From positions 24,428,001 through 24,492,000 of the forward strand of contig OX597830.1 of the NCBI GenBank assembly GCA_951406725.2: a DNA stretch of 64,000 bases, given 5' to 3'. Position numbers and translations under genes: made by a program. Of the stretch, positions 1 to 64,000 are shown piece after piece (position 1 is the first letter of the stretch; each line of letters begins with the position of its first letter). The notes under the pieces were generated by a model. It was not told the DNA's origin and made no database searches. It saw only the letters and a program-made list of their open reading frames with translations. Origin of the DNA: Octopus vulgaris. Lineage: Eukaryota.

Positions 1-527
<527 letters not shown>

Positions 528-540
528 TATATATATATAC

Positions 541-1927
541 CGACCGGTGAAAATTGGGATATTGTGCTATAGGGAAGACTCCCCCAAAATGCTACTTGTG
601 TGGCATGAGGGAGCATATGCGAAGGAAATGCCCGAATACAGAAGTTTAGAAAAGGTTGGAAACAACGGTGGAAGAAAAAGCAGCCGACGAAGTGAAGAAG
701 GAGGGCAATAATAGAACGAATATGGTGAAGAGCAGGAAGAAAGAACGTAAAAAGTCACCAACTTTAGAAGAAACGAAAAAAAGTAAAGGAATAGCAGAGA
801 ATATAACATCAGAACGGTAACACTGAGGAACCAACTATAGAAGAGATAGAGGGAGCGATGGAACTGCAAAACGAAGACGAAATAGAGCGATAAAATCTAG
901 AGTTGTTTAAGCTCAAAGATAAAGAAGAACAGATGGAAGAGACGTATTTGCAGCCGGGAGAAATTACAGATACACAAACGGAACGAAGCGGTAGACTCGA
1001 GAAGGAAAACACAAGAAAAGAGAGAGAACGAGAGGAAGAAGAAATGTCGTGTAAAGAATAAGTGTGGTGAAAAAACGTAGACGGCAATATAATTACGAGT
1101 ATAATGCAACTAATGTTTTAAAAAAAATGTGAATTGAACTGCAAATGAACTGAGAATTGAACTTGTGTTATTGGTTTGTGAAATTGTTGTAAAAAAAAAA
1201 GGAAAAAATGTAATGCTTGGAAAAAAAGATAAAATAGAAAAGGAAAATAGAAAGACTAATGTGAACAATTAATGATATATTTTATACGATAATGATAAGA
1301 AGACCATCGTGGTTTCGCCTCACACTGAGACCCAATGGTATTGAGAATTAATGTGAGAAATACACGGTTCGTCTCGCAGCGGGAGTGAGTCGAACCGTCT
1401 CATTCTCATTATATCTCTTTTACTCTTTTACTTGTTTCAGTCATTTGACTGTGGCCATGCTGGAGCACCGCTTTCAATCGAGCAAATCGACCCCGGGACT
1501 TATTCTTTTGTAAGCCCAGTACTTATTCTATCGGTCTCTTTTGCCGAACCGCTAAGTAACGGGGACATACACACACCAGCATCGGTTGTCAAGCAATGCT
1601 AGGGGGACAAACACAGACAAACAAACACACACACGCTTATATATACATACATATATATGACGGGCTTCTTTCAATTTCCGTCTACCAAATCCACTCACAA
1701 GGCTTTGGTCGGCCCGAGGCTATAGTAGAAGACACTTGCCCAAGGTGCCACGCAGTGGGACTGAACCCGGAACCATGTGGTTGGTAAACAAGCTACTTAC
1801 CACACAGCCACTCCTGCGCCCTTTATATGTTAATCATTCCATCCATCATACCTCATTTGTTTTATGTTCCCGTTTGTCTTGTTATGTCCCCTCTATATAA
1901 TCAGGCCATTGTGCCTATGATAAAGAA
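541..1927 (+). mobile_element. Tx1/L1-like element 1: decayed ORF1 C-terminus (CCHC knuckle) running directly into a 3' UTR, no ORF2
   Basis: 590-631 encodes CYLCGMREHMRRKC (CX2CX4HX4C). A purine-rich charged tail with stops follows. The 3' end AGGCCATTGTGCCTATGATAAAGAA resembles the end at 3546-3569. Interrupted by a SINE at 1415-1820. Confidence 0.7.
1415..1820 (-). mobile_element. tRNA-derived SINE family A (CORE-like centre, internal microsatellite, CR1-type tail), full length
   Basis: Minus-strand head GGCGCAGGAGTGGCTGTGTGG...GGTTCAGTCCC, then GGCACCTTGGGCAAGTG, tail GACTGAAACAAGTAAAAGAG; many copies in the window. Confidence 0.92.
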
Positions 1928-1951
1928 AAAAGCAAGCCATGCTACTCCAGA

Positions 1952-3569
1952 GCCGTTTTTGAATTTATTTTTGAGAAGTGAGATGGGCTGATGCGAAACC
2001 GTCATGCTGGGCTGTGCAAGGGAAGCTGAAGAAATGCGCGGGAAACCGAGAACACATACGAGATAGAGGATGTGAATATAGAGTGTGATATGGACAAGTT
2101 GAGGAAGTACAGCAAAATGGGGAAACTAGAAGGAACGAACATAAAACTAGTCATGCCAGAAGAAGAGAAAACAGAAGAGGCAAAAAAACAGAAATTTTTA
2201 GAACATTTTCTAATGAGAACAGAAAGGTTGAGAGAGCCCCAGAAAATGAAATAGAAGATCTAATAATGAGCTGTATTGACAAGGAAATAATTTTCCTCAC
2301 AAAAGGAAAAGATTACAGGGCAGTCGCAGTAACGTTTAGAACGGAAGAAGAGGCAGCACAGAACGCTAAAGACGTGATAGAAGGAGACGAATGGATGCTA
2401 TTACCATGCACACCAGGGAAGAAATTAGTAAAAATCAGAGTTGAGCAGATACCACCAATGATAGAGCCTGAGTGGGTGATAGTGGGCATTTTAGGCGAAA
2501 GACTGCAGGAGAAGAACTCGGGTATCTTTTCGGTTTGAACAGCAGTTTTTCCTAGCGGTGTAATATGAAATTGTCACCCATAATTATGACCCTAGTATCG
2601 ATCTATTGCATTTCAATCTGTTTTAGGGTTAGGGTTAGGGTTAGGGGTGGGGGGAAGGGTATATTTTTTTCTTCACAAATGTAAATAAACCCAATCTATT
2701 TCTTAAACGAGGGACATATTCATACAGCACAGAATGTTCTTTACCTCAATAGACGCCAGTGATTGGTTGAAATTGCAGAAATTGAAGAAAATAACAACAA
2801 ATATCTTACAAACTATATAATTTTCTCAATAAAGCCAAGAGAAAAAAATGTTTTATAAACACATTCTACCAGTATACGAGGTTTAAATTTTTTTAATTAC
2901 CTAGAAATTATGTTAAAAACTGCCGTTCAAACCGAAAAGATCCCAAACGAGTATTTAAAAATGTTATTTTTGTTGGAAAGAAAAGGGACATATATGAACG
3001 TTTGATTTTAAGGCAGGAAACGAAAGGAAAGGCCACGGTTTCGCATTGCAGCGAAACTAGAGGTGGGTTTTAAGATTAATTGTAAAGTGTATTTGTAAAG
3101 TTAATTGTAAAGTTTAACCATAAAGCGTGCTTGTAAAGTTTTATTGTAAAGTTAAATGTAAAGTTTAATGTTATTTTTATTGGAAAAAAGGGACACATAT
3201 GAACGTTCATTTTAAAAGGCAGGAAACGAAAGCAAAGGTCACAGTTTCACATTGCACGAAACTAGAGGTGGTTTTAAGATGAATTGTAAAGTGTATTTGT
3301 AAAGTTAATTGTAAAGTTTAATGATAAAGTGTGTTTCTAAAGAGTTAGTGTAAAGTTTAATAGTACAAACAAGTATTTAAAATGTTATTTTTGTTGGGGA
3401 GAAAAGGAATTGTAAAGGTATTCACGGCTCGTCTCGCAGTGGGGGCGAGATGACCGTCTCATTTGCATCATAATTATATTCATTCCATTATCATTTTCCA
3501 TTCGTTTTTATGTCCCGCATGTTTTTGTATGTCCCCTCAGTATGCAGGCCTTGTGCCTATAATAAAGAG
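1952..3569 (+). mobile_element. Tx1/L1-like element 2: ORF1 N-terminal half plus 3' UTR, flanked by a 24-bp direct repeat
   Basis: ORF pieces 2072-2254 and 2266-2520 (VAVTFRTEEEA...LLPCTPGKKLVKIRVEQIPP) resemble the ORF1 fragment at 27940-28250. AAAAGCAAGCCATGCTACTCCAGA occurs at 1928-1951 and 3570-3593. AATAAA near the 3' end. Confidence 0.75.
2520..2944. mobile_element. MITE with ~30-bp TIRs and an internal (TTAGGG)4 tract
   Basis: GGGTATCTTTTCGGTTTGAACAGCAGTTTTT and AAAAACTGCCGTTCAAACCGAAAAGATCCC are inverted repeats; TTAGGG repeats at 2623-2646. Confidence 0.8.
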
Positions 3570-3588
3570 AAAAGCAAGCCATGCTACT

Positions 3589-3628
3589 CCAGACTGATGA
3601 CGAGCAAGACTCAGAAACATGTCTCTGG
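3589..3628 (+). ncRNA. Minimal type I hammerhead ribozyme
   Basis: CCAGA-CTGATGA-cGAG caaga CTCa-GAAA-CATG-TC^-TCTGG. Helix I is CCAGA/TCTGG, helix III is the palindrome ACATGT, cleavage triplet GUC (cut after 3623). A C-A mismatch closes helix II. Confidence 0.75.
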
Positions 3629-3779
3629 GTGCAGACTTAGGTGGATGGGGGTGCTTGTATCCCCCTTTCAAACATAAGGACACAGGAAATGTGTCAAGGC
3701 CGACAGGAAGCGTTGATGCTTCCTAGGGCTAAATAGCAATGGTGTGATTCCCTTTATGGGACTGTCATGTTAAGTTGAA

Positions 3780-3780
<1 letters not shown>

Positions 3781-3841
<61 letters not shown>

Positions 3842-3884
3842 TTATATACATATATTTATATACATATATTTATATACATATATG

Positions 3885-3942
<58 letters not shown>

Positions 3943-3965
3943 GTTTATATATATATATATATACG

Positions 3966-4024
<59 letters not shown>
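3781..4024. repeat. (TA)n/(TG)n compound microsatellite
   Basis: Direct reading. Confidence 0.97.
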
Positions 4025-4027
<3 letters not shown>

Positions 4028-4089
4028 ACTAAACTCAGGTCTCGACACACAAAGAGGATGTTCTTGAAGCCGGGGATTTTGAACTTACG

Positions 4090-4569
4090 GAGACAATATT
4101 TACATATCGATTAAACTGAACCGTAACTAATCTGCACATCCTCCGAAAATTCACGGATGGTAACTCGATAATTTCCCTTCAGAGTTACACGCACATCTGC
4201 TTTTTTTATGCGGCTCTCCCAGAACGTTCGTCAGTATCGACATTTTTTCGGCCATCATGGGAACTTCTGAACCACTCGTACACTTGTGCGCGACTCATAC
4301 ACTCCTCTCCGTACACTTTCTGCAACTTAGCTTAAGCCTCTGAGCAGGTATCGCTATAACAACTTTCCCTGTCATGGTCAATGCGACGATCACATGCTAC
4401 ACCCGTTCCTTTCAAGCACTGCTGTAAACAGCGGAAGTAAGCTAGAACGTTAAAATTAAGTGCCCATGCATAACAGAGTTCAAAGTCAATTTTTGCCAAG
4501 CGACTTAACTATGTGTGCTTTGGCTTCGTTACTATGGCAACATTCCAGGTACTTATTGATCAGATCTCG
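4090..4569 (-). mobile_element. Decayed mariner element: 5' TIR plus N-terminal transposase remnant
   Basis: Minus strand begins TA|CGAGATCTGATCAATAAGT and translates to KLQKVYGEECMSRAQVYEWFR...DERSGR (mariner HTH region). Confidence 0.75.
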
Positions 4570-4948
4570 TATGTGATACAGAGATGCATAGGTAACATGT
4601 CCTGTATATTATATATAATACAGAGGACAGCCGAAAGGTTAAATGAATTAAACTGTAGAACAGGTTTATGTAAGGTAAAAATAATAATGTGGAGGCCATG
4701 TTTTCTTTGAGCTTTCCGTAGTAAAAGTTCGACGGTTATTTTCCAACGTAAGGACGGTGATAGCTAGAACCATGTGCAGGCATGGGTATGTGGGTAAGAG
4801 GTCCGCTTTGCAGCCACGTAGTTTTGCGTTCGGCCCCACTGCACGGCATCTGGCTTTGTGAGTGAATTTGTTAGACAGAGAGAGACTGTGTGGGAGTCTG
4901 TCCTGTATATGCACTTGTGCGTGCGTAAGTGTGTGCGTGCGTGTGTGT

Positions 4949-5013
<65 letters not shown>

Positions 5014-6390
5014 CGTGTGTATGTGTGTTTAGTGTGTGTGAGAAAACTTATTCTATCGAGTTCTTTTGCCGAACCGTTAAGTTACGGGGATGTAAAAAAC
5101 CAAAATCATTTGTTAAGCGATGGAGTGGGAACAAATGCAAGCACACACTCCCACTTGCGTGTAGTAAGTAAGAGTGTGTGTGTGTGTGTTTGTACTTGCC
5201 CACACGCATGTGGCAATTGATGTTGGTTTGTTTACGTCTCTTAACGTAACGGTTCGCCAAAAAGAGGGGGAGAGAGGCGGGGAGAGGTGGGGAGAGAGGA
5301 AGAGAGAGAGAGAGTAAGTACCAAACTGCCAAGAATGTAAGTACTAAGATAGATTTTTTCCACTAAACCTATCATGGCAGTGCCACAGAATGAACGCAGT
5401 CCAATGACTGAAGCAGTTAGAGGAATACAAGAATAAAAGAATAAGGAAATCATGTAAATAATTCCTACACCACTGAGGCATCGAACTCATTTTAAAACGG
5501 TTAAATAAAATGTACTTTTAGAAGGGGTTTCTGGGATTAACTGGTGTGTAATGTTTAAATTTATCATGAATAATTTTAGACCATATATGTGTGTATGTTG
5601 CAGGGTGAGTGTGTGTATGTGTGTGTGTGTGTGAGAGAGAGAGAGAGGGGGGGCACACGTGTTTTTGTGCATGAGCATGTGTGTGTGTGTGTGTGTGTTT
5701 TGTGAATGTGTGTGACCGTTTGTGTGTCAGCGCTCCTGTCTTTGTGTTTGACCCCACACTGTTTGACAAATCCGGTGTTGTATTGTTTACGTCCCCGTAA
5801 CTTAGCGGCTCCGAAGAACGAACCGATATAATAAGTACTAGACTTTAACAAAAGCGAGTACTAGACAGAACCATAGCTAGGGGGAAGGCAATGCTGCCGG
5901 TTCGGCCCGGGCGACGCTTTAACGGGACAGCACTTTGGGGTTTGTTGTACACGCCTGTGTATGCTTGGGTCCCCCGGAGCTGGAGATGCAAACTCAAGTG
6001 GTGCACAATGCGGTACACACTCTAACTATTCCACTCTACCCCCGGACTAATATATTATAAACATATAATATATTAGTCATATCTTACCATCTTACCATCT
6101 TCAAACGAAAAATCCTTGATACTATTTCTGGGAATGCTTTGTTGATAGGTATGGATCATCAGAAGAGACCAAGGGATTAGAAGAAGAAAAAAACATTATA
6201 ATATGATTAAGCTCGTGAGAGATACTCTACATCTTCGCTTGGGTTGATGGAAATAATAATCACACAAGGCTCAGAATCAAATCTCACCATTTTTTTTAAA
6301 TGGCATGTTTTTGACAACGTAGTTTTAGTTATAAGAAAGAATAAGCCAGGTTGTTCATAGTACAAACACCTGGAATCTAATATATTTGAT

Positions 6391-7102
6391 CAGGCCTGGC
6401 CAACTCGAATTACATTCAGGGTCACGTTAATCACAGAAAGTGTTTTGAGGACCGCTTGTGTACTGACAGAATTGAAAGCATTTTGCTTTCTCGTGCTATT
6501 GGGGAAGCACTCCGTCGGTTACGACGACAAGGGTTCCGGTTGTTCCGATCAACGAAACAGCCTGCTCGTGAAATTAACGTGTAAGTGGCTGAGCACTCCA
6601 CAGACACGTGTACCCTTAACGTAGTTCTCGGGGATATTCAGCGTAACACAGAGAGTGACAAGCCCGGCCCTTTGAAATACAGGTACAACAGAAACAGGAA
6701 GTAAGAGTGAGAGAAAGTTGTGGTGAAAGAGTACAGCAGGGATCACCACCATCCCTGCCGGAGCCTCGTGGAGCTTTATGTGTTTTCGCTCAATAAACAC
6801 TCACAACGCCCGGTCTGGGAATCGAAACCGCGATCCTACGACCGCGAGTCCGCTGCCCTAACCACTGGGCGGGCCATTGCGCCTCCACCACTCTCGTGCT
6901 ATTATTACAATAATGAATGAATGATCGTTGATTCAACATGAAATATTATCGTTGCAAAAATTGTAAGATCTTTCTTTTTAACTTTTCATTACAATCTTTA
7001 ATTTTTTATAAAATTTCAAAAATAATTGTTTAAATATACTTATTACTAGAAAGAATCAAACAGGTCGCATGCGGCCCGCGGACCTCAGGTTGGTCAACCC
7101 TG
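6391..7102. mobile_element. hAT (Charlie-like) non-autonomous element interrupted by a SINE
   Basis: Ends CAGGCCTGGCCAAC and GTTGGTCAACCCTG; subterminal GCATGCGGCCCGCGG. Confidence 0.65.
6501..6891 (-). mobile_element. tRNA-derived SINE family C, full length, 12-bp TSD
   Basis: A/B-box-like head on the minus strand. TSD TCTCGTGCTATT at 6489-6500 and 6892-6903. Other copies at 12181, 35178 and 55397. Confidence 0.9.
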
Positions 7103-7659
7103 TTTCTGACATAAGTGTAAGTTCCTAAATTTAGGGTGACAGAGCTTTTCAGTTATATTAGTTCCGGTATTTGACTAGTACTTTGTTTTATTGACACGCA
7201 GAAAGACGATAAGCAAAGCTGACCTGAGCTGGATTTGAAACCGGAATAAAAAATACTGCAGTTAAATACTGCAATGCGATTTGGCGCTGTAACGATTCTG
7301 CCAAATCAACATCTGCGTTATAAAAGTTTTATGTAAGGGAGACAACTGCAGATCTTATACATTTAAAGGTAATAAGAGTTACTTCCCTTGACACCGCTTA
7401 TTGCAGTGAATATATAACCTTACACTAACGATTCTGCCAGTTCGTAGCCCTAATAATAACAATAACAACAACAACAGCAATAATAATAATAAAGATGATG
7501 ATGATGATTTCTTTATTAACCACAAGGGTTTACATTAAGAAAAACATTATGAACAGTACAAGGCAAACGAATGAATGTGTGTGTGCGGCGGGACAGGAGG
7601 GGACTAATCGATTACATCGACTTCAGTGTTCTAACGATTCTGCTAGCTCGCCGCCTTAT

Positions 7660-7690
<31 letters not shown>

Positions 7691-7693
7691 GAT

Positions 7694-7729
<36 letters not shown>

Positions 7730-7743
7730 AATAATAATGTTTG

Positions 7744-8413
7744 TGATGCATGTGCCTGGTGTACCTTTATCAGATGGGTAGTCATGATGGATATACTGGG
7801 CTTCGTATATTTTTCCCCAGTGTCACTTTGATGGCATACACTGCTCTCTCACTCAATAATAAATTGCCCTGATGCAGTACCAGACAGTGGCTATCATGGC
7901 TTCTGATCTTAACTGATTGGAAGTGTTATCATGTACATTGTTTTGTCTTGGTATAAAAGATGGGCTACAGCAAAATATTCTGCTCAGTACCACAAATTTG
8001 CTTGTCAGTTGTTTGACCTTAACCAGTTGAGCATGTCCCTTAGTGGCTGACGATATGTGCATCTCTGATCACGAGCAGAAGTAGTGGGGGGAGCATCATA
8101 TCCATGTGTTGAGAGGGATTCTTAAAGGTTTGGATAATTCACCTTTGGAAACATGGGTGGTTCGTTCAACATCCTTAAACAATGCTTATTCAGGGACCTT
8201 TTGAGCGGGATGGACTACTCGACCAGAAGAAAATTCTAACTGGGCCCCACCTGCAAGGTCATGCGCTGTTTATCTTGATATGAGATCATCATGTCGCGCA
8301 CATATGGTTCTGATGCATGTGCCCTTATCAGACAGGTAGTCATGATGGGTATACTGGGCTTCGTATAATTTACCCCAGTATCACTTTGATGGCATGCACT
8401 GCTCTCTCACTCA
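7744..8413 (+). mobile_element. (TAA)n-associated non-coding repeat: a ~550-bp copy preceded by a 5'-truncated second copy
   Basis: The ~110-bp 3' segment TGATGCATGTG...CTGCTCTCTCACTCAATAAT occurs at 7744-7860 and 8311-8418; embedded in AAT/AAC runs. Confidence 0.65.
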
Positions 8414-8668
<255 letters not shown>

Positions 8669-8921
8669 TTTGGCGCAAGGTCAGCATTCCCGGGGTGCGG
8701 CGGAACTGGTAATTATTTTATCGATCCCGAAAGAATGAAAGGTAAAGTCGATCTTGAAAAGGGAAATGAAGGTAGAGAAAAAAATACTGCCTCCAGGCAA
8801 TTTTATGAGTGAAAAAAAAGGTGGGTGAATGTGGCAAGAATAGTCCGAGTGAACGGGTCTACTCTACGCTTAGGCTTGTAAATTGAAGGACAACGATGTG
8901 GAGAGGAAGGATCCTTACCGT

Positions 8922-9140
8922 AGTAATCAACCGAATATGAACCATTTTGTTGTACAATGCGTCTCCATCTTTCCTTTAACTTGAAAATACCCTCTACCCA
9001 GAATTGAGGTGGTTTCATGGCAAAGAATTCATCAAGGTATCTTTTTACGTCATCCAAGGAAATGAATTTTTACCTCTGCGGAGACCTGGATAAGTGGTAA
9101 TCCGAAGGAGTAACATCTGGTGAATGTAGAGGATGCAGCA
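8922..9140 (-). pseudogene. Mariner transposase C-terminal fragment
   Basis: HPLHSPDVTPSDYHL (variant of YSPDLAPSDY) followed by LDEFFAMKPPQFWVEGIFKLKERWRRIVQQNGSY. Confidence 0.85.
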
Positions 9141-9285
9141 ATTTTTGTCTGGTTCCCAAAGCATCAAATGCCAAAAATGAACTTTCTTATCTTCCGTTTT
9201 AAAGGGTTACAGAATTACAGGGTTACAGGTTATAGGAACATAAACCTTTTTCCACGAAAAGATAGCTTAAACTGTGCTCTAAATG

Positions 9286-9385
9286 NNNNNNNNNNNNNNN
9301 NNNNNNNNNNNNNNNNNNNNNNNNNNNNNNNNNNNNNNNNNNNNNNNNNNNNNNNNNNNNNNNNNNNNNNNNNNNNNNNNNNNNN
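9286..9385. other. Assembly gap (100 N)
   Basis: Run of N. Confidence 0.99.
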
Positions 9386-10120
9386 ACCGAAGTGTCATTT
9401 TGCTGCCACAAACAAAGCCCTCTACAGCCTACTTTTAAAGCAGTAACTGTTAATATATGCCATAAGATTTACTTCACACATACCAACAACCCATTGGGTT
9501 CTCTTACATGAGATCTGAACTCTCTTAATCTTGCAATCGACTGAACTAATTGCAAGTACTTTGCAGTATACTTTTACTTACCGTATATTTTTACTTACAC
9601 TTCCATAAACCTTATTTCTAGTTTTTCCTTCATTTGGATCAATTTCAAATGAAGTTTCAAGATATACAAAATCGTGACCGCAAAACATGAACGTACGAAA
9701 CTACTTTTGATTCAATGCCAGATGAAACACCTGAATTTTTTTAACTCGCATTACTTCATTTGTAACTGGATAATACATTGATATAAAATTTTAATAGGTT
9801 ATCTTGTCTTGGAATTTTATTAATCCTGTGTAGTAGATATTCATTTAGGAGGGATCACACGTTGAAAATTGCATCACTGTGTTCTACCACTTAACAATAT
9901 AAACAGTTTCTTCCTCACATTTTCACCCCATGCGCACAAGAGTTAGAGATTATATTAAAGATTTTTTTTCATGTTAATAATAATTGTTTCTAATTTAGGC
10001 ACAATGCCAGAAGTTGTGCGACTCTGCAGGGATGTAATTCTTTGGTGATGAGATTTGAACTCAGAACGTAAAGAGCTAGACCGAAAGCCGTAAAGGACTA
10101 TTTTTTGTGACGCTCTAACG

Positions 10121-10158
<38 letters not shown>

Positions 10159-10165
<7 letters not shown>

Positions 10166-11198
10166 GCCACCTTAGTGAAGGCGGAGGTATTGTTTCCAGT
10201 CGTGTTTGTTTGTTTGTTTGTCCGTGGACAAGATGTCACAAGAACCGCTGAATGGATTGGGATGAAACTTTCAGGGATGTTTGGCCTCGTAATTGGCACG
10301 AACTGATTAGATTTTGGGATCGATCCAGTACAGGATAAGGATTCTGGATTATCTGTTATATTTGCTTTACTTTACATGATTACGATCTTACGTTGACTTT
10401 CAAGTCTTTCTCAATTATCTCCATTTAGGCTGTTTCCAAAGTTTTATTTTCGTTTCTCTATTATTGATTTTACTCGCGTCTCTATCTTAGTAGAGACTGA
10501 TGGATAAAGAAATCAAACTACATAAACAAGCGACAGCAAAACCGTTCAGAAATTAAATAACATTAAAATATTTTTATAATATATATATATTATATATTAT
10601 ACATATTAACTCTTTACAGTATACTTACATATGTACTTACATCTATACATCGATCTAATACAGCAGGAATACTAAAGGAAGGCCGGAATTTAAGAGAAGA
10701 GAAAACCAAAAGGTCTCATGCTATTCATTTAAAAATTCCTGAGTAAAACTTATTATTATTGTCTCCGCCTTTGAAATTATCTTGAATGGTGAATTTGTTA
10801 ACTTTGGCTTATATTAGATAAGGATAAACTATTTATTGCTGTTACTAAATTTTCTACAGCCACCTTCACATTCCATGTGGATCGATGTGGACCTTCACAT
10901 TCCATGTGGATCGATCCCTACCACAGGGATCGATCAGGTACCAGACAAGGATTCTGGATTATTTTACCGATTTTTTTTTAAACTTAATTTTTGAAAGCGG
11001 TCAGGTTCATTTTTAGTATTCTCGTTTGTGAGAGCCAGGAGTGGCTGTGAGGTAAGTAGCTTGCTAACCAGCCACATGGTTCCGGGCTCAGTCCCACTGC
11101 GTGGCATCTTGGGCAAATGTCTTCTGCTATAGCCCCGGGCCGACCAATGCCTTGTGAGTGGATTTGGTAGACGGAAACTGAAAGAAGCCTGTCGTATG

Positions 11199-11294
<96 letters not shown>

Positions 11295-11585
11295 TGTGTC
11301 TGTGTTTGTCACCCTAGCATTGCTTGACAACCGATGCTGGTGTGTTTACGTCCCCGTCACTTAGCAGTTCGGCAAAAGAGACTGATAGAATAAGTACTGG
11401 GCTTACAAAGAATAAGTCCCGGGGTCGACTTGCTCGACTAAAGGCGGTGCTCCTGCATGGCCGCAGTCAAATGACTGAAACAAGTAAAAGAGTAAAAGAG
11501 TAAAAGAGTAAAGAGTATCTCTGGCAAATCGTTCAGAGGACGTTGGTGTTGCCTTGGCGGAGGTTTGCGCGCTCTCTGAGTGCTC

Positions 11586-11588
<3 letters not shown>
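10159..11588 (+). mobile_element. Helentron-associated (HINE/DINE-like) non-autonomous element with nested insertions
   Basis: 5' TTATTACCGCCACC...GGCGGAGGT followed by (GTTT)n; 3' CCTTGGCGGAGGT...GCGCTCTCTGAGTGCT hairpin; sits in (TTA)n. Confidence 0.65.
11034..11515 (+). mobile_element. SINE family A, near full length
   Basis: Same head, core and tail as 1415-1820; internal (TA)n(TG)n; GTAAAAGA tail repeats. Confidence 0.92.
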
Positions 11589-11664
<76 letters not shown>

Positions 11665-11706
11665 TATTATTATTATTTATCATTATTATTATTATTATTA
11701 TTATTT

Positions 11707-11930
11707 AAGGTGGTGAGCTGGGGCAGAATCGTTTGTATGCAGTGCAACAGGCTTAGCGGCATTTCGTCCGTCTTTACGTTGTGAGTTCAAATCCCGCCGA
11801 GGTCGACTTTGCCTTTCATCCTTTCAGAATCAATGAAATAAGTACCAGTTATCAACTGAGATCGATATACTCGACTAGTCACCCCGCTCCACCAAAACTT
11901 CAGGCTTTGTGTCTCTAGTAGAAAGGATGA
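11707..11930 (+). mobile_element. tRNA-derived SINE family B monomer with tail type B
   Basis: Head AGGTGGTGAGCTGG...GAGTTCAAATCC, core GGTCGACTTTGCCTTTCATCCTTTC, tail CAGGCTTTGTGTCTCTAGTAGAAAGG. Confidence 0.85.
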
Positions 11931-12180
11931 TTTCTCTTGATATTTAAAACGTTTACAATTTAATTAATTCCTGCATTTTTTTGGCAGCTATTTGTATAAT
12001 GCCGATGGACTACGCGGAGAGAGGCTTCCGCACAGTCTTTCTGGTGGTGGCGGTCTCGTTGTTCTTTTCCTTTTTTTTATTCCTTGTGTTGGTGCTGGTG
12101 GTGTCGTTGTTTTGTTATTGCTAGTGCTATTCCTCTTCTGCTTGGTGGTAGAGTTGGTGAAAGTAGTAGTAGTAGTAGTA

Positions 12181-12508
12181 GTTTCGATTCCCAGACCGGG
12201 CGTTGTGAGTGTTTATTGAGCGAAAACACCTAAAGCTCCACGAGGCTCCGGCAGGGGATGGTGGTGATCCCTGCTGTACTCTTTCACCACAACTTTCTCT
12301 CACTCTTACTTCCTGTTTCTATTGTACCTGTATTTCAAAGGGCCGGCCTTGTCACTCTCTGTGTCACGCTGAATATCCCCGAGAACTACGTTAAGGGTAC
12401 ACGTGTCTATGGAGTGCTCAGCCACTTACGCGTTAATTTCACGAGCAGGCTGTTCTGTTGATTCGGATCAACCGGAACTCTCATCGTCGTAACCGACGGA
12501 GTGCTTCC
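12181..12508 (+). mobile_element. SINE family C, 5'-truncated
   Basis: Matches the reverse complement of 6503-6830; flanked by (AGT)n. Confidence 0.9.
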
Positions 12509-12539
12509 ATCCAGTAGTAGTAGTAGTAGTAGTAGTAGT

Positions 12540-12628
<89 letters not shown>

Positions 12629-13182
12629 CAGCAGCAGCAGCGTTCTGTTGTTATACAAAACGAGGCTATATTTGAATTTAAGGTAACTCAGTGTATCATA
12701 TATAATGTAGATATTATATATTATATAATCACAATGCGACGTGGGTTCATTTAGTAAATATACGCCCACGAAGTGGTGTGAAAATTTAAACCATATTTCA
12801 CGTCAAACATCGTCGTTTGTATGTTTTCAGTGTGAACTAGAGTTATTATTGCCTTCATTTGTCAATGTAATTAACTGGTTCAAGGTCGAAAATAACATCG
12901 ATAGGGTACACAGCAAAGTATTTCACGGAATACCCCGTGCTATTATTATCAAACAAATCGAAGCAAGAAGTTATGCTGCTTAATTTAACATGAAATCCTT
13001 TCTGGATCAATAATCCATCTGTGTTACGTAACGGGAGCAGGCGTGGTCGTGTGCTCAGGAAGCTATGTGGGTCTTGGGTTCATTGTGCGGCACCTTCAAT
13101 AAGTTTCTTCACAAATCGACAAAAGACTTGTGAATTTCGTAGAGAGAAACATGTATGTATGTATGAATTATGTATGTATGCA

Positions 13183-13274
<92 letters not shown>

Positions 13275-13364
13275 TATATACTGAAAATAGTCGTCAAAAT
13301 CACATCTTTACACTCTACCCCCCCCACACACACACATGTATAGACACATATATATATATTGCTA

Positions 13365-13416
13365 GCAAAAACTGTCTGATGAACGGCAACGTGAAACTCA
13401 GAGTAACAGGTTTTGT
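13365..13416 (+). ncRNA. Type I hammerhead ribozyme with canonical core
   Basis: GCAAAAACTGT-CTGATGA-ACG GCAA CGT-GAAA-CTC A GAG-TA^-ACAGGTTTTGT. Helix I ~10 bp, helix II capped by a GNRA loop, triplet GUA (cut after 13405). AATAAA at ~13436. Confidence 0.85.
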
Positions 13417-13512
13417 AGAATTTTCTGCTGCTTTAAATAAAGCATATTACTCTACCACTGGTATTTGAGTACTCTTTTTTTCCACCTTGTTTCACATTTA
13501 TGTGTTTACTCC

Positions 13513-13689
<177 letters not shown>

Positions 13690-13724
13690 ATATATATGTA
13701 TATATATATGTGTGTGTGTGTGTA

Positions 13725-13854
13725 TAGTAAAACCAGTCGCCACATCAAAGTGACTATTGAATGTCGATTTGCGAAGAAACTTGTTCAAGGTGCCGTACGG
13801 TAACTGTAACATTAATATTCTACAGCCACTTTGATGTGGCGACTGGCTTTACTG
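13725..13854. mobile_element. ~130-bp MITE (pogo/Tc1-like ends)
   Basis: AGTAAAACCAGTCGCCACATCAAAGTG is inverted as CACTTTGATGTGGCGACTGGCTTTACT. Confidence 0.7.
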
Positions 13855-14101
13855 TTTAATATACTTGCAACTCTATCTCTTCTTCTCTTCTTGAGATTTT
13901 GCAACTAAGTATTTGTTTATATTCTTTTTATTTCTTCATTATTGTTAACGCTTTCGTTCCTTTCTCGAACTTGTCAAATAAAATCTTGTGAATGTACAAA
14001 CAGCTTGTTTATTTATATAAAACAAATGCTTTTCGGGAGTTTTGTTTAGAAGAGGACATTGTTATTGTTTTCTTGGGTGCGGCTGCATGATAATGGAAAT
14101 G

Positions 14102-14520
<419 letters not shown>

Positions 14521-14888
14521 ATAGGTAGAGGGAAAGACAGAGAGAAGGAGTATCCCCTTCTTATTCACCATTTATTCATTTATTCATTTATTTAGTCCTT
14601 TATCATTGTATTGAGTGGGTTCAAGGATGGTGACTCCTTCAAAAAAAAAAAGGGCGGTTTGGTCACTACTAAAATTCATTTTGATTTCTTTCTCTCTTTC
14701 CGCCCTTTTTTCTTTCTTTTCTCCCTCTTTCTTTGTTTTTCTCCTCTTTGAGTTATATTTAGAATACACCCCTTCCAAATATTCATTTCTGGAGGGAATT
14801 TTTTGATGAAATGTAGTTCTGCATGAAAATACATTAGTATAATATTTGCAAATTAACACTGAAAAATCAATCAATAAATAAAATAAAA

Positions 14889-16080
<1,192 letters not shown>

Positions 16081-16490
16081 TTTACAAGATAAGGGCAGAA
16101 GAAAAATTCTAATGCCAAATATGCCGAAACAAATATTTTTTTGTCGATAACCATTAAAATTTATGCGTCTCGAAATAAACCGATAGAAATCTCTAAAAGA
16201 TTCGTTATTACCGTATTGGTCCAATTTCGGGGTTAATTCATAAGAAAGTTTCCCCTCTTCAGCGGCAAATACGCGAGATATAAATGAAATACTTACTCAT
16301 ACCCAAGAAAAAGCAAGCACCAAGTTTTAATGGTTATCGACAAAACAATTTTTTGTTTCGGCATATTTGGCATTAGAATTTTTCTTCTGCCCTTATCTTG
16401 TAAATTATGTATAAATTTTACCTTTAAAGGCATTGTTTGATATGCTGGCCATTGATAAAATTTTTTTCCATAAAAAAATTTTATCCTATA
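16081..16490. mobile_element. TA-associated element with ~78-bp inverted arms
   Basis: 16081-16158 is inverted at ~16325-16404; partial copies at 30158-30215 and 51730-51895. Confidence 0.7.
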
Positions 16491-16507
16491 TTAATTATAT
16501 ATACATT

Positions 16508-16599
<92 letters not shown>

Positions 16600-17149
16600 C
16601 ATATATAAATACACACACACATATATATATACATAGATATATATATATACATATATATACATATATATATACATATATATATACATATATATATACACAT
16701 ACATATATATATATATATACAAATATATATACACATACATATATATATATATATATAAGTAATATATATATATATATACATATATATATACATATATATA
16801 TACATATATACATACATATATATATATATATACATGTATATATACATACATACACACATATATATTTGTGTGAGTGTGTGCGCGCATGTGCGCATCTGAG
16901 TGTGTGCGCGCGCGTGCGCATCTGAGTGTGTGTGTGTGTGTGTGCGTGCGTGCGCTTCTGTGTGTGTGTCTGTGTGTGTGTTTGGGAACATGTCCATGTT
17001 TATACTGTGTAACTTCGATCATACCTCTTTCAGTTCCATGACTTTGCGTTAGAGAACTTTAGTATAACACAAATTGTACTATTTCTGCTTTTCTTTAAAA
17101 CATTCAATTTTAATGAGAATTTCTTGATGAATTTCTTGAGAATTTCATG

Positions 17150-17187
<38 letters not shown>

Positions 17188-17256
17188 GTGACCACGTGTG
17201 TATCGTTGGCGATTTCTTCCTCCGTCTTATCTTCCTTGGATCTTTCCTTTTCCTAT

Positions 17257-17291
17257 GTTTCTGACGAAGAGCTCCGCTCGAAACGTTAAAT
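17257..17291 (+). ncRNA. Minimal type I hammerhead ribozyme in a ~210-bp TA-flanked unit (17186-17395)
   Basis: GTTT-CTGACGA-A-GAGC TCC GCTC-GAAA-CG-TT^-AAAT; helix III is the palindrome AACGTT; short helix I. Confidence 0.7.
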
Positions 17292-17419
17292 CCTCCTTCT
17301 TTCTTTCCTTTCCTGAGCCTCCAATAACACTATGCTTGTTCCACGTCCTTGCGTGTTGTTGTGTTTTCTCTTTGTGTTTTCATGTTTGGATTAACTATAT
17401 ATATATATATATATATATA

Positions 17420-17799
17420 CACTACCGTCAGAAATTAATTAGCACCCTTGATTTGCTCTTCACTCAAGGTATGTGCTGTCACCTAGTGGCCATATCTCGA
17501 ACTATTGCTTTGTTACGAGTTCACTGTTGCGCAGAACGATGACGTAACTTTGTTTGCAGAGCAGTTTGAGAGTCTACAGCCTTATGATGTTGACATAGCA
17601 GTGCAACAACAACTTGGAGTGCGGATGCAGACAAATCTTCCTTTGTTTAATAGATATAGGTAGCGCCTCGCAAGGACCGAAATCACACCATACTAAGTTT
17701 TCTCATCACGTAAGACGTTTTAAACAGCTCATAGGTTAATTGATTTAACCTATTTAATGTAGAAATTTGAGAAGTGCTAATTAATTTCTGACGCAAGTG
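17420..17799 (-). mobile_element. 380-bp MITE, copy 2 (inverted relative to 148-527)
   Basis: Reverse complement of 148-527 with only a few substitutions; TA flanks. Confidence 0.9.
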
Positions 17800-17935
17800 T
17801 ATATATCAAGATTAATCAGCCGAAATCGCGAGGATGATCCGGTTCTTGACTGAAGATTAGAGGCTTCGAATGACCCGTCCGTGTTTTTTGTATCGTCTAT
17901 TTGAATATTTTGCGTTCTTGTCCCATTTTGTATTT

Positions 17936-18024
<89 letters not shown>

Positions 18025-18029
<5 letters not shown>

Positions 18030-18670
18030 TTTTGCAGATGCATTAAGACCAATTTTAAGCAGTAGACTCAGTGGGTTTAACATTACATTTTTTGACAAAA
18101 CTTTGCTTGCTTGAAAATCTAATCCTCAAACGCTTATTTGAAGCCAACCCATCCACATCTATGACAATTCTTGCAAAGAAGCGCAATGTGTCTCTTTCCA
18201 AAGGTGCTCAGAGCTGTGAACAGGAATCTTGGCATGACTAGCTATGTTCAACGATGTCGTCACCTTCAAAGCAGCAGAGCCGAGAGATGCCCAAAGCTTA
18301 GTCGTTTATCAAGCATCAAGGTGCAGGGAAAACTCTCGTGTTTGTGGACGCAGAGATGAATTGCATACAACCCTTCTGACGTCCTCGCTGTGTCGGAGAC
18401 TAAGAATTATGCCTTTTATTATGGTATTTGGAGCCGTGGCAAGTGATGGAAGTGTCATGGATCCACACTTCATAGAGTCTGGCTTGAAGATCGGTACAAA
18501 GGAGTATCTGGACATCCTGAAGAACTCTCTTACTTTGGATGGAGCAGAAGTCTGGGCTTGACAAGGTGGTGCTTATCCAGGATTCTGCCCCATGCCATGG
18601 GTCAAAAGCAACACAGGCCCTCATGATGAGGAGGTGCTATTTTTTGTGAGGGCCAACATCTGGCCCAATA
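18025..18670 (+). pseudogene. Tc1/mariner-superfamily transposase remnant (possibly DD37D/maT-like)
   Basis: CAGGGT terminus; IMVFGAVASDG...PHFIESGLKIGTKEYLDIL, then after a frameshift VVLIQDSAPCHGSKATQ...IWP. Confidence 0.8.
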
Positions 18671-19250
18671 ATAGAGGAATCTAGCAGAAAGAAGTGGGTT
18701 CGGTGGATTGGGATTGCAAGATTCTTTATGTGAGTTCGTGTGTTGAAGCATATATAGTTGTGTCTGGAGAGAGTCATTCTCTTTTTATGCCTTGTTATTT
18801 AACACACGCACTGGTTCAATTTCCACTAATTTACTTCACTTCTTTATTTTAAGAACCAGCTGAGTACTGGGGTCGATGTAATCAACTTACCTGCTACCCT
18901 GAAATTGCAGGCCTTGTGCCAAAATTTTAAATCAATATGTAGCCACTTTGTGTCTTTACTTTTGTCGTTCATGATCAGTACGCTCCGGTGCATGATGTCT
19001 TATTTGAGCAAAACTACTTGCTGCATGCGTATGGATGGCCATTAACGTTTTCAAATTCACTTAACCTTTTACAGTCCCGGACCTAATCATGAAAGGAATG
19101 AATATTGCGCAAAGATCTAGCTGCATGATTCAATTCAGTATATATATGTATGTGTCTGCCTGTGTGTGTGTGTGTACCTGCGTATGTATGCCTATGCGTA
19201 ATTATGTATGTGTGCGTGCATATACGCAGATACATATACGAAGATAAATT

Positions 19251-19273
19251 GATAGATAGATAGATAGATAGAG

Positions 19274-19333
<60 letters not shown>

Positions 19334-19346
19334 GGATGGATAGATG

Positions 19347-19418
<72 letters not shown>
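19251..19418. repeat. (GATA)n microsatellite
   Basis: Direct reading. Confidence 0.97.
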
Positions 19419-19419
<1 letters not shown>

Positions 19420-19424
19420 CAAAA

Positions 19425-19890
19425 CCGTTGAAGAGGATTAAACAGCTTACATTGAAAGCAGTAAATTCCAGCCGTAGATTTTGAATAGCATAACCACTTC
19501 CTTCCAATAGTTTAACCATCAATTGACTTTCTCTCTTAGAATTCACTGAAATCTTCAAATCCATTGCGTTTCATTGAATCCAAATCCTTGTGTATTGTGT
19601 TGCTCTCCTTTTCGCTCAATAATCACCCATATCAAGAGCCATCGGGAAAGGCCATTCACTAATAATGTCTTCATTCAATTCTCAATTAATAGGAGATTGT
19701 TCTGTTTCAGATGTTGGATTTGGAACAGTCTATAATTTCTTAATTACGCTTGATCGGACTAATAATAACAACATTTGCTATCGATGAAAACCATTGAATT
19801 GCAGGACCATTGTTTTGCATAGTCTTCAGATTGAACTTCTCTATTCTTCTTCAAGAATTGTGCTATTTCTTGCGTTTTAGCCACATCAGT
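19425..19890 (-). pseudogene. hAT transposase N-terminal remnant (TTF-type zinc finger)
   Basis: Minus strand reads IGRKWLCYSKSTAGIYCFQCKLF, matching WLxYS...CFxCxLF. Confidence 0.7.
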
Positions 19891-20046
19891 CAGTGAAAGC
19901 TTAATGGTTAGGGGTATTCAACTCACAATCGCAAGACCGTGAGTCCGATTCCCAGCTGCATGTTATGTTCTTGAGCAAGACGGTTTATTTCACGGTGCTC
20001 CAGTGCTTTCATCTGGCAAAAATGAGCTATGCATGAAATCCAAAAG

Positions 20047-20351
20047 TGGAGGCACATGGCCTAGTGGTTAGAGCAGTGGACTCGCGGTCGAGGGATCGCC
20101 GGTTCGAATCTCAGACTGTGCGATGTGTGTGTTTATGAGCGAAACACCTAAGCTCCATGCGGCTCCGGCAGAAGGTAATGGCGAACTTCTTCTGACTCTT
20201 TCGCCACAACTTTCACTTACTCTCTCCTCCTGCATCTTGCAGCTCATCTGCGACGGACCGGCGTCCCGTCCAGGTGGGGAACCTATACGCCAAGGAAACC
20301 GGGAAACCGGCCCTTATGAACCAGGGATGGCTCGAGAAGGAACAAACAACA
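20047..20351 (+). mobile_element. tRNA-derived SINE with a family-C head and a different (V-domain-like) 3' part, nested in an older family-C-like copy
   Basis: TSD ATGAAATCCAAAAG at 20033-20046 and 20352-20365; host SINE remnants at ~19900-20030 and 20366-20528. Confidence 0.8.
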
Positions 20352-21488
20352 ATGAAATCCAAAAGGTCAGCCTCATCACATTCTACGTCGTGGTAAATCT
20401 CCCTGAGAACTACGTTAAGGATACGAGTAACTGCTGAGTGTGCAGCTACTTGTACGTTCATTTCATGTACAGAGTGTTCCGCTGATCGGATCAATTGGGA
20501 CCTTCGTAGACACAGCCAACGGAGTGCTAGTTAAAATCAGTCAGTTGCCAAACTCTAAATTACTTAATATTTCTTCCCTTCTTTCTTCATGTCCATTTAG
20601 ATAAAACTGTTTCATTATTTGTCTAGTAATAAAATTAAAATGTAATCTAACAGTAATCCATCATAATTCCCATTTTTACATTTCTATCATAGATATATAC
20701 TTTTAAAAATTTTGTTTACAGTTAAAATTCATTATTATTTGTTTATCGAAAAAATATATTTGATACAGAATTTGGATAAACTCCAATAATCGAATTGAAC
20801 AGTTTATATAATAAAGGAATTTGAAGATTGAATATCAATAAACTCGAAATCTGAATCGTGGTTAATGATTACTTACAATTGTCTACAATAATAATAATGA
20901 ATATTTTAATCTAAATAATTTGTGGGTATGTGGGAAAACGTACTACCTTTATGTTTTCTGGGTTAAAGAGTGCTATTTGGAAATTTTAAAATACAGAAAT
21001 GTTTAGAAACTACAGCTCAAGGAAGTAGAAATCAAGATTTAGTGATTGCACCGCAATTGTTAGACGCTTTTTGAAACGATAGACGAAGACATCGTTTCAA
21101 ATTACATTTGTTTACTTTCGTACGTTCACCCTGTGTTGTTTTGTTTGCTCGTTCCCAAATTCTCAGCAAATTTTGCGGGTGCCGCCGATATACGAAGTTC
21201 TCAGTCTTATCGTTAAAGCCATGAAACTGTGTATTATCATTTTGGTCGATAACTGATGAAGAATTAGGGTCCTTCTGTGTCTGACCTACGTGCATGGTTT
21301 CTAGTATTTAACGTATCTTCCATTTATTGAGTAACTAAACTCCACGCATCTCGACTGTTGTTAATAATAAGTTTATACACACATACACACACACACACAC
21401 ACACATATATATATTATCTTTTACTTGTTTCAGTCGTTAGACTGCAGCCATGCAAGGACACCGCCTGGCAGAAATGTTAGCACGTTGC

Positions 21489-22017
21489 TTCCCACGAGAG
21501 TTCCGGACCCCAGTAATGAACTCATTTGCAAACAGCCAATCAGAGCTCACCTTGACTTTGTTGTCGAGTTAACAAACATACTCTACCAAATAAACTCATG
21601 ACAAGGAACGGTGTTGTAAGTCGACCGATCGCCAAGTCATGCCTGATTTTAGGAGACAAGTAATTAGATAGATTTGCATCTATACCTATTATCGGATTTT
21701 GCTTGGGCCCCATATGGTAAAGATGTGGGTGGGAAAAAAATTATGGGTAGAGGGTGATGTGCTAGCAACCCTCACCGCTTACTGTTTTACAAAGTAAGCA
21801 ACAACACAAATAACTACGCAGAGGCAGCAATGGTTGAAACAAGAACAAGAACAACAAGCATTCTTCAATGTGAAAAGAAGCATGGTCATTCCTTATCCAA
21901 GTGACTTTATCTTATCGCCCATCACTTGCTATGCGCTCATAAATTAGTTTGATAGTTGAGCTTTGATTGGTTGTATGCAAATGAGTTCATAACTGAGGTC
22001 CGGAACCATCATGGGAA
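21489..22017. mobile_element. MITE with ~60-bp TIRs inserted in a family B SINE head
   Basis: TTCCCACGAGAGTTCCGGACCCCAGTAATGAACTCATTTGCAAACAGCCAATCAGAGCTCA is inverted at ~21957-22017; the SINE head resumes at ~22030. Confidence 0.75.
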
Positions 22018-22029
22018 TAAAAATTTCAT

Positions 22030-22400
22030 CGTCGGACGAAATGCTTAGCGGTATTTTGTTTGTTTTTACGTTCTGAGTTCAAATTCCACCGAGGTCGACT
22101 TTGCCTTTCATCCTTTCGGGGTCGATAAATTAAGCACCAGTTACACACTGGGGTCGATGTAATCGACTTAATCCGTTTGTCTGTCTTTGTTTGTCCCCTC
22201 TGTGTTTAGTCCTTTGTGGGTAGTAAAGAAATAGGTATTTCGTCTGTTTTTACGTTCTGAGTTCATATTCCACCGAGGTCGACTTTGCCTTTCATATTAT
22301 CGGGGTCGATAAATTAAGTACCAGTTGCGTACTGGCTTCGATCTCATCGACTGGCTCCCTCCTCCAAATTTCGGGCTTTGTGTCTAGAGTAGAAAAGAAT
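22030..22400 (+). mobile_element. Dimeric SINE family B (core-tailA-core-tailB)
   Basis: The core occurs twice, joined at GTGGGTAGTAAAGAAATA|GGTATTTCG; the same junction occurs at ~37403. Confidence 0.85.
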
Positions 22401-22863
22401 ATTTATTTAGTTGTACCTCTTTGTAGTCTAAAATTAAATCCCGCCGGGAAAACAATACAGCTGAGTTACTTTCAGACATTTCATCTAGAACCTTTTCCAA
22501 TATGTCTTTCAGGCAGTCATTTATGGTAAATTTGGCTGCTATTTTGAACTCGTAGAGGCACCCTCGCGTTAGTTGTGTTAAAGAGAGCAAGTAGAATCTA
22601 ATCGTACCGATTTGAGATCAAAAGCGTTCCAATCGTGTCAATCCTGTCATTTTAGGGCTTTCTAGAGATTACACTATCAGGTGTGTTCTTCCCTTTTCAA
22701 GATGATCAACTGTAATTTAGGTAGATTTAGCTGCCCTTTCTAATGGTTATGTTGTTGTTGTTGTTGTAGTTTAACCACAGGTCACTCAGAGTGAACAAAC
22801 TTATGATTAAAGGTATTCTAGCTGTGATTATCCGTTTTCCTGGCGAATGGAGGACAACATTAT

Positions 22864-23275
22864 ACTCTTTACTCTTTTACTTGTTTCAGTCATGTCACTC
22901 TGGCCATGCTGGAGCACCGCCTTTTAGTCGAGCAAATCGACCCCGGGACTTATTGTTTGTAAGCCTAGTACTAATTCTATCGGTCTCTTTTGCCGAACCG
23001 CTAAGTTACGGGAACGTAAACACACCAGCATCGGTTGTCAAGCGATGTTGAGGGGGACAAACACAGACACACAAACATACACACAAACATACACACATAT
23101 ATATACATATATACGATGGGCTTCTTTCAGTTTCCTCTACCAAATCCACTCACAAGGCTTTGGTCGGCCCGAGGCTATAGTAGAAGACACTTGCCCAAGG
23201 TGCCACGCAGCGGGACTGAACCCGGAACCATGTGGTCCGTAAGCAAGCTACTTACCACACAGCCACTCCTACGCC
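22864..23275 (-). mobile_element. SINE family A, full length
   Basis: Collinear with 1415-1820. Confidence 0.92.
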
Positions 23276-24772
23276 TATCCGTCCTTATTTAGACAATAGG
23301 ATGCGATTTGAATGGGATTTGGCTGCTTTTTCTAGCCAGTCCAGTGATTAAGAAACAGTTCCTTTTCGCTGTAAGGGCGTCGTTATTTATAATCCCCAAG
23401 TCCTTACTGGTTAAGCAGATCTATGATCAAAAGGCATTCCAACCATCGCAATCCAGTGTTTTTTTTTTTGTTTGTATTTTTAAACACCGTTTATCTAAAA
23501 TCACAATCGACCGGAATGTCCTTGTTTTAAAACGGTTGAGTGGGTGTGCCTAAAAGATTTGGGAGCGTTTTGCCAGTCAAGTGAGTATGTAATCTTCTGC
23601 GATCTTTCTACTGCTGTCGTTGCTGGTGGCGGTGGGGTGGTGATGGGGTAGGTGGGGGTGATAGTGGTGGTGGTTTGTGGTGATGGTGGTGGTTGTGGTG
23701 GTGGTGGTGGTAGGGGGTGTAGGCGGTCATGCAGACATTAATGTGTGTGAGTGTATGTGTGTGTGTGTGTATTTGTGCGTGTGTGTCTGTGTCTGTGTGT
23801 GCGTACGCGTCTGAATGGTAACTTACATATATGTACCGCAATGAGATATATTTCCGATAACTTTCTGCTGATCTGGTGTGAAAATAGTGACAATTTCTAA
23901 TAAAACATTAGATTGAAGTATACACATTGTGAAGTGGGGTATATATTCTTCATTGTGAATATATTAACCGGTTTAAAGTACCCCTATGTGTCCCTAACAG
24001 AAAAGAGTTTCACCGAATTTACCTCGGCTTTTTTCTCATGCCATCGTAGTATAAATACATACATACATGCGTACATACATACACACACGTACAAACATAC
24101 ATGCATACATATGTACATACTACATACATATACATACATGCATGCATACATATATACATATATACATACATACGCTGAACTATTGAGAAATCTATAGTTA
24201 CTTTTTCCAGATCACAAGTTCAGGTTTATAGGGCCCTGCGATATGTAATACACTGCCTAAATACCAATCTTGAGAAACTAAACTTCTCAAAACCAGATCG
24301 GAGAAAGCTACTTCAAAGACTACAGATCGAATCCGTCACTGGAACTGTACAAATCTGTAAAACTTTCCAGAAGTTTATCACTTAAATACATATGAGCATG
24401 TCTAGATATGCAACTATATGCTTTAGAATACATACATAAGACATACAAATCTGTACATACATACATACATACATACATACATACATACATACATACATAC
24501 ATACATACATACATACATGACATACATACATATATACATACATACATACATACATACGTACGTACATACAAACACACACACACACACACACACATACATA
24601 CATACATGCATACATACGTACATACATACATACATACATACATACATACATACATACATACTACATGATGGCAGCAAACTCATCTTTGCCTTTGATCCTT
24701 TCGGAGTCGATAAATTAAGTACCAGTTGCGTACTGGGTCGAGCGAATCGATTGCCCCCCCTCCCCCAAAATA

Positions 24773-24803
24773 TCTATATATATAAAACTGAGAATGTGTG
24801 TCA

Positions 24804-24843
<40 letters not shown>
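24773..24843 (+). mobile_element. Helitron-like 5' terminus followed by (GTCT)n
   Basis: A|TCTATATATATAAAACTGAGAATG then (GTCT)n, the usual start of non-autonomous Helitrons. Confidence 0.55.
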
Positions 24844-24844
24844 G

Positions 24845-27696
24845 GAATTTCCGAACGCTCCATTGTGGACATGGTCAAACAGCGACGGATCTTCCAGGTC
24901 ATATTTAGATAGAATTCTAATTAGAAAAGTAGACAGTAAAATAGCTAAGTGTCCACAGTTTTACCCGATCAGCTACAGTGATCATAAAATGGTCACTTGT
25001 AAGCTTGACATAGATAAGGTTAAAAATAGAGGATCCGGTTACTGGAAACTTAATACGTCCCTTTTGGCGATTAAAGAGTACAAAGACCGGATTAGGGATA
25101 TAATTCAGAGGGCACTATCTGGTACCATCATTAATAACAAATGGTGGTACGCCTTCAAACGAGCCATCAAGTTTGAGTCAATTAGATATAGCATAGGAGT
25201 AGTGGCTAGAGAGACTAGAAGGGAAACTACTCTAGTTAAGGAATTAGAGGAAGCCTTGAAAACTGGCTCTGCGGCTCAGGTGGCGTCCAAGAGACTGGTG
25301 TTAAACCAGCACCTCGAGGCCAAACACATGGGCTGCATTGTCAGGGCTAGAATCCGCCATATGGGATGTGAAGGAATCAACGCCGTGAGATGGGCCCGAG
25401 TGGTGGAAGCACAGCATGGTAACGATGCCACGATTCGATCTTTGACGAACCAACAAGGTGAGTTGATAAACGAACCCGAGATGTGTGAGGCCTTTCAGGA
25501 GCACTACGCTCAGCTTTTCGGTGAGTGCGGCGGACTGGATAGGAGGAGGGCCTTTACGGACCTACTCGACGGGCTGCCGCGCTTATTGGGGCGAGATGCG
25601 GAGGGCTGTGAAGGGCCAATCACGCCTGGGGAAGTGGTTGAGGCAATGGCGGACTGCGGCGCGGGCAAGGCGCCGGGTTTGGATGGTCTACCCTATGAGT
25701 TATATAAGAGTATGCCAGACTTGTTCGGGCACCTACTGGCGGAGGTCTATGCGAACTGGCAGCAGAACGGGCTTATACCCAGATCTGTGCGCCGGGGAGT
25801 AGTGACACTCGTCAGAAAGGACCCGAGCAAGGGGGAGTGCATTGATAATTTCAGGCCCATCACTCTGCTAAACACAGAGTTGAAGATTTTGGCCAAAGTG
25901 TTATCGAAAAGATTGGCGCGTGTCGCGGATGGTCTGATCGGGGAGGCACAGACATGTGCCGTTCCGGGCAGAACCATTCAGGATAATCTCCATCTAATGC
26001 GGTACACTATAGAGGGGTTTAATAGTGATTCTGGCAAGGGTGGGGCACTGGTCCATTTAGACCAATCTAAAGCATTTGATAGGGTCGACCATCGTTACCT
26101 GGTATCTGCCCTGGCACAGTTCGGGCTGAGCCTTGGCTTCCTCAGGTGGATTATCCAAATTTATGATAAAATCGACTCGGTAGTTCGGGTGAACGGCTTC
26201 TTGTCGAAGCCGTTCAAAATCAAACGCTCGGTTCGTCAAGGGTGTCCGCTCTCCCCGCTTTTGTACGTGATGGCTCTTGAGCCATTACTACGAAAACTGA
26301 GCGGCATCCCGAGACAGCCAGGTAATGGAAAATCAGTGTCAGCGTACGCGGATGACATCACCATCATCGTAACCGAAATGGACCACCTATGTAAAGTAGG
26401 CAAGGCCATAGAGGTTTACGAGACGGTGACAGGAGCAAAAGTTAATCGCGAAAAGTCAGTCGGCTTACAACTCGGCACCTGGAGAGGCAAGTCGATGCCT
26501 CCTGACAGCGTCGTGGGACGTTGGACGGAGGATCCGATTAAATTGCTAGGGGTCTGGTTCGGTCCAAACCTCCAAATAGAGAAGAATTGGGGCGAGGTAA
26601 CGAGCAAGGTGGCTGCAGTAGCCAAGACCTGGTCTTGGCGGTGGCTATCCCTGAAAGGGAGGGCGGAGGTGGCCAATGTGTTTATCGCATCGGTTATCAC
26701 CTACCGCCTTTCCGTCGTTCCTTGCCCTGATTCGTGGTTGATCAAGTTGGAAAGACAGCTCTTCTACTTCTTGTGGAAGGGCGGGAAACCACTTGTGAAA
26801 CGCTCTACTTGCTGTCAACAACCGTTAAAGGGTGGGCTAGGGATGCCTTGGCTGATGATGCGCAGACATGCGCTGAGGTTAAGACATCTGTGGCTCTATC
26901 TGGATGGTGAACGGGTGTGGTCTCCGCTAGCAAAACTGATGTTTCCCAAGTTCACTAGTTTCGGTGGATGGGAAACCTGGCTGAATCGTAGATCGAAACC
27001 TGGTTCTTGGTACACGGAGTGTCGCAAGGCTCTCCTGCTATTCCGTCGCTCGGGTAACGCCTGCGGTGGGGGTTCCACCACATTCTTCTATAGAGGGTTG
27101 GTAGAGGCGGAATGTGAAGATACCTTGGGAGAAGCCCTAGGTCTCGACGATAATCAGCTGGCCAGTCTGTTCCGACGTACGTTCAAGCCGAAGACACTGG
27201 ACAACTTCCAGAAGTCTCTGGCATGGCAATGCTACAGAGGAGCTCTACCTGTTCGGGATAAACTCGCAAGGCACGGTGGCCAAGACAGTCCGATATGTCC
27301 AAGATGCGGGCGGGATAGGGAAACCGTCCCGCACGCTATTGTTCATTGTCCGGACGTGTCTGAGGTGTGGGTTTATGCCGAACAGCTGTTGTCAGGTACA
27401 CGAAGAGTACAGCTGTCGACTGAGTCGATTACAAAAATTGACCCACCGGATTTCCTCGTAATGAAGGTAAGTTTCGTTTTCTCGTTGTAGTAACAATTGC
27501 GAAAGAGGTGATATGGAAGACGAGAATGAAAGGTCTACAGTCAGGCAAGTTCATCTCCGGCCCTGGTTTGATGAATTATTTCATCTTTCACCTGAAAAGG
27601 AAGATAGGGCTGGAGAGAATATGCCTGACTAGGAGAGTGTATGAAGAACGATGGAAAGATGTAGCACGAAAGTTGCGAGTGAAAGATACAACATAA
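24845..27696 (+). CDS. Tx1/L1-clade ORF2 (5'-truncated AP endonuclease, reverse transcriptase, C-terminal zinc finger); one frameshift near 27460
   Basis: Endonuclease end WTW...SYLDRI...SDH; SGYWKLN; RT motifs GKAPGLDGLP, NFRPITLLN, LDQSKAFDRVDH, RQGCPLSP, YADD (26345); GGLGMP; CPRC...ETVPHAIVHC. The frame resumes as VIWKTR and stops at 27696. Confidence 0.93.
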
Positions 27697-27939
27697 ATGT
27701 AAAACCAAGCGTAACCAAAAGTATCAGTGGGGAGGCGGGGTTCGTGGGGTCCGAGCTAAACCCGCACCCACTCCACCCGTAATGTCTTCCGGTCTGTTCC
27801 ATCATTCGATTTTGTGTCTATTTTGTAATTTCATGTAAATTTTTAAATTCGTTTTATTGTAAAAACCCATTCGTGTGTCTGACCCCACATCAGATTGTAT
27901 TGTCCCATCTATGTTCGCCCCTAGTGGGTAATAATAAAA
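24845..27939 (+). mobile_element. Tx1/L1-clade LINE, 5'-truncated, young
   Basis: Long open ORF2 plus a ~240-bp 3' UTR ending GCCCTAGTGGGTAATAATAAAA. Confidence 0.92.
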
Positions 27940-28250
27940 CAACATGGAGAAAAGCACCTTCGAAAAGTGTCTTGGTGGGACTATGAAAGATATCTAATCA
28001 GAGGCGGTAAATTCGCCACAATAGAAGCAAGGTTCGAGTCAACGGAGCGTGCAAGGGAGTACTCGACTCGAACTTGCAAAGTGGAAATATTTTAGTTTTA
28101 CCTTCATATCTGGGACGTAGGATGTCCCGGAAAAAAATTTTAAATACCCCCACCCCCACCCCCGAAGTAGAGGTAGGCTGGATTGTAGCCACACTTCTAT
28201 ACAAGAGGGAGGACAAGATACAATTGATCGAAATTACAAGAGACGGGCTA
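27940..28250 (+). pseudogene. Tx1-like ORF1 fragment
   Basis: LQSGNILVLPSYLGRRMSR...PEVEVGWIVATLL aligns by eye with IEGDEWMLLPCTPGKKLVK...PMIEPEWVIVGIL at 2266-2520. Confidence 0.65.
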
Positions 28251-28396
28251 ACAATTCCAGTCTGTTATGTATTTTGAGTATTGTTATCACTAGCGATATC
28301 AAGATATAACTTTGTATTTTGTATTTTATGTGTAGATGTATATATATAGATGTACATGTAATATATACACATATATATATACTCATATATACATGC

Positions 28397-28438
28397 ACTA
28401 GCACTATGACCCGGCAACGACGGGTCTTTAATGCTAGT
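28397..28438 (+). mobile_element. Helitron-like 3' terminus (hairpin plus CTAG)
   Basis: GACCCG-GCAACGA-CGGGTC then TTTAATG-CTAG|T. A CTAG also lies on the left, so orientation is ambiguous. Confidence 0.6.
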
Positions 28439-28710
28439 ATATATATATATTTAATGCTAGTATATATATATATATATATATATATACAGGCACACAACCA
28501 CTGCACAAGTGCAAGTTTATCCACACACACACACACACACACGCGCGCACATACACACACATGGATGCATGCATACGCGATCCACTTTAGACAACCACAG
28601 ATCATGTGATCTGGTTTTGATTGACACAAAAGAACCTTGCTACTTCGTTAGTGACCGGCTTGAATTCAGCAATGGAAAAACACTTAAACAAATCACAATG
28701 AAATAACATA

Positions 28711-29004
<294 letters not shown>

Positions 29005-29618
29005 ATATGCAGTCTGAAGTAAGACAATACTGCAGAAAGCTCGTGACAAGCATGACTTGATTACAAAAAAGCATTAGATCTTGTTACTTACTAATGGTAA
29101 CTAGACTGAATGCAATTGGTAAAAATACCCGCTGACCTATTTACTGTCGTTGAAAGTTTCACAGAGATCTAATCAACAATTTTCACTATTCTTAATGGAA
29201 AGCAGAATGATCGTCTACGGTATTTCATGTCTTTAAAAAAAACAAAAAAAAGGAGACTGATTATGCTTTTATTTACTAAATTTTGGCTCTAAATTTACGG
29301 TAATTTCTTTTAACAAAAATCCAGCATCTACTATCAGGGTCTATCTACTAATCTACTACACTATGTTTCACCATTATAACTCACAATTTGCGAACGATCT
29401 AAACATTTACACCTGGAAATATGTATAAAACGGAGTAAGAGCTGGATTTAATGACAACAGTTTATATGTGTGTGTGTATGTGTGTGTGTATTTGTGTATG
29501 TGCGTGTGCGCACGCGTATATATATATAGGGAGAGTCCACGAATAAAACAAAAGTCGAAGACAGGTGGTGTACAAAACAAACAGATGTATTAGTATAACG
29601 TTCAGGAATAGAAAAAGT

Positions 29619-29654
29619 CTTTTACATTTCGAGCATACGCTCTTCTACAGAAAG
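29619..29654 (-). ncRNA. Variant minimal hammerhead-like motif in a TA-flanked unit (~29528-29725)
   Basis: Minus strand CTTT-CTGTAGA-A-GAGC GTAT GCTC-GAAA-TG-TA^-AAAG; core position 6 is U instead of A. Confidence 0.55.
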
Positions 29655-30087
29655 GGACACAGAAAAAACAAGGAGAGAAACAAGGAGAGACAAATAGTGT
29701 ATGTAGTGGCTAACGATCTATCAGGGTGGATATTCCATATATATATATATATATATATATATTAAGCAGAAGATCAAATTGCCATTTAGCTAAATCTGAA
29801 TATACACTTCTTTATACACATCTGTGATGGCTCCCATTGGTAATGCTTTTACCTATATATGCATAAACGCAATTCTTTTCCCAAATAAATTGCACGGGCT
29901 TCTTTCAATTTTCGTCTACCAAATCTACTCACAAAGCTTTGCTCGGCCCGAGGCTATAGTGGAAGATACTTGTTCAAGATGCTACACAGTGGGACTGAAC
30001 CCGGAACCATGTTGTTGGGAAGCAAGCTTCTTACCACACAACCACTCCTGCGCCAATGTATGTATGTGTTTATACGTACATACATAG

Positions 30088-30156
<69 letters not shown>

Positions 30157-30227
30157 ATTTACAAGATAAGGGCAGAAGAAAAATTCTAATGCCAGATACG
30201 CCGAAACAAAAAATTGACATATGTATA

Positions 30228-30279
<52 letters not shown>

Positions 30280-30826
30280 CGTTCTTTGTATAGATATATG
30301 CGGAACGTATATTTGCATATTTATTTGTAACATATCTAGACAGGTTCACATGCAAAATATGCCGGGTGCTAGCGCGCATGTCTTGGGAGAATTAGTTCTC
30401 CCTTCTGGACATCAGTCTGTTCAACAACCTCGTCTCATTGGCAAAGGGCATTCGGGGACTGGGGTGTTTCGGCACCTTATACCTCGTCAGCCAGACGTAT
30501 CCGGAAGTTTGAGGTTTGGGAAAACCGCTGTCTTTCTTTATCATTTTAACGAACAGAATTGATTTCTAATCGGTGCTTAAACCTGCCAACCGATAAAATA
30601 TCTTTGTATGAATAGTCTACAGTGATATCAAGAATGAATAATTACATATCTATTCTTAACATGCCTAGTTTCAGGCGCAAAATAGGCTGGTCATTTTAGT
30701 GCATATAGATAAAAGTAGATAGACAGACAGACAGAAAGACGGACGGACGGACAGACAGACAGACAGACAGAAAACAGACACGTACGTATATATTTGTATG
30801 CGTATACACATGTATTGGAATATATA

Positions 30827-31043
30827 CGAGGGGTTGCTAAAAAGTTCCTGGCTTTAAAGGTATTGAGAAAAGCCTAGTTGGAGGTCCAAGCTTCTGACTT
30901 TTTTACGGGACTTGGAAAAAAATGAAGGACAACTGCTATAGGAATGTGAAGCTGTGAGAGGAATATGTTGAATGAAATCAGGATGAACTGATCCTCCTGT
31001 ATTTTCTTTTACCCGGATCAAGGAACTTTTAACAACCCCGCTA
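30827..31043. mobile_element. ~220-bp mariner-type MITE
   Basis: TA|CGAGGGGTTGCTAAAAAGTTCCT and AGGAACTTTTAACAACCCCG are imperfect TIRs. Confidence 0.7.
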
Positions 31044-31061
31044 TACGTGTGTGTATATATT

Positions 31062-31475
31062 CTTTTATTCTTTTATACTTTTACATATTTTAGTCATCTG
31101 ACTGCAGTCATGCTGGAGCACCGCCTTCAAGAGATGTTTCGTCGAACAAATCGACCCCGGGACTTATTTCTTTAGCCTAGTACTTATACTATCGAAAGTC
31201 ATTTGCCGAACCACTAAGTTACAGGTACGTAACACGCCAACACCAGTTGTCAAGCGCTGATGGTGGCACAAACACAGACAAAAGCACACACACACATACA
31301 TACACACACACACACACATATATATATATCGGGCTTCTTTCAGTTTCCACTCACACGTCTTTGCTCAGACCGAGGCTATAGCGGAAGATACTTGCCGAGG
31401 ATGCTATGCAGTGGGACTGAACCTGGAACCATGTAGTTGGGAAGCAAGCATCTTACCACACAGCCACACCTACAC
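31062..31475 (-). mobile_element. SINE family A, diverged
   Basis: Collinear with 1415-1820. Confidence 0.85.
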
Positions 31476-31879
31476 CTAGGTGTGTGTGTGTGTGCGTGTG
31501 TGTGTGTGTGTGTGTGCGTGTGTATGTGTGTGTGTGTGTACATACACACATATATATAATTGTTCTTTGTATCGTCTACAGAGATATCCGGAACGTATAT
31601 TTGCATATCTATTTGTAACACATCTAAACAAGGTGCCACGCAGTGGGATTGAACCACAACCTTTGAGGTTGGCAAGCAAGCCTCTTACTACACAGCCACT
31701 CCTGCACTTATTATCAGCTATTTTAGAAATAATCATTAAATTTTAGTATTCTCAGGAATAGTCACGGTTACAACGCTTCTGAAAAGAAACCTGTTTGATT
31801 AGCACCAGAGTGGATCTGTCATTAAGAAGAAAGGAACACCGTGCAAACAAAATTTTCAGTTAAAATATTCTTAGACACA

Positions 31880-31931
<52 letters not shown>

Positions 31932-32385
31932 TACATACACACATACAGAACACAGAGAGTCGATATTTTCTAACGGAAATCATTAACTCCGCTTATTTCC
32001 TGTCCACCATTACTGATTATTCTCGATAAAACCATTTCCTCTTTTTCTTCCCCTTTGAAAGGCGTGTTCCTTCTTCTCTGTTCCCATCCATCATGACAAA
32101 GGATATCTATCCGAAACATCGATATCGCTTGCTTTAATCAACAGCACAATATATTTGCTTTTTAAACCACTTCTTTGTTTATTTTGGGTTTTCGGTATTG
32201 TTCTTCAACTGCTTTTACTCATGAACCATTCACGATATATTTATTGATTGCGCTGAGTAAGACGGAAACCAAGTTACAGATATTGGCTTTCGTTGACTAG
32301 TCCTGCGAGTTTACATTTGGAAGAAAGAAGAAATATCTGGTTTTAAATATTCCATCAATCTGTCTATTTGTCTTCTCGTCTGTAT

Positions 32386-32440
<55 letters not shown>

Positions 32441-32455
32441 TTACATATACATATA

Positions 32456-32613
32456 CAGATGTGGCTGTGGGGTAAGTAGCTTGCTTACCAACCACATGAT
32501 TCTGTGTTCAGTCCCACTGCGTGGCACATTGGGCAAGTGTCTTCTACTATTGCCACGGGCCGACCAAAGTCCTGTGAGTAGGTTTGTTAGACGGACACTG
32601 AAAGAAGCCTGTC

Positions 32614-32688
<75 letters not shown>

Positions 32689-32900
32689 ATGTTTGTATGT
32701 GAGTGCATTTGTCCCGCACCATCACTTGACAACTGATGTTGGTGTGGTTACGTTCCCGTAACTTAGCGGATCGGCAAAAGAAACCGATAGAATAAGTACA
32801 AGGCTTACGAAGAATAAGTCCTGGGTCGATTTGTTCGACTAAAGGCGGTGCTCCAGCATGACCACAGTCAAATTACTGAAACAAATAAAAGAATAAAAGA
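32456..32900 (+). mobile_element. SINE family A
   Basis: Collinear with 11034-11515. Confidence 0.88.
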
Positions 32901-32974
32901 ATATATATATGCATATATGTGTGTTTGTGTGTGTGTATGTATATGTATAGATGTGTGTGTGTGTGTGTGTGTGA

Positions 32975-33018
<44 letters not shown>

Positions 33019-33341
33019 AAGAAATCATTGGGGCGAATTCTGACCGAAAATATTTCGTTCTGCTAACAATACAGACAAACAAGTTATTAAAATTAAGTAC
33101 CAGGGAGAGAGGAGGGGGTGAGATAGAATAATCTTCTAATCTCTCAGATTTGTCTTTTTTCTATCAGTCATTAGACTGCGGCCATGTTGGAGCATTGAAT
33201 CTCCAGCACTTATTCAATTTCTTTTTTATTAAGCTTGGTATTCATTCCATCCGTTTCCTTTTACCAAGCTGCTAAGTTAAGGGGACATAAACACACCAAC
33301 GCTAGTTGTGAAGCAGTGGTGACGGACAAACACAGACACAG

Positions 33342-33373
<32 letters not shown>

Positions 33374-33450
33374 ACACACGCACACACACACACACAAGCA
33401 CACACACACATACATACATACATACATACACACATATATATATATATATA

Positions 33451-33551
33451 TATATTTAAACACATAAGGAATCCACTTGTAGGAATTCTACACGCTAGAA
33501 ACAACACCGTGTAGAATTCTTATAAGTGGATTCCTTATGTGTTTAAATATA
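33451..33551. repeat. 44-bp inverted repeat with a 13-nt spacer
   Basis: 33451-33494 pairs with 33508-33551; two mismatches. Confidence 0.9.
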
Positions 33552-33743
33552 CACTATATCCTATGACTAATATATAGTCATTTTGACTAAATCTTTACAC
33601 ATTAGACCTCTGGAAAGGTAAATTTTAATTTATTTCCATTTCCCTTTGATAAGATTATATATATATATATATATATATTATTTCTATTTGGGTATTTATG
33701 GAATTCAATATTTTTTACTACCTTCCATATATTATCTTCTAGA

Positions 33744-33789
<46 letters not shown>

Positions 33790-34533
33790 CAATTTGATAA
33801 ATAAAACATTTGCATACATACATACATATATGTACACACCTACATCTATTTGTATATATACATGCATATATGAGTAGAGGACACCACAAATAAACGTAGA
33901 ACACAACGAGAAACGAAAACATAAAATCAAACAAGGAAACGGACTTTTTTTGAGAACGAAAAAACAGAGTACAGGACAAACAATACAAAGAATATTCCCC
34001 TTCATCAGCTGCCCCTGTTTCGACTCATATATATATACATAAACGACGGGCCCCCTTTCAGTCTCTGTCTACCAAATCCACTCACAAGGCTTTTCTCGGA
34101 CCGAAGCTATAGTAGAAGACACTTGCCTAAGGTGCCACGCTGTGGAACTGAACTCGGAACGATGTGGTTGGGATGAAAGGTTCTTACCACACAGCTACGA
34201 CACACAAAAGGCCAATATACACAAATTACCTGAAAATATCTTCTAGTTAACTAACCAGAAAACTTAAGCTGAGAAAACTTAATACTGAGATAATGATATT
34301 AACGGTTTCAAATTTTGGCACAGGGCCAGCAATTTTAGGGCTATGAATTTAGTCATTTCGTTGACCCCAATACTTCATTAATATGTTATTATTTTATCGA
34401 TTCCAAATTTATGAAAGGCAAAGATGACCTTAGCGGGATTTGAACTCAAAATGTAAAAGACTCGGAGCAAACACCGCAATTTATATTTGCAACGCTTTAA
34501 TGATTCTCCCTCTCCCTCTCTCTCTCTCTCACA

Positions 34534-34574
<41 letters not shown>

Positions 34575-34770
34575 TCTTTTCTACTCTAGGCACAAGGCCC
34601 AAAATTTTGGGGGAGGCGGGCAAGTCTATTATATCGACCCAGTGCGTGACTGGTACTTAATTTATCGACCCCGAAAGGATGAAAAGCAAAGTCGACCTCG
34701 GCGGAATTTGAACTCGTAATGTAAAAGCAGACGAAATACCGCTAAGCATTTCGCCCCGGCTCGCCGCCTT
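34575..34770 (-). mobile_element. SINE family B monomer (tail B); an older copy lies at 34305-34510
   Basis: Reverse complement of head, core and GGGCCTTGTGCCTAGAGTAGAAAAG tail. Confidence 0.85.
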
Positions 34771-35177
34771 CTCTCTCTAATAACAATAATGTAGGATAAC
34801 TAGTGGAAAATTACCCAGAGACGCCTCTCCGCTGCATGGTAACTTAATAGTAAAGTGCGTGTTAATATACCAGATTTAAGGAACCAAGAAATTTTGATAA
34901 ACTGAAATTCAACTGGACTAATAAAAATAAAGTGTATCAACATCAAGTGTATAAACAAATGTATTAATAACAGCTGTATAGTGAGTCAGCAAGTCATATT
35001 GATGTTTTTGTTTAGCTGTAGGGAAAGTCTGATTGATCAGATCCATAATCGAAGGCATTCCAGCTACTGTAGCTATGACAACCATATATTTTCGATTTTT
35101 GTTTTGTTTTGTTTTTGTAGAATTCACGTAAGACTATACTATCCTTTCCTCCCGGGACGTTGGTAGGAATAAAAAGC

Positions 35178-35490
35178 GACACTCCGTTGGTTGCGACGAC
35201 GAGTGTTTCAGTTGATCCGATCAACGAAACAGTCTGTCTGTGAAATTAACGTGCAAGTGGCCGAGTGCTCCTCAGGCACGAGTACCATATTAGGGACATT
35301 CAGCTTTGACACAAGAATGTGACAATGTTGGCCCTTTGAATTACAGGTACATCTTATTTTTGCCAACCGAGTAGACTGGAGGAACGCAAAGTAAAGTATC
35401 ATGTTCAGGGACAAAACGCACCGCCGGGTATCGAACGCAGGACCTTACGATTGTGACCCGAATACCCCTAACCACGAAGTCACGCGCCTT
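35178..35490 (-). mobile_element. SINE family C-like, diverged
   Basis: CACTCCGTTGGTTGCGACGAC...GTGAAATTAACGTG shared with 6508-6580; tRNA-like head at ~35430-35490. Confidence 0.75.
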
Positions 35491-36163
35491 CACGGTGGTA
35501 TGGCAGCGCTTTAAGGAAGATTTAACTGACATTGTGAATTGAAATGCAACTTGTATTTACGTTCTGAATTTGAACTCAGAGCGTGGAGACAGACGAAATG
35601 GCGCGAAGCATTACACCGAGCGTGCTAACGACTCTGCCAGCCCACCGCTTTAATTATTTTAGATAATTAAAAATTTTATTGAACTAATTCTTATCAACGC
35701 TGGCTACAGTCTGATCCTCTTTCGTTTTTAGTGTTTGGCCTCGTAATAAAAAAATTCCGCTGCAATAAATCTTTTATCTGTTTCATTCTTTAAACTGCGG
35801 GCCATGCTGGGGCATCACCTTGAAGAATATATCAGTCAAACGAATCGGCCCCAGTACTTATTATTTTTTCGTAACACCTGGTATTACGGATCTCTTTTGC
35901 CGAACTGCTATGTTACAAGGACGTAAACACACCAACACCGGTAGAGAGAAACAGACACAAGCATACACACACACATTTATATATATATAAATTGTATATA
36001 TTTTCTAGATGGTATAATTTAATTTTTCATTATTGAATTGATAAAAGGTGTTTTTTTTCTAATTTATATATATATACATATGTATATACACACATATATA
36101 TACATATACATATATAAATATATACATATATATATACATATATACATATATATACATATATAC

Positions 36164-36210
<47 letters not shown>

Positions 36211-36217
36211 TAAATGC

Positions 36218-36264
<47 letters not shown>

Positions 36265-36353
36265 TATACATATATATATATATATATACACACACATACA
36301 TATATATATATACACATATATAAACATATATACACACATACATATATATATAT

Positions 36354-36391
<38 letters not shown>

Positions 36392-36392
<1 letters not shown>

Positions 36393-36553
36393 GGCGCAGG
36401 CATGTGTGGTAAATAGCTTGCTTACCAACCTCATTGTTGTGGGTTCAGTCCCACTGCGTGGCATCTTCGGCAAATGTCTTCTACTATAGCCTCGGGCCGA
36501 CCAAAGCTTTGTGAGTGGATTTGGCAGACAGAAACTGAAAGAAGCCCGTCGTG

Positions 36554-36584
<31 letters not shown>

Positions 36585-36585
36585 A

Positions 36586-36628
<43 letters not shown>

Positions 36629-36853
36629 CTGTGTCTGTGTGTATGTTTGTGTATCTGTGTTTGTCCCCCCACTATCGCTTAACAGCCGATGTTGGTGTGC
36701 TTATGTCCTCGTAAACTAGCGTTTCGGCAAAATTGACTGATAGAATAAGTACTAGACTTGCAAATAATTCCTGGGGTCCATTTGGTCGACTAAAACCGGT
36801 GCTCCAGCATGGCCGCAGTGAAATGACTGAAACAAATAAATTAATAAAAGAAT
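36392..36853 (+). mobile_element. SINE family A
   Basis: Collinear with 11034-11515. Confidence 0.88.
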
Positions 36854-36861
36854 GAAAAAAT

Positions 36862-36897
<36 letters not shown>

Positions 36898-37173
36898 GTA
36901 TATACATATATATATATATATACTAAGTGCTTTATTGCGTTTTTGGTCCAAGGCCAACAATTTCGGTGGAGTGGTAAGTCGATTACAAGAATCTCAGTGC
37001 TTGCCTGGTACTTATTTTATCGACTCCAAAAGGATAAAACTCAAAGTCGACCACGGCAGAATTTGATTTCAGAACGTAAGGACGGACGAAATGTCGCTAA
37101 GCATTTTGTCCGGTGTTGCAAGCAATTCTGCCAGTACGCCGTCTTGAGAACGTTTATATTATTAGTTTCAAAT

Positions 37174-37600
37174 GGCGGTGAGTTGGCAAAAAGGTTAGCA
37201 CGCCGGGCGAAATACTTTGCAGTATTTCGTCTGCCGCTACGTTCTGTGTTCAAACTTCGCGGAGGTCGACTTTACCTTTCATCCTTTCTGGGTCGATTAA
37301 ATAAGTACCAGTCACGCTCTGAGGTCGATATAATCGACTTAATCCCTTTGTCTGACCTTGTTTATCCTGTCTGTGTTTAGCCCCTTGTGGGTAGTAAAGA
37401 AATAGGTATTTCATCTGTCTTTACGTTCTGAGTTCAAAATCCGCCGAGGTCGACTTTACCTATTATCCTTTAGCCGAGGTCGACTTTACCTTTTATCCTT
37501 TCGGGGTCGATAAATTAAGTACCAGTTGCATACTGAGTTGATCTAATCGACTGGCCCCCTCCCCCAAATTTCAGGCCTTGTACCTCTAGTAGAAAAGATT
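37174..37600 (+). mobile_element. Dimeric SINE family B, complete
   Basis: Head-core-tailA-core-tailB; small internal duplication at ~37442-37500. Confidence 0.85.
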
Positions 37601-38125
37601 ATTAGTTTCAAATTTTAGCACAAGATCAGCAATTTCGGGAATAGGGCCAAGGCAAGTGAATCGACCCCACTACTCACTTGTTACTCATTTTATCGACCTC
37701 GGCAGCAGAAACGTTTATATTATTGCAAGGCATAAAACATTAGAAATTTTTGTTGATCTCCTTTTAAATAGACGTTCTGTTCAAAAATAAAAGGCAAAAC
37801 AATATATGAAATGATCAAATGATAATACAGCTTTTTGATAAAAAATATTAGATTGTAAACTCTTATATTGAGTTCCCCCTTGTTTATTATGACGTGTATG
37901 TGAGTGAGTGTATTAACGATAGGTTTCGTCGTGGTTTCCGTTAACCATATTTCACTGTTAAATTATTGGTCACCCAAGGGAAATGATAGATGGTGCGAAG
38001 TGAGGTCAGCCCCAGGCGTATTTCTTAACCAGACAGCCATGTCTTCGCCTATGAAGACATAAAATAATTGTCTAAACGCGGGCACAAGGTAAAGAGGGTT
38101 GGTCCGATTAAATCGCCCCCTAGTA

Positions 38126-38234
38126 TTTATCGAACGATGAAAGACAATGTTTATCGAACGATGAAAGACAATGTTTATCGAACGATGAAAGACAATGTTT
38201 ATCGAACAATGAAAGACAATGTTTATCGAACGAT
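38126..38234. repeat. 24-bp minisatellite (~4.5 copies) inside a family B SINE remnant
   Basis: Unit TTTATCGAACGATGAAAGACAATG. Confidence 0.9.
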
Positions 38235-38914
38235 AAACGGCAATAAAGATATAAAAGGCTATGTTGATCTCGGTGAGATTTGCACTCAGAACGTAAGAAG
38301 TTGGAAACACAATGAAAAAATTATTATTTCCACCATAGACACAATGCCAGAATTTTCAAAGAAAGTACAGGCAATTACATTGGAATCAGTAATTGACTGC
38401 TACTTTATTTTATAGACTCCGTAAGGATAAAAATCAAAATTAACTATGGTGGGATTTGAACTTGGAACGTAAAGAGCAAGAAATATGACACAAAATAATG
38501 TTTATTTGTTTATTTCATAAAGCTTTGCCTTGGTGAAAATGAATTATAAACGGTGCCTGAATACACCGACAAACACACAAATTAGAATGTTCCAGCAAGG
38601 TTTAACATTTTAAAAAATGCTTTAGAAACTTACAATTACCAATTCTGCAACAAAAATTGGATGGAGCTCACGACGGAAGATTAGCCACAACGAGCATGGG
38701 ATTTTTTTTTTTTTTTAAATGAAAGAATTGCTTACGTTTTAACCAGTTGACTACAAACATCGCTTTGATGTTTGATGTTTGCATTATGCAACATCTGGAT
38801 ATATTTTTTTTCAACTTCTGCACCTGCTAGAAATGGGAAACCTGAGCTTACAACAGACTCGTATTTCTTTCTAAATGAATGTCGTTGGTCTGTCGTATGG
38901 GTTCGTGCAGGCAA

Positions 38915-39190
38915 TCCCAACATGCGGCGTATGTTTGCCAAGTTTATACCCCGTCTGCTGACCACTCAACAGAAAGAACATTGCGTCGAAGCCTGTGAAG
39001 ATCTTCGTTAGCCGCTGATGACCCATCCATCATGTCGACGATCATCACCGATGACGAGAGTTGGATCTACGGGTACGATCCTGAGACGAAGTAAAAGTCG
39101 TCACAATGGAAGAGCCCTTCATCTACACAACCGAAGATGGCACGATAGTGCCGCAACTTAATGAAGAGCTGGGGTTTTTTTCTCCGACAT
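38915..39190 (+). pseudogene. Mariner transposase central fragment
   Basis: AKFIPRLLTTQQKEHCVEACEDL...IITDDESWIYGYDPETK*KSSQWKSPSS (variants of WVPHEL and TGDE). Confidence 0.85.
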
Positions 39191-40975
39191 CTGCGGTATT
39201 GCAATTTATTAGCAAACGACTATTCCTTCATTGCAAACGAGTGGAGCCTACCTCTGAACATGCGAAACGTGAAAACTTTTGTCCCCTAGCATTGTTAAAA
39301 GTTCTGATAACTGTCAATTCTCTACACCAATATGTAGTCGCTTCAGATAGATATATATCAGTCTATCACCTTAATATTCCATCACATTTGTTCACCTCTA
39401 CATATCTTTTTTTTTTTTTATTTATCATATATAGCGAAAATGCTGTGTAAACGGAACCGACATTGACTTGGATTCTTTCTTTTAAACTGTACTCTTTGAA
39501 GGGGAATTACATTGTTCTCTTCAATTTCTTCCTCCCGCTGCGGAACCATTGAGCAGACCGTTAATTTAACTCGTCGATGACTTGCTAAATCTGTTGAAAA
39601 GGTGCTCTAGTTTACTAAACGAAATCTACCCGTACAGTCATGCAAGCTTTTCATTCATTTTCCTGCTTACTATCTCGCATAAGTAATCGAATAGAAAACC
39701 AGTTAACCTTTGCTTCTGCTGTAAAACTCTTAAATTCATTGCTTACGTCTTATCTGGATTGAATACTTCCCGCTTGGAAGGTTTGGGGGGGGGGGTTAAA
39801 ATTCCTTTCAGTGTCTTGTGTACACTTCTCGGAAGGGCCTTGTTTAAAGCGTAACTAAATATGACATACCCGAGAGACTTTTATCACATGTCGATATCGC
39901 TAAATTTGAAACTAACAAAACATGAGCCCTTGAACTATAAACTCAGTTGTCGAGTGCGTATTTTAACATTTTATCTTGCTAAATATATTTTCGGCGGTTA
40001 GCACACTTAGAGACTGCCTGATAACCCAACAAAAATTTTATATGCCATTGACTGTCACTAAAATTGCCCTGCATTCCATCCGTTGGTTTCGTATCCTGGC
40101 GCTGCTCTCAGATAAATACAACCGTACAGAAGCAATTTCACTCTTTCAGAAGTAGTAACTAAAAGTATGTATTACAACTTTTTTCTCATTCAAAAGTTTA
40201 TTCATTCAGTCACTGTTTTGCCGTCGAGCATTGTTGCCATTAACTCTACATGGTCACCCAAAGGAAATGATAGATGGTGCGAAGTGAGGTCGAGCCCCAG
40301 GCGTATTTCTTAACCATACAGCCATGACTTCGCCTATGAAGACACAAAATAATTGTCTAAACACGGGCACAAGGTATCAGCCGGAGCTGATAACTAATTC
40401 ACTAATTATTTAATAAAGGACGTAATAAAAAAAATAGCAGCTACCTCCCTTTCAATTCATACACTAGTCTTAAATAGCAAACGAAATGGTCCCATATGTC
40501 TCCCTCCAAAAGGACTGGAAGGACTTAATATTCCTTTATCTAGGTTAACCCGTGTATAAACTCTGAAGCCTCTGGAAGATCCTTCAATTCTCCCTGGTTT
40601 TTAAATCCAGAAGTGATCCATTGGAAACTTTAGTCCTCTTAAATACTCCTAACAACAACCTTGTTGTCGGTGCTGAGTTAGCTTTTGCGTTTGCTCAAAG
40701 CCGAAACTAAACAGTACCTTATTAGTCTTTATTGCATTCTGTCTCTGATTTTTTTTTTAGGTAATTCTTGGTCTCATTGTCAATTATTTATGACAGCTTG
40801 TTTCTAAAGATCTTTTTGGACAGATTAATTTGGTTGTTTCAAACCAATAAGGCACTCGCTTCAACTACCAGAGATGTTTCACCTATTTAAAGAAGCATCG
40901 AATATATAATTCACTACCACAGCTCTAACGAAAGAGAATCTGCAGTGTGGTTTGGCCAATTAGAAATGGATAACT

Positions 40976-41300
40976 AGTACTACTAGTGAACAGTGGTCCC
41001 GGTGCGCGCCCACGCGCATCCGCGCTAGCTAGTCGTAAGTAGTCGATCCTACGACTTGCGCGTACGTTTGTATTTCAAGGCTGAATACATATCAAAGAAA
41101 ATTAACTAATATTTTTCGAACAAAGTAAATAAAACGCAAAGTAAATCATTCTTTAAACTAAGTAAATCATTTTTATAAACAAACTAAGGTTAGGGTTGAA
41201 AATAAACTAGGGTTAATGTTAAAAAGTCGTTGTAGGATCGACTACTTACGACTAGCTAGCGCGAGTGCGCGCACCGGGACCACTGTTCGCTAGTAGTACC
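40976..41300. mobile_element. MITE with ~75-bp GC-rich TIRs, internal GGTTAGGG motifs and an imperfect 9-bp TSD
   Basis: GTACTACTAGTGAACAGTGGTCCCGGTGCGCGC...GATCCTAC is inverted at the right end; flanks TGGATAACT and TGGATGAAT. Confidence 0.8.
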
Positions 41301-42019
41301 TGGATGAATATCCCTTAAATAAACACTGGATAAAGTTCTTTCAAATTTTCTGAAAAAAATAGGATGGTTATTGGCTGGAACGCTTTGTTGTTTGCTCAGG
41401 ATAAATCTATGCCTAAACAACTGACACGGTTTCATCTAGTGTAAAGTTTAAAAAAAATTTTAATTTCATTGTAATTCAACTAAATTATCCTGATGGATTT
41501 GAAACTGCGCCAGCACCAACCACTTGTTTCAAGGTCTAACTTCATTGCAATTTATCTAAATTATCCGGATGGAATTGAAACTGTTCCAGTGCCAACCACT
41601 TGTCACTAACAGCATATTTTAATTTAATGATGATGGATTTCCAGTAGGTCTAGCGAAAAGCAAAATAAATCCACTCTGATATATTCTTTGAATCACGAGG
41701 TAAATTTCGACGTTCCTCTGCGTTAAGGGATGATTACAGTAAAATCTATGGCTGCTTGAATTTGTAATATTGAATTCTCTTCAGATTTTTCGTCATTTTT
41801 CCAGCTTTTTCTTTTTGTTCCTGTCAAAGATAGTAGAATCGACCACCTGTTAATATTTTTCTTTGCATTCCAGTAGCTAACACACTTATGTTAACTCTTT
41901 GCCTACTCTATGTATCACATGCCATACACACTACATTTCCCTGGTGGTCGTGTATCACACACATTCTGAATTTTATTTCACTCACCAAAGTAACCTGAGA
42001 CTTAAAGGAAAGCTTTATA

Positions 42020-42325
42020 TTATGTGGCTGGGTGGTAAGAAGTTTGATTCCCAATCACGTGGTACCTTGGGCAAATATCTATGGCCTCGGGCTGAACAGT
42101 CTTGAGAGTGGATTTGGTAGACGGAAACTGAAAGCCTGTCATTTATGTGCATCTGTCACTCACCACCTTGACAACCGATGTTAGTGTGTTTACGTCCCTG
42201 TAACTTAGAGGTTCGCAAAAGAGACCTAGAATAAGCACCAGGCTTACAAAGTCCTTAGATCGATTTGTTTGACTAAAAGCGGTGCTCCAGCGTGGCTGAA
42301 GTCAAATGACTGAAACGAGAAAGAA
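42020..42325 (+). mobile_element. SINE family A, diverged and shortened
   Basis: Core GGTACCTTGGGCAAAT and tail GCGGTGCTCCAGC...GACTGAAAC. Confidence 0.8.
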
Positions 42326-42389
42326 TTACTTTGAACGTATGAAACAAAAGCTAACTGGAACTCTGAAAACAAACGTTTTGGGCAAAATT

Positions 42390-43130
42390 ATGGAATGCTT
42401 CGAACAGGCAAAGGGTTAGATTTTTTATTCAGCATCGTTTCATTACTGATTGCTAGGAATGAAGCCAAAGACCAGTTTCGGGGTTGGAAATGAACCGGCA
42501 TTCGTAAACTAAATCTCAAACTTTTCTCATTTTCAGCATGAAAAATTGACAACCGTGGGACACTGTTTTGACTCTGGCTGCTTTTATGAAGGTATATATT
42601 TTTCGTCATACACTTTGTCGGTGGGAAGTGGATGCTCCGGCTTCATTAGCTTCCTGCCGGCAGTATAGACTATGTAGTTCATAATTCTTTGGAAATTAAT
42701 ATTCCAATCAAATGAGTCGCTATTGTTAGATTTATAGACACGGATATAGATGTTAAGTTCTCTTCGAAACCATGTTTCACGTTCAATTCTATTGTAGGGC
42801 AACTTGGAGTCTTCTACCGTTGCCTCAGATTTAACAAATCCTTGAGTAACATTTAGTAAACGGCCGAATGTGCGAGTGTAACTTTGAGAACGTTGCGTTT
42901 ATCTTTACTCGTATCACTATGCGGCCCCTTGTCAAGCGCTGACTTAGCCTATCCAATAAAGTTCTGGAATGAAAAGTGCTAAGGTCAGCGTCATTGCAAG
43001 GCTTCAATATGTAGCTGTGGTTCAGTGACTGAAACCGGTATAAGCGAAGTGTTGCATAAATGAAATGGTTTCTCTCGTGCATAATAACCAGATAGGATTT
43101 ACCTCGGCAGAAGTTTACTACTTTGTCAAG
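42390..43130 (-). pseudogene. Possible decayed Polinton/Maverick major capsid gene fragment
   Basis: Three adjacent same-strand ORF pieces. Motifs LPYNRIERETW, INFQRIMNYIVYTAGRKLMKPEHPLPTD...YI and FEI*FTNA...LVFG occur in the order I recall for Maverick MCP; by-eye resemblance only. Confidence 0.35.
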
Positions 43131-43719
43131 TGCTGATTGATTTGGTTGATGGATACTTAAATATTTATATTGTAGTTGTCACGACGTGTGTTTGAGTTAG
43201 GTTTTTATACGATTAAATCGAAAATTTAATGGAAACTCGAAACATTGACACGATGTTATTGAAAGTTATGAATTTAGATATAAAAATAGAAGCAAAGTCT
43301 AAATTATGGAATTTCTGCTGTTTATGCTCTTAAATATTATTTTCAGTGGTCAAATTGAACGACTGATTTTCTTTTCTGTTGGAAAATTATCGAAGATGGA
43401 AGAAAACACGAAACCTATCCTGGATCTAATTTGACTTCCTGTTGATTCCATGCGAACCCAAAGACTGTTATTGCATCGGTTATATTTGAGTTTTATTCAA
43501 ATTTAACTAATTCTCAAGGTCAAGCGAGGAAAGCAGAATAGATGAATTTATCTCGAACTTTGTATGCGAAATTGAACTGGTCTGTAGAATTTTTATAATT
43601 TCATGAAGTTTGATGCCTAAATGATGCTTTTTGCTTTCATCGTCATCCGACAGATATTGTGCAAACCTATCGTTGAGTAATTTAAATGTTTTTTAGTGGA
43701 ACAAAAAAACTTCCTGCAA

Positions 43720-45870
43720 AGTCGTTTGCAACCTCGTTTCAATTTTGCAGTGTTATTTTTTTTATTTTTTTTATAACCTACCTTAGGTCGTATTATTCCA
43801 TTTACAAAAATTGTTCGTTACAGTTCAGTTTTGAAGTGTTTATTTTCCTGAAGGCGATGAAAACATTGAATATTTCTTTTATAAATACCAAAATCGGCGT
43901 CTCGTCCTTCATTCTGCATGACTATTTAAATTTTTTTAAAAACTTATTCCTAGTCAATAATTTTGACTTTCTGCAATTGTCTATTAACGAAGCTTTCATT
44001 AAACGCTCTAAAATTTCCAATGTAATGGAATTAGAGATTGCAATTCTAAATAGTGCAACAGCTATCTCACGAAAGGGTATTTCTGAAAAAAAGCTTTCTG
44101 GCAGGAGTTTTTTTCTTTTTTCTTCATTCTACCTTTTTAATGCTTCTGTGTAAGTTAATGACAACGACGTTTTGGCAGCACCATAAGTGAATATGGGATA
44201 TTCTACTAGTCCGGGAATTTCTTGGGACCTAATAAAATCCTGCGTGTCTTGGGTTTCAGCTTCTATCTCACTGATTGGCACTTTGAGCAAGTGTCTTTTG
44301 CAATTACTTTGTCCAAAAGTCAAATTTAGAAGATGGCAACTATAAACCCTGCAGGAGGTATTCTTGTACCTTGCTGAGTATCTGCCGTCCTCTCTAGTAC
44401 TACTCCTTGCAGTTCTTGGTTACCTTTAGTGGAGTTATCTTTGTTGCGAGCAATTATTCAGTGCCTGACTTTCTCACGAAATTGAGCAATTTCAACGTTT
44501 TTAGTTGGGCGAAACATTCCCTGCTAAGTCGTTTGCGACCTGATTTCAATTTTGTAGTTTTACTATCTTCTTGGGTCGTATTTGATTTATAAAAATTGCT
44601 CGTTACAATTCTAAGTTTTGAAGTGTTTTTTTTTTCCTGAAGGCGATAAAAATATTGCTTAATCTTTATAAATGTCAAAATTATTGGCGTTTCATGCTTC
44701 GTTCTGCATGATTTTTTTTATTAATTTCAATTCAATAATTTTGCATTGCTGCAATTGTCTAGAAATATTTTAGAACGCTTAATGAACGCTTCCTTAATAA
44801 AGAAATGGAATTAACTATTGCAACAGCTATCTCACGAAAGGGTATTTCTGAAAAAGCTTTCTTGTGGGAGTTTTTTTTTTCATTCTACCTTTTTAACGCT
44901 TGTCTTTATGTTAATGACAACGACGTTTTTGGTAACACCTAAGACTGAATAGGGGGATATTCTACTAGTCCGAGAATTTCTTGGGACTTAATAAAATCCT
45001 GCGTGTCTTGAGTTTCAGCTTCTATCCCACTGATTGGCACCTTGAGCAAGTGTCTTTTGCAATTACTTTGTCCAAAACAGTCAAATTTAGATGATGGCAA
45101 CTATAAACCCTGCAGGAGGTATTCTTGTACCTTGCTGAGTATCTGCCGTCCTCTCTAGTACCACTTCTTGTGGTTCTTGGTTACCTTTAGTGGAGTTAAC
45201 TTTGTTGTGAGCAATTATTCAGTGCCTGATCATCTCACAAAATTGAGCAATTTCAACGTTTTTAGTTGGGCGAAACATTCCCTGCTAAGTCGTTTGCGAC
45301 CTGATTTCAATTTTGTAGTTTTACTATCTTCTTGGGTCGTATTTAATTTATAAAAATTGCTCGTTACAATTCTATGTTTTGAAGTGCTTATTTTCCTGAA
45401 GGCGATAGAAATATTGCTTATTTTTTATAAATATCAAAATTAGTTTCCTGCTTCGTTCGGCATGATTTTTAAAAAATTCCTAGTCAATAATTTCGACTTC
45501 TTGCAATTCTAAATATTGCAACAGCTATCTCACGAAAGGGTATTTCTGAGACTTTTATTTATTTTTTTTTTGTGGAGTTGGGGTGAGATTCTTTTAGTTT
45601 TCATTGTAACTTTTGAAAACTTATAAAGTAATGACAGCGAAACTTTGACAGGACCTAAGAGTGAATGAGATATATTGTACTAGTCCAGAAATTTCTTGGA
45701 ACCTAATAAAATCCCTCATGCCCTCCGGGTTTCAGCTTCTATCCCACTGACCGGCACTTTAAGCAAGTACCTCCTGCAATAACTTCGAGTCCTTGTGGTT
45801 CTTGGTTCGCTTTAGTAGAGTTAACTTTATTGCGAGCAATCATCCAGTGCCTGATGATCTCACGAACTTG
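43720..45870. repeat. Tandem triplication of a ~770-bp unit (third copy shorter)
   Basis: TTTTCCTGAAGGCGAT at ~43844, ~44633 and ~45391; CAGTGCCTGA at ~44459, ~45220 and ~45845. Confidence 0.9.
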
Positions 45871-48800
45871 AAAATATTAATTTGGGGCTTTTATACAGCG
45901 TGTCTCTAACACTGATCAGTTTAACTCTCCTGTTTGAGAGTAATTTCGTCCGTCTAGTCAAGTGAGTTGTCTCTGAAGAGGGTATGGGTCTTTATTCTTA
46001 GTCTTTTTTTTTTAACTACAAGCACTGAAGCAATCGCGTTTCACTACACGATCACTAATTAATCTCTTGTCCTGGAATGGGATATCGACAAGATTCTAAT
46101 TCTTGATTAGCTGACATTTCGTGACAATCGCTGCATTAACAATGCTAGATAATTCTATCTGTAACTAGGTAAACCGCTACCTCAAATGCCTTTTAAAATC
46201 TCTTCATTCTCCAATGCTGTTTACATTACCTGGCAAACTTTTCTTTGACAGAAAACTATTTTCTAGAGTCTTTAAAACACTTAAATTGTAACTTCGTAAT
46301 GCGTTAAGTTTTTCTGAAATATAGTTTGTCATTTCATTTTAACTTCTATCGCGTCAGTTGTATAGTTAAGGATTTGCATATTTCTTAATATTTTAAATTT
46401 GATAGTTATGCTTCCTTTATCTGGACTCTTTCAAGATATTCTTTTGGCGATGGTGACGAATTCTCCGCCGCATATTCTGTCAGCAGTTTAATTCTCTTAA
46501 ATATATTAACTCAAAACTGTTTTGTTTGCGATTTAAGTTTAGGCTTTTACCATAGAAAAACAGACGAGAAAATGTAAAATATATTTATACAAGAATTAAA
46601 TGTAGTCTTCTAAATCACTTCATTAGCAATATGGTAGAAAAGAAAATTACAGTGGCAGAAATACACGTATTTTACAAACGGGCATTAAATTTGCTTCATA
46701 TTTTAAGTTATTGAAAAAAATCTATAAATCCAGAATCAGTAAATTTGAAGCAAGTTACGAAAAATACAGTCCAAAGACTGGGAGAAAATTAAACAATTTG
46801 GTATAAGTGTGACGCTCAGAAAATGAGGGAAGGGAGGAAATGTCATTAACATTTCGGATATTTACTCTTCTAAAAAATTGGATAAAGAGAAAGAGAAAGG
46901 GAAATTGGAACGCACTTGGGTCCGATCGATAGTCTGAGCAGGTGAAATTTATCCCTGGGGGGGGGGTTTACCTAATTCACTGTATAAGATGAAGTCGGGC
47001 TCAACCTTACATTTTTCTGCATTTTAGTTTGTTAAAGAAATACAAGTAACATTTGGTTTTTGTCTTCCTTTAACATGAGCAGTTGTTTTAAAAAAAACTG
47101 AACTTGTACATATTATTTCGAAATCTTTATCGGTTTTTCCTTTTCGTAGTAAAAACAAAAACCCATTCTTTTGACTACTCCGTTTAAATTTCTTTACAGT
47201 ACTCTTTTATTTGGAGTTTGTCCGTGCCTGTATTTGTCCAGAAGTTGTATTCATTCGAAGATGGTCATCGTCGAATTCAGTGGACAACCATAAGAAATGA
47301 AATACTTTCATACTGTTTCATTAGCTTGCAGTGCTGAGTTCGAATTTCACAAGGTTTCTCAACTACAGACTGGTTTTGATAACAGATCTTTCAGTCAGCT
47401 GATTTCAGTCCTTGGCGTTTCCATTACGTTCTGGATCCTCATTAAATTACTGGTTAGTCACTAATATTTAATTTGCATTGGCAGTGTATTACCAAAGAGT
47501 TGAATTAAATATCTTGTACTTGGTTACGCCTCCTATTGAGGTCAAATTTCCGAAATTAACTCTCATTTTTCTAAGAGTCGATAAAATAAAGTACCAATCA
47601 ATTACTAGGAATCGGAAAAAAATCGATTTCATCATTCCCATCCCTAAATGAAGGGCTTGTGACTTGGGTGCTCCTGTGTTGAGTAGAGCATGAGGCAGTC
47701 AAAGTAGTCCAGCAGGATAAGTTAGCAGCCCTCTTAATGCATCGTTTACGACTGCTGCCATATTTTTACATATTAGACTATATTTCATAGCTTGGAGATT
47801 TTCCTGGAGCAGGGTGCTAACCTGGAGCCCACCACTTGCATTTAAGAAAGACTAAGTGGAACTGTCTGACTGCTAGCAGAGGCCCACGAAGTATCATGAC
47901 TAGCTTTCAGTCTTGAGTCCTATCTCATGTCTTGATACATGGTCTTGAGGCTCCTCGGCTGTGGTTGCAGCACCTCTACCCGCCTAGTGGTGCTGTCAAC
48001 CCCAACATCTCATGCTTTATATCGTCAGCTGGTGCGATGTACCGGAATGTGGCACTCTGAGTCAGCACACGAGATTTAGTGGGTGAGTGAGAGCCAGGTA
48101 TGCCCATCCACCTCACCAGGTAGGGAGTAGCGTGATGGGCACCAAAGGTACTAGCTCTTCCCAGAGCCCCATCTCCGGACCTGTGCCTATAGTTTATTTC
48201 AATATTTAACCATTTTGTATGAGTGTGATAATTCTTCACCTCTTTTGTATTCCTATAAGGATTAAATTTAAACAATTTTCATATTGTAACTGACTTGTTA
48301 TACCACTTTTTCATTGCACTTTCTTAAATACAGATGCTCAGCAGATGTCACATTGTTGTGTATTGGTTCTTAACACAACGTTCTATTTAATATTTCTGAT
48401 TATTTGGAATCGGAGGGCTAGACTAAATATTTTGCTGTATTTAGTTTCGTTTAGAACTCTGAGGTGAAGTTCCCTTATCTTTCCGGAGTCGAGTATTTCA
48501 AACGAAGCATATGCCAGGTAAATAGAGAGGTAGGAACAGATGTCTTACTGTTGGGAGATAGCTGGTTACCCCAGTTCAAAAAGATGGCGGGGAAACTGTC
48601 AGGGCAGACTTTAGTTACAGGAACATGAAAGTGGTTCGGGTGATTCAAATATCGATGCCAATAAAAAATTCATTACTCTGACTCGCCCTCGTATATACAT
48701 GCGTAGATCTATATACGTTATTGTTTGTCAAGTTACATGTAAAGATAATTTAACATTAAACTGAAAGGTTACCCAGTACTTTCTAGAATACATTAAACTA

Positions 48801-48939
48801 TTACAAGGAAAAGTTTGTCTGATTTAGAAGTTTCACCTTGCTTGCCTTCGTCAGTGCCAAAGATGAGCAAGCTGAAATTTCAAATGTCTTAATTTTCCTG
48901 GTAAAAATTTTAACGGGCCTGCCTGCCTGCCTGTATGTC

Positions 48940-49145
48940 TATCATTTAATGTCTGTTTTCCATGCTGGCTTGTGGTGGATAGTTTTGGAGGAGCTAGAGC
49001 TGCACCAGGCTCCAGTGTCTGCTTTGGCATAGTTTCTGCCACTGGGTACTACCCTTCCGCATGCCAGCCACTTTAGAATATATTGGGTGCTTTTTTTACA
49101 TAGCACCAGCACCACTGGGGTCACAAAGCAACTTGCAAGACAAAG
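48940..49145 (-). mobile_element. Decayed RTE-tailed SINE or RTE 3' end
   Basis: Minus strand ends CCAGCATGGAAAACAGACATTAAATGAT, an RTE-type tail. Confidence 0.5.
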
Positions 49146-49184
49146 ACTTCTCTGATGAGAATGCATGTGTGTAAATGTATGTAC

Positions 49185-50945
49185 ATTCAAGTGAACGAAC
49201 CAGTGGACTTCTTTGCCGCCTCACCTATAACCAGCGAGGCGGTTACAATAGAATGTATTGACGTTAGCGAAAAAGATGTCCTACTAGCCATAGATGAAGT
49301 TGACACACTCAGCTGCTGGTCCAGATGGTTTCCCAGCCATCCTCCTCAAAGCGTGTAAGCATGCCCTGGCAAAACCCCTCAAGATTCTCTTCCAGAACTT
49401 TCTTGCGAATGGCAAACTGCCAAGCAAGCTGAAGGAGGGAATAATATGCCCAATACATAAAGGGGGAAGTAGAGCAGATGCCAAAAACTATAAGCCTATC
49501 TCTCTGACTTCACACATCAGCAAAGTCATGGAAAGGATAGTCAGAAACTAATCGCATTCCTTGAGGAAAATAACTTGCTGAGTGATACCCAGCATGGTTT
49601 TCGACCAGGTAGGAGCTGCCTGACCCAGCTCTTACAGCATTATGACTGAGTGTTGAGGCAGTTACTCAACAAATCAAATGTGGACGTAATCTACCTTGAT
49701 TTTGCAAAAGCTTTTGACAAGGTGGATCATGGTATGATATGCCACAAACTGCGTGACCTCGGCATAGCTGGAAAACTTGGTGTGGTTGCATGACTTCCTG
49801 AAAGATAGGAGTCAGGCAGTAGTGGTTAATGGAGCCACCTCTATGAACACACAAATAGTGAGCGGTGTTCCACAGGGCACTGTCTTGGGACCACTGCTTT
49901 TTATAGTGGCCCTCTCAAATATGCCCGGATAGCCACTCTGGCCAGCTATGCAGACGATACGAAAGTCTCGCAGAAAATACAGAACCCCAGCGATGTTGCA
50001 CACCTGCAGCAGGAGTTGGACTCAATCTACAGATGGGCTGAGGATAATAATATGCAGTTTAATGCTGAAAAATTCCAGGCCCTGCGCTACCAGCATCCAA
50101 AACTGAATATTAAACTTACAGGATACACCGATCCACAGGGAATTTCAATCCCAGAGACTGTCTGTGAGGGACCTGGGTATCGACATGAGTGATGATACCT
50201 CTTTCCTAGTGCACATTACCAGGATGGCGACAAAGTGCAGATGACTGGCTGGGTGGATCCTAAGAACATTCAGAACCAGAGATAAGGAAACCATGATGGT
50301 CCTCTGGCGGACATTCGTCCTCAGCTGCCTGGATTACTGCTCACAGCTATGGTCACCCACCAGTGTAAAATTAACAGCGGACCTTGAAGCAATACAGAGA
50401 AGATTCACAAAGAAGATCGTCTTTTTGCAACAGCTCAGCTACTGGGAAAGGTTGAAACAGCTAAGACTCTACTCCCTGGAGAGAAGACGGGAGAGGTATG
50501 CAGTAATATATGTCTGGAAGATCCTGGAAGGAATTGTGCCAAATTTTGGCCTTGTAAGCTACACCCTTGTAAGCTACACCAATGCTAGAACGGGACGACA
50601 CTGCATAGTGCCAAAGATCCCAGCAATGCCATCACGCTTCAAGACCAGCTTCTACAACAGCCTGGGTTTCAAGAGCCCACAGCTTTTTAATATTCTCCCA
50701 AAGAGTCTGAGGAACTTGCATAAAGTAGATGTAGCGGTTTTTAAATCAAAGCTGGACATCTTCCTGTCGAGAGTCCCAGATGAACCTACCTCACGGCAAG
50801 AGGTGCAAATGATAGTAGCTATATCAAACTCCACTTTTCACCAAGTGCCACATATTAGACGAGGTTCTTCGTAATAACAGTGTAGCTCAAAACGGCGATG
50901 CATCAGCATGGCCGCAGCTCTGAGCTGAAACTAGAGAGAAAAAAA
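49185..50945 (+). mobile_element. CR1-group LINE, 5'-truncated, RT pseudogene with frameshifts and stops
   Basis: AAGPDGFP, PIHKGG...NYKPISLTS, QHGFRPGRSCLTQL, YLDFAKAFDKVDH, GVPQGTVLGPLLF, YADDTK, LDYCSQLWSP, SYWERLKQLRLYSLERRRER; short 3' UTR. Confidence 0.93.
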
Positions 50946-51665
50946 TATATATATATATATATAATGCGCGCAACTGCTTTCCTAACTAGCAGACATTTTC
51001 AATGGTTAGCATATCTTTAATTTCCAACCTAGTACGATTGAATCAATCAAACCAGCTATTAGCCCTTCAACTGCTGGGTAAAGACCTTTCTCTTATCTCT
51101 ACCTTCGATGCGACTCGGGTGTCAAACCTTCATACTTCAAAAAGTTAAAAGTAACTTTTTGTATGTAAATGTGAAGAGGTGAATGATACAGCTTAGAAAT
51201 ATGGTCAATATAGCTTCAGTTCTGTATCCTATATTAGTGATATTGATGCTTTCATTATCACGCCTTCAGTTCATATCTGCTAAATATCGTAAATAAAAGA
51301 ATGCAATGATATTGAGCAAGTTATTGGATTTATTGTGTTACTCTGTTTACTTAATGTCAAAGTATTTTAAAACTTATATCGATTTTTGTATGCGAAATGT
51401 TATAAAGATTTTATACGTAACGAAGCGTTCACTGAAAACATGAGAATCGAGACTTCCAAATTGTCTTTATAACAATTTATTCTACTCGGATACAGGAGTG
51501 TGCGTTCGTTCGCACGTGTTGGTTGTGGGTGTAATTTAGATATTTCTTCATATGCACAAAGGGCAGCTTCATCTTTTTCCGTGCATTATTCTCGGATGAA
51601 TTTAGAATAGTTAGCCACTTTTCGAAGGATTCCTTTAAGAAATTTTATTTCAAGAGAAATATGTA

Positions 51666-51720
<55 letters not shown>

Positions 51721-53082
51721 TATCAAATGTGAGGATAAAATTCTTTTCGAAAAAAAATATTTTCTCGAAAAGAATTTTATCAATGGCCAGCATATTAAAA
51801 AATACCTTTAACGGTTAAATTTATAAACAATTCATAAATGAGGGCAAAGGAAAAAAATTCTAATGCCGAAAAATTGGACATATTGTCCATTAACCATATA
51901 ATTTTTTCACTAAACCATCAGTTTCTGCAGGTGATAACAGCAGACGGATAAGGTAGATTCAGCCAGCGCTTAAGCTATTCTTCTGCATATGTTAATGATG
52001 TGCATCGCAGCATAGTGAAGCTATTGATGTTGCAGCTATTTCTTTCGATATTTCGTTCTGCTAGGCTGAATGGTGATATAGTAGTTTGAGATGTTAAGAT
52101 CTAGAGTGTTTGTCTGAAGGTGGATTTTCATGAAGTGAAAGTTGTGGGTTTTCTTAGCAGCAGACTATGCATTATATATGTAAAGGAAGTTTTCGTTTAG
52201 TTTTTACGATGTAGACATGTGATCATGAGGTTAGGTTGTTGCCGTCATGACAAGATTGCGTTTTCAATTTCCGGACGGGGCGGTGCTTGTATTCCTGAAC
52301 AAAACACTTAATTTCATGTTGCTTCAGTCCACTCAACTGGAAATGAATTCCAGCAATTCCCGGGAAGTTAACCCTGTGATAAACTGGCAACCAGTCAAAT
52401 ACTATGGAAACCGAATTAGACTAGGGTTTTATTGGTCCTACAGCTTATGACAGACAAGTCCTTAGTGTGTTGTAATCTCTATACAACCTGCTATGCAGTA
52501 GTGAACTGTTTTTGCTCGTCAAATCCTCACTCCATTTACAAGGCCACTTTCCTCGGCCAGCCTTGAATGAATTTCTACTCTTACCAAAATTAAATATCAG
52601 TATTTTGCATTTTAATACTGTTTAGGTTAAAATTTGTCTTTAGCAATAACTTCTCGTTCCGGAACGAATTTGCGTATAAAGACCTACGAATTTGATCAAA
52701 GCGATTAATTTTGCTTCAAGCAATGGTTTGGAATAATTTTCGGAAAATTGGTTCTTTTGAAGATGTGCCCACCTAGAATATCAACTCTTTCTCTCTCTTA
52801 CCTGGAAGTGGGCATAAGGGGTAGCGGTGTTTGTTAGTCTGAAGTTCTTCGGGAAACGTTCCTAACTGTATTCTAAGGTGATCAGTTAGGTAAAGAAAGC
52901 TAGTTTCTTTTGACTAAATTTCAACGGATAAATCTCGCGCACATTCAGAAAGATTCTCTTGTATGCTTTCCATTGATCCTAAATCGTAATTTTGAGGTAT
53001 CACTTAAGAACATAGAATTTATCATTCAGACATGAAGAGTTTCAGTGGAGTTGTTGGAGTTCTTTAATATATGTATCTACTA

Positions 53083-53928
53083 AAGCGGTGAGCTGGCACA
53101 ATCGTTAGCATGCCGGGTAAATTGCTTGGCGGCATTTCGTCCATCTTCACGCTCAGAATTCAAATACTACCGGGGTCAACTTTGCCTTTTTATCGTTTTG
53201 GAGTCGATAAAATAAAGGACCAATCGAGTACTGGAATCGTTGTAATCGATTAGCTTCATCTCTAAAGTTGCTGGTCTTTTCCCAAAATTTGAAACCATAT
53301 ACGAGAAGTCTTTACAGAATCTCAGTAGATTAGCAGTGGGGTAGGTGTTCCTCAATTGCAAGCAATCGTCTTGTTGTAATCCTATGAAAATTCAAGTCGT
53401 GTATAAAACCCCAAGGTCACTAACTTTAACCAGGTCATTCCTACACTATAGTAACCTCGAAGCGTTCGTTGCTGTGCTTCTTCATCCAGATGGCCTTATA
53501 AAATAACGGAAGGCGGTGAACTGACGGAATCGTTAGCACGCCGGGCGAAATACTTGGTGATATTTGGTCTGTCGCTACGTTTTGAGGTCAGATTCCACCG
53601 GGGTTGATTTTTGCCTTTCATCTTTTTGGGGTCGATAAAATACGTACCAGTTTGAACACGGAAATCGATTCCATCGACTAACCCCCTCCCCCAAAATGGC
53701 TGGCCTTGAACCAATATTTGAAACCATTATAAGGCGGTGAGTTGGCAGTCGTAAGCACGCTGGGCAAAATGCTTAGCGGCATTTCGTCCGATTTTATTCG
53801 GGGTCGATTTTGCCTTTAAATTCTTTAGGGGTCAGTAAAATATGTAGCAGTTGAACACTAGGGTCGATAAGATCGATTTATCCTTTCTCCCGAAATTTCG
53901 GGCCTTGTGCCAAAAATTAAAACCATTA
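53083..53928 (+). mobile_element. Cluster of three diverged family B SINE monomers (53083-53298, 53510-53729, 53731-53928)
   Basis: Each has a GGCGGTGAGCTGGC-like head, the TTTGCCTTT core and a CCAAAATTTGAAACCAT-like tail. Confidence 0.8.
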
Positions 53929-54219
53929 TGATAAGTATTATTCCACTTTGATGGGGGAGATGTAGACGAGGTGTCGAATCCGATGCCAATCACGAGTAAT
54001 TAGTACTTTAGTGATAATCACAAATGACGAATTGCAAATGTTTTTTTTTCCGGTTATAAATATAAACTGACAATTTTAGTTACTCTATAATGGCGTCGTG
54101 ATTTGTCCTTAGATGGTAGAATAGAATCCAACATTGGTTTGCTAATTATCCCCATATTAGATTTGAATAGATTGATTTAATGTTGAAATATTACTATAAT
54201 TTTTTTCCTGAAGTAAAAG

Positions 54220-54700
54220 GGCTTCGGTAGGCTTTGATGGTGCCCATTCTATCAATTTCTAGTGGGGTACATAAATCATTAGCTGCCTCATAGGTATTGC
54301 TTAGGACTTCATGACAAGACGTTTTATAACTGGACACCGTATCAGAAAAAGATATGTAGTATACTTTTCTCTAAATTTTGGGTCATATCAGAGCTTACGA
54401 ATAAATTATCATAGTTTTTGACGGAACTTACTTAAAGTTCTAGATGCGGGTTAATGCAGATAATTTACATGAAATGGGTTGCCTCCAAATGGTTGTAAGA
54501 GGTTAGGAGGCGATTTTCAAGATTTTAATCCGATCATGGTTCGTGTGTTTTGATGGTATTTGTCGTGGGAGTATATTTTCCATCTGATGTTTGATAAAGC
54601 ATTCCACCGTCTGAAGTTATATTTTAGGGAAACTTTTCCAATTAGGAATGGCGAGATTTTAAGAAAACCTGACCAGCTATCAAATATATTACAATAAGTT
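54220..54700 (+). pseudogene. Possible highly decayed Helitron/PIF1 helicase remnant
   Basis: Broken motifs in the expected order: LAAS-GIA, LGGDFQ, then an (L/I)xNGE-like motif. Confidence 0.35.
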
Positions 54701-55396
54701 AATATATTAAATGTTGAGATAGTCATGCGTTGCTAGATCTATATGATCCAATTTGATACGGTCCATGAATTATTGGTAGATTTCAAGATGTTGCACGTCA
54801 TTTCTAAAAACCTAATTTCCGCGTCTTAGTTCCCAACTAGTTTTTATTACAGGTATTTTTAATTACGAAACAAATTAGTCAACGTTAATTGCAAATAGTA
54901 ACTTTCTCACTGTAGTGTTTCTTTTGCTTTTGTGGCGTGTGAATCAGCCTTAAAATTTTCTGATACTTTTCCTGTTTACCTCATTTTAGGCTTTCTTATT
55001 CGTTTTACTCTCAGCTTATCCGGGAGTGACGAAGCTTTTTGTTTTAATAAAACTGGTTATATTAGGTCGGTTAAATAATTTAACGAATCCATTTAACTTT
55101 CTTAGTCAAGCTGATAATTAAAATATAATATTCATATTTCATCGTTTTTCACAGGCAATTACCTTGTTAGAGATCTACCCATTTTCACAGTGGAGTCGGA
55201 CTGTCATTGGTCTCGTACTTTTGAGTTAAAATCTCGTCAATTTTGCGTTCATTCTTCCAGGATTAATGAAATATATTGCATGAAATCGATCTGTCAATCT
55301 CTGCATCGAAACATTATCTTCACCCTCGATGAAAAATATATTTCACTTTACATTTTATACAAACATGATTTAGCAGTTTATTATAGACGATACCTT

Positions 55397-55514
55397 GTGG
55401 AGGCGCAATGGCCCAGTGGATTGCTCAGCCACTTACACGTTAATTTCACGAGCAGGCTGTTCCGTTGATTGGATCAACCGGAACCCTCGTCGTCGTAACC
55501 GACGGAGTGCTTCC
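55397..55514 (+). mobile_element. Internally deleted SINE family C
   Basis: About 22 nt of head joined directly to the last ~95 nt of tail. Confidence 0.85.
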
Positions 55515-56229
55515 ACACTATTAGACGATACCTGGCACTTTGAATGAAATATTTTTGTGAGTGAGAAAATGGTTATCTTGAACTGACTACACCAGTTAAA
55601 CCATCTCCAATTAGAAAAATACCTTTTATAACCATTTCAAAACTATTAGGGAAAGCATAAAGTGGCAAGCCGAAACAATCGTTCGAGTGCCGGACGAAAT
55701 TCCCAGAGGCGTTTGTTTTGGATTTTTGTTCTGAATTAAAATACCGCAAGATATCACATTTGCCTTTCATGCTTTTGGGATCAATAAAATAAATCACCAT
55801 GCTAGTACTAGGGTCGATGTAATCGACCTGCCGCACTCCTCTAAAAATTGCTCCCCTTTAACATACGTATATTAAATTACGGAAGGCATAAACATCACAT
55901 CTCATTTTAATCCGCGGCTTCTTAACCGATATGCTGGAGCAATAAGAGAATATCAACCTTTAACTATCACTATCAAATATAGTAATGTGCTGAAGTTTCA
56001 AACCGGGAAAATGTCTCCAAAGCCCTCTTTTCACAACTCTTAGATCCAGTAAATAAAAAGTTGAGGTACTGCTACATATAAGGGTGTACTTTTGTTACTT
56101 CTACCCACCTTTTAAAGAATTTACTGGGAGTATCACCTCCTTCCATGCCTTCCTTTTCACTAAGTGAAATTTAAAGAATCGAGGACTTGACCAAAGAGTA
56201 AAGTGTCTATCTTCTGTCCGTTCAGCTTC

Positions 56230-57240
56230 TGCCATGCAGAGAAACAGTCATTCTCAACCATAACCGGCGTGTAGGAAGACATTTTAAACGATAGCTGTAG
56301 TCACGAATAGGACGGACCCATCTGTTAGACAAAACCTACAAAGTTTGTAAGTCTTGGGTGGTGTAAGATACGTTACTCCTCGCATCTCGCACAGACGTCG
56401 CTGATAGCACTCCCATGCTTTTATTTACCTCGAACGGGGATTGTCCCTACTCCTCTCGGTATCAATGGGCTAAACCAGAGATTTCTGGAACTAGTATTTC
56501 TATGTTTTCTGGTATAGGTCTATCAGTTTATTCGTCGGCGCCAATAGTTTTCCCGAGATAGTCGTCATCCTTCATCGCTATTCTTTCACATAACGTTGAC
56601 ACGCTAGTTCTGCCGATCGCATAACCAGACTGGAAGGGTGCTGTGAGAGCCTGGCAACATTCCAGATGCCAGCCACTCGGTTTTGGTATTTGCTTGATCT
56701 AGAACTTCAGCTCTGAAGAAAATGAGAAGCGGAAAGGCGTGATCGCAAAGACACCCTCACCTGCTCAGTTTAAGAAATTCGGCACATTCACAGTCCCGGC
56801 ATACCCAGCCGTTTCATTTTGACAAATGGGGCTACCCGACATGTGGAACGCGTCCTTTCCACAAAAGCACACATTTCAACCTGTTCCAGACGATGGTTAG
56901 AGAGTAATAAGAACGACAAATGTATTCGCTACCTTAGTCCTTTCTTAGCAACGCTATTACTCAGTTGAAAGAACTTGAGGGTGCATCTGTTCTGCTGCTA
57001 GTTGCAGTGGACATCTACCAAGACACCGGCAAATAAATCTGGCACGTATACAAATAGCTCCTAAGGGTAGACAGTTTAAACCAGGTGATTCGTGAATAGT
57101 ACAAGCAACCAGCACGACCTGCATCGTAGCTGTTGTCGATTCATCGCAACGCTCGACATCCTTCACTGATCCTACGAGAGGCTTTTAATCATGTTGGAGT
57201 GGAAACGTTTGTCTTCAATTGATGAGATCTCTAATGGCTT
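56230..57240 (-). pseudogene. Decayed, internally deleted Tx1 ORF2 related to 24845-27696
   Basis: Minus strand PGLNCLP...VPDLFAGVLVDVHCN*QQN, KVANTF, LWKGRVPHV, LGMP, QKSL, PVR...HGS...CARC. Confidence 0.75.
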
Positions 57241-58496
57241 TAGAAAGCTTATTGATCGCCTGCTTTTTTCCTTTGCTATATTTGAAGTAGAACGCTAATA
57301 GTTCATAGAAAAGTTTAGCGAACAAAAAAGACATCTTTGTTTTTTCCTTTCCTTTATATAATCACAGACAAGATGGGTTCTTCCTCAGATACATTGAAAT
57401 TTTCCTTTACCACTACGTCTTAGGCAATACTTTGTTTTTATCATATTTATCAGTACTGATACTATAGCTGTGATTTAATATGCCGGGTGATTTCTTTTTA
57501 ATCTTTTTAAAGTATCTTTAAACTTGCGGTAATATTTCTTCTGCAGTTTTAATTTTTGAATATGCAGTTGGCATGTCAGTGAACGGTGAAAGACCTCTGT
57601 TTATTCTATATTAAATAACCTATAACTTCGACTTATCTTCGTGTTTGGCTGCTATTCCACCTCTTGTATCAATTACTTGCCATCTTTAATCTCGTAGCTA
57701 TTTGCCGTAAGTTCAGCTACTTTTATATTGTCATCTGCTCTGAGCCAGGATTCTTTCACGGTTATAATATCAACGTCAAATTCATGTTTTCTGATGTGTC
57801 GAGTTTTATTTCTCACATTACGTGCATTTTATATACAAAAACTGACGGCTTGAATTCGATACGTTAATGTTAAAAATAATGGATCACATAAAACTTTAAA
57901 TTTTATTTGGTTGTAATAGTTGTAAGGTCTTAAACTGTGCAACGTGAGATATATTTTTATTCCGGTGAATTCTAATCTAATTCTTAGAATTCTTGTAGCT
58001 TCAATTTGCTGATATTGTAATTCTGGATGTTAAAGGCGCAGCTTTATATTTTCACCATCTTGATTCTCGATGATATCATTAAACTTGTGCTTGGTGCTTT
58101 AAGTTCATCGCGCATTCTTTTCTCTAAGTTGAGTATATCTTGATGTACACATTTTCTCCAATTCAAATTGTTTCTGAATTCTTTCATTTAAACAGATTAG
58201 TAACCACCTGACTTTCCTCTAATATTTAGCTCTAAGTACTGGGTATGTCGGTTACATTGCGTAGTCGTCACATCACGTATAAGTTCCTCAATTCTATTTT
58301 CTCTTAGTCCTATAGTTGTTTTAACGACGCCTTTTTAGCTCAACAACCTCAAATGTAATGTTACAGATGTCATTGCAGGACGTTAATAGCGCATGAAAGG
58401 AACTTGCGGAGGATAAAATGGTGGTTATCTTGGAGTCCTTGGAGAAATCTTTCATACCGTGAGGTTCTTTGTGATACATAAGAATTAGGACATTTA

Positions 58497-58720
58497 GGCG
58501 GCGAGCTGGCAGAACCGTTAGCACGCCGGGCGAAATGCGTAGCCGTATTTCGTCTGCCGTTACGTTCTGAGTTCAAATTCCGCCGAGGTTGACTTTGCCT
58601 TTCATCCTTTCGGGGTCGATAAATTAAGTACCAGTTACGCACTGGGGTCGATGTAATCGACTTAATTCGTTTGTCTGTCCTTGTTTGTCCCCTGTTTAGC
58701 CCCTTGTGGGTAATAAAGAA
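58497..58720 (+). mobile_element. Young family B SINE monomer (tail A) with a 21-bp TSD
   Basis: ACATAAGAATTAGGACATTTA at 58476-58496 and 58721-58741. Confidence 0.95.
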
Positions 58721-58799
58721 ACATAAGAATTAGGACATTTATACGCAACATCCATTTTGGTATCCTTTCATCAACGGACTATATTCCCAGGGTGGCAGT

Positions 58800-59160
58800 C
58801 GAGTAGGTCATTACTTTTTAACGTGAATCCGATCCTACCAGTAAAGACGTTTCATCTGGCGACGAGGATTTGGTGTCTAGTTCTCTAGAGGGCATCTCAT
58901 TGCTTGCTCTAAAGCCTATTGTCGATATAGGTCGTCTGACTCTCCTGGTTCTTCTGTTGGTTGCCAGAGCACTAACCTGTTAGCAATTTCATCGGTATGT
59001 CTGATGCAGTGTCCTGCTAGCCTCCTCCTATGCTGTATCTTCAATGTTACTTTTTGTTGTCCCTGGTATAAGTCTGCATTAGCTGTATGACTCTTCCAGG
59101 AGGTATTGAGCGCCATTCTAAGCATCCTTGTATAACAACCGTCCAACTGTTTGAATTTAT
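58800..59160 (-). pseudogene. RTE/RTEX LINE 3' remnant
   Basis: LDGCYTRMLRMALNTSW...LY...RRRLAGHCIRH...LVLWQP. Confidence 0.8.
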
Positions 59161-59569
59161 TTGATGCATGTCTGCTCAACATTAGCGCAAGACCATCTGC
59201 TGACAGAATCAGATTCTGGGGGAGTTTCTATTAATCTTTGTTTGAATAAAGTATACTATTGAACAGTTTTTCGTATTTCCGTTTCCAATCCTTAAATACC
59301 GATCATCCAATAATTTATCGAACATTTGTCCCTACTTGATCATAACGTGATATCAATAACGGGCGGCCACGAGGCAGTCGTTAAAGCGTTGGTTTGGTTT
59401 GCTTTGCGATAATCGTTCTGGTTATCTACACCCTGAGTTCAAATCCCACCGAAGTCAACCTTGCTTTTTCGAGATCGATAAGGTATAATTCCCACACAGG
59501 ATCTCTCACTCTCCCGAAAAATTCTGTAGTGGTCAGGCCTGAAAATGGGCTCTAAAAATAACTACATGC

Positions 59570-59995
59570 CATAAGAGCTGGTGGCTGGATGCTACGGTAA
59601 GTATCGAATTCGTAGCAGTTGCTGAAATAATCTCTTTCAGTCTTTCAATATTGGTTATAGTTTCCATCAGATAACCCATCCCACTGGCCACTTTGTCTTT
59701 AGGTAGAAAAGCCAGTCCAACATTCTACAAAAATGTTTCACTCGATCGTCATTCCGGTGTTCAGTAGTCAATCCTAAATCTGCAGTTTTCCAATTACTTG
59801 AGGTCAGATGGTAGAAAGTCACGAGACAACACGTGTGACCGTTTCAAGGCAGAATTTGTTTTAATGCTAAATAACACAGGGTCATTGTAATAGCGTTGAC
59901 GTTTCCCTGCTACTATGGCAACCAACGTGTTAATGCTTTCTTTGAAAGCTGAGTCAATGGAAAGGGTTTTCATCAACATAATCTCCAGGCGGCCT
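59570..59995 (-). pseudogene. MULE/Mutator transposase remnant
   Basis: FYHLTSSNWKTADLGLTTEHRNDDRVKHFCRML-GLAFLPKDKVASGMGYL, resembling CxxH...W...LGL...LAFLP. Confidence 0.65.
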
Positions 59996-60040
59996 AAATG
60001 CACAAGTCTCCGATAACCAAGTGGTTAAGTGTCAGGACCT

Positions 60041-60287
60041 CCAGGATTCATGACCTGAATGTGGCCTGGCCCCTTAGGTGATCCAGGATTCATGACCTGA
60101 ATGTGGCCTGGCCCCTTAGGTGATCCAGGAGTCATGACCTGAATGTGGCCTGGCCCCTTAGGTGATCCAGGAGTCATGACCTGAATGTGGCCTGCCCCCT
60201 TAGGTGATCCAGGAGTCAAGACCTGAATGTGGCTTGGCCCCTTAGGTGATCCAGGAGTCATGACCTGAATGCGGCCTGGCCCCTTAG
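60041..60287. repeat. 42-bp minisatellite, ~5.9 copies
   Basis: Unit CCAGGAGTCATGACCTGAATGTGGCCTGGCCCCTTAGGTGAT. Confidence 0.95.
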
Positions 60288-61377
60288 AGCCGAAGCACTT
60301 GCCTGAGTGAGGTTTCGTCTATGGAGACATTTTGACGTTCATCTTTTTAGTTTCTTACAGTACTCATAATGTCTATACGGATCAGTTGTGATGTAACTCC
60401 AATGGTGCAACGAATTTATCTGCGTGATCTTGTTACCGTCTGAAATGTCATCTGAAATCATTTCGTAATTGACTAGAGTTGATCAAAAACCAATTGTCTT
60501 TTATGTCATCAGATGTGCTTGATTTCGCCTAATAAAATGGAAGTTAGAGAGAGAACGATTTCAAAATCCCACAAGAATTTAAGTACTCTTTGTAAAAATC
60601 AGACTAGGTTTGAATGTCTTCAATGTGATGTCATTAATGTGTGGTCTACATAGTCACCGTTTAAAGTGTACAGCTGTTCTGGAACCCACAAGCCCTGAGC
60701 CAAGTCAACTTCGATATCAACTGATTACATAACTATCTACGGATGTTCTATTTGGTTTAAAACTGTCGTATGGAAGGTTGTTCATCTATAGAGGCTGTTG
60801 GTTGTGATAAATGAACAACTAACAAACTTTACCACTGCACATCGTATGTTCTGTGTTAGTTTTTCAACGGAGAGTGTAACCAATTATTTATACGCAATGG
60901 GGAAACAAACTCTGTAGTCTGACAAAATAGTCGATACTTATAGCTCCGTATCTACGCTGTCACACCTGGAGAAATGTGTTAAATTCATGACGGCAAATCT
61001 TCTCGACTGGAGAATGGAAACAGGAATATGGAGTTATTGAAGCTGTTCGACATTCTGTATCTGCCCACGGCTGGTGAATAAAAATGGAGTCATCACTGTA
61101 ACAGCTTCAACATTCTGAAATTAGCACCGCAAATTTATAAGCCTCGTTAGTTTCAAAAAGATCGAATGGCATGATAGTTCGATGTTTTGTCAGCCGTGAC
61201 TAAACTGCTGTTTAGCGATCCAGTTTCGATTCTGCAGCAGGACAATGAGGCATAGAGGCAGAACGGGAATATTCTTGCTTCCGATGTCTTTTTTTAATAT
61301 TTACTCCAGCAGTATCTGTCATCAGCTGAGTCAACGGAGAGAAGTTATAACTATACGAAATCTCTAGGCAATTAAAA

Positions 61378-61790
61378 TACACAAGTCTCCGATTACCAAG
61401 TGGCTAAAAGTATCAACAGGACACCCAGGAGTCATGACCTGAATGCGGCCTAGCCCCTTAGAAGTTAAGGGCCGAGATGCCTGAACAGGGTTTCTTCTAC
61501 GAATTGTTTTTGCAGTTCAGCTCTCGGTCGTTTCTTACCACCGTGCTCACAAAAGGTCTACACTGACCAGATGTAATACTGTAGCGTAAATGGTGCCACG
61601 AATTTATCTGCGTGCTCTAGTCACCGTCTGAAATGTTATCCGAAATCATTTCGGCTCGAGTTGATCAAAACCCAATTGAAATTCCCTTTGCCTTTTAGAA
61701 AAGTCATCAGGTGTGGGATTTTGAGGTCGTTCTTGAGGTCTGCTTTCCATTTTATTGGGCAAAGTGGATCATGAGAATTTAAGTAGAATC
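61378..61790. repeat. Diverged direct duplicate of ~60000-60590, carrying a single minisatellite unit
   Basis: Shared CACAAGTCTCCGAT.ACCAAGTGG, AATGGTGC.ACGAATTTATCTGCGTG and GAGTTGATCAAAA. Confidence 0.85.
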
Positions 61791-61899
61791 CATGTAAGGA
61801 TCACTAAGGTTCCTATTGATTGTCTGGTGCCAGTTCATCTTGGAACATCTAATCTGTAGTTGACCTTGAGGGTTCCTCTTAAGGACTTCGTTGACAAGC

Positions 61900-62060
61900 C
61901 TGTTCGTCGGTGATTTCGCGCGCCTTTTGCCTGTCGGTTCCTAGGCACACGTATTGAACCACGCCACTTGCACACATTCGCACGCGCGCATATTCGTCTC
62001 ATTCGCTTTGAGACGTGGTTGCAAAGTATGTTCATGTAATGTTACAAGCCGTTTCTTACA
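61900..62060 (-). pseudogene. Possible FLYWCH-like zinc-finger remnant (MULE N-terminus)
   Basis: HYMNIL...RRICARANVCKWRGSIRV on the same strand as, and upstream of, the MULE remnant. Confidence 0.3.
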
Positions 62061-64000
62061 AATCACTCTTATGTTAACGTATTACATCCAGTAATAAACG
62101 CTATGACTTATGAACGTCTGACAAGTTCTTATTTTTCTTGTTTTACGAACAAGATGGCGACCCCTCTTTCTCGCATGCAAGTGTAAAATTGTAGGTCGTC
62201 ACATACTGACATCGCTACAGTCTCATGAAGGAAGACAAAATTTACAAATTAAAGTACTTGCAGCATACTTCATAACATTTCTAATACATTACAATATACT
62301 ATAAATACTGAAAGTAAATCTCTAAATCCATTTCATGTTATGGTATCTTTGACACCAGGTCAGTCGTCGGTTATTTTGCAGGAACTGTGACGTCATTATG
62401 GTAGTGTTTATACCAGTCAGGTACGTTTGATGTATATTATAGTAGGTAATTTACAATATTTGGCCTTTTTGTTAAATTCTTTTAAAGAACTGGAGAAATT
62501 TTAAACAAACAATGCAGAATTGTTGCATGCAAAGTTTACTGATTGAAGCATAGGTAAAATGCTATTGAAACACAAATGTGGAGGCTTCAGGGGTCGATGG
62601 GGAAGCTACAGGTTACCCAAGCCTTTTAGCTAGGAAACCCCGTGTTATACATTCATATCTATGTGTATACGTAGGTATACGTGTGTAGAATACATCCCCA
62701 CTTTTGGCACTATTTTGTTAGTAAACAGTACGAACTGTCTAAAGTATATATGTAATACTACGCTGAATGTTGATAGTTCGTGTAACATGTAAAGCAAATC
62801 AACACGTAAAACAATAACAATGCCTTCATTTGAGTTGTCTATCATCCATCGAGAACGAAACTACACATAACACCCCGTGTCTTCGGAGCTCGAGCTATTT
62901 TCCACGAAAATTTGGGGTTGTCTTATACAAATATAGCTCAAAACCCACTTTTTAAATGGAAATCTTGGTGGCCGTCTTGTACACACAGTCGTATATTATG
63001 CACCAGCATATAGGGTATTTAAGAATCTTATTTCGAATCCGACACTCTGAGCATTACCTCAAACAGTCGTAAGGACGCCGGAGTACCCCTCATGCGTCTT
63101 TGCATTTCTGATTTGACATTTCGCTCAGGGGAAACGCCGAAGAAATTAAAATCACGGTAAGGGGATCAACCCTTACGAACGTCTCAAATTCCGTGACTTG
63201 AAAAATGCTGTCAATTGGCGATATTTCTGTCACGGATGCTGTAGCCAGCTTCACCGCAGCATTTAGAATGTGAAGAATCACTTGCTGTAGCCCTCTAAAC
63301 GATACCTATTTCTATCCCAGAAGCAAAGTATTCATATCGGGCTTTTTTAAGGAATCCTACAGGTTCCAGGAATAAAGGAATTCTTTGGTTTAGGCTTGCT
63401 TCAAAATTAAGTTTCTGTCGAGTAAAGAGCCTTGCATATTATCATGGCAGTCTCTGAAGTTTTGCTTGATTAAGTCCGCTACGTATCAGTCTCTCACATA
63501 TGCCGGTACAGATTCTATGAACGATAGATGCTAAGCTCATTTGGGCCAGCGACACAGACCCTTAAAGTAATGAACCACTTCATTTCCGATATATCTAACA
63601 AGTTCGATTTTAGTGCTCAGGTGACCGAAACTTATCAACATTGTAGGCTCGGTGGATAGTGTCTAGCTGACGCATAACATGTTTACTGATATTGATTAGT
63701 TGTCATGGTTTCTTATCAACAAACACCTGAACAGACCGGGAGTTAAATAATACAAACGTGATCGCTTAAAACTTTTACATTCTTATTTGCTCCTTCCTCG
63801 TAAGGGAAGGGAACACTTACCGGGTAGTTGCAAACCGGGGATAGGGAAATATTAAAGCAATAGTTCGTTGCTATTTTCATTGAAATGTTTATTCAATTTC
63901 TTTTTTTTTTTAAGTGAACAATGAAAATCCCGTCACAACATACGTCTGTCGTCTGCATTCCTTTTAACACAGCAGACAATGACAAATGTCGTCCGTTTCT

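Follow-up and report, generated by a model that had tools for sequence, protein, structure and literature searches.

Two LINE derivatives are stacked at one target site

The window, i.e. the whole 64,000-nucleotide stretch of octopus DNA that was analysed, carries near its start two LINE derivatives followed by part of a repeat with a hammerhead motif. The features of this locus are as follows.

528..540, no strand: (TA)n microsatellite, left edge of the composite (from sequence)
538..1930, + strand: element 1, ORF1-only LINE derivative, 5′-truncated (match to full-length copy L122)
1415..1820, + strand: SINE in the element 1 3′ UTR, a later, unrelated event (breaks the match to L122)
1931..1951, + strand: target-site duplication (TSD) copy 1, 21 bp (comparison with empty units)
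1952..3572, + strand: element 2, ORF1-only LINE derivative, 5′ end intact (sequence and related copies)
2520..2944, no strand: MITE within element 2, bounded by terminal inverted repeats, a later event (30-nt inverted arms, 93%)
3573..3593, + strand: TSD copy 2, doubling as the helix I 5′ strand of the hammerhead (comparison with empty units)
3594..3633, + strand: type I hammerhead motif (sequence and covariation; activity predicted)
3573..3784, + strand: 3′ portion of a family A hammerhead repeat, ∼354 nt, non-LTR retrozyme type (comparison of repeat copies)
3781..3980, no strand: (TA)n-rich microsatellite, right edge of the composite (from sequence)

Element 1 starts at about nt 690 of the 1.7-kb full-length copy L122 and is 87% identical to it over 939 nt. 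At the truncation point the trinucleotide TAC (538-540) is common to the microsatellite and the element, other copies of which read GAATTAC/CGACCGG (slash, point of truncation). What remains is a broken C-terminal part of ORF1 with a zinc knuckle and the 3′ UTR, which ends with GATAAAG (up to 1925) and an A tail (1926-1930); its SINE also matches inside locus L136, and related pieces lie at 5046-5090. Element 2 retains ORF1 remnants at 2030-2519, the C-terminal half of this ORF having been lost at the MITE. Its 3′ UTR contains an internal duplication of ∼205 bp (2960-3191 / 3167-3407, 84%) and ends with AATAAAG (up to 3567) and an AGAAA tail (3568-3572). Neither element encodes a reverse transcriptase (RT) or endonuclease. 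The ORF1 fragments of the window were not recognized by Pfam; the element 2 piece weakly matches ORF1 of an intact autonomous element (20% identity, E 2e-5).

Each element is followed by the same 24-mer (1928-1951 and 3570-3593), and the second copy abuts the CTGATGA at 3594. An earlier note on this DNA had taken the entire 24-mer to be the target duplication. Empty units, which read ...CAGCT/AGCAAGCC (slash, insertion junction), narrow this to 21 nt (1931-1951 and 3573-3593), since the leading AAA is accounted for by the element tail. The same note favoured independent insertions over local duplication, and this is borne out: the two 3′ UTRs are 80% identical (139/174 aligned nt) and match different subfamilies. 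A tandem duplication of one element might have been suggested by the 43-nt direct repeat, 95% identical, that spans both 3′ ends, and the 24-mer could have been the element's own terminus. We consider the chance of either negligible. In addition to the divergence of the UTRs, different target sequences follow other copies, and a 20-mer of the target has no LINE 3′ end ahead of it at 26 of 30 sampled loci; together, these findings rule out both. Nor is the target a chance match, the 20-mer having 593 matches compared with 0 for a reversed control.

The target is a hammerhead repeat of the non-LTR retrozyme type

The motif comprises CUGAUGA (3594-3600), helix II (3601-3613), GAAA (3614-3617), a palindromic mini helix III, ACAUGU (3617-3622), and the 3′ strand of helix I (3624-3633). 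Cleavage is predicted after C3623, 51 nt beyond the element 2 tail. Rfam returned no match at the gathering threshold anywhere in the window and, at E ≤ 1, no hammerhead among 95 matches at eight loci; single-strand folding gave no signal either (z 0.1 and 0.3). We therefore base the fold on the motif and on covariation. Across 26 copies, 80.8% of cells were paired, compared with 20-50% once the partners were slid; double changes occurred in 14 of 16 pairs, and C3-G8 was replaced by U3-A8 in three copies. Unlike in known retrozymes, helix II is flanked on both sides by an extra, often unpaired base (columns 53/66, paired in 12/26 copies).

The repeat occurs as a trimer of 354-nt units (L017) and in units of 345 nt (L250), i.e. 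within the 170-400-nt range that defines non-LTR retrozymes, whose tandem units are non-coding and each contain a type I hammerhead. Unit length, hammerhead type and the small palindromic helix III all resemble non-LTR retrozymes, the hammerheads of Penelope pLTRs and newt satellite 2 as described in the consulted parts of PMC7229834 and PMC4209133. As in non-LTR retrozymes, copies show 5′ inversions and 3′ ends clustered at microsatellites. Pieces of Penelope-like RT and GIY-YIG endonuclease are present at some loci, none of them linked to the hammerhead repeat, and a search for an autonomous Penelope-like element carrying the repeat identified none. Most copies of the repeat are empty. At the window locus, the family A repeat ends 192 nt past the core (common end cluster of the family, +187 to +208), and the upstream half with the promoter motif described below is absent. 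The empty-site join at L251 was also present in contigs from two of four sequencing runs; these contigs are uninformative on transcript starts, ends and level.

ORF1-only elements and their autonomous partners

Full-length copies of the ORF1-only elements measure 1.6-2.1 kb and have TSDs at both ends. Their single ORF is homologous to ORF1 of autonomous elements (about 27% identity); they lack ORF2 and have a tail of their own. HAL1 (half-L1) is a non-autonomous, ORF1-only element of this general type. The octopus elements resemble it in organization and in that ORF1 is under purifying selection: median dN/dS was 0.33, 0.17 and 0.24 in three dS bins above 0.15 (149 pairs; 25 copies), and 0.66 for the eight closest pairs. 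They differ from HAL1 in being target-specific and in having a Tx1-like partner rather than a mammalian L1.

The earlier note called for a search for such partners. Autonomous APE-RT families exist, and one is intact. ORF2 scored above the cut-off for Exo_endo_phos, RVT_1 and zf-RVT, ORF1 for zf-CCHC, and the endonuclease found its best solved-structure matches in L1 endonucleases; the nearest named matches were a Ciona pol-like protein (27%) and a Chlorella RT (25%). An ORF2 with APE, RT and zinc finger next to a zinc-knuckle ORF1 places the partners in the L1/Tx1 group of APE-type LINEs, which at the level of this group agrees with the Tx1-like lineage proposed earlier. One family with the AGAAA tail was located through a noisy pattern count (97 versus 39 in the control) that served discovery only. 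A FastTree phylogeny of the ORF2 C-terminus included 54 copies and four outgroups; its long branches are frameshifted rows. A young family classed as 'untargeted' was examined for a preference for Pol II promoters; its 17 flanks were slightly richer in CpG than 387 background tiles (p 0.01-0.02; the flanks are non-independent).

Several families prefer the hammerhead repeat

To classify flanks, 100 of 171 exact matches to the element 3′ end were examined. Seventy-three of 93 3′ ends lay in hammerhead repeats, spread over several divergent families, compared with 1.4% of background positions; about 20 of the 93 were off target. Likewise, the AGAAA-tail ORF2 family was in retrozymes in five of seven copies, four of them in the window's register (see below). 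The intact young autonomous family, counted from a search not conditioned on the target, was on target in 20/20 copies, all in one retrozyme family. PMC4494074, as far as consulted, takes more than 20% of like flanks as the mark of target preference. Here, like flanks were accompanied by TSDs and tandem stacking, at 73/93, 20/20, 15/15 and 5/7 in four groups. Flanks are thus not random, empty units prevail and, its three tail A's aside, the 24-mer is not the element's end, so that none of the observations that would have undone the earlier note was made. An L1/Tx1-type lineage, target-primed and stacked in a hammerhead-bearing repeat, stands as proposed.

TSDs were 11-21 bp long, and their 3′ limits ranged from 18 nt before the hammerhead core to level with it (−18 to 0). 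The exact fit at the window, where the TSD does stop at the core as noted earlier, is therefore one case within a range. Nicks were often at C/A, both on and off target. One subfamily (3′ ends > 90% identical) occupied targets A, D and E, which differ at the nick, and sister families with 84-88% identical ORF2 used GGAAGCG, ATACTTA and ATCGCTT starts.

Insertion position follows an snRNA-type promoter motif

In this genome, ATCAGT lies at −56 to −61 from +1 in 34 of 35 distinct U1/U2/U4/U5 promoters. The hammerhead repeats carry the same motif and a TATA-like box, spaced as in the U1, U2, U4 and U5 genes. Having a PSE motif at the distance from +1 that is fixed in this species, they match a Pol II snRNA-type promoter, with +1 predicted from the spacing. 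A U6-type model was rejected because ATCAGT is lacking from the U6 cluster, where a TATA is found at −30, and we adopted the U1/U2-type reading. An upstream palindrome was also considered as an anchor and discarded: it consists of the PSE-like motif and an inverted copy, and the latter is missing from snRNA promoters.

Insertions fell into two registers. The distance from motif to nick was 55-60 nt at 13 of 14 register 1 sites and 63-69 nt at all 15 sites of register 2, to which the window's lineage belongs; about 1% of random 95-mers scored like register sites. Of the on-target sites, 25 of 29 reached a PWM score of at least 5, and none of the 18 off-target sites did; the four on-target sites with low scores include the target of the young family. 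Empty units of the window's subfamily have a PSE-like motif 84-89 nt ahead of the core, and in L122 it lies 64 nt ahead of the nick. Judged by this spacing, the register 1 nick coincides with the predicted retrozyme start, and the register 2 nick, including that of the window, is predicted to lie ∼7-9 nt later. Positions scattered with an SD of 1.4 relative to the motif versus 2.5 relative to the core in register 1, and of 1.5 versus 1.8 in register 2, so the motif is only modestly tighter, for copies that are not independent. Moreover, whatever the anchor, homology among the retrozyme families would by itself place the nicks in a fixed alignment column.

Targets outside the retrozymes were provided by register 1 sister families of the window's register 2 lineage. 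Five of 15 copies of one family were at +1 of U2 and ten in retrozymes, and the ORF2 C-termini of the two classes were identical. Both share TTYATCG at the nick, which occurs ∼1.4 million times genome-wide (58 in 235 kb) and is too frequent to account for 15/15. Another sister family was found at +1 of U1 with a 17-bp TSD (L415, L416). Target-derived 5′ pieces that start at +1 were also present: U1 nt 1-18 on L202/L405, an ORF1-only copy located within a (GT)n tract, U1 nt 1-17 on L408, and a donor-target piece on L208. The gene starts of 20 U5, 15 U4 and 12 U6 loci showed no Tx1 3′ end, and there was no register 2 insertion in U1 or U2 among seven and 52 pattern matches (matched strings only).

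The earlier note proposed a ribozyme-targeting element whose read-through transcripts could be cut. Spelled out, the ribozyme itself would be the target or the benefit: its core, or the hairpin of helix I, would be recognized in DNA, and self-cleavage would trim the 3′ end of the element. The window TSD, which stops exactly at C3 and covers the helix I 5′ strand, the location of register 2 nicks 15-22 nt from the core, and the covarying, conserved fold would all suit this proposal. In contrast, the U1 and U2 targets have no hammerhead, TSD ends are spread from −18 to 0, and the nick tracks the upstream motif. Trimming should leave a 3′ extension that stops at the cleavage site, which was found in 0/18 off-target TSD copies, and composites retain an uncut ribozyme. 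Furthermore, a helix III of this kind, a 1-2-bp palindrome, is reported to need dimers (PMC4209133, in the part consulted), and here the copy is single. Both roles of the ribozyme thus appear very unlikely.

A further explanation is the sequence specificity usual for Tx1-type LINEs. Each family's APE endonuclease would read a degenerate sequence around the nick, and the lineage would have begun on snRNA 5′ ends or retrozymes and hopped between look-alike start-site targets. Indeed, the endonuclease is described as the main determinant of target choice in the clade (PMC4494074, consulted in part), and the confinement of one family to a single target family (20/20), the TTYATCG common to U2 and retrozyme nicks, and the frequent C/A nicks on and off target are in line with it. 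The shared motifs are short and very common, however; targets A, D and E of a single subfamily are unlike at the nick, sister families that are 84-88% identical in ORF2 use three different starts, and it is the promoter motif that is missing off target (0/18). We regard this explanation as unlikely.

The locus holds two independent, stacked insertions of a LINE group whose nicks keep a set spacing from an snRNA-type promoter motif. We think it probable that the integration complex of this group is anchored on the initiation complex and not on the ribozyme. On this promoter-anchored reading, the retrozyme ATCAGT would function as a PSE and be bound by SNAPc/TBP. ORF1p or ORF2p may bind the initiation complex or exploit open DNA at the start site, and the APE endonuclease would then choose a nearby bond, often C/A, by a weak local preference. 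A sequence-reading layer is needed as well, because all copies of the intact young family lie in a single retrozyme family. Each TSD would restore the target site, which would allow elements to stack. Target-derived 5′ pieces starting at +1 suggest that the inserted element is transcribed from the borrowed promoter. Having no ORF2, the ORF1-only elements would be mobilized in trans, putatively by the APE-RT family that shares their AGAAA tail and register. More tentatively, the lineage could be tethered to an SNAPc-type Pol II snRNA initiation complex and insert at +1/+9 of any PSE-driven unit, with thousands of retrozymes acting as landing pads and promoters and their Penelope-type machinery spreading the insertions; we hold this broader proposal to be possible rather than probable.

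Relation to known target-specific elements

Target-specific Tx1-clade LINEs include Keno in U2 snRNA, Tx1 in Tx1D, Tx1-Mar in Mariner-N4, Kibi and Koshi, and the targets listed in the consulted part of PMC4494074 comprise DNA transposons, LTR elements, U2, U5, 5S, satellites and microsatellites; the word Penelope does not occur in that part. The octopus elements share with this clade the APE-RT-zinc-finger ORF2, the zinc-knuckle ORF1, TSDs of 11-21 bp, stacking around one TSD, a mobile element or snRNA gene as the target, and non-autonomous riders with the same target (same source). Unlike the members described there, they use hammerhead retrozymes and U1/U2 at +1, with one family in both retrozymes and U2, and where they insert is tied to a promoter motif further upstream even though the sequences at the nick differ.

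In this respect they resemble TRE5-A, NLTR-A and Ty3 at Pol III genes, which observe a fixed distance from the promoter and not a fixed sequence. According to the part of PMC5911963 consulted, ORF1 protein of TRE5-A, an APE-type LINE of Dictyostelium, binds TFIIIB, and yeast Ty3 inserts at the initiation site. That protein contact is reported, whereas the octopus one is suggested by the positional pattern. Unlike for TRE5-A and Ty3, the promoter in octopus belongs to the Pol II snRNA type, as its motif is that of U1/U2/U4/U5 and was not seen ahead of the U6 cluster, and insertion is at or 9 nt past +1, in sense orientation, and disrupts the target. Newt satellite 2 also has an snRNA promoter (PMC2220036, consulted in part), as the octopus repeat has the motif of one.

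Target choice by Tx1-type LINEs is usually credited to sequence reading by the endonuclease; near-identical elements at +1 both of U2 and of unrelated ribozyme repeats point to guidance by a promoter complex. The question is open to experiment, since young copies that are intact, more than one natural target and a promoter motif that can be moved are all available. If SNAPc tethering is true, it would be a Pol II counterpart of Ty3 and TRE5 targeting, retrozymes would be safe, self-amplifying landing pads, and switching among snRNA genes by Tx1-type elements would reflect promoter tethering and not re-tuning of the endonuclease. An snRNA promoter motif in mollusc-type retrozymes also offers a clue to the transcription of these abundant RNAs. 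For targeted gene delivery, it is of interest that such a LINE places 5 kb at a defined promoter and does so with precise 5′ ends.

Some insertions appear to have been moved with the retrozyme

We classified 64 hammerhead-flanked copies, with correction by eye. About 32 had the upstream target half and a TSD, and five were tandem; ∼25 had neither upstream half nor TSD, and ∼10 of these showed a 5′ inversion. About 40% of on-target copies have the appearance of composites that Penelope-type machinery moved at a later time. Could such movement explain the entire pattern, a few chance insertions into a mobile repeat having been amplified as composites? The ∼25 copies, their inversions, and the window composite, which lies between (TA)n tracts and terminates at a usual retrozyme end, would be expected if so. 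On the other hand, ∼37 of the 64 copies keep both halves or are tandem, in many combinations of subfamily and target family with differing TSD lengths; even the truncated copies L165 and L177 retain both target halves, and snRNA genes are struck at +1. As an account of the whole pattern, hitch-hiking is highly improbable; it is refuted as the sole cause and remains a contributor.

The window locus is probably one of these Penelope-moved composites; a search for its donor locus found none. The two stacked elements and the 3′ part of the repeat would have been copied as a single uncleaved RNA into a (TA)n tract, probably by Penelope-type machinery; alternatively, the present structure could have arisen by later deletion. 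Composites of this kind amount to layered parasitism, in which a LINE enters a retrozyme and is then moved by the retrozyme's machinery.

The target is a hammerhead-bearing repeat

Two stacked ORF1-only L1/Tx1-type LINE copies lie in the window (G000:C17:24428001-24492000) before a hammerhead core, CTGATGA, at 3594. As the earlier note had described, both are followed by the same 24-mer (1928-1951 and 3570-3593), the second copy abutting the core. The stack and its neighbour are as follows.

148-527: MITE with ~28-nt terminal inverted repeats, within a (TA)n tract immediately left of the stack and separate from it
Element 1: 5′-truncated, with a SINE inside
Element 2: half of ORF1 lost at a MITE

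The two elements belong to different subfamilies, their 3′ UTRs being identical at 139/174 positions. Searching the 2.8-Gb genome with a 20-mer of the 24-mer returned 593 matches (≤ 1 mismatch) and none for the reversed control. Empty target sites, postulated in the earlier note, do exist: 26 of the first 30 loci lacked a LINE 3′ end before the 20-mer, and most read ...CATCTGCAGCT-AGCAAGCC...CCAGA-CTGATGA. The 24-mer is therefore target sequence for 21 nt only, the AAA being the element's tail.

The target unit is a non-coding repeat of the non-LTR retrozyme type (hereafter retrozyme; 354 nt per unit in the trimer L017), with about 2,790 first-look candidates of the window's family in the genome. 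Repeat 3′ ends fell in two clusters, +187 to +208 and +250 to +264 relative to the core, and frequently lay at microsatellites; 5′ inversions were common. Rfam did not find a hammerhead in the target repeat. Across 26 natural copies of several families, 80.8% of cells paired (sliding partners, 20-50%) and 14/16 pairs showed double changes, scored on a structure drawn from the window copy and hence biased in its favour. C3-G8 was replaced by U3-A8 in three of these copies. The predicted hammerhead has one extra base beside helix II on both sides. A palindrome of 1-2 bp forms its helix III, and PMC4209133 reports hammerheads of this kind to be active only as dimers. The U3-A8 core occurs in the retrozyme families of L250, L135 and L210, and other families carry U4→C (CCGAUGA), cores that may be inactive.

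Census of insertion sites

The exact element 3′ pattern matched 171 sites, the first 100 of which were classed by script as hammerhead-flanked (64), tandem (5), other (23) or not this element (8). Inspection by eye showed one of the eight, L057, to be a very short element followed by a hammerhead, and three of the 23 others to begin with target sequence. Among these first 100 matches, tabulation of the 3′ flanks placed 73 of 93 copies on target and 20 off, against a background of 1.4%. The 64 hammerhead-flanked copies, split by script into five classes (17, 5, 16, 11 and 15), were then judged by eye: ~32 had the upstream target half and a target site duplication (TSD), 30 of them full-length; five were tandem; ~25 were truncated and lacked the upstream half (~10 of them 5′-inverted); and two were left unclassed. 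Setting the ~25 truncated copies aside leaves ~37 direct insertions on target, compared with 20 off target. TSDs measured 11-21 bp, and ends lay 0-18 nt before the core. Whereas direct on-target copies were almost all full-length, 15/18 off-target copies with a TSD were truncated; a sub-lineage with a GTCAG 3′-UTR variant was mostly off target and truncated. This is a real, target-specific LINE system.

The earlier note had also suggested that the ribozyme could cut read-through transcripts past the element's 3′ end. None of the 18 off-target copies with a TSD carried a trimmed 3′ extension, and the ribozyme therefore seems to be a bystander for the LINE.

ORF1-only elements and autonomous partners

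Full-length relatives of the window elements measure 1.6-2.1 kb and have a single ORF without RT, whose core ends in a zinc knuckle. This ORF1 is ~27% identical to that of autonomous elements, and dN/dS was 0.17-0.33 between diverged copies (25 copies). These elements are HAL1-like, as HAL1 is commonly defined. A short element at the same target (L131:960-1325), in which a piece of endonuclease gene is fused directly to the 3′ UTR of the ORF1-only family, is a second kind of non-autonomous derivative.

The search for autonomous partners was successful, yielding ORF2 with APE, RT and zf-RVT domains. Among solved structures, the best relatives of its endonuclease are L1 endonucleases; no named Tx1 reference was retrieved among the relatives of ORF2. 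The ORF2 family with the window's AGAAA tail, the first branch in the ORF2 C-terminal tree, has seven copies, five in retrozymes and four at the window's register. All 20 copies of a young family whose open ORF2 frames span 1,140 codons lay at one retrozyme family (17 direct, three tandem; 17-bp TSD). A further young family, with unrelated flanks, is nested within the targeted ones and has therefore likely lost its targeting or altered it.

Outside retrozymes, a young family whose ORF2 frames are open over 1,148 codons (L241-L249, L258, L259) forms head-to-tail arrays of up to ~9 copies with a 5,277-bp period (e.g. G000:C9:59.20-59.25 Mb and C5:29.18-29.20 Mb). Since its relative L247 lies ~28 nt downstream of a TATAAAA box and its flanks are slightly CpG-rich, the family may have a preference for ordinary Pol II start sites.

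Nick positions follow an snRNA-type promoter motif

Retrozyme nicks fell into two registers, 25-32 nt (register 1) and 15-22 nt (register 2, the window's) before the core, downstream of a conserved ATCAGT and a TATA-like box. ATCAGT lay 56-61 nt before +1 in 34/35 distinct U1, U2, U4 and U5 promoters, on which the motif matrix was itself trained. At 13/14 register-1 sites it lay 55-60 nt before the nick, and the 14th, L162, which was mis-scored, has it at -58 on inspection. At 15/15 register-2 sites the distance was 63-69 nt; ~1% of random 95-mers reach such a score. From this matching spacing, register 1 would be the predicted start site, with register 2 ~9 nt later. The motif scored at 25/29 on-target vs 0/18 off-target sites, the 29 junctions being those left after 10 rows were dropped (repeat match, tandem, older double junction, ambiguous or spurious TSDs).

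snRNA genes were themselves hit. Sister-family insertions lay exactly at U1 +1 (L415, L416; 17-bp TSD) and U2 +1 (L436, L443), and one off-target ORF1-only copy carries a U1 5′ end. One family of 15 copies had five at U2 +1 and ten in retrozymes, with identical ORF2 C-termini and a TTYATCG at the nick in both target classes; TTYATCG, however, occurs ~1.4 million times in the genome. Thus the note had named the right object, a hammerhead repeat hit by a specific LINE, but given ATCAGT spacing and the U1/U2 +1 sites the cue is probably the promoter, not the ribozyme.

Several results weigh against a promoter cue. The strings matched in two pattern searches (7 and 52 matches) did not place the window lineage in U1 or U2 genes, no insertions were seen at the 20 U5, 15 U4 and 12 U6 loci examined, and one family is confined to one target. 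Moreover, motif distance is only modestly tighter than core distance, because the retrozyme families are homologous. An AATAAAG-AGAAA-like string immediately before a degenerate U1 5′ end (G000:C14:40643842-40643869) could, by its sequence, be the window lineage at a U1 copy.

Fixed motif spacing, TSDs, stacking and shared targets were observed, and some 5′ pieces begin at +1 (L202/L405, L408, L208). In the proposed mechanism, promoter tethering, ATCAGT would act as an active PSE, the integration complex would be held at the initiation complex, and the endonuclease would pick a local bond nearby. The element would be transcribed from the target's promoter, which perhaps explains full-length on-target and truncated off-target copies. 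We regard such tethering in its broad form as somewhat favoured, and a strict SNAPc form as a possibility falling just short of even.

At the window locus the repeat lacks its promoter half and breaks off at one of its usual ends, with (TA)n on either side of the stack and repeat. The promoter half could have been lost by later deletion; these features together argue instead that the stack probably formed elsewhere and then moved as one RNA.

The literature searched contained no report of hammerhead repeats as targets of a Tx1-type element, or of such an element following a PSE; earlier annotation in Repbase, a subscription paper or a supplement is possible. The examined portions of bioRxiv 10.64898/2026.07.22.740005 (Tx1, octopus, nested, target site) and PMC7229834 (Tx1, octopus, TATA) make no mention of these terms. 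Comparison papers were PMC4494074 (target-specific Tx1 elements), PMC5911963 (position-specific TRE5-A and Ty3), PMC8869645, and PMC2220036 (snRNA promoter of newt satellite 2, citing Coats 1994).

Other loci

The U1 cluster (L411-L430, G000:C18:48.97-49.21 Mb) holds at least 24 gene copies, one with stacked LINEs at +1. U2 genes are clustered at C3:20.78-20.84 Mb and at C23:43.31 Mb; U5 genes lie at C25 and U4 at C4:66.16 Mb. At L130, L492 and L427, LINE 3′ ends precede short sequences matching neither the retrozyme set nor Rfam, possibly further PSE-driven units. A ~2.4-kb tandem array (L144, L145; G000:C8:33.51-33.52 Mb) mixes Penelope-like RT, helicase-like pieces and ORF1 pieces of this LINE group.
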